DNA from: Archaeoglobus fulgidus DSM 4304
GTDB lineage: Archaea > Halobacteriota > Archaeoglobi > Archaeoglobales > Archaeoglobaceae
Length of the DNA stretch: 32,000 nt
Assembly: GCF_000008665.1 (NCBI RefSeq)
Contig: NC_000917.1
Coordinates: 360,001 to 392,000, forward strand
Direction: 5' to 3'
Positions 1 through 32,000 of this stretch are shown one piece after another; position 1 is the first letter of the stretch; the number at the start of each line of letters is the position of its first letter. Made by a program: the position numbers and the translations under genes. The notes below the pieces were generated by a model. That model had not been told where the DNA came from and did no database searches. It saw only the letters and a program-made list of their open reading frames with translations.

Positions 1-679
1 CAGGATACTCTCCTTTGTCAGTCACCACTTTCCTCACCGCTCCATCGCCCTCAAAAGCCTCTACCTTCTCCCCCAGCCTCAGGTTGACCTTCTCCTCAAG
101 CTTATGCTTCACCAAGTCCGCAACATCCCTGTCGAGGTTTGGGAGTGGTTGATCAAGAAACTCCACAACCGTTACTTTCTTCCCTCTCGCTGCCGCAGCT
201 TCGGCCATCTCAACTCCTACGTAGCCAGCACCAACGATTACAACGTTCTCCGCCTTCTCAACCGCCTCTCTCAGCTCAGCCGCCTGTACAGGATGTCTGA
301 CGGTGAAAACGTTTTCCAGCTCAAGGCCCTCGAAGGGTGGGGTTTTTGGAAGTGCTCCGGTGGCGATTACAAGCTTATCCCACTCGTAGGTTTTCTCCTG
401 ACCGTCCTCTATGACTCTCACAAAGCCGTCTCCAGCCTCAACTACCTTCGCGTTGATGTGCAAATCAATGCCCCTTTTCTCCCTGAAAAATTCCGGCGGG
501 TAGTACATCAGGTGTGAGGGGTCGCTCAAGCCTTCAACAACGTACGGAATCCCGCATGGAGCGTGGCTGACAAAGTTGGTCTCCTCAAAAACCGTAACCT
601 CCCACTCAGGCTGCAAAGCCTTAACTCTCGAAGCAGCGCTCATTCCCGCTGCCCCACCGCCGATAACAACTACCCTCAT
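1..679 (-). CDS. FAD-dependent pyridine nucleotide-disulfide oxidoreductase, NADH oxidase / CoA-disulfide reductase family (N-terminal ~226 aa; 3' end lies beyond the window start)
   Basis: My own minus-strand translation from the ATG at 679..677 gives MRVVVIGGGAAGMSAASRVKALQPEWEVTVFEETNFVSHAPCGIPYVVEGLSDPSHLMYYPPEFFREKRGIDLHINAKVVEAGDGF...VIVGAGYVGVEMAEAAAARG. It has a GGGAAG FAD-binding fold, a single redox Cys in SHAPCGIPY and a second GxGxxG NAD fold. I translated the frame by hand down to about position 181 without meeting a stop and assume it stays open to position 1. It is absent from the supplied ORF track because it runs off the edge. Confidence 0.85.
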   Translation of the reverse strand, partial: MRVVVIGGGAAGMSAASRVKALQPEWEVTVFEETNFVSHAPCGIPYVVEGLSDPSHLMYYPPEFFREKRGIDLHINAKVVEAGDGFVRVIEDGQEKTYEWDKLVIATGALPKTPPFEGLELENVFTVRHPVQAAELREAVEKAENVVIVGAGYVGVEMAEAAAARGKKVTVVEFLDQPLPNLDRDVADLVKHKLEEKVNLRLGEKVEAFEGDGAVRKVVTDKGEYP

Positions 680-698
680 GCTTTATCATTGTTCAAGA

Positions 699-1481
699 CT
701 AATTTATGCTTTTCGCGGTTTTGGGAAGTTGAGTAATCTGTGGTTTTGTAGGAGCGAAAAGGCTCTGAGTTTCAAAATGGCCGTAAAGCTCACAACCCCA
801 TTTAATAGCGCTGTCTTCGTAGCTTACCAGCCCTCTTTTTAAGTCGTACTCTCCCTTTTTATTAAACAAACCAAGGCAGAGCCCCTCACTGCAAGCAATG
901 CAAACCAGTTTTATTTCCCCACACGACATCAGCTTCCCACTGAATGAATTAACCTCCTCTGAGTACTCCTTAAGCCTCGGTAAAACACTCCTGCCAATAA
1001 CAATGGAAATATCAACTTCCTGTGAAAGTTTGGAAAGAAAAGCGGGATATTCGGGGAGAAAGAATCCGAAAACAGCCCTGATCCACTTTGATTTGCTTAC
1101 CATATTCATAAAAACTTCTTTGTGCTTCAAAACCTCATTCTCTCCGCTCTCTATTATCGTGTAATCTCCAAGCTCTCCAAGTCTTAGGAGAAGATGTGGA
1201 GGGATTGCTGCTAAATCGTGCTGATTCCAGAACTCGAAGTCTCTTTCGATTAAAGAATAAGTTTTCTTTAGAGTTTCGCCAGAATGGAGAGTAATGAGCC
1301 CCTTCAAGGTGATGGCAAATCGTCTTCCATTTTTTTCAATCAATCTTTCTTCCAGAAGATTTTTAAGGTGGTCAGAAACTGCTGCTGGACTCAATCTAAG
1401 ATTGCAAGAAATTTCAGAGTTGGTAAGTGAGTTTTTGGCAAGTAACATCAGGATTTCTCTCTTTCTTTTAGGTAATATCAT
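699..1481 (-). CDS. Winged-helix (ArsR-like) transcriptional regulator with a large C-terminal domain, FilR1/DUF1724-like
   Basis: ORF 699..1505. The N-terminal wHTH is KREILMLLAKNSLTNSEISCNLRLSPAAVSDHLKNLLEERLIEKNGRRFAITLKG, followed by a ~190-aa C-terminal domain. The family name is from memory of archaeal two-domain regulators. I prefer the second Met (1481) as start. The gene is divergent from the 1636..3535 cluster. Confidence 0.6.
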   Translation of the reverse strand: MILPKRKREILMLLAKNSLTNSEISCNLRLSPAAVSDHLKNLLEERLIEKNGRRFAITLKGLITLHSGETLKKTYSLIERDFEFWNQHDLAAIPPHLLLRLGELGDYTIIESGENEVLKHKEVFMNMVSKSKWIRAVFGFFLPEYPAFLSKLSQEVDISIVIGRSVLPRLKEYSEEVNSFSGKLMSCGEIKLVCIACSEGLCLGLFNKKGEYDLKRGLVSYEDSAIKWGCELYGHFETQSLFAPTKPQITQLPKTAKSIN

Positions 1482-1541
1482 TGTGAGCAAGTGGCAATAT
1501 TGCAATATAAATTTTCCGACGTACAGAAAAATTCAAGCTAC

Positions 1542-1571
1542 AAACTTAAAAAGCAAATTAGTTTTAAGTTT
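1542..1571. promoter_or_regulatory. Perfect 10-bp inverted repeat with a 10-nt spacer (candidate operator) in the divergent intergenic region
   Basis: aaacttaaaa (1542-1551), spacer agcaaattag, ttttaagttt (1562-1571). The arms are exact reverse complements. A TATA-like aaatttaaatat lies at ~1585-1596 and the SD ggagggga at 1623-1630, upstream of the ATG at 1636. Confidence 0.45.
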
Positions 1572-1635
1572 TTATCTTAAAGAAAAATTTAAATATCGTC
1601 AGTGAGAGGCACAGTAGCAGTGCGGAGGGGATAGG

Positions 1636-2163
1636 ATGAACAGAATTGTGGGGATATTGATATCGATACTGATGTTAGCATGTATTGGCGTGACAATGGC
1701 TGCTGAAACACCAGTCGAGGCAACCATCGAACCTAAAAATACGTTCTCAGAGCCACTTGCAACCCAGATGGTACTTTTAAAAGGAATCTTTGATCCTAAG
1801 GTTGAACCGATGGATCCAGCTAATGATGCCATTGAAATTACTGGTGTCCTTAAACTGAACCACAATGAGGTAAGGGGAGTAGTAAACATTAACAACAAAA
1901 AAGGCGAATTTGCGGGGAAGTGTACACCATTCAAATCTAGCAATTTCGAAGGAGTAGTGTTGAAATGCGGGTCCGAGGGGTCCATAAAGGTTCTGCAGAT
2001 CAACATTGGCGATGGAAAACTTGAGCTTTTTGGTAAGTACGGCGATGGAATCGTGTTCTTAGAGGGGAAAATTCCAGAAATGAGCTATAAATCTCTTGCT
2101 TCAAGTGCATCTGCACCCACATCAGTTCGACCTGAAGCATGGATGGTGGATATTTTACTTTGA
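1636..2163 (+). CDS. Hypothetical secreted protein (N-terminal signal peptide)
   Basis: ORF 1636..2163 is preceded by the SD ggagggga. The N-terminus MNRIVGILISILMLACIGVTMAAETP is a classic hydrophobic signal sequence. The remainder looks beta-rich with no motif I recognise. Confidence 0.55.
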   Translation: MNRIVGILISILMLACIGVTMAAETPVEATIEPKNTFSEPLATQMVLLKGIFDPKVEPMDPANDAIEITGVLKLNHNEVRGVVNINNKKGEFAGKCTPFKSSNFEGVVLKCGSEGSIKVLQINIGDGKLELFGKYGDGIVFLEGKIPEMSYKSLASSASAPTSVRPEAWMVDILL

Positions 2164-2389
2164 GAACCACATAGAGTTTTGTGCTGCTCTCTCGGGTTCA
2201 ATGGAGATAATTGATGGCACGATGGAGCCGTACAGCCTTAGTATTTGGATTGATAAGGAATGGTGGGTTGACGGCGATGGTAAAAGGCATGATGGGGACA
2301 CGCAATTATTGATCGGTAAGGCCGACATTTGGAGCAAGACAATAAAGGCTGAAGTAATTACTGGTGAAACTACGACAACTGGGGGTTGA
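2096..2389 (+). CDS. Hypothetical ORF; possibly the middle segment of a frameshifted longer gene 1636..2817
   Basis: The ORF overlaps the previous one by 68 nt in another frame. Its sequence looks protein-like (WIDKEWWVDGDGKRHDGDTQLLIGKADIWSKTIKAEVITGETTTTGG), but there is no convincing start codon or SD of its own. Confidence 0.3.
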   Translation: MLQVHLHPHQFDLKHGWWIFYFENHIEFCAALSGSMEIIDGTMEPYSLSIWIDKEWWVDGDGKRHDGDTQLLIGKADIWSKTIKAEVITGETTTTGG

Positions 2390-2817
2390 TATTCGATGTT
2401 TATAGCAACTACTACTCCAGACACATTAGCAGACCGAGCATTGGATTAGGAATAGGTCTGGTTAGCAGCATAACTTCACCAATAGACTTCGGCTTCAGTG
2501 CTTCCGCATCGGCTGAGAACACAGTCAAATGCTCGTGGTACAAGGAAACCGAACAAGGATTCGCAAAAGGGCTTAGACTCGAATATAATGACATTTACGC
2601 TATGAAACCCGGAGACAGGATCGCAACCTACTTCCACGTGTATACAGAAGAGGACTTAAACAGCGCAAATCCCGTTTGGTATCCTATGAAAGCAAAAATT
2701 CTGAGAATACCCGTTTATGAGTACAGCTCAACCAGTCCAAATGCACACATCACTGATGTAGGGTCGGACTACCCGATCTACGCTTGGATAGAACACGTGG
2801 ATGACGAACACAGATAA
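2386..2817 (+). CDS. Hypothetical protein; possibly the C-terminal segment of a frameshifted gene 1636..2817
   Basis: The ORF begins with a TTG that overlaps the stop of the previous ORF, directly after a G5 run (2381-2385). Its composition is protein-like (KCSWYKETEQGFAKGLRLEYNDIYAMKPGDRIATYFHVYTEEDL). Confidence 0.4.
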   Translation: MIFDVYSNYYSRHISRPSIGLGIGLVSSITSPIDFGFSASASAENTVKCSWYKETEQGFAKGLRLEYNDIYAMKPGDRIATYFHVYTEEDLNSANPVWYPMKAKILRIPVYEYSSTSPNAHITDVGSDYPIYAWIEHVDDEHR

Positions 2818-2818
2818 C

Positions 2819-3535
2819 ATGTCTCCTAATTTTTTGAGAAATGCATTTAGAAGGTTAACGATAACAGCAATCGCCCCTATCGTAATGACGTTCGAGCCTT
2901 TTTTCATTTTTCCCGTAGTGCTGATAACTCTCGCAAGAAGGGGTTTTGTCTACATCCTTTTACCCATAACAGCCGCTTTGATTTTAAGGGCCACAAAGGT
3001 GAACTACGGGCCTCTCACAGTCTCACCTACTATGCACTTCAACACACCTTCCATCGCAGTTTTCGCAGTCTTGCTGGTTGCAACCACCATTGCCTCAGTG
3101 TTCAAACCGAAATTGTGGAGGGCATTTCTCGTAGCCATCGTCGTGATATCGATTCTGCACGCAGCCACACCCATCGAATCGCCGGTGAAGGGCGAGGGTT
3201 GCAACAAGATTTCGATCGAACTGCTCGACTCAGAAACCAACTTCTGTTTCTACATCTCCTCTGCGAAAACCGGTAAAATGTGGTATTATCACGCCACTCT
3301 GCACTTTATGGATTCTGAGGGGTTGGTGGTCAATCGCGTCCATTTGCTTACCGCTGCCCTCACCTTCAGCAGCGAGGTTGTGGAATTTCGCAATGAACAG
3401 GGCAAATTCCACGCAATCTTCTACAGCGAAGTGCCGATTGACAGTTTAAAGCTCAAACTCTGCTACTTCCCGGAAACGGTGATAGGCTCTCTGCCGGTTG
3501 TTTTCTGCAGCTCTGTTGATTTGGAGGTTCGATGA
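2819..3535 (+). CDS. Hypothetical integral membrane protein with a C-terminal soluble beta-rich domain
   Basis: ORF 2801..3535. The ATG at 2819 lies 2 nt after the upstream stop. About four hydrophobic helices are visible (ITAIAPIVMTFEPFFIFPVVLITLA, FVYILLPITAALIL, SIAVFAVLLVATTIASVF, AFLVAIVVISILHAA), followed by ~110 aa of soluble sequence. Confidence 0.55.
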   Translation: MSPNFLRNAFRRLTITAIAPIVMTFEPFFIFPVVLITLARRGFVYILLPITAALILRATKVNYGPLTVSPTMHFNTPSIAVFAVLLVATTIASVFKPKLWRAFLVAIVVISILHAATPIESPVKGEGCNKISIELLDSETNFCFYISSAKTGKMWYYHATLHFMDSEGLVVNRVHLLTAALTFSSEVVEFRNEQGKFHAIFYSEVPIDSLKLKLCYFPETVIGSLPVVFCSSVDLEVR

Positions 3536-3580
3536 TTGCGTTGAGGTCTTTTATTCAGATATAAAGTAAAAAATTAAAAC

Positions 3581-5236
3581 TCAAAACCAGAAGGCCATTC
3601 CACCCTCTAAAATTTTCACCTTTTCGAAGCCAGCGTGTTTGAGAATTCTTGACGCCTCAAAGCTTCTGAGACCAATGGCGCAGACGACAACTATCTCTTT
3701 ATCCCTGGGTATCTCGTCAAGCCTTTCCCTCAGCTCAAGGATGGGAATGTGGATGACCTTTTCCGACTCTATTCTTCTGGTTTTGAACTCCTCCTCACTT
3801 CTTACGTCAAGAATCACAATGTCTTCTTTCTCAAGCTTCTCCTTCAGCTCGAAGACGTTAATCCCCTCGAATAGACCATCTCTCTTATTCATTGCGACAT
3901 TTGCGATAGTAATCACCGGGTCGAGAGCGGGGGAGTATGGTGGGGCGTAAGCAAGGTCAAGGTTTGCAAGCTGGTCGATGGTCATTCCGGCCTGAATTGC
4001 CGTGCTTAAAACGTCAATTCTCTTTGCAACCTCCCCCATTCCAACGCCCTGGGCACCGATGACTCTCCATGAGCCCTTTTCGACGATGAGCTTTAACCTG
4101 ATGTAGTTGGCCTGTGGGTAGTAGTGGGCTCTGTCGGGAGAGGGGGCGATGACGGTAAAGTAGTCTAAGCCCGCCTCCTTTGCCATTTGCTCGTTCACTC
4201 CGGCTGAAGCGGCTGTGAAGTCGAATACTTTGAAAATGGCCGTTCTAATCACACCCGGGAAAACGGCCCTCCCTCCCGTTATGTTCTCTCCTATAACTCT
4301 TCCTTGCTTGTTCGCCACGTCACCAAAGGGAGCTATTATTTTCTTGCCCGTAACAAGACACGTGGTCTCGACACAATCCCCACCAGCGTATATGCTTTCG
4401 TCGCTCGTTCTCATGTACTCGTCAACCCATATAGCCCCCGTTTCACCTATTTTCAGCCCAGCCTTCTCAGCGAGTTCGCTGTTTGGTTTGATACCAGTGG
4501 CGACAACAACGACGTCTGCAGGGTACTCCTTTCCGTTCGCAATGACTGCTCTGACTTTATCGTCTTGAGAAACTATCTTCTCCACTCTCGTTGACGTTAC
4601 AACGTTCACTCCCTTTTCCCTCAGGTGGTTCTCCACAAGAACTGCCATTTCTCTGTCAAGCATAGCAGGCGCAACTCTATCCATCATCTCAATTACGGTA
4701 ACCTCCATGTCCAGATTTTTCAGAGCCTCGGCGGATTCAAGCCCTATGAACCCTGCTCCGATGACCACAGCCTTCTCCGCCCCCTCTTCCCACATTTCGA
4801 TGATTTTCTCCGCTTCCTCGGCACTCGTAAGTGTTACAACGCCCTCTGCCTCAATCCCCTCAATCGGCGGCTTAGCTGGTCTGGCTCCTGTGGCAATCAC
4901 CAGATAATCGTAGTTGAGCTCGTCCTCACTGCCGTTCCTCACAATTTTCACGGTCTTCCTGCTCCTGTCTATTTCGGTTGCCACCGTTTCAGTCAGCACG
5001 TCGATGTTTTTCAGCTTCTTGAAGTAAGCCTCGTCTCTCACCGCCCCGTAGGTAGTTTCCCTCAGATTGTCAACTTCGTGAACAAGTCCGCCAACGTAGT
5101 AGGGCAGCCCGCATCTCCCTAAAGAGACGTATTTTCCAGCTTCAACAACGGTGATGCTTGCATCTCCATCCTTTCTTCTGATTCTGGAGGCAGCCTTCAG
5201 TCCAGCAGCCCCTCCGCCGATTACAACAACGTTCAT
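3581..5236 (-). CDS. CoA-disulfide reductase / NADH oxidase fused to a C-terminal rhodanese domain (CoADR-RHD / NAD(P)H persulfide-polysulfide reductase type)
   Basis: The 551-aa ORF has a GGGAAG FAD fold and a redox Cys in SLGRCGLPYYVGG. It also has a second dinucleotide fold (VVIGAGFIGLE) and a GGDC motif. The C-terminal ~100 aa form a rhodanese fold with an active-site loop Cys (VVVCAIGLRSFEASRIL). Confidence 0.9.
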   Translation of the reverse strand: MNVVVIGGGAAGLKAASRIRRKDGDASITVVEAGKYVSLGRCGLPYYVGGLVHEVDNLRETTYGAVRDEAYFKKLKNIDVLTETVATEIDRSRKTVKIVRNGSEDELNYDYLVIATGARPAKPPIEGIEAEGVVTLTSAEEAEKIIEMWEEGAEKAVVIGAGFIGLESAEALKNLDMEVTVIEMMDRVAPAMLDREMAVLVENHLREKGVNVVTSTRVEKIVSQDDKVRAVIANGKEYPADVVVVATGIKPNSELAEKAGLKIGETGAIWVDEYMRTSDESIYAGGDCVETTCLVTGKKIIAPFGDVANKQGRVIGENITGGRAVFPGVIRTAIFKVFDFTAASAGVNEQMAKEAGLDYFTVIAPSPDRAHYYPQANYIRLKLIVEKGSWRVIGAQGVGMGEVAKRIDVLSTAIQAGMTIDQLANLDLAYAPPYSPALDPVITIANVAMNKRDGLFEGINVFELKEKLEKEDIVILDVRSEEEFKTRRIESEKVIHIPILELRERLDEIPRDKEIVVVCAIGLRSFEASRILKHAGFEKVKILEGGMAFWF

Positions 5237-5320
5237 GGACCCCCGACTGCAGCGCTTATTATATGGCTTGCTATTTTCAGCTTACCCAAAAATGTTAAGT
5301 TTTCGAGCCGTACTTCCCAC

Positions 5321-6175
5321 ATGTTCTCAGCACACGCTCCTGCGCTTGTGGATTATATCTATCTCATCGACAGGTATCCACAAAGGGGCGGGCACAGCAT
5401 AATCCTCTCCACCCGGAAATCGCCGGGTGGTGCAGGTGCGAACGTGGCCCACAACCTTGCCAGCCTGGGTGTTGAATCAACGCTCTTCACGACACTGGGA
5501 AGGGACGAGGACGGAATTTACTTCGTCGAGAACACCTTGGCGAAGGTGAAAGCCGAGATAACTGATGAGAAAACGGGCAAAGTTCACGTTTTCGTCGATG
5601 GGGAGGGAGAGAGAACGTTTTTTGTAGAGCCAAATGCCGCTGGAAAGCCATTTGTTGAGGTGGATGGCGGGGATTACCTCTACCTCGACCCCTTCCCTTC
5701 CGAGCACAGCTTTGAAGTTCAGAGAAAGGAGGCTGAGAGATTTGATGGCTTTGTAATACTCAATCCCGGTTTTCCCTATTCAAGCCTCGGATTTGAAAGG
5801 CTCAAGCAGATTCTTCAGCACGTGGACATGCTCATAATGTCCGCTGACGAGTTCAGCCTTCTTGGTGTTGAGACCGCAGACGTGCTGAGATTCGTGGACT
5901 ACCTGATTGTCACCCAGGGGAAGCTAGGCAGCGCTTGCTACACCAAGAAGGGCAGCTTTCAGTCCCCAGCATTTCCAGCCAAGGTTGCTGACACCACTGG
6001 AGCGGGGGATGCCTTCGCTGCTGGCTTCATCTATGGCTTTATCAAAAATTACCCCCTCGAAGTCTGCCTTACGCTGGGAAACTTCTGCGGAGCTTACAAC
6101 GTCGAAAGGGTTGGAGCGAGAAACTTTCCATCAAAGAGCACCATCGATGAATTTCTCGCAAGAGTTTTAAGATGA
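5321..6175 (+). CDS. PfkB-family carbohydrate/nucleoside kinase (ribokinase-like)
   Basis: The 284-aa ORF carries the PfkB signature DTTGAGDAFAAGFIYG near the C-terminus and an N-terminal GGAGANVA motif. Confidence 0.85.
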   Translation: MFSAHAPALVDYIYLIDRYPQRGGHSIILSTRKSPGGAGANVAHNLASLGVESTLFTTLGRDEDGIYFVENTLAKVKAEITDEKTGKVHVFVDGEGERTFFVEPNAAGKPFVEVDGGDYLYLDPFPSEHSFEVQRKEAERFDGFVILNPGFPYSSLGFERLKQILQHVDMLIMSADEFSLLGVETADVLRFVDYLIVTQGKLGSACYTKKGSFQSPAFPAKVADTTGAGDAFAAGFIYGFIKNYPLEVCLTLGNFCGAYNVERVGARNFPSKSTIDEFLARVLR

Positions 6176-6193
6176 AAGGGGGATAATTTAATA

Positions 6194-6367
6194 ATGGACA
6201 TTAGAATAATGGCCGAAAAGCTTGGATTTAAAAGAGTGTATAAGGAGGATTGTGAACTCTGCATCATGGGTTACACGGGCAAAAGGTGCAAGTATCTTAG
6301 AAAGATTGGTAAGGAGTTTTATTGCGTAAGAGATGCTGCAAAAAAGGACCCAAGGCTGAGGTTCTGA
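6194..6367 (+). CDS. Small (57 aa) Cys-containing hypothetical protein, below the ORF-track size cut-off
   Basis: My own translation gives MDIRIMAEKLGFKRVYKEDCELCIMGYTGKRCKYLRKIGKEFYCVRDAAKKDPRLRF. It has four Cys (CxxC...C...C) and is basic. The SD-like agggggat lies ~10 nt upstream. Confidence 0.35.
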   Translation: MDIRIMAEKLGFKRVYKEDCELCIMGYTGKRCKYLRKIGKEFYCVRDAAKKDPRLRF

Positions 6368-6372
6368 ACCTA

Positions 6373-7943
<1,571 letters not shown>

Positions 7944-7946
7944 AGC

Positions 7947-7958
7947 AAGATTTATAAT
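7947..7958 (+). promoter_or_regulatory. BRE/TATA box for tRNA-Arg
   Basis: aagatttataat is centred ~28 nt upstream of the mature tRNA 5' end at 7982. Confidence 0.6.
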
Positions 7959-7981
7959 ACCAGCAATCGTGCTTGGAAAGA

Positions 7982-8055
7982 GGACCCGTAGCCTAGCAGG
8001 ACAGGGCGTGGGCCTCCTAAGCCCAAGGTCGCGGGTTCGAATCCCGCCGGGTCCG
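7982..8055 (+). tRNA. tRNA-Arg (anticodon CCU)
   Basis: Manual cloverleaf fold. The acceptor stem GGACCCG pairs with CGGGTCC and the D stem GCCT with GGGC. The anticodon stem TGGGC pairs with GCCCA around the loop CTCCTAA. The variable loop is AGGTC. The T stem GCGGG pairs with CCCGC around the loop TTCGAAT. Discriminator is G, with no encoded CCA and no intron. Confidence 0.9.
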
Positions 8056-8137
8056 CTTCTGTTCTCAATCCTTCTGGCGCTTGTGGGTTTAGAGACCAAC
8101 ACAAACTTTAAATCTGAGAAAGTTGCACATCCAAAAT

Positions 8138-8389
8138 ATGGCGGTCAAGCTTATCAGATGCCCGTCCTGCGGAGAGGAGATTGAAATCACCGATTTGTAT
8201 GAGGGTGTTGAGATTCAGTGCTCGCTCTGCAACTCAATAATGGTTTACCAGGAGGGGAAGTTACTCCTGCTCGATACAAACGAGGAGTTTGATTTGGATG
8301 AGCTCGAAAGCGTTGAGGAAGAGGAAGAATTTGAGGATTACGATGAGTTCGAGGAGGAAGAGGAGTACTACTACGACGACGAGTACTGA
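8138..8389 (+). CDS. Small zinc-ribbon protein with a long poly-acidic C-terminal tail ending in Tyr
   Basis: MAVKLIRCPSCGEEIEITDLYEGVEIQCSLCNSIMVYQEG forms a CxxC...CxxC ribbon. It is followed by ~40 residues that are almost entirely D/E/Y/F, ending YYYDDEY. A TATA-like ctttaaat lies ~25-30 nt upstream of the ATG at 8138. The track ORF starts at 8123. Confidence 0.6.
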   Translation: MAVKLIRCPSCGEEIEITDLYEGVEIQCSLCNSIMVYQEGKLLLLDTNEEFDLDELESVEEEEEFEDYDEFEEEEEYYYDDEY

Positions 8390-9021
8390 TTAAATACAAT
8401 CTGTCTTTTTATATATTTTGCCGGTATCTCTTCTGCGAGTGCAATAAGGTCGTTCGCCTTGATAATTCTTATTCCGTCTTCTCTAGCCTTTTTGGCGTCT
8501 ATTTCTAGAACAATTGGTGTATCAGTCCTGATGCTCGCCACCTCCTTGCTCTTCTCGATTGTTGTTGACAGGTGAACGTATCTCTGGTTCACGGGCTTTA
8601 TCCCGATTTCAAGCATTCTGTGAGCTTCCTCCTCGCTTGTTCCGTAATACAGAACGTCCTCTTTTGCCTCAGGAAAGTCGCTGAGCTTTACATCAATGCT
8701 GTGCCCGTATCGCGCCCTTATTTTGTCGCCCTTCAGCTCGTACCTCTGCTTTTCGTCGCTGTAAACGAGAGCTTTAATCAGCCAGATGTTCGCCCACTTG
8801 TACCTCCTTTTCACAACTCTTGCAAGAGATTCAAGGTTCACCCAGCCGTTCTCGTCCATATTGAGACCGAACTTGTCGGGGAAGTGCCTCAGAACTCCGG
8901 AAATGAATTTTCCAAGCTTTTCAACCTTCTCCTTGGGCAGAATCAGTTCTCCCTCCGCACCGCACCTGCACTTCTCCCCTCTGTAAAACCCGTGCTCTGG
9001 GCAGAATCTTATTTCCTCCAT
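8371..9021 (-). CDS. kptA: RNA 2'-phosphotransferase (Tpt1/KptA family) with an N-terminal Cys/His knuckle
   Basis: KFISGVLRHFPDKFGLNMDENGWVNLESL plus HRMLEIGIKP...RYVHLS are typical of KptA/Tpt1. The extra N-terminus is RFCPEHGFYRGEKCRCG. Confidence 0.8.
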   Translation of the reverse strand: MEEIRFCPEHGFYRGEKCRCGAEGELILPKEKVEKLGKFISGVLRHFPDKFGLNMDENGWVNLESLARVVKRRYKWANIWLIKALVYSDEKQRYELKGDKIRARYGHSIDVKLSDFPEAKEDVLYYGTSEEEAHRMLEIGIKPVNQRYVHLSTTIEKSKEVASIRTDTPIVLEIDAKKAREDGIRIIKANDLIALAEEIPAKYIKRQIVFNQYSSS

Positions 9022-9518
9022 TCTCCCACCACCTTTACAGCCAGCAACATCGCAATCGCCCCAATGGCGCTGCAGGTTTCAAGGCTTACCCCTTTGCGTG
9101 TCACGTCGAGGTGGTATTTTGCGGACTTTAACATTTCCCGTGGCAAACCCCTTCTTCCGAGACCTATTAAAAAAGTTGCCGATTTGAACGCTGCTAAAGT
9201 ATCGGGATTGACTACTTTGTCCGGGTCAGGCTTGGACGTTGTGGCAACCACCTCTCCGAAATGAGCCGGAATCTTATCTATTAGGTGAAGTTTCCCGGAT
9301 TCTGCGAGATATAGCAGGTATTTCCCGCCTTCTCCGATGGTCGTGTAGTTGGCAACCTCCTCAGCCACCTCCTTCTCACTCCTCCAGAAGGGAAAGTCGA
9401 GCAAAGCGAGGTGAAAGTTGAAGGCGTAGCAGAGCGGTGCTGCCCGTGCAATGCTCCGCAAGTGAATTTCGTGTTTTTTCAGCTTGTCGTAGGTGTTGAC
9501 AAGGCAGATGGAGATCAT
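9009..9518 (-). CDS. Putative SPOUT-class (trefoil-knot) RNA methyltransferase-like protein
   Basis: The C-terminal FLIGLGRRGLPREMLKSAKYHLDVTRKGVSLETCSAIGAIAMLL resembles the SPOUT knot motifs, for example the Trm56-type G..K.P.E....A.Y...I......SE. Family assignment is unverified. The gene overlaps the kptA start by 13 nt. Confidence 0.5.
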   Translation of the reverse strand: MISICLVNTYDKLKKHEIHLRSIARAAPLCYAFNFHLALLDFPFWRSEKEVAEEVANYTTIGEGGKYLLYLAESGKLHLIDKIPAHFGEVVATTSKPDPDKVVNPDTLAAFKSATFLIGLGRRGLPREMLKSAKYHLDVTRKGVSLETCSAIGAIAMLLAVKVVGEWRK

Positions 9519-10333
9519 TTTCTCAGCTTTACCTTTCTTCCCGAAACCCGGACAATTCCTGCTTTTTCAAGGCTCTTCAGTATCGCCTCGTAAACCTCCT
9601 CCGCATCCACGTAAAGCTCTCCGTCAAGATTGTCTGCATCCTCTATGATGCCTGAGGTGTACTCCCTCAGCTTTTCAATGTCGTTGGTGTCCTCAAGCCC
9701 CGCAATGACGTTCATCACAATTCTAGCAGCGGCATCAATCACAACGCCATCCAGACCCTCCAACTCAACATCCTTGGTCAGGACGCTCAAAATGTCCACG
9801 TTCACGTCCCATGCAGGGGTAAGCTGGAGAAAATAGCCCTTCTCGCACCCCTCAACCTCCTCGTCAAGCTCTATTATGATCGTGGGGTCTTCAGGTAGCT
9901 CTCCTTCAATGTAATCCTCCCCAACCTCAATTCCGTTTGCCTTCAAAAAGGAGTAGACAGAGGACATGAGAAGGCTGACTCTAAAGGCAGCTTCCATCGC
10001 ATCCAGAAACTCCTTATCACCCAGACTCTCATCCTTGAGCTTTACGACCTTCTCATAATTTTCAGGGGAAGCTCTTTTGAGAAACTCCCTTTCGAATTCG
10101 GAAACCTCCATCCTGCCCTTCAGTATTTCACGAATAATTTCGGAGTAGTTTTTCCAATCCTGAGCCTCCTCGTACTCCTCAAGCTCGCTTAAATTTCCCC
10201 TCAGAAAGTACCTTTCCTCAAAATCCCACTCAACAATTTCCCTTACTTCAACTCTCGCTCCTGAATTTCTCAATTTTGATGCAATCTCCATTGCCATTTC
10301 CTTGTCGGGGAAAGTGGTAACCCTTAGCCACAT
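9515..10333 (-). CDS. Hypothetical acidic protein
   Basis: The 272-aa ORF is highly acidic, with a basic C-terminal stretch (KAGIVRVSGRKVKLRK). It overlaps the next gene by 4 nt. I recognise no motif. Confidence 0.65.
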   Translation of the reverse strand: MWLRVTTFPDKEMAMEIASKLRNSGARVEVREIVEWDFEERYFLRGNLSELEEYEEAQDWKNYSEIIREILKGRMEVSEFEREFLKRASPENYEKVVKLKDESLGDKEFLDAMEAAFRVSLLMSSVYSFLKANGIEVGEDYIEGELPEDPTIIIELDEEVEGCEKGYFLQLTPAWDVNVDILSVLTKDVELEGLDGVVIDAAARIVMNVIAGLEDTNDIEKLREYTSGIIEDADNLDGELYVDAEEVYEAILKSLEKAGIVRVSGRKVKLRK

Positions 10334-10407
10334 GCAAGAACCTCAAGCTTCTGATATTTACGTTATTCGGGTAAAAGTTGATATATTCGAAAGCTCCAAC
10401 AAATCGC

Positions 10408-11568
10408 ATGTTTAAGTTGGCGGACAGACTGGAAAAGATTCCCCCGTATCTTTTCGCAGAGATCGATGCAATGAAAAGGAAAAAGTTGCAGGAAGGAGTT
10501 AAGGTAATCGATTTCGGAGTGGGCGACCCGGACCTACCAACGCCTGAGCACATCGTTGAGGCGCTGAAAAACGCCGCTGAGAAGGTTGAGAGGCAGAAGT
10601 ATCCAAGCTACGAGGGGATGCTTAGCTTCAGAGAGAGTGTGGCAAGGTTCTACAGGAGAAGAAAGGGAGTGAATCTTGACCCCGAATCGGAGGTAATCTC
10701 TCTCATCGGCTCCAAAGAGGGGATAGCGCACCTTCCGCTCGCCTTCGTGAACGACGGAGACTATGTTCTCGTACCAGAGCCGGGGTATCCTGTGTACTAC
10801 TCCTCCACATTGCTTGCCGACGGCGTACCTTATGAAATGCCGCTAAAGGAAGAAAACAAATTCCTGCCCGATTTTCAGTTGATTCCCGATGAAATTGCCA
10901 GAAAGGCCAAAATAATGTTTCTGAACTACCCAAACAACCCCACTGCAGCCGTGGCTCCAAAGGAGTTTATCAAGGAGGCAATAGACTTCTGCATAGACAA
11001 CAAAATTATTCTAGCCCACGATGCAGCCTACAGCGAGATTACCTTCGATGGCTACAAGGCTCCCAGCTTCCTTGAGTTTGAGGATGCCTTTGAAGTCTGC
11101 GTGGAGTTCAACTCCCTCTCCAAAACCTACAACATGACCGGCTGGAGGATAGGATTCGCCTGTGGTAACAGAGATATTCTTGCCGGCCTTTTAAAGGTGA
11201 AGACCAACGTTGACAGCGGGGTTTTTGAGGCGATACAGGAGGCTGCCATAGCCGCGATGGATGGCCCTGACAGAGTTATAGAGGAAAACTGCAAGGTGTA
11301 CCAGAGGAGAAGGGACCTGCTGGTTGAAGGGTTGAGGGATGTTGGAATTGACGCCGAAAAACCGAAAGCTACCTTCTACGTCTGGGCAAAGGTGGGCGGG
11401 AGCAGCATCGAGTTCGTAAAGCAGTTAATAGATAAGGCAGGAATAGTGGCAACTCCGGGGATTGGGTTCGGCAAGTCTGGAGAAGGGTTCGTCAGGTTTG
11501 CCTTAACCAGAGGAGAGGGTGTTATAGAGGAGGCAATAGATAGGCTGAAAACAATATTACATAAATAA
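10408..11568 (+). CDS. PLP-dependent class-I aminotransferase (LL-diaminopimelate aminotransferase DapL-type / aspartate aminotransferase-type)
   Basis: The PLP-lysine motif is SLSKTYNMTGWRIGF. The N-terminal RLEKIPPYLFAEIDAMKRK...GVGDPDLPTP is typical of DapL-like enzymes. I prefer the ATG at 10408, since the track ORF begins at a TTG at 10378. The TATA ttgatatatt lies 22-30 nt upstream. Confidence 0.85.
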   Translation: MFKLADRLEKIPPYLFAEIDAMKRKKLQEGVKVIDFGVGDPDLPTPEHIVEALKNAAEKVERQKYPSYEGMLSFRESVARFYRRRKGVNLDPESEVISLIGSKEGIAHLPLAFVNDGDYVLVPEPGYPVYYSSTLLADGVPYEMPLKEENKFLPDFQLIPDEIARKAKIMFLNYPNNPTAAVAPKEFIKEAIDFCIDNKIILAHDAAYSEITFDGYKAPSFLEFEDAFEVCVEFNSLSKTYNMTGWRIGFACGNRDILAGLLKVKTNVDSGVFEAIQEAAIAAMDGPDRVIEENCKVYQRRRDLLVEGLRDVGIDAEKPKATFYVWAKVGGSSIEFVKQLIDKAGIVATPGIGFGKSGEGFVRFALTRGEGVIEEAIDRLKTILHK

Positions 11569-11592
11569 TTTTTATTTAACTGAACAGCAAAG

Positions 11593-11600
11593 TTTATATT
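11593..11600 (+). promoter_or_regulatory. TATA box for the PAS sensor gene (probably leaderless)
   Basis: tttatatt lies 25-32 nt upstream of the ATG at 11625. Confidence 0.45.
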
Positions 11601-11624
11601 CATCGTCCAGAAAAGTCAGCATAA

Positions 11625-14216
11625 ATGTTAAAGCTAGGCGATAGCAGTCAGTACACCTTTAAGCTTTCTAAGAATGGGGAAATTATAGACGCCGACAGAG
11701 GCTTTGTTGAAAAAATGGGTTACGATCTTGATTCTATTCTCTCTGCGACGATTTACGACTTAACGGAAGATTCCGGCATCAAAGAAAGGCTTGAAAGTGG
11801 TGGTGAGGTAGAGGTTGTCGGAGTTGACGGGGAGTCTTACCATCTGCATTTGTACAGCGACGGTGAATACGTCTACGCATACGACGTCAGCAAATTTTGT
11901 GAAGTGCTGAGGAGCATATATGCTGGGGTTTGGGACTTTTACTACGGTCTTCTGTTCGTTGATGAGCAAAAGAGGATTCTGGCCGCCAATAACACCTTTT
12001 ACAGCTTCACAGGTCTGGAGAGGGTGGAGGGCAAGAAGCTGCATGACGTTTTTCCTGAACTCTCTCAGTCGGTTGACGAGATTCTTAAGAGGGGAGAAGG
12101 AGAAGTTTCTGTGAAAATCAACAATAGACTGTTTCATGTGAGAGTTAAAGTGAGGGAGGTCAGCGTCCTCGGAAAGAGAGTTTACGAGGTTCTTGCAAGG
12201 ACGCTGACGGAGGAGAAGGTGAGGAATTTAAGGTCGATTTTCGATGATTTCAGGTATCCTGTCGTTGCATTGTTTGCGGACGAAATCGTGTATCACAACA
12301 AGGCCGCGGAAAATCTCCTTTCAGAGGTTGACTTGAAGAGCGTTAAGGGGAAAAATCTCGGGAGTGTCAGGGTTGGGGACAAGGAGTACCTTTTCTTTAA
12401 AATTGCAAAGGATGGTGTTTACCTCTTTGTCGAGGATTTGGACAGGGTTCTCAGGGGGCTTGAAGAGGAGCTTGTCCAGTACAAGCTCTCCTTTGAAAAC
12501 TCCGTTGATGCAATCATAATCGTTGACCGCGAGGGGACTATTATCCACACGAATCCCGCAGTGAAGCTCCACGGATACACTCCGGAAGAGCTCATCGGGA
12601 GGAATGTGTTTGAGTTTATCCATCCAAGTCACCTTGAGGAAGTGAACAAGGCCGTCGAGGAGGGCAGAGGTGGGAAGTTCAGAAGAATGGAGCTGAGAAT
12701 TAGGGATAAGTCTGGCAGTTTGAGATGGGTTGAGGTTGTCGGTGTTCCAATAAGGACCTCTGATGGAGAAGTTACAGGCGGAATTCTGGTTTTGAGGGAC
12801 GTCACAACAAGAAAGGAGCTTCAGCAAAAACTCGTGGAAAGCGAGGAGCTTTACAGAACTCTTACTGAGAACTCCCACTCGGGTATTTACGTCATTCAGG
12901 ATGGTGAACTCGTTTACATGAACAAAGCCACGCAGGACTACACCGGATACACTCTGGATGAGCTGAGAAAGGAATGGAAAAAGGTCTTCGACCGCAGAAT
13001 ATGGGATGAGGTGGAAAGGGCTGTAAACGACGCACTCTCAGGAAAAGTCATTCAGACCTTCTCGAAGTACTACACGAAAAGCGGGGAAGGGAGGTACGCA
13101 AGCTTTGTGCTCTCCCCCATAACCTTCAGGGGGAAGCCAGCAGTTCTTGGAAACTTCATCGACGTGACATCTCAAGTGCTGGCGGAGAAAAAGTTAAGGG
13201 AGAGCGAAGAACTCTACAGAACTCTCGCAGAGCACTCCCACACGGGCATCTTCATAATTCAGAACGACAAAGTAGTTTACGGCAACGAAAAGCTCAGAGA
13301 GATACTCGGCTATACTATTGAGGAGGTAAACTCCCTCGAACACCCCTACAAGGTACTTCATCCCGACTTTTATGATAAGGTGGTGGAAAGATACAGGGCC
13401 AGAGAGAGGGGAGAGGAGGTTCCGAATAGCTATGAGGTGAAAGTCCTAACGAAAGACGGAAAGGAGAAGTGGCTGAAAGTTCTTGCGAGCAGAATTTCGT
13501 ACAGAGGGAAGCCTGCGGTTATGGCAAACATTGCCGACATCACGGATTTAAAGGAAAGGGAGGAAATGCTGAAAAGGCTGAACCTTTTGTTGAGAGTTAC
13601 GAGTGTTTGCAGCAGGGAGATATCGCAGGAGAAAACTGAGTTTAAAATTCTCAGCACGGTCAGAAAACACCTTGAAAGGGCCGGACTTGAGGTTGCGGTC
13701 TACCTCTATGAGGATGGCTTAATACTGGCAGGCATTTCGAGGGGGCTTGATGAGGAGAAATGCGAGAAAATGGCGATGGAGCACATTGATTCAGATGAGA
13801 TAAAGGTTGAGAAGGTTGACGGCAAGGAGGTTTTGATTCTGCCCATCTCGAACGGCAGAATTTCGGGTGTGATAATGGTATTCTCCGAAAAAGGGTTCTC
13901 GGAGGAAGAAATCAGCGTTCTTGAGGCAATCGGAAAGGACGTAAAATTCGCTTTCAAATCGCTGAAGATAGAGAGGGAAAAGGAGGCGGCTTTGAAGGTG
14001 ATTATGGAGAACCTCTCCCAGTTTGAGCATCTGGCAGACAGGCTGAGAAATCCACTGGCGATAATAAAGGGCTACTTGGAAATCAGGGAGAACTTTTCCT
14101 TCGATGAGTTTGCCAAGAGAGTCGAGGAGCAGGTTTGCAGAATTGAAAACATTCTCGACGAGCTTAGGGCGAGGGAAATTGTTACTTACGAGATAAAAAA
14201 GCTTCTTGAGGGTTGA
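11625..14216 (+). CDS. Cytoplasmic multi-PAS / GAF sensor protein ending in a HisKA-like dimerisation helix; no HATPase domain
   Basis: The 863-aa ORF has at least four PAS-like modules, e.g. FENSVDAIIIVDREGTIIHTNPA...LRDVTTRK and two ESEELYRTL-initiated units. A GAF-like region covers aa ~650-790. The C-terminal H-box-like sequence is QFEHLADRLRNPLAIIKGYLE. The ORF stops ~55 aa later with no N/G1/F/G2 ATPase motifs and no TM segments. Confidence 0.85.
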   Translation: MLKLGDSSQYTFKLSKNGEIIDADRGFVEKMGYDLDSILSATIYDLTEDSGIKERLESGGEVEVVGVDGESYHLHLYSDGEYVYAYDVSKFCEVLRSIYAGVWDFYYGLLFVDEQKRILAANNTFYSFTGLERVEGKKLHDVFPELSQSVDEILKRGEGEVSVKINNRLFHVRVKVREVSVLGKRVYEVLARTLTEEKVRNLRSIFDDFRYPVVALFADEIVYHNKAAENLLSEVDLKSVKGKNLGSVRVGDKEYLFFKIAKDGVYLFVEDLDRVLRGLEEELVQYKLSFENSVDAIIIVDREGTIIHTNPAVKLHGYTPEELIGRNVFEFIHPSHLEEVNKAVEEGRGGKFRRMELRIRDKSGSLRWVEVVGVPIRTSDGEVTGGILVLRDVTTRKELQQKLVESEELYRTLTENSHSGIYVIQDGELVYMNKATQDYTGYTLDELRKEWKKVFDRRIWDEVERAVNDALSGKVIQTFSKYYTKSGEGRYASFVLSPITFRGKPAVLGNFIDVTSQVLAEKKLRESEELYRTLAEHSHTGIFIIQNDKVVYGNEKLREILGYTIEEVNSLEHPYKVLHPDFYDKVVERYRARERGEEVPNSYEVKVLTKDGKEKWLKVLASRISYRGKPAVMANIADITDLKEREEMLKRLNLLLRVTSVCSREISQEKTEFKILSTVRKHLERAGLEVAVYLYEDGLILAGISRGLDEEKCEKMAMEHIDSDEIKVEKVDGKEVLILPISNGRISGVIMVFSEKGFSEEEISVLEAIGKDVKFAFKSLKIEREKEAALKVIMENLSQFEHLADRLRNPLAIIKGYLEIRENFSFDEFAKRVEEQVCRIENILDELRAREIVTYEIKKLLEG
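12837..13562 (+). repeat. Tandem internal duplication of a 363-nt (121-aa) PAS unit within the sensor gene
   Basis: Unit 1 starts ESEELYRTLTENSHSGIYVIQDGELVYMN at 12837 and ends RGKPAVLGNFIDVT. Unit 2 starts ESEELYRTLAEHSHTGIFIIQNDKVVYGN at 13200 and ends RGKPAVMANIADIT. Confidence 0.6.
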
Positions 14217-14246
14217 AATTTTTAAACCCATGACCGTTCTCTAAAT

Positions 14247-15650
14247 ATGGAAGTTTACAATACCCTCTCGAGAAAAATCGAGAAGCTTGAGGATATTGTG
14301 GATGGCAAAAGGGTGAAGATGTACGTTTGCGGTATCACAGCTTACGATTACTCCCACATCGGCCACGCGAGGAGTGCCGTGTTTTTCGACGTTTTCAGGA
14401 GGTATTTGGAGTATCTCGGATATGAGGTAGTATATGTTCAGAACTTCACGGATGTGGATGACAAGATCATCAACAGGGCCGTTAAGGAGGGCAAGACGCA
14501 GAAAGAAGTGGCGGAAAAGTTCATTGAGGAATATCTGAAGGACATGGAGGCTTTAAACGTAAAAAAGCCAACGTATCAGCCTAAGGTTACGGAGCACATC
14601 CCCGACATAATTGAGTTTATCCAGAATTTGATTGAAAAGGGCTACGCATACGTAATTGATGGGGATGTTTACTTCCACGTGCCAGCCTTTGAGCACTACG
14701 GCGAGCTATCGAAGCAAAGTCTTGAAGAGCTAAACAGGCACAGAATAGAGCCGGATGAGAGGAAAAGGGACGTGAAGGATTTTGCCCTCTGGAAGTCCGC
14801 GAAAGAGGCTGATTTAAAGGCTCAGGCTGTTTTCGACTCTCCTTGGGGCAGAGGAAGGCCGGGGTGGCACATAGAGTGCAGCGTCATGTCGGCCAAGTAT
14901 CTGGGAGTGCCTTTCGACATCCACGGCGGGGGGAAGGACTTGATATTCCCCCACCACGAAAACGAGAGGGCTCAGAGCTTTGCGAGATTCGGGGTGGAGC
15001 CTGTTAAAATCTGGGTGCACAACGACTTCATAAGGATAAAAGGGGAAAAGATGAGCAAAAGCCTGGGAAACATAGTCAGGATTAGGGATGTGCTTCAGAG
15101 GTACGAAGGAGAGGTGCTCAGATACTTTCTGCTCACAGCCCACTACCGCAGCCCTCTCGACTACACCGAAGAGGCACTTGAGAGGGCGAAGAGGGCTTAC
15201 GAGTATCTTAGGTCAGCTTTAATAAACCTCGATATGGAGATTGCATATCTGAAAACCTTCGGAGACAGGAAAGAGGGTAATCAGGTTGATGTTGAGGATT
15301 ACATCAGGAGGTTCGAGGAGGCGATGAACAGAGACCTGCACACACCCGATGCGATTGCGGTTCTTCACGAATTTGCCGGCTTGATCAACAAATCCCTTTA
15401 CGAGTTAAGCCTTAACCAAGCAGAAGAGCTTTACGAAGCTTTTAAGAGATTGTGTGGAGTTCTCGGGTTGTTCGAGAAGATGGAGAGAGTGCCCGCTCTT
15501 AGCAGAGAAGATGCAGAAAAGGTTGTTGAAAGGGAAAGGGCAAGGAAGGAGAGAAACTTCGAGCTTGCCGATGCCATAAGAGATGAATTCGCGAAGAGAG
15601 GAATCAGGCTGATTGACACACCCAAGGGAACGAGGTGGAGGGTGGAATGA
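14247..15650 (+). CDS. cysS: Cysteinyl-tRNA synthetase
   Basis: The 467-aa ORF has a HIGH motif (YSHIGHARS) and a KMSKS motif ([10 protein letters not shown]). The Zn/Cys-binding CGIT...HIEC pattern is also present. The TATA tttttaaa lies at 14219-14226. Confidence 0.97.
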
Positions 15651-16081
15651 ACCGTCCCGGACACATGGGAGCGACGCTCTTAGCTCTTTCCCCCTTTATC
15701 CCCAAACTGGGTGTGGAGTTCGTCGCATTGGCGGCAATTTTCTCCATGCTGCCCGATGTGGACTTGGTTTTGAAAATCAGGCACAGGGAGTACACGCACA
15801 ACTTCACCTTTGCTGCAATCTCAACCCTGCTGTTCTTCTTCCTTTTCAGGTATGCGGGAATTCCTGAAATGCTTGCCCTCTCAGTCTTTGCTGCGGTGTC
15901 AATCCACATAGCCGTTGATGTGTTCACGATGCAGAAATTTCCGCCATTCTTCCCTTTTTCCAGGAAAAGGGTGGCATTCAAGGTTTTCAGGAGCGATAAC
16001 AGCGCGGTTAATGCCGGATCTTTTATACTCGGCTCGATAGCGTTCGTTTACTTCGCGGGTGGTGGAAATGCTTGGTGGTGA
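15647..16081 (+). CDS. Membrane-bound metal-dependent hydrolase-like protein (YdjM/DUF457-like)
   Basis: The ATG overlaps the cysS stop (ATGA). The protein starts [12 protein letters not shown] and continues ...LPDVDLVLKIRHREYTHN...SIHIAVD, with conserved His/Asp on hydrophobic helices as in DUF457. The family name is from memory. Confidence 0.65.
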   Translation: MNRPGHMGATLLALSPFIPKLGVEFVALAAIFSMLPDVDLVLKIRHREYTHNFTFAAISTLLFFFLFRYAGIPEMLALSVFAAVSIHIAVDVFTMQKFPPFFPFSRKRVAFKVFRSDNSAVNAGSFILGSIAFVYFAGGGNAWW

Positions 16082-17077
16082 GAGCGTTTTTACCTTGGAC
16101 GTCGGTTCCGGAACTCAGGACTTCATGCTGTTTGCTGAGGAGAACGAGAGAAACTGTCCGAAGCGATTCTGCCGTCACCAACGAGAATTCTGGCTAAGAA
16201 GATTGAAAGGGTAGAGGGAGACGTTTTCCTCCGCGGCTACACGATGGGTGGGGGAGCGATAACCTTTGCAGTTAGAAGACACCTTCAGAGATACAGGGTT
16301 TACGCAACAGAGAGGGCAGCGCTGACCTTTGCCGATAACCTCGAAAGGGTTAGGGAGATGGGGATAATCATTGGCGAGCCTGAGGGCGATGCGGTGGAGC
16401 TTGAAACGAAAGACGTGGACATGCCATTCTTTTCTGATTTCATCGAAAAAATGGGCTATGAAATGCCGAGATATTATGTGGTAGCGGTGCAGGACCACGG
16501 CTTTTCACCGCAAATCAGCAACAGGGTTTTCAGGTTCAGAATGTTTGAGTCACTTTTGAGAAAAAACCCCGGCATTGAGGGATTTCTCTTTCACCATAGA
16601 GAGATACCGCCGGAGTTCAACAGGATGAGGGATGCTGCGAGCAGCGTTCTGGATTACGTCAGGGCTGAGGTTTACGTTGTCGATACCGTCTTCGCAGCGA
16701 TTGCCGGATGCGCCCTGCAGGTGAAGGAATTCCCCGCATTGCTGGTTAATTTCGGCAACTCCCATCTAACAGCAGCGATAGTCGATGAGGATTACAGGAT
16801 TAAGGCTCTACTGGAGCACCACACTCCTGTTTTAAGGAGGAGAGGTGTGGATGAGATAAAATCGCTCCTTGAGAGGTTTGAGAGGGGTGAGCTGAGCAAC
16901 GAGTACGTTTTGAGCGACGAAGGGCACGGCTGCTACTACGATGAGGTCGTTGATGTTAGGGAGAGGCTCTGCACAGGCCCCAACGCCCACCTTTCACCCT
17001 TTAAAGAGGTTGGCGGGGACCCGATGGTTGTGGGAAATCTGGGGATGATGTTTCTGCTGAGGAAAAAAGTTACTTGA
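16068..17077 (+). pseudogene. ASKHA (actin-like ATPase) fold protein, DUF1786-like, interrupted by an apparent 1-nt frameshift near 16161-16166
   Basis: A 49-codon ORF (16068..16214, not in the track) encodes MLGGESVFTLDVGSGTQDFMLFAEENERNCPK, a phosphate-1 type DxGxGT motif. The frame of track ORF 16244..17077 is open from 16139 and reads ...AILPSPTRILAKKIERVEGDVFLRGYTMGGGAI. Adding one nt in aag|cg fuses the two into one ~336-aa protein. Confidence 0.55.
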
Positions 17078-17504
17078 CGATTTTCTGTCCGTCTATGGTC
17101 TCGAACTGCTGAAGGCTTTTGCCAACAATTTTCATTTTCATCTTTGAAATTGCACCTGAGAGCTTCGAAAGCTTTTCCTCGTCAAAGGAAACGATTACCT
17201 CCCCACCGTCCTTAACTTCGTCAACAGCAAAGTTAAGCTCAAGCTCCATCTCGGAAATCTCGAATCCGGGAAGAGGAAAGTTCCTGAGAAACTCGTCCTT
17301 CTCGTACTCCTTTCGAATTTTTGAGAGCTCCATGTCAATCAGCTTTTTGGCTGAGAGGGCTGAGAGCGTTATCGATGCCGCGAGCTCTCTTAGGGGTGCT
17401 TTTTTGACTGCAATTTCCGGCTTGTCAACCGGCTTAACCGGCTCGACAAAATCCGGCTTTTTAACGTCACGGGCAACGTCTTTGCGAACTCTTCTTCCCG
17501 GCAT
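17070..17504 (-). CDS. Uncharacterised protein, divergent third paralogue (C) of the 17992..18564 family, with a basic Lys/Pro-rich N-terminus
   Basis: The SD ggggaggg precedes the ATG. The N-terminus is MPGRRVRKDVARDVKKPDFVEPVKPVDKPEIAVKK. The core NFPLPGFEISEMELELNFAV..GGEVIVSF..SGAISKMKMKIVGK aligns with [39 protein letters not shown] of paralogue B. Confidence 0.7.
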   Translation of the reverse strand: MPGRRVRKDVARDVKKPDFVEPVKPVDKPEIAVKKAPLRELAASITLSALSAKKLIDMELSKIRKEYEKDEFLRNFPLPGFEISEMELELNFAVDEVKDGGEVIVSFDEEKLSKLSGAISKMKMKIVGKSLQQFETIDGQKIVK

Positions 17505-17978
17505 TATCCCTCCCCTACCGTAATCGAGTTGCTGAGAACTGTTATCATCCTTGCGATGCCCTCTGGAATCTCAGTCCGCTTTACCTTTATCTTGATGTTA
17601 AGCTCTCCGTTGAGGTCTGTCTTTGTTTCAGCTTTTGGTGCGTAGACGCATACAGCGGCACGAACTTCCCCTTCTGCTGCTTTGACGTTGCAACAATCTT
17701 CGCGCTGAAGTCTATCTCCGCCTCGTCGATGCTGAGGTAGGGAACGGGAACCAATGTGAGAAGCGGGATTTTTACCCTGTTCTTCTCACTCACAGCCCCC
17801 TTTCTGGATCGAAAACCGTTTGCTCGTAAGCCAGCTCAATGCCCTTGGGCTTTCCGTTCTCGTCGATCAGACTTGTTAGAAACTCCACGGTTGCGTTAGC
17901 TGACTCCTGCTGGGCCTCCACCATCGACCTGAGTGGGGTTGCGATAATCTGATCCAGCAGTAAAGCTACGTTGACCAA
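17504..17978 (-). pseudogene. Paralogue B of the same family, split into three reading-frame segments by two 1-nt deficits in G-runs
   Basis: Segment 1 is 17978..17790, segment 2 is 17793..~17670 and segment 3 is ~17670..17504. Segment 3 is my own translation: [55 protein letters not shown]. All three align collinearly with paralogue A. The junctions fall at C5 (17796-17800) and C4 (17668-17671) on the plus strand. The reconstructed stop overlaps the paralogue C start (TAATG). Confidence 0.6.
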
Positions 17979-17991
17979 TCAAAGCACCTCT

Positions 17992-18564
17992 TTACCCTGT
18001 TCCCCCACCTGAAGCTCCAGCAGGAGCTATGCTCTCCTTCAGCAGGCTGAGCAGAGTTCTCATACCTTCAGGCATTTCATCCTGCACAGCATTGACGGTG
18101 ATGTCAAGCTCCGAGCTTCTGTCAACCTGGGACCTGCTCTCCTTCTTGAATCCGTAAGAGGCTGTGAGCTTCACGCTTCCCCAGCCCCATCCTGCTTTTG
18201 CTGTAAGCTTGCTGGCGAAGTCGTGCTGAGTTTTGTCCTGCGCAGAGGTCTTTATGGTGAAGTTGAAGTGGACCGTCATGTCCTTTATCCTGATGAAGGG
18301 CACGGGAAGAATCGTCAGCAAGGGTGCCTCAACTGTCGTGTCAACGTCCGTAACGTCTCCCGTTTCCGGGTCGAGCTCCTTTCTCTTGAATTTGAATGTT
18401 ACCGTCTTAACATTCCCGTCGTCGTCAAGCCCAACCTCCTGAACGAATCGTGCTGTGGTCATCGCTGCAAAGGCCTGAGCCCTCACAGCGGCCTCAAGCG
18501 GTTTGCCAATCAAACTCTCTATCGGCAGAGCGGCAAGCTCTGCTGGTATATTTGCGCCAACCAT
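17992..18564 (-). CDS. Uncharacterised protein, paralogue A (intact, 190 aa); reminiscent of the DUF2589 family
   Basis: The ATG at 18564 lies 4 nt after the strong SD GGAGGTGA. The protein has an N-terminal amphipathic helix (LPIESLIGKPLEAAVRAQAFAAMTTARFVQ). Then come beta-rich segments (VEAPLLTILPVPFIRIKDMTVHFNFTIK, GWGWGSVKLTASYGF, SELDITVNAVQDEMPEG) and a Gly-rich tail. The DUF2589 label is from memory and unverified. Confidence 0.8.
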   Translation of the reverse strand: MVGANIPAELAALPIESLIGKPLEAAVRAQAFAAMTTARFVQEVGLDDDGNVKTVTFKFKRKELDPETGDVTDVDTTVEAPLLTILPVPFIRIKDMTVHFNFTIKTSAQDKTQHDFASKLTAKAGWGWGSVKLTASYGFKKESRSQVDRSSELDITVNAVQDEMPEGMRTLLSLLKESIAPAGASGGGTG

Positions 18565-18622
18565 ACAATCACCTCCGGTCAATTAAAGTGCCAATTGCTG
18601 GCAAATAATTCTTAATTCTGAG

Positions 18623-19162
18623 TTATTTAAGTTTTTCCACCACACTATGTAAAATCCTGCTGAAGTTTTCGCAATTCACCGAGGTCTTGTAATCTTTAAG
18701 CAAAGTTTTTTCAATTTCAATTCCAAATCTTCTCAAGTACATGCAAAACTGTGTGAGGTTGGATGGGCGGTCCTTGAACCTCGCCCTCTCGAAGTCGATG
18801 AGGTAAACATCATCCCCAACTATTATGTGCTTGTCCGGATGGTTCATCTCCTGCTTTTCAACCCCCATTACATCCATAATGAAGCAGGCCTCAAGAGCTC
18901 TCTCGACAGCCTTTCTGATGAAAGCTTCGTCAAACCTTCTACCCCTCAGCCTCTCCATCACTATTCTGAGATTTGCAAAATCGACGAAGTAAAGCTTAGG
19001 GGTGAAGAAGAAAGGCTGGAGGAGCGTGAGGAACTTAACCTCCTTCAGAAAGTTGTACCTGAACCTCTCGTGAAACTGCTTTATCGCGTATTTTTCCGTC
19101 AAATAGACGACTGAATGCCTACCCTTTCGCAGCTCTAACGATTCTCCTAACTCTCTCGGCAT
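18623..19162 (-). CDS. Minimal atypical protein-kinase-like protein (Bud32/RIO/KdkA-like fold)
   Basis: The 179-aa ORF has a VAIK-like Lys (KYAIKQF), a catalytic-loop-like NHPDKHIIVGDD and a DFG-like LIDFERA. The expected catalytic-loop Asn is not obvious. The ATG at 19162 is preferred. The gene overlaps the btpA 3' end by 44 nt. Confidence 0.55.
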   Translation of the reverse strand: MPRELGESLELRKGRHSVVYLTEKYAIKQFHERFRYNFLKEVKFLTLLQPFFFTPKLYFVDFANLRIVMERLRGRRFDEAFIRKAVERALEACFIMDVMGVEKQEMNHPDKHIIVGDDVYLIDFERARFKDRPSNLTQFCMYLRRFGIEIEKTLLKDYKTSVNCENFSRILHSVVEKLK

Positions 19163-19859
19163 CAACCAATCCGCCCCGCTTTATGTAGGTGCCAACAATA
19201 ACTCCGTCGCACCACTTCAAAATTCTGGCAGCATTCTCCGCGTTAACACCGCTTCCGGCGAGAACAGGCATTTTCAAAGTTTTTTTGGCGTATTTCAGCT
19301 CTTCCAAAGAAACTTCTCCACCTGTCGTTTTTCCCGTCAAAATCACCGCGTCCGCAAGACTCCTCTCGGCATTTAGGCAGTAATCCTCAAGTGAGGCGAA
19401 GTGTACAGCGTGTTTCACTGCAATGTCCGCAAAAATCATCGCCCTGCAGTCAACCAGCTTTTTGTACCTCATCACCTCTCCGGCCTTCCCCTCAAGAATT
19501 CCTTCAGGGGAGACGGAAGTGAAGAAAAGCTGGTTAACTCTAACAAAGTCGGCGTTTACGGCTTTGGCAATGGCTAATGCCGCAACGGCGTCGTTTCTGA
19601 GCACATTTATCCCCAGCCCGATGGAAACATCCCTCTTAACCTCGCAGGCTATTACAGTCATCGCAGCGACGGTTTCCTTGCCAACTTCCTTCAAAAAAGG
19701 TTTATCGCCGTAGTTTTCGAGTATTAGCGCGTCCGCACCACCCTCCTCAATTGCCCTGGCATCCTTTACGGCTTTGTCTATTACCGCACTCAGGTCAGTG
19801 TGCTCGGGTGAGCCCGGAAGGGGAAGGAGGTGAACCACGCCGATTACGGTCTTCTCCAT
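19119..19859 (-). CDS. BtpA/SgcQ-family TIM-barrel protein
   Basis: VIGVVHLLPLPGSP...GADALILENYGDKPF...GINVLRND...GSGV is typical of the BtpA family (COG0434). Confidence 0.8.
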   Translation of the reverse strand: MEKTVIGVVHLLPLPGSPEHTDLSAVIDKAVKDARAIEEGGADALILENYGDKPFLKEVGKETVAAMTVIACEVKRDVSIGLGINVLRNDAVAALAIAKAVNADFVRVNQLFFTSVSPEGILEGKAGEVMRYKKLVDCRAMIFADIAVKHAVHFASLEDYCLNAERSLADAVILTGKTTGGEVSLEELKYAKKTLKMPVLAGSGVNAENAARILKWCDGVIVGTYIKRGGLVDAERVRRIVRAAKG

Positions 19860-20080
19860 ACTACCTCCTCTCCGTACCTTATTTCCACAATCCTGTGGTG
19901 GGGAATGGCTGCGCCGCTGTAAAGGTAGATAAACATGTGGCCTATCTCCTTTATGTCATCACCGCTTACCTCGCTGTAGCCCTTTGGCCTGTCTATGTAT
20001 CGAATTCTAACTTTGGAAAAATCAAATTCGGGATGCCACCTGAATTTATCCAAAATTTCTTTGATGCTATATCTCCTCAT
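19844..20080 (-). CDS. UPF0248/DUF504-family small protein
   Basis: The 78-aa ORF reads ILDKFRWHPEFDFSKVRIRYIDR...IPHHRIVEIRYGEEVVWRR, matching my memory of the archaeal UPF0248 family. It overlaps both neighbours by 14-16 nt. Confidence 0.65.
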   Translation of the reverse strand: MRRYSIKEILDKFRWHPEFDFSKVRIRYIDRPKGYSEVSGDDIKEIGHMFIYLYSGAAIPHHRIVEIRYGEEVVWRRP

Positions 20081-20582
20081 CCTTCGCTAGCTCAATAAGC
20101 TGCCCCTTCAGGTTCAGCTTGAGGGAGCGCTTGGCTATAGCCCTCAGAAACAGAGGGTCGAGGTTCAAATCCTTGGTGATGTACGTCACCGACGTTCTTC
20201 CAGCCTCAATTTCCTTGATTATTTCTCTGACGTACTCCTCAACTTCATCATCGCTCATGAATACGACTTCGAGAACTTTGTTGAGGTCTTTCAGCGAAAT
20301 GTAGAAGTTCGCGCTCACGTGGGTGTAGCTCACGTGGTACTCCTTCTCCGGCTTTCCTCCGGGATCAGATGGCATTCTCCACTTCGCCTCAAGCATCCCT
20401 GCATTCTTCAGTATCCTAAGGGCGTCCCTGTATCCCTCACCTATCATCTCCTCAAGCTCTCTCGCCGTGTACCATCCCTCAAGAAGTGCGTTGTAAACCT
20501 TCCTGTAAGTTTCGGTTGAGAGGAGATGAAATATCGGGATTAGCTCCACCACATCGTTAATCAACTTGGCTCTCTTTACCAT
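20067..20582 (-). CDS. Predicted winged-helix transcriptional regulator (ArsR-like)
   Basis: The N-terminal wHTH-like region is ETYRKVYNALLEGWYTARELEEMIGEGYRDALRILKNAGMLEAKW. The gene sits in the same tightly packed minus-strand array. Confidence 0.55.
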   Translation of the reverse strand: MVKRAKLINDVVELIPIFHLLSTETYRKVYNALLEGWYTARELEEMIGEGYRDALRILKNAGMLEAKWRMPSDPGGKPEKEYHVSYTHVSANFYISLKDLNKVLEVVFMSDDEVEEYVREIIKEIEAGRTSVTYITKDLNLDPLFLRAIAKRSLKLNLKGQLIELAKDEEI

Positions 20583-20607
20583 CTGTTTTTTCTTAACCTC
20601 AGGTCAA

Positions 20608-21339
20608 TTATATTTTTCTATCCTCATGGTTTTGGCAAACTCTTGCGAACCTTACAACATCCCCAACGACGATTAGCGCAGGGCTATCAAAATTAAAATC
20701 TCTCTCAACAAGCTCAGAAAGCTTTGTAATAGTAACCCTCTGGTTTTTCATGCTCCCTCTCTCGATTACCGCCACGTCTCTATCTGCATCCACCCCTGAT
20801 TCAATCAGGTTTCTGGCAACATCCTTGGCCGTGCAGCCCCCCATCAGAATCACGAGCGTCCCCTTCTCGTGCAGTTCTCTTATTCTCCCAGAGTCACTTC
20901 CGCTCACAACAAGAAAGCCGAATGCGTTTTCTGCTTCGGTAAGGGGAATTCCTGAGCAAACCGGCGCACCGTTTACGGAGCTAACGCCCGGAACAACCTC
21001 AAAGGGGATTCTATTCTCAACCAAAAATTCAATCTCCTCAGCCATTCTGCCGAAAATTCCCGGATCTCCTCCTTTCAGTCTCACGATCTTCTTTCCTTCT
21101 TCAAAGTACTTCTTCATCAGCCTGTTTATCTCTTTCTGCCTTTTTTCTCCTTTCTCCCCTCTCTCCTTGCCAACATAGACAACCTCTTTGCCAAGGGTTT
21201 TAAGGAAGGACTCAATTTCCTCCCCAACTAGCCTGTCGTACAGAATTACATCAGCCTCCTGAAGCAGCCTGTATGCTTTCAGAGTTAAAAGCTCGAAGTT
21301 TCCGGGACCAGCTCCAACTATGTAAACCTTTCCACCCAC
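20608..21339 (-). CDS. cobA: Uroporphyrinogen-III C-methyltransferase (SUMT; first committed step to siroheme/precorrin-2)
   Basis: VYIVGAGPGNFELLTLKAYRLLQEADVILYDRL plus RLKGGDPGIFGR and VVPGVSS are canonical SUMT motifs. The start is a GTG. The gene is divergent from dsrA. Confidence 0.9.
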   Translation of the reverse strand: MGGKVYIVGAGPGNFELLTLKAYRLLQEADVILYDRLVGEEIESFLKTLGKEVVYVGKERGEKGEKRQKEINRLMKKYFEEGKKIVRLKGGDPGIFGRMAEEIEFLVENRIPFEVVPGVSSVNGAPVCSGIPLTEAENAFGFLVVSGSDSGRIRELHEKGTLVILMGGCTAKDVARNLIESGVDADRDVAVIERGSMKNQRVTITKLSELVERDFNFDSPALIVVGDVVRFARVCQNHEDRKI

Positions 21340-21414
21340 AAGGGGGAGTTGTGGGAAGGTTAAAAAACTTCTCGATTGCAGATATTTTTAGGTAAGCTTA
21401 AACCAGAAAGCGCA

Positions 21415-21435
21415 AATTTCGAAATTCTTATATAT
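21415..21435 (+). promoter_or_regulatory. dsrA promoter: 12-bp perfect palindrome abutting the TATA box
   Basis: aatttcgaaatt (21415-21426) is followed directly by the TATA ttatatat (21428-21435). The SD ggaggtga at 21466-21473 precedes the ATG at 21478. Confidence 0.5.
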
Positions 21436-21477
21436 TGCCTAAAAAGAGGGGGACTTGCAATTACAGGAGGTGAACGA

Positions 21478-22734
21478 ATGTCAGAAACTCCTTTGCTTGA
21501 TGAATTAGAAAAGGGGCCTTGGCCAAGTTTTGTAAAGGAAATCAAGAAGACAGCAGAATTGATGGAAAAGGCTGCTGCCGAGGGTAAGGATGTGAAAATG
21601 CCGAAGGGCGCAAGAGGCTTGCTCAAGCAGCTTGAAATCTCCTATAAAGACAAGAAGACGCACTGGAAGCACGGAGGTATTGTCTCGGTTGTAGGCTACG
21701 GTGGAGGTGTTATCGGCAGGTACTCCGACCTCGGAGAGCAGATTCCAGAAGTTGAGCACTTCCACACAATGCGTATAAACCAGCCCTCAGGATGGTTCTA
21801 TTCGACAAAGGCCCTCAGAGGACTTTGTGACGTATGGGAGAAGTGGGGAAGCGGTCTGACCAACTTCCACGGCTCGACTGGAGATATCATCTTCCTCGGA
21901 ACGAGGAGTGAGTACCTCCAGCCGTGCTTTGAGGACTTGGGTAACCTCGAAATCCCCTTCGACATTGGAGGAAGCGGCTCCGATCTCAGAACACCCTCAG
22001 CCTGTATGGGTCCAGCACTCTGTGAGTTTGCCTGCTACGATACGCTGGAGCTCTGCTACGACCTCACAATGACCTATCAGGATGAGCTTCACAGGCCCAT
22101 GTGGCCCTACAAGTTCAAGATAAAGTGCGCCGGCTGTCCGAACGACTGTGTTGCCTCAAAGGCGAGGTCAGACTTCGCCATTATCGGAACCTGGAAGGAT
22201 GACATCAAGGTTGACCAGGAGGCAGTTAAGGAGTATGCATCCTGGATGGACATCGAGAATGAGGTCGTAAAGCTCTGCCCAACTGGAGCCATCAAGTGGG
22301 ATGGGAAGGAGCTCACGATCGACAACAGAGAATGTGTCAGATGTATGCACTGTATAAACAAGATGCCAAAAGCTCTCAAGCCAGGTGATGAGAGAGGAGC
22401 AACAATCCTCATCGGTGGTAAGGCACCTTTCGTTGAGGGTGCTGTCATTGGATGGGTTGCAGTTCCATTCGTAGAGGTTGAGAAACCCTACGATGAAATC
22501 AAGGAGATTCTTGAAGCCATCTGGGACTGGTGGGACGAGGAAGGCAAGTTCAGAGAAAGAATCGGGGAGTTAATCTGGAGAAAGGGAATGAGGGAGTTCC
22601 TCAAGGTCATCGGCAGAGAAGCAGATGTGAGAATGGTGAAGGCACCAAGAAACAACCCGTTCATGTTCTTCGAGAAGGACGAGTTGAAGCCGTCGGCATA
22701 TACTGAAGAATTGAAGAAGAGGGGGATGTGGTAA
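21478..22734 (+). CDS. dsrA: Dissimilatory sulfite reductase alpha subunit
   Basis: The product is 418 aa from the SD-preceded ATG. The siroheme-[4Fe-4S] Cys cluster is CMGPALC...CAGCPNDC. A ferredoxin-like insert (CPTGAI...[12 protein letters not shown]) is present. The gene is followed by dsrB and dsrD. Confidence 0.97.
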
Positions 22735-23834
22735 TGGTAGTTGAGGGTGTTAAAACGGATTTTGGTCCACCATACTTCAGGGACCTTCTCCACCCGGTTA
22801 TAGCCAAAAACTACGGCAAGTGGAAGTATCATGAAGTAGTAAAGCCGGGTGTCATTAAGAGAGTTGCTGAGAGCGGAGATGTCATTTACGTTGTAAGGTT
22901 CGGAACTCCAAGACTTCTGAGCATATACACGGTAAGAGAACTCTGTGACATTGCCGACAAATACTCTGACGGCTATTTGAGATGGACGAGCAGAAACAAC
23001 GTCGAGTTTTTCGTAACTGACGAGAGCAAGATTGATGATTTGATTAACGAGGTGCAGGAGAGAGTTGGCTTCCCATGTGGTGGAACATGGGATGCTGTTA
23101 AGGGAGAATACGGGCTGAGCAACATTGTCCACACTCAGGGCTGGATTCACTGCCACACTCCAGCCATTGACGCTTCTGGTATTGTAAAGGCTGTGATGGA
23201 TGAGCTTTACGAGTACTTCACCGACCACAAGCTGCCTGCAATGTGCAGAATCAGCCTTGCCTGCTGTGCAAACATGTGTGGTGCTGTCCACGCTTCAGAT
23301 ATTGCAATTGTCGGTATCCACAGAACACCTCCAATACCCAACGACGAGGCCATCAGAAAGACCTGTGAGATTCCGTCAACAGTGGCTGCATGTCCAACAG
23401 GAGCCCTCAAGCCGGACATGAAGAACAAGACCATCAAGGTTGACGTGGAGAAGTGCATGTACTGCGGTAACTGCTACACGATGTGCCCCGGCATGCCACT
23501 CTTCGACCCTGAGAACGATGGAGCTGCAATCATGGTCGGAGGTAAACTCTCTGAAGCAAGGAGAATGCCAGAGCTTTCAAAGGTCGTGGTGCCGTGGGTG
23601 CCCAACGAGCCACCGAGATGGCCCACTCTGGTTAAGTACGTAAAGCAGATTCTTGAAGCGTGGGCAGCCAATGCAAACAAGCACGAAAGGCTGATAGAGT
23701 GGGTTGACAGAATCGGCTGGGAGAGGTTCTTCGAGCTCACAGGCCTCGAATTCACACAGCACCTCATCGACGACTACAGAATCACTCCATACTTCTACAG
23801 CGAGTTCAGAGCTTCAACGCAGTTCAAGTGGTAA
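22734..23834 (+). CDS. dsrB: Dissimilatory sulfite reductase beta subunit
   Basis: The product is 366 aa, and its ATG overlaps the dsrA TAA (TAATG). Motifs include [25 protein letters not shown] and [12 protein letters not shown]. Confidence 0.97.
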
Positions 23835-23875
23835 ATTTATAAACACTTCCACCAATTTTTTTAAGGTGACCTAAA

Positions 23876-24109
23876 ATGGCGGATTATACGGAAGAGGATA
23901 AGCAAAAGGTTCTGGCGCAGCTCAGCAAGAAGACTTGGAAGATTCCTGAACTGGCAAAAATCCTCAAAATGGACAAGAAAGTCGTTAAGAAGATCGTGCA
24001 GGATTTGATTAATGAAGGGGTTGCCGGATACTGGAGCTCCGGCTCAACAACCTACGTCGCTACCAAAGAGTACATCGAGGAGCTTGAGAAGAAGAGAGCT
24101 GAAGGTTAA
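23876..24109 (+). CDS. dsrD: DsrD (small winged-helix protein of the dsr locus)
   Basis: The 77-aa ORF is Lys-rich with a wHTH (WKIPELAKILKMDKKVVKKIVQDLINEGVAGYWSSGSTTY). It lies immediately after dsrAB, with the SD aaggtga upstream. Confidence 0.9.
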   Translation: MADYTEEDKQKVLAQLSKKTWKIPELAKILKMDKKVVKKIVQDLINEGVAGYWSSGSTTYVATKEYIEELEKKRAEG

Positions 24110-24124
24110 TTCTTCTTTTATTTT
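24110..24124 (+). terminator. Oligo-T/pyrimidine tract after dsrD (candidate archaeal intrinsic terminator)
   Basis: ttcttcttttatttt lies directly after the dsrD stop and abuts the next ATG at 24125. Confidence 0.3.
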
Positions 24125-25063
24125 ATGTTTTTTGAGTTTAAAAAGCATTTCTGGAAAAATCCTGTCCTGTCCCTCGAAATTTCGAGAATTCTGTGCAATG
24201 CATCATCCTACGTCCTGCCGCAGGGGATTCTTAAGGTTGAGGAGGGTGCCTTTGATGCCATAAACCGAAAATTTGACGATTTTATGGAAGGCAAAGCTGA
24301 GGTTGACGAGCTGATGGCCGAGGCTGATAGGCTGGAGGAGAAGCTCAATGAGCAACTAAACAGAAATTTCGGTTACTTGCACGAACTGGGACTTGAGCCA
24401 CACGCAAAAGTCGCCTTTGTAAGCAGAATTCTCAGCAGGGGATTTGTTTATCCGGACGTTCAGATTTTTGTGGGTAAAAGAGCTTGCAAAAAACTGAGAG
24501 AGCTTTCAAAGGTTGAGAGAAGGATTCTCGAAGGTAGAATTGAGCTGGGAAAGGGCAGAGAGAAGCTTTTGCGGCTGGAAGGTAAGCTGCTCGGCTACCC
24601 TGATTGCTGCGTTGGAAGCTACATAGAGAGCAAGAGGGGTTTTCCGGCTGAGAGCAGGTTTATCATGGAGTGTGCTGAAAAGGGTGTTTTCGTCAAGTCA
24701 TTAAAGGCGTTAAAGTCCTCGAAGCTCATTTCTATCCCCTATCTCTTCACATCCAACTTTTACCCGTGCAGCATTGAGTGCAGCAAAGCGGTAAAAGTCG
24801 GGCTCAAAATCCAAGAATGGCTTGATGAGTTTGAGGACGCTTTTAAGCTGAGAAGCATGCTTATAGCACTATTTTATGCTGCAACTGCGCTGAGAGCTTC
24901 TAAAGCTGCTGGCAATTACGGAGAGAAGCTTAGAAGCTTTTTCTCAAGTCTTTCACCAGGTGATATTGGTTTGATAGAAACGCTTGAAAGACACAGCGGT
25001 AACCAGGCGGAGTTTACAAACCTATTCATAGCTCGCATACTAGGCGGTTTTTCAAAAGGGTGA
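24125..25063 (+). CDS. Uncharacterised Cys-motif protein (DUF483-like)
   Basis: The 312-aa ORF has conserved-looking [12 protein letters not shown] and [11 protein letters not shown] motifs (CC...C...C). The DUF483 label is from memory and unverified. Confidence 0.65.
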
Positions 25064-25135
25064 AAAATCGGGGAAAATCAAAAAAATTAAATACTTCTTT
25101 CTGACTTCTCATTGGAATTCTGGAGGTGATGTTAA

Positions 25136-25327
25136 ATGGCTGAAATAAACGTTGATCAGGACAAGTGCAGCGGATGTGGAGAGTGCATTTCCGTTTGCCC
25201 CGGAGGAGTGTTTGAGTTCAACGACGACGGGAAGAGCTACCCGGCAAACCCGGACGAGTGTCAGGAGTGCTGCTCCTGCGTTGAGGTCTGCCCTGAGGGG
25301 GCAATCACCGTAGACGTCTGCGAGTGA
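25136..25327 (+). CDS. 2x[4Fe-4S] ferredoxin
   Basis: The 63-aa ORF has CSGCGECISVCP and CQECCSCVEVCP motifs. The SD ggaggtga lies at 25121-25128. Confidence 0.9.
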   Translation: MAEINVDQDKCSGCGECISVCPGGVFEFNDDGKSYPANPDECQECCSCVEVCPEGAITVDVCE

Positions 25328-26247
25328 ATTTTTACCATTTTTTCTATTTCTTTGATTAGCTCGTCAATTCCCTCGCCTGTAACGGCTGAGTAAGCTTGTC
25401 TATCCCTTCTGTCGTGCATGTCAGCCTTGCTGTACACCTCTACTGTTGGCTTGGCGAAGTAGCCCTTTATCTCCTCGAGAAGGGAAAGCTGCTTTTCCAG
25501 AGAGTATCCGCAGGTTTCTGTTGGGTCAATGACGAAAAGGATTATGTCAGCGAGGTGCTTTAAAGCGAGAACCGCCCTCCTCTCAATTCTGTTTCTCTTG
25601 CTCAACGGCCTGTCAAGAAGACCGGGCGTGTCAATGATTTGGACTCTCTTTCCAGCAAATTCAGCAAAGCCGAGGTTGATTTTCTTGGTGGTGAAGGGGT
25701 AGCTGGCAACCTCTGGCTTTACCGTTGAGATTCTTGCAACGAGCGAAGATTTTCCTACATTGGGGTAGCCTGCAACGACGATTGTGGGCAAATCCTGAAG
25801 AATGGGTATCTCCCTCATCCTGTTTTTGGCATCGTTCAGGAACCTAAGCTCATCATCAATCTGCTCGATGATTGATGCAACTCTGCCGTAGGCAGATTTA
25901 ACCACAGCAGAGGGATTTTTACCGCCCTTAACTTCCCTCACAGCTCTGCTCACAACCTTCTGAATCATCCCGTCCGCCCACTTCAGCGCTACGAGGGACT
26001 TCTTGAGCTGCCTTATTCCCACAACCACGTCAACCATTTCCCTGTAAAAGTCGGGAAGGTTTTCGTAGCTCGGATGGGCTCCGATAATCTTGCCGAAGTA
26101 GTCCCTTGAAACGTTGGAGATTGTTGCAAGCTTGTTCAAGGCTTTCTCCTTTGGATTTCTCCCCTCAACTCTCGCAGCTCTCCTGAAAATCTTGTCTATC
26201 AGCTCCTCTGCCGTTAGCACAGTCGGCAGCTTCTTGAAGTCCTGCAT
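25261..26247 (-). CDS. NOG1-family GTP-binding protein
   Basis: An N-terminal helical NOG1-type domain precedes the G domain. G1 is GYPNVGKSS, G3 is DTPGLLDRP and G4 is YSKAD. The C-terminal 22 codons overlap the ferredoxin gene convergently. Confidence 0.85.
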   Translation of the reverse strand: MQDFKKLPTVLTAEELIDKIFRRAARVEGRNPKEKALNKLATISNVSRDYFGKIIGAHPSYENLPDFYREMVDVVVGIRQLKKSLVALKWADGMIQKVVSRAVREVKGGKNPSAVVKSAYGRVASIIEQIDDELRFLNDAKNRMREIPILQDLPTIVVAGYPNVGKSSLVARISTVKPEVASYPFTTKKINLGFAEFAGKRVQIIDTPGLLDRPLSKRNRIERRAVLALKHLADIILFVIDPTETCGYSLEKQLSLLEEIKGYFAKPTVEVYSKADMHDRRDRQAYSAVTGEGIDELIKEIEKMVKIHSQTSTVIAPSGQTSTQEQHS

Positions 26248-26269
26248 CTGCTGAAGTTTTGCTCAGGGC

Positions 26270-27253
26270 TTATTTTGTTTTCCTTGCCACTATCATTTTT
26301 TGGTCCCCATAGCTGTGGATGCCGAGAATCTCAAAGTCATGTTTTTCGAGTTCTTTCAGGTATTCATCGAGGCTGAGGTCTCCTTTGAATGTAAATCTTT
26401 TCTCCCCCTTTTCAATGCCGAAATTCCAGAGGTTCCACTCAAGGTCGAGCAAATCCAAGCTGCAATCATCCCAGAAAAACTGCTTGTTTGCGTAAATGCC
26501 TCCAGAATTGAGTGCATTGCAAATTTTTGGAAACATTGCCGAATTTTTGCCCGCCGGATTGCATGATGAGAATATAAAATCGTACCCTCCCCCAATTTCG
26601 TCTTTGAAGAAATCGCCCGACATGAAGCGAACTCTCGCAGAGCTTTTGCAGTAATGCTTTGCCTTCTCAACAACTTCTGGAAGGTCGAAGACGACAGCCT
26701 CAAGATTCGGATTTAGCTGTGTGAAAGCAACAGAGTAAAGACCGTGACCTCCGCCGAGGTCAAGCATCTTCCTCGCCCTCCTGAATTCTTCGTACTGCGC
26801 AACAGTTTCAACAGCCCACTGAAGCTCTCCCATCATCGCATGCTCCGCCATCGCGTGAATAACGAGTTTGGAAAAGAGGTTTTCCCTTTTTACCTCAACA
26901 GCTCCCTTCTTTGCTATCTCCGCAAGGTTTAGCCAGATTTCCAGATCATAAAAGTGCTTTTTCAGGAAGTTCAGCATGGGGAGGCTGGAGTTCTTGCAGA
27001 GGTGCGTTTGGGCTATTCTTGAGTTGACGTACCTTTCTCCTTTTTTCTCCAGCAACCCCTCCTTGGCAAGGCACTCCAGCATGATTCCTGTAATCTTCCT
27101 GTCCCCTCCGATTTTTTTGGCAACCTCGTCCGCATCAGCCTCATTCCGCAAAGCCTCAAAGATTCCGAGCTCAAGGGCTGCTTTGAGCAGAAGAATTTTC
27201 CTGTATCCCTGGCTCCACTCCTGTACTAAGGCCAAGAAGTCACTGCGGGACAA
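26270..27253 (-). CDS. Class-I SAM-dependent methyltransferase, O-methyltransferase family-2-like, with an N-terminal wHTH dimerisation domain
   Basis: SAM motif I is MLDLGGGHGLYSVAF and the post-I acidic residue lies in VVFDLPEV. The N-terminal ~90 aa are helical and wHTH-like. The start overlaps the ABC ATPase stop by 14 nt. Confidence 0.8.
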   Translation of the reverse strand: MSRSDFLALVQEWSQGYRKILLLKAALELGIFEALRNEADADEVAKKIGGDRKITGIMLECLAKEGLLEKKGERYVNSRIAQTHLCKNSSLPMLNFLKKHFYDLEIWLNLAEIAKKGAVEVKRENLFSKLVIHAMAEHAMMGELQWAVETVAQYEEFRRARKMLDLGGGHGLYSVAFTQLNPNLEAVVFDLPEVVEKAKHYCKSSARVRFMSGDFFKDEIGGGYDFIFSSCNPAGKNSAMFPKICNALNSGGIYANKQFFWDDCSLDLLDLEWNLWNFGIEKGEKRFTFKGDLSLDEYLKELEKHDFEILGIHSYGDQKMIVARKTK

Positions 27254-27986
27254 TAAGAACCCTCCCGTTGTGCCTGAGAACTTCCACCTCTATGCCGTAA
27301 ACCTCCTTTATGTTCTCCTGCGTAAGAACCTCCTTACCGCCTGAAGCGAATATCCTGCCGTTTTTCAGCATTACTATTTTGTCTGCGAAGATGGCAGCAA
27401 GATTCAAGTCGTGCATGGTGGATATAACTGAAATCTCCTTCTCGTCGGCTATTTTCCGAAGAAGCTTCATTATCTCAATCTGGTTCTTCACGTCAAGGTT
27501 GTTCGTGGGCTCGTCCAGAAGGAGTATTTTCGGTTTCTGGGCTAAGGCTCTGGCAATCATTACTTTCTGAAGCTCTCCACCGCTTAGCTCGTTGATTCTT
27601 CTGTAGGAGAACTTCTTGAGGTCGAGCAGCGAAAGCACGTCCTCCACAATCCTGTAATCCTCATCGGATGGTGAAAAGCCCATGTAGGGCCTTCTGCCAA
27701 GCAGAACGACATCATAAACAGTTAAAAATCCTGAATCGCTTCTTTGGGGGACGTAAGCAAGCTTTCTGGCCAGATCTCTCCCCGAAAGCCTATCAATGCT
27801 AACCTTTTCAACGAGCACCGCTCCCTTTGGTTTCAGAATGCCGGCCATGCACTTCAGCAGAGTTGTCTTTCCGCTCCCATTGGGGCCGAGAATGAAAACG
27901 AATTCGCCCCTCTCAGCCTCAAACTCCAAATCCTGAATAACGGGTTTGGAGTTGTAGGAGTAGTATAAGCTCCTGACTTCAATCAT
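27240..27986 (-). CDS. ABC transporter ATP-binding protein (FepC/BtuD/HmuV type)
   Basis: Walker A is GPNGSGKTT, the signature is LSGGELQKV and Walker B is ILLLDEP. The H-loop is MHDL. Confidence 0.92.
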   Translation of the reverse strand: MIEVRSLYYSYNSKPVIQDLEFEAERGEFVFILGPNGSGKTTLLKCMAGILKPKGAVLVEKVSIDRLSGRDLARKLAYVPQRSDSGFLTVYDVVLLGRRPYMGFSPSDEDYRIVEDVLSLLDLKKFSYRRINELSGGELQKVMIARALAQKPKILLLDEPTNNLDVKNQIEIMKLLRKIADEKEISVISTMHDLNLAAIFADKIVMLKNGRIFASGGKEVLTQENIKEVYGIEVEVLRHNGRVLIVPQ

Positions 27987-27990
27987 TCTT

Positions 27991-28995
27991 TCACCTCCAG
28001 CCTCTCAAGAGGAGGAAAATGAACATGGGCGCACCGACGAAGGCCGTCACTATGCCAACTGGAATCATCACGGGGCTGATCACAGTCCTTCCGAAGGTGT
28101 CCGCAATTAGGAGAAGCGTTGCACCAAAAACCGTGCTGAGCGGAATAAGGAACCTGTGGTCCCCACTAACAGCAATTCTTATGGAGTGCGGGGCTACAAG
28201 CCCAACAAACCCAACAATTCCTGTAAATGAAACGCAGACGGCTGTGAGAAGGGATGAGATTACAAGTCCTTCGAGTCTGACTCTCTGCGGATTCACACCG
28301 AGCGAGATTGCAGTCTCATCGTTGAGAGTGAGGGCGTTGTAGTCCATCCGCCTGAAGATAAAGTAGAGCAGCGATACGGCAAAAATTGCGCCCATCAGGT
28401 AGATTTCATTCCAGTTAGTTCTCCCCATATCTCCAAACGTCCAGAAAACGACCGAGGCGACCATTACGTCCTCAGCGAAGTACTGCATGAGCATTGTTGC
28501 CGCCTGAAAGAGGGAGGCCATCGCAACGCCGGTGAGAATCATCGCCTCCGGAGTGAAGCTTCTGATTCTTGAGAGCGTTAGTATTACAAAAACGCTGATG
28601 AGTGATCCAAGAAAGGCGAAAAAGGGGACGAGGTAGGGGTTGAGAATTGTTATGCTCTCCCCCGTTCTGTGGAGCATTCCCGCGCCGAGGTAGATTATGG
28701 CAAAAGCCGCACCAAAGGCTGCTCCGTGCGAAACGCCGAGCGTGAAGGGTGAAGCGAGCGGATTTCTGAGTATGCACTGCATCACTGCCCCGCTTACAGC
28801 AAGGCTTGCACCTACAATCAGGGCTGTGACTATGCGGGGGAGCCTTATGTTGGTGATGACGGGGGAGTTTAGGCTGAAAATCTTTGCTGGAGAAAGGCTG
28901 TATGAGCCTGCGAGAAGGGATGCAGTAACTGAAAAAATTAGCAAGCTCAGGAGCAGCAGTTCAGCAACTCTTATTCTCCTTCTGTATTCGGTCAT
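27991..28995 (-). CDS. ABC transporter permease, FecCD/BtuC family
   Basis: The 334-aa ORF has ~9-10 TM helices and a typical FecCD C-terminal half (GIVGFVGLVAPH...R). Confidence 0.92.
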   Translation of the reverse strand: MTEYRRRIRVAELLLLSLLIFSVTASLLAGSYSLSPAKIFSLNSPVITNIRLPRIVTALIVGASLAVSGAVMQCILRNPLASPFTLGVSHGAAFGAAFAIIYLGAGMLHRTGESITILNPYLVPFFAFLGSLISVFVILTLSRIRSFTPEAMILTGVAMASLFQAATMLMQYFAEDVMVASVVFWTFGDMGRTNWNEIYLMGAIFAVSLLYFIFRRMDYNALTLNDETAISLGVNPQRVRLEGLVISSLLTAVCVSFTGIVGFVGLVAPHSIRIAVSGDHRFLIPLSTVFGATLLLIADTFGRTVISPVMIPVGIVTAFVGAPMFIFLLLRGWR

Positions 28996-30092
28996 TTCTC
29001 GAACACGTCTGCAATGTTCTTGAAACCGCCGTAGTGCTCTGCCATCTGCTCGTAAAGCTTTTTGCCAACGAGGAACTCGAAGATTTTGTCCGCCTTCTTT
29101 CCGGGGTCGATGTCTGCAAACTTATCGGGATAGAGAACCTTGCCGATGAAGTAGGAGTCGGCAATTGCAGTTTCTATGTTGGTGGTGTAGTAGTTGAAGG
29201 GCAGAATTCCGTAGATTTTCCCGTTCTTAAAGGCTTTGAGTGACTGGTAGATTTCGGGATTCTTCTCGTAGTCGTTAAGGACAAGGTGGAGGTTGTTCTC
29301 GTCGAGAAATATGATGTCCGGATCCCACTCAAGCAGCTTTTCCTTGTCGATGAAGAAAGCCCCGCTCACGTTCGCCTCGCAGGCAACGTTCTTTGCCCTG
29401 ACAACCATGAACGGAGGGAAGTTGCACTGCGTTGATTCTATGCCGTGACCTCCCTTGAAACCGAGCGCTCCAACGTAAACTGATAGCTTGTTTTCCTCAG
29501 GAACCCCCTCAACTCTTCCCGTTAAATCTTTGTAAGCGTTTTCGATGAAGCTTATTATCTCCTTAGCCCTCTCCTCCCTGCCAAGGATTTTCCCTGCAAG
29601 CCTTAGAGAGGTGTAGATTTCCTCAGCCCTGAAGTTTCCAAGCTCTCCGTAGCTGAGCACAACAACCGGCACTCCTGTTTGCTGCTGCAGAGTGTCTGCC
29701 TGCGTTGCATCAATGTAGCAGGCGAAGATGACGTCCGGCTTCACCGCAACGATGGCCTCAGCATTCGGTGACGGATTCGGGCCACCTTTGCCTATAGTCG
29801 GCAGATTGGCAAATTCGGGATGGGCCATTCTGTAAGGTCTTCCCATTTCAGGCCAGTTGGTCTCTGCATCCTCCACTCCTACGACCTTGTCGGATGCGTT
29901 GAGGTAAACGACCAGCCTCAAAGCTCCGGGGCCAATTGCAACAACCCTCTCAACTTTTTCAGGAACCTCAACTGTTCTGCCGAGCATGTCCGTAACCGTA
30001 ACCTTCCCGCCCTCCTTAACTTGAGCAGGCTGCTGAGCACAGCCGGCAATCAGAATCGCCAGAGCCAGAGCAAGGAGCGAAACCTTCCTCAT
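28992..30092 (-). CDS. Periplasmic-type substrate-binding lipoprotein, cluster-A/class-III (BtuF/FhuD/HmuT-like)
   Basis: A signal peptide with lipobox (LAILIAGC) is present. VVAIGPGALRLVVYL and PDIIFL are motifs of siderophore/heme/cobalamin binding proteins. The SD gggaggtg lies inside the end of the upstream gene. Confidence 0.85.
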   Translation of the reverse strand: MRKVSLLALALAILIAGCAQQPAQVKEGGKVTVTDMLGRTVEVPEKVERVVAIGPGALRLVVYLNASDKVVGVEDAETNWPEMGRPYRMAHPEFANLPTIGKGGPNPSPNAEAIVAVKPDVIFACYIDATQADTLQQQTGVPVVVLSYGELGNFRAEEIYTSLRLAGKILGREERAKEIISFIENAYKDLTGRVEGVPEENKLSVYVGALGFKGGHGIESTQCNFPPFMVVRAKNVACEANVSGAFFIDKEKLLEWDPDIIFLDENNLHLVLNDYEKNPEIYQSLKAFKNGKIYGILPFNYYTTNIETAIADSYFIGKVLYPDKFADIDPGKKADKIFEFLVGKKLYEQMAEHYGGFKNIADVFEK

Positions 30093-31190
30093 TCAGACCA
30101 CCTCCCTCATCTCTCCATCGAACTTCACAATCCCCCTACCAACAACGGCGTAGTAGCTGCCCGCACACCTCAAGCAGAGACCATCCTTAACGCGTGTGGC
30201 CATTGCAAGCTCTCCGCACTTCTCACACCTTTTGTTTTCAAAAATCGGTGCCCTCTCTATAGGCTGAACCTCTACAAACTCAACCTTGAACTCCTCTTCC
30301 GGAATCTCAAGCATCTTCCAGCCAGTCTCCTCCCAGAACTCGGAGAGCCTCTTTGCATCCTCCTCACTGCCCTCTCTCCTCACTATAACCTTGTTAAAGA
30401 GCTCAAGAGCCTCTTTGCTGAAGTACTTCCTCACGTTCTCAGCATTTACGTAAACTCTCACGCCCTTCCAGTCTTTTCTTCTGACTATAGTAAGAGCATT
30501 CTTTCCAAGGTCGAGGTAAATCAGAGAGTTGTTTCCGAGCGTGCATCCGGTTGCAACCTGCACGCCGTCAGTAAGGCAGTTGTTGCACTCCACTATTGCG
30601 AGAATATCCTCTCCAACACTCGCCATTGCATCTTCTTCAACTCCGAGCTTTTCCATTGCTATGACGGACATTCTAACTCCGAGCGCAACGAAGGGGCAGA
30701 TGTGACCGTGAAACTCCTTTGCCCTCAAAAGCAGCCTTGTCAGCTTTGATTGAGGATTTGCCTCCTCAAACCATCCGATTTTCGCGTTTCCTACTGAATC
30801 TATCGTAGAAGAGTACGGCTTTATATCCACAACTGGTGTGCCGTCGAGAGCATCGAGTCCTTTAACCTTCAGAACTCTCCCATCCCTTTCAAGCAGCTCA
30901 ACAACTGCGAAACCAATCGGATTCGGGCGATGGGGAGAGCGGGTCGCAAAGACTCCATGTTCTCTGCTGTCGTGAGGAGGAACAACAAGCAAAGCGTCCC
31001 TGTTTGCTCTGTCAAGCCAGTAGAGGACAATAAGATGAGTGCAGGTTTCAATATCCTTCAAACCGTCCTCAAACTCCGGGAAAATCTCGATTTCTACTGT
31101 TTCCTTGGAGAACCTTCCCTGATGTGGAGCTTTGCTAAAGTTTTTGTAGGGAGACCTTATCACACCTACCTGCCTTAGCTGCACGAGCAT
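30093..31190 (-). CDS. Fusion protein: N-terminal TrmO/TsaA (YaeB)-like SAM-binding domain + C-terminal FmdE-like domain with a terminal zinc ribbon
   Basis: The TsaA part is VGVIRSPYK...HGVFATRSPHRPNPIGFAVVELLE...GLDALDGTPVVDIKPY. The FmdE part is EFHGHICPFVALGVRMSVIAMEKLG. The C-terminus is CEKCGE...CLRCAG. I prefer the start at Met-27 of the track ORF (MLVQLRQVG). Confidence 0.8.
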   Translation of the reverse strand: MLVQLRQVGVIRSPYKNFSKAPHQGRFSKETVEIEIFPEFEDGLKDIETCTHLIVLYWLDRANRDALLVVPPHDSREHGVFATRSPHRPNPIGFAVVELLERDGRVLKVKGLDALDGTPVVDIKPYSSTIDSVGNAKIGWFEEANPQSKLTRLLLRAKEFHGHICPFVALGVRMSVIAMEKLGVEEDAMASVGEDILAIVECNNCLTDGVQVATGCTLGNNSLIYLDLGKNALTIVRRKDWKGVRVYVNAENVRKYFSKEALELFNKVIVRREGSEEDAKRLSEFWEETGWKMLEIPEEEFKVEFVEVQPIERAPIFENKRCEKCGELAMATRVKDGLCLRCAGSYYAVVGRGIVKFDGEMREVV

Positions 31191-31315
31191 CACCTTTTTG
31201 TGTGGTGTTACTAACAACTGTGCTAATGGCAGACTGAAGATTAAAATTTTGGTTTTTGGTGTTACCAAAGGTTACAAAGAACAGTAAATTTATGAGAAGA
31301 AAAATTGAAAGAAAA

Positions 31316-32000
31316 TCACTTACGAACCCCCAACCTCCTCAGCACCTCAGTAGCCCTCTCCTGCCCGAAGTACTCGTAAACACCTCCCTTGCTGCCCGGC
31401 TTTAACGATGGGTCGCCCAGATAGCCAGCATCCACAAGCTGGACGAGTAGCTTTGGAGGTGCCCACTTGGGGTCTTTCGTTGCCTCGAACATCGCCTCGT
31501 AGATTCTGAGCCTCGTGTCGAGGCCGACCAAATCTCCCGTCTCAATGGGGCCCATAGAGTAGCCGTAGCCGAGCATCATGCCGATGTCGATGTCCTGCGG
31601 TGTCGCAACACCTTCCTGAACCATCAGCAAGGCCTCCTTGCCAAGAACAAGGCCAAGGCGGGAGGTAGCAAAGCCGGGGGAGTCATTGACGACGATGGGC
31701 ACTTTTCCCAGCTTGAGGAACCAGTCTCTGATGCCGTTAACAAGCTTCTCGTCGCTCAGCAAGCCCTTTACAAGCTCAACAAGCTTCTGAATCTGCGCTG
31801 GGTTGAAGAAGTGAATGCCCAGAAACCTCTCTGGGTTGCTGACGGCGGAGGAGAGCTTGGTTATGCTTATTGAGGAGGTGTTTGAGCCTATGACCGCATC
31901 CGTAACAGCATCAATCTCCCTCAGAACCTTCAGCTTCAGGTTAACGTCCTCGAAAACGGCCTCTATTACCAGATCACAGTCCTTTAAAGCGCTGTGAGAT
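31316..32000 (-). CDS. 3-hydroxyacyl-CoA (3-hydroxybutyryl-CoA) dehydrogenase, partial (5' end beyond the window)
   Basis: The frame stays open upstream of the track ORF to the window edge: ...DLVIEAVFEDVNLKLKVLREID...GSNTSSISITKLS...RFLGIHFFNPAQIQKLVELV. The 3HCDH C-terminal domain follows (SPGFATSRLG...GYSMGPIETGDLVGLD). Confidence 0.85.
   Translation of the reverse strand, partial: SHSALKDCDLVIEAVFEDVNLKLKVLREIDAVTDAVIGSNTSSISITKLSSAVSNPERFLGIHFFNPAQIQKLVELVKGLLSDEKLVNGIRDWFLKLGKVPIVVNDSPGFATSRLGLVLGKEALLMVQEGVATPQDIDIGMMLGYGYSMGPIETGDLVGLDTRLRIYEAMFEATKDPKWAPPKLLVQLVDAGYLGDPSLKPGSKGGVYEYFGQERATEVLRRLGVRK

Follow-up and report, generated by a model that had tools for sequence, protein, structure and literature searches.

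Sequence comparison indicates that three consecutive genes of Archaeoglobus fulgidus DSM 4304, AF0417, AF0416/15 and AF0414 (genes A, B and C), constitute a conserved, independently transcribed module. The genes lie in a 32,000-nucleotide stretch of the chromosome, the window analysed here, and their coordinates are given in Table 1. The conserved unit is an A gene plus a C-type gene; a third gene, either a B-type paralogue of A or an unrelated gene, F2, accompanies them. A and B are members of Pfam PF11655 (DUF2589) and C of PF27375 (AF_0414), which are uncharacterized families without a solved structure. That A, B and C are real, expressed and uncharacterized genes is supported, and AF0414–AF0417 were found to be co-induced on lactate in a microarray study (PMC3949148). 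The module is common across archaea and bacteria, yet it has no assigned function or solved structure and almost no literature.

Table 1. Genes and sequence elements of the module in the window
Feature	Coordinates	Strand	Description
Gene A (AF0417)	17992..18564	-	Intact ORF, 190 aa; A-type DUF2589
Gene B (annotated as AF0416 + AF0415)	17504..17978	-	B-type DUF2589 paralogue, frameshifted over three frames
Gene C (AF0414)	17070..17504	-	Intact ORF, 144 aa; Pfam PF27375 'AF_0414'
Candidate archaeal TATA box CTTAAATAA	18623..18631	-	Sequence read
Perfect palindrome TGCCAGCAATTGGCA	18589..18603	.	Between TATA box and Shine-Dalgarno
Shine-Dalgarno of A GGAGGTGA	18569..18576	-	Sequence read
B frameshift site 1	17796..17800	-	G5 run versus G6 in intact alleles (DNA alignments)
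B frameshift site 2	17647..17648	-	GCGTC versus GCGGTC in intact alleles (DNA alignments)
T6 run	17063..17068	-	Directly after the stop codon of C; sequence read

The A-B-C order is retained in Geoglobus, A. neptunius, the Nitrosocaldaceae and other Archaeoglobi, where the genes on either side are unrelated. Among 78 non-redundant loci with enough downstream sequence, drawn from about 15 phyla, a gene of the C type or of its long form, F1, stands beside A in 68; the third gene is a B-type second DUF2589 gene in 27 and F2 in 48. F2, the third gene in most bacteria, encodes an unrelated protein of ~190 aa without a family match, and the idea that B is akin to it was rejected (hhalign probability 0.2%). 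One peptide pattern recovers 259 module loci among the GTDB species representatives, and the spread takes in Archaeoglobi, Nitrososphaeria, Bathyarchaeia, Bacteroidota (including gut Bacteroides and Prevotella), Actinomycetota, Proteobacteria and other phyla. Bacteroides fragilis is one carrier, at the locus that includes BF9343_2744. Protein A is 71% identical between Archaeoglobus and the Nitrosocaldaceae, which suggests horizontal transfer. The kinase-like gene and BtpA, raised in the first-pass annotation as possible partners, adjoin the module only in A. fulgidus and A. neptunius; Geoglobus, the Nitrosocaldaceae and about 70 other loci have different flanks, and a functional tie to either gene was rejected since the synteny is confined to Archaeoglobus. 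The Foldseek viral library holds one true homologue, A0A516MP19 (E 1e-11); a viral module was rejected despite this match, as a scan of IMG/VR gave no module loci.

Protein A matches PF11655 at 159.3 bits (E 1.2e-46; gathering threshold 23 bits) over profile positions 1–154 of 154, so that the resemblance to DUF2589 suggested earlier was right. A has 69 homologues; in the family alignment the invariant positions hold Pro, Gly, Ala or hydrophobic residues, together with R92 and Q161-D162-E163. The predicted layout comprises a helix (15–45), a hairpin (54–81), a long amphipathic hairpin (89–163) with the tip AKAGWGWGS, a conserved VNAVQDEMPEG motif, a helix (167–179) and a Gly-rich tail. A and reconstructed B are true paralogues, as had been claimed, with a BLASTP E of 2e-22 at 30% identity and a profile comparison of 99.9% (E 9e-31). 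As a B-type paralogue, B has a short and variable hairpin tip. GWGWG, which had been described as an insertion peculiar to A, proves to be the conserved hairpin tip of the A-type proteins.

Gene B, earlier treated as one reading frame, occupies three frames in the window (17978–17790, 17793–17587, and then on to 17504), giving fragments of 62 and 68 aa plus a third-frame tail. The Pfam DUF2589 model gives the middle fragment 35.5 bits and the N-terminal one 19 bits (gathering threshold 23 bits), and all three pieces match the broad family HMM (58, 54 and 43 bits). Intact B orthologues carry the PF11655 annotation, and an intact B of 158 aa, as in strain DSM 8774, is present in other A. fulgidus assemblies (loci L007, L008 and L012–L014). 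B in the window is thus a DUF2589 member in pseudogene form, inactivated in this strain by two 1-nt deletions. The G5 allele at the first site is also found in L009, L010 and L011, with G6 in L007, L008, L012, L013 and L014; the second deletion is common only to the window and L011. A third apparent deletion in the window is placed at 16164. A -1 slip of tRNA-Gly on the G5 run would, we infer, restore the exact intact protein sequence, and, more speculatively, B as an accessory subunit in A. fulgidus may be toggled by G5/G6 variation in run length. Because B is lost in this strain, B at least is shown to be dispensable in culture.

For C, PF27375.1 is the precomputed annotation of P0070, a protein with 100% identity to C along its entire length, and the family, 'AF_0414', is named after gene C itself. 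C is the compact form of a family of 230–380 aa (F1 being the long form) encoded beside DUF2589 genes; short and long forms agree at 98% (E 8e-14) in profile comparison. The C-type family alone numbers at least 1220 cluster representatives (50% identity) at E<=1e-3. The structure model of C (pLDDT 71) has a disordered Lys/Pro-rich tail (1–34), a helix (38–69), the FPLPGFEISEMELELNFAV strand and a short beta/alpha C-terminal part. The Lys/Pro-rich tail therefore precedes a helix that is retained, and does not replace it as had been supposed.

The three proteins had been described as a triad of mutually alignable paralogues. This description stands for A and B, and C is related to them only at the profile level, over the helix and the PxP strand. 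C has no match to the Pfam DUF2589 model at E<=1, and for a bacterial long-form relative the score is just 17 bits, below the gathering threshold of 23 bits. In pairwise comparison, A and C give E 0.008 over just 23 residues, which we do not count as significant, and B and C give no significant match. The A-C match is of low specificity, because one segment of C, SEMELELNFAV, can be aligned with either of two A strands. In contrast to the pairwise results, hhalign of DUF2589 against AF_0414/F1 gives 86.9% (E 4.2e-6, score 47) over 66 columns, compared with scores of 6.6–10.7 (E>0.5) for ten column-shuffled controls and 14.8 for a reversed control, and the AF_0414/F1 HMM matches A at E 1e-5. 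The shared columns take in the N-terminal helix and the strand LLxxxP(V/I)P. C also lacks the (M/I)PEG said to follow a final strand in all three, and its C-terminal half has no detected similarity to DUF2589. C is a remote relative of DUF2589 rather than a member, and the two families share an ancient helix-plus-strand element. No mention of such a remote link, or of the adjacency of the two families, was found in the literature searched.

The earlier statement that no enzyme motif or characterized function is known for these proteins holds, as none of A, B and C matches a characterized family or a solved structure. With A, B, C, F1 and F2 as queries, NCBIfam yielded nothing of note, PADLOC-DB 2.0 no match at E<=1, and PHROGs only noise (E>=0.01). 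Profiles of A, C, F1 and F2 found nothing significant among PDB sequences (for A, none below E 0.77), and neither did Foldseek with the C model against the PDB. PDB, Pfam, NCBIfam, PADLOC and PHROGs assign no function to the module, and in the literature searched DUF2589/AF_0414 is mentioned just twice, each time incidentally. An enzyme role for A, B and C was rejected, since the conserved residues form no catalytic-looking set.

In the AlphaFold model of A (overall pLDDT 67, pTM 0.43) the strands of the long hairpin run over residues 89–122 and 131–163, and the tip (109–145) is the least confident part, with pLDDT 36–51. Hydrophobic and polar residues alternate family-wide at A residues 91–107, 116–139 and 147–160. 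Over residues 89–163 the alternation has z=4.4, reached by 1 of 2000 shuffles, and in the tip segment alone it is weak (z=2.4 by Kyte-Doolittle, 1.6 by Wimley-White). The distal ~24 residues follow the pattern F-x-[IV]-x-L-x-A-x-A-G-W-G-W-G-S-V-x-L-x-A-S-Y-x-[YF], in which one face is hydrophobic/aromatic and the other Lys/Ser/Thr; in 30 sequences, A122 is kept in 25, W126 in 19, and W or F at 128 in 24. This conserved hairpin may be competent for membrane insertion. The same amphipathic pattern is also compatible with a sheet that rests against a protein core, which counts against a membrane reading, as do the low confidence of the modelled tip, its weak alternation and the dispensability of B.

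Foldseek with the A model against the PDB, a check recommended in the first-pass annotation, gave nothing significant (best E 0.13, TM 0.11–0.18). The best of these non-significant neighbours are the beta-barrel pores of anthrax PA, iota Ib, CDTb, lysenin and aerolysin; others, at E 0.15–1.4, are the FliF MS-ring, SpoIIIAG and the collar proteins of phi29, P68 and Andhra. The likeness to the pore toxins (aerolysin, lysenin, and the stems of anthrax PA and iota Ib) lies in the long two-faced amphipathic hairpin predicted for A, and the side-by-side paralogous subunits recall the bicomponent leukocidins, LukF and LukS. However, although these toxins are the top structural neighbours of A, they share no significant sequence or fold similarity with it (E>=0.1). 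Unlike them, A has neither a signal peptide nor a receptor-binding domain; at 190 aa it is far smaller, its N- and C-terminal elements are helical, and it is found in archaea.

It is tempting to propose, tentatively and from the model and family conservation, that the module specifies a cytoplasm-made hetero-oligomer which would either build a beta-barrel or enter the membrane. A, B and C would be made in the cytoplasm, because none of them has a signal peptide; in the family alignment the N-termini lead straight into the conserved helix. They would come together as a hetero-oligomer by way of the helix-plus-strand element that they share, with A contributing its long amphipathic hairpin to an inter-subunit beta-barrel. 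Since the distal ~24 residues of this hairpin have one hydrophobic/aromatic and one Lys/Ser/Thr face, they could cross the cytoplasmic membrane or lodge within it, like a small beta-hairpin pore-former. B (or F2) and C would then be accessory or regulatory subunits that do not insert, and candidate physiological roles would be controlled permeabilization, stress response or antagonism. We know of no precedent for beta-barrel insertion into an archaeal cytoplasmic membrane.

Alternatively, the products may form a soluble heteromeric complex with a regulatory, stress-related or scaffolding role, in which case the extended hairpin would be a modelling artefact and A really a compact beta-sandwich; this, like the membrane reading, is possible without being probable. 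The low pLDDT of the A tip and the lack of a significant fold match both fit such a complex, as do expression that follows the growth substrate rather than an obvious stress, flanking genes that are mostly housekeeping, and the dispensability of B. However, it leaves unexplained the family-wide Trp/Gly tip with its ~10-residue strictly alternating strands and Lys/Ser/Thr face, and, at ~75 residues, the two-strand element is large for a protein of 190 aa that folds as a compact domain.

The structural system suggested in the first-pass annotation would correspond to a self-assembling ring, tube or collar in the cytoplasm, whose hairpins build a soluble beta-barrel without membrane insertion. 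FliF RBM3, SpoIIIAG and the lower-collar proteins of podoviruses combine an alpha/beta core with a long projecting hairpin that makes up an oligomeric barrel, a plan that A would share, and the module contains several paralogous subunits. Yet the Foldseek matches behind this comparison are all non-significant and driven by the hairpin alone, the strand order differs, there are no flagellar, sporulation or phage genes nearby and the IMG/VR scan found no viral loci, and we regard such an assembly as unlikely.

Still less likely is an anti-phage, abortive-infection or inter-microbial antagonism module in which A, as the effector, permeabilizes membranes. A patchy spread over about 15 phyla, the horizontal transfer suggested by the identity of A and the varied genomic contexts would suit it, as would an OLD-type ATPase-TOPRIM gene two genes downstream of the module at one Nitrosocaldaceae locus and a few IetA, PycC or AriA-like genes among the neighbours. 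Against it, the module proteins have no PADLOC match, the loci lack a conserved sensor, protease or NTPase partner, and the genes respond to carbon source. A defence-island context was itself rejected, as just a handful of the 132 neighbour families bear on defence and housekeeping functions predominate. A gas-vesicle-like or other shell of small alpha-beta-beta-alpha paralogues is very improbable: the helix-hairpin-helix topology and tandem paralogues superficially recall GvpA, GvpJ and GvpM, but there is no sequence match (none to Pfam Gas_vesicle), the hairpin of A is about three times longer, GvpN-, GvpF- and GvpL-type neighbours and other accessory gvp genes are missing, and we know of no gas vesicles in gut Bacteroides or hyperthermophilic Archaeoglobus.

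Should the hairpin of A indeed enter the membrane, it would define a new class of endogenous beta-hairpin membrane proteins, archaea included; otherwise, the genes are one more well-delimited conserved module of unknown function. A broader proposal, which we consider rather doubtful, is that DUF2589 and AF_0414 together form an unrecognized superfamily, widespread in prokaryotes, of small hetero-oligomeric proteins, made in the cytoplasm, whose beta-hairpins form barrels or insert into membranes. If so, Archaea and Bacteria would have in common a small beta-hairpin pore system without signal peptides, and no earlier beta-barrel-type insertion into the cytoplasmic membrane of an archaeon is known to us. 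The pairing of DUF2589 with an AF_0414-type partner, the shared element and the conserved hairpin together offer a defined minimal system for expression and imaging.

The first description of the triad is confirmed in part, and its interpretation is supported in part. The open reading frame of A, preceded by the perfect Shine-Dalgarno sequence reported earlier, extends from the ATG at 18564 to the stop at 17992–17994; B starts with a TTG 13 nt past this stop, and the stop of reconstructed B (TAA, 17504–17506) overlaps the ATG of C (17502–17504) by one base, as claimed. The gap between the kinase-like gene and A, given as 40 nt, is in fact 58 nt from stop to ATG, the shorter distance applying only to an upstream TTG at 18582. 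A bacterial sigma-70 promoter scan found nothing, and the sigma-70 model is irrelevant to an archaeon. The candidate TATA box lies ~63 nt ahead of the ATG of A and overlaps the stop codon of the kinase-like gene; a comparable TTTATAT/TTAAATA box stands 45–65 nt upstream of A at 12 orthologous loci with different upstream genes. At the other end, the T6 run is a candidate archaeal oligo-T terminator of the A-B-C transcript. The palindrome, of which A. neptunius keeps a part (TTGACAGCAATTTGCAA), might act as an operator or form a 5′-UTR hairpin.

The three adjacent minus-strand genes A, B and C are related to unequal degrees. A is a full-length DUF2589 protein (Pfam PF11655, E 1.2e-46) that shares 30% identity with the reconstructed B (E 2e-22), and comparing the A-type with the B-type family profile gives 99.9% (E 9e-31). 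By these sequence measures, A and B are certain paralogues, and the first-pass annotation was right in likening both to DUF2589. C has no match in the copy of Pfam searched, only marginal pairwise similarity to A (E 0.008 over 23 residues) and none to B; a protein identical to it is annotated as PF27375, "AF_0414", in a public database. A profile of C relatives retrieved 1220 cluster representatives at E<=1e-3 among 1.84 billion proteins, including many of 230-380 aa matched at both ends, which are the long-form genes (F1) downstream of bacterial DUF2589. In profile comparison, the short (C) and long (F1) forms match at 98% (E 8e-14).

Broad alignments of DUF2589 (A- and B-type) and AF_0414/F1 also match (hhalign 86.9%, E 4.2e-6, score 47, 66 columns), as against scores of 6.6-10.7 for ten column-shuffled controls and 14.8 for a reversed alignment, and the AF_0414/F1 HMM matches A directly (E 1e-5). 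In the aligned element, an N-terminal amphipathic helix leads into LLxxxP(V/I)Pxf.I.e.eI.f.f.I, and the first hairpin of DUF2589 is deleted in C. These profiles argue that C is a genuine, remote relative of DUF2589 in its N-terminal half only. The proposal that all three proteins are mutually alignable therefore stands for A and B, and for C at the profile level over that half. The (M/I)PEG motif ascribed to all three is absent from C, as is the long hairpin. Nor does a basic extension replace the N-terminal helix of C, whose model (pLDDT 71) keeps a helix at residues 38-69 behind a disordered basic tail, followed by a short hairpin and a beta-alpha tail.

As sequences, the genes hold nothing new: DUF2589 counts A and B among its ordinary members, and C is the namesake of AF_0414. 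They do fit their earlier description as uncharacterised paralogues, and in the literature searched the family is named just twice, in passing on both occasions. As far as we found, three points are new: the obligatory pairing of DUF2589 with an AF_0414-type gene in Archaea and Bacteria, the remote homology of the two families, and a third component that switches between a B-type paralogue and F2, an unrelated protein of ~190 aa with no Pfam or PDB match.

The order A-B-C is shared by Geoglobus, A. neptunius, other Archaeoglobi and thermophilic Nitrososphaeria, with different flanking genes each time; Nitrosocaldaceae A is 71% identical to A. fulgidus A. A single conserved peptide pattern, scanned against GTDB species representatives, gave 259 confirmed loci, 80 of which were retrieved and their ORFs called and clustered. 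The archaea that carry the module include Archaeoglobi, Nitrososphaeria, Bathyarchaeia, Hydrothermarchaeota and Methanotrichaceae. Among bacteria there are Bacteroidota (Kordia, Aquimarina, Tenacibaculum, Bacteroides pyogenes, Prevotella, Chitinophagaceae), Actinomycetota, Gammaproteobacteria, Alphaproteobacteria, Desulfobacterota, Planctomycetota, Armatimonadota, Chloroflexota and Bdellovibrionota. Of the non-redundant loci, 78 extend far enough downstream, and in these A is accompanied by C/F1 in 68, by F2 in 48 and by a second, B-type DUF2589 gene in 27. For most of the ten loci lacking C/F1, the explanation is either a divergent C or a crude ORF caller, which preferred antisense ORFs where the genome was GC-rich. 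F1 and F2 occur together at 44 loci, F1 and B at 20, and all three at two; B and F2 are largely alternatives to each other.

Gene order varies among lineages: A-B-C in Archaeoglobi, B'-A-C in Hydrothermarchaeota, and A-F1-B in Blastococcus (Actinomycetota), an alphaproteobacterial MAG and Algoriphagus. In Hydrothermarchaeota-type loci (L041, L051, L062, L076, L030), the upstream B' has a C-terminal helix-hairpin-helix (HhH)/DUF4332 domain, which hints at nucleic-acid binding or another tethering role in that lineage. In Algoriphagus (L095-L097), F1 has 384 aa, and the B-type gene is followed by a gene of 108 aa that matches DUF8259 weakly and may be a fourth, lineage-specific component. None of the 132 distinct neighbour families scanned is a conserved fourth partner; most are housekeeping (AdoMet synthetase, AlaRS, RtcB, haem biosynthesis, methyltransferases). 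The co-occurrence with the kinase-like gene and BtpA that the first-pass annotation wished to see checked does not hold, since both adjoin the module in Archaeoglobus only. The kinase-like gene (180 aa), syntenic with the triad in that genus alone, has no Pfam match at E<=0.01, and related loci carry no precomputed Pfam annotation. A Nitrosocaldaceae locus has an OLD-family ATPase-TOPRIM gene two genes downstream of the module, among the few neighbours of defence type. No module loci were found in IMG/VR; the BFVD viral structure library holds a true DUF2589 homologue, A0A516MP19 (E 1.4e-11, 32% identity), whose source may be either a cellular contig binned wrongly or a provirus.

The first-pass annotation allowed A a promoter of its own, and the comparison agrees with this: a canonical archaeal TATA box lies 45-65 nt before the A start in all orthologues with unrelated upstream genes. 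B starts with TTG 13 nt downstream of the A stop, the C ATG shares one base with the reconstructed B stop, and a T6 run directly follows the C stop. The expression check it proposed was answered by a transcriptome/microarray study in which AF0414-AF0417, "short, DUF2589 related genes", were induced in lactate-grown cells (PMC3949148). Together, the TATA box, the T6 run and this induction support A-B-C as an independent transcription unit. The palindrome, partly kept in A. neptunius, could be a regulator-binding site or a 5'-UTR hairpin.

Features of the module and its surroundings (positions in the window unless a comparison locus is named)
Feature	Position	Strand	Remark
A (AF0417)	17992-18564	minus	intact ORF
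B (AF0416 + AF0415)			two annotated halves of one gene; coding sequence over three frames
C (AF0414)	17070-17504	minus	intact ORF
Shine-Dalgarno of A			GGAGGTGA
Candidate archaeal TATA box	18623-18631		CTTAAATAA; overlaps kinase-like gene stop codon
Perfect 15-nt palindrome	18589-18603		TGCCAGCAATTGGCA; between candidate TATA box and A Shine-Dalgarno
Kinase-like gene	18623-19165	minus	upstream of triad
First B deletion	17796-17800		G-run, G5 vs G6
Second B deletion	17647/17648		one G missing, GCGGTC to GCGTC
DUF1786 gene	16059-17077	plus	annotated putative pyruvate formate-lyase activating enzyme
Third deletion	16164		truncates DUF1786 gene
B' gene, L041	7224-7985		HhH/DUF4332 domain
108-aa gene, Algoriphagus	7396-7722		weak DUF8259 match
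OLD-family gene, L005	8700-10868		Nitrosocaldaceae

The AlphaFold2 model of A (30-sequence alignment, pLDDT 67, pTM 0.43) has, in order, a helix at 15-45, a hairpin at 54-81, a second and very long hairpin with strands at 89-122 and 131-163, and a helix at 167-179. Residues 21-100 are modelled with good confidence, the tip of the long hairpin (109-145) with poor confidence. By column-wise conservation, which is independent of the model, hydrophobic and polar positions alternate strictly at 91-107, 116-139 and 147-160, with a conserved tip, A-K-A-G-W-G-W-G-S. In A. fulgidus A, the distal strands FASKLTAKAG and SVKLTASYGF have hydrophobic faces F-S-L-A-A and V-L-A-Y-F and polar faces A-K-T-K-G and S-K-T-S-G. 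Alternation over 89-163 exceeds that of shuffles (z 4.4; 1/2000) and is weaker in the tip segment alone (z 2.4 or 1.6, by hydrophobicity scale). Apart from R92 and Q161-D162-E163, which in the model would face each other at the hairpin base, the invariant positions are Pro, Gly, Ala or hydrophobic; no catalytic-looking set is among them, and the N-termini bear no signal peptide. B-type proteins have the same architecture, but with a short and variable tip.

The module is real, expressed and conserved; its proteins are small and non-enzymatic with a common helix-plus-strand element, and A carries a conserved, long, amphipathic, Trp/Gly-tipped hairpin. It is tempting to propose, as a tentative working model, that the subunits co-assemble through the common element, that the A hairpins would build a barrel between subunits, its distal part set into the cytoplasmic membrane from inside, and that C, plus B or F2, would be accessory or regulatory partners. 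About as probable is a soluble complex, in which the extended hairpin would be a modelling artefact. Foldseek against the PDB gave nothing significant for the A or C models. The top, non-significant neighbours of A (E 0.13-1.4) are the anthrax PA, iota and CDTb stems, the lysenin, aerolysin and epsilon-toxin pores, FliF and SpoIIIAG rings and podovirus collar proteins; in every one of these, long hairpins build an oligomeric barrel. Because neither fold nor sequence places it in one, the module lies outside every known pore-former family; the membrane barrel, if true, would add a new variant to the beta-hairpin barrel/pore theme. A ring or tube in the cytoplasm, a form that FliF and SpoIIIAG recall, is improbable. 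A defence or antagonism module, which would overlap with the pore idea, seems less probable again, as defence-type families are only a few among the 132 neighbours, and a shell of gas-vesicle type is very improbable. The module is widespread and well delimited, and its structural feature is suggestive and testable.

A curious side issue is the strain-level frameshift pattern in B, read as one continuous gene in the first-pass annotation. Among eight further A. fulgidus contigs, strain DSM 8774 and four metagenomic contigs have an intact B of 158 aa, two independently assembled, otherwise near-identical contigs (L009, L010) have the G5 allele only, and the L011 assembly has both B deletions, as in the window. 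Against DSM 8774, the window shows just one substitution in 6.6 kb but three 1-nt deletions, and each of the deletions breaks an ORF. This nested distribution over separate assemblies favours a G-run of variable length or real stepwise decay in the lineage. For the two deletions that the window has in common with L011 alone, legacy sequencing error is possible; the recurrence of G5 in L009 and L010 suggests something other than simple error. Whether the deletions are authentic or not, the species-ancestral B is intact. The DUF1786 gene is read as 51-aa and 277-aa ORFs in the window and as 336 aa in other A. fulgidus assemblies, and its 3' end is convergent with that of C, the two overlapping by 8 nt.
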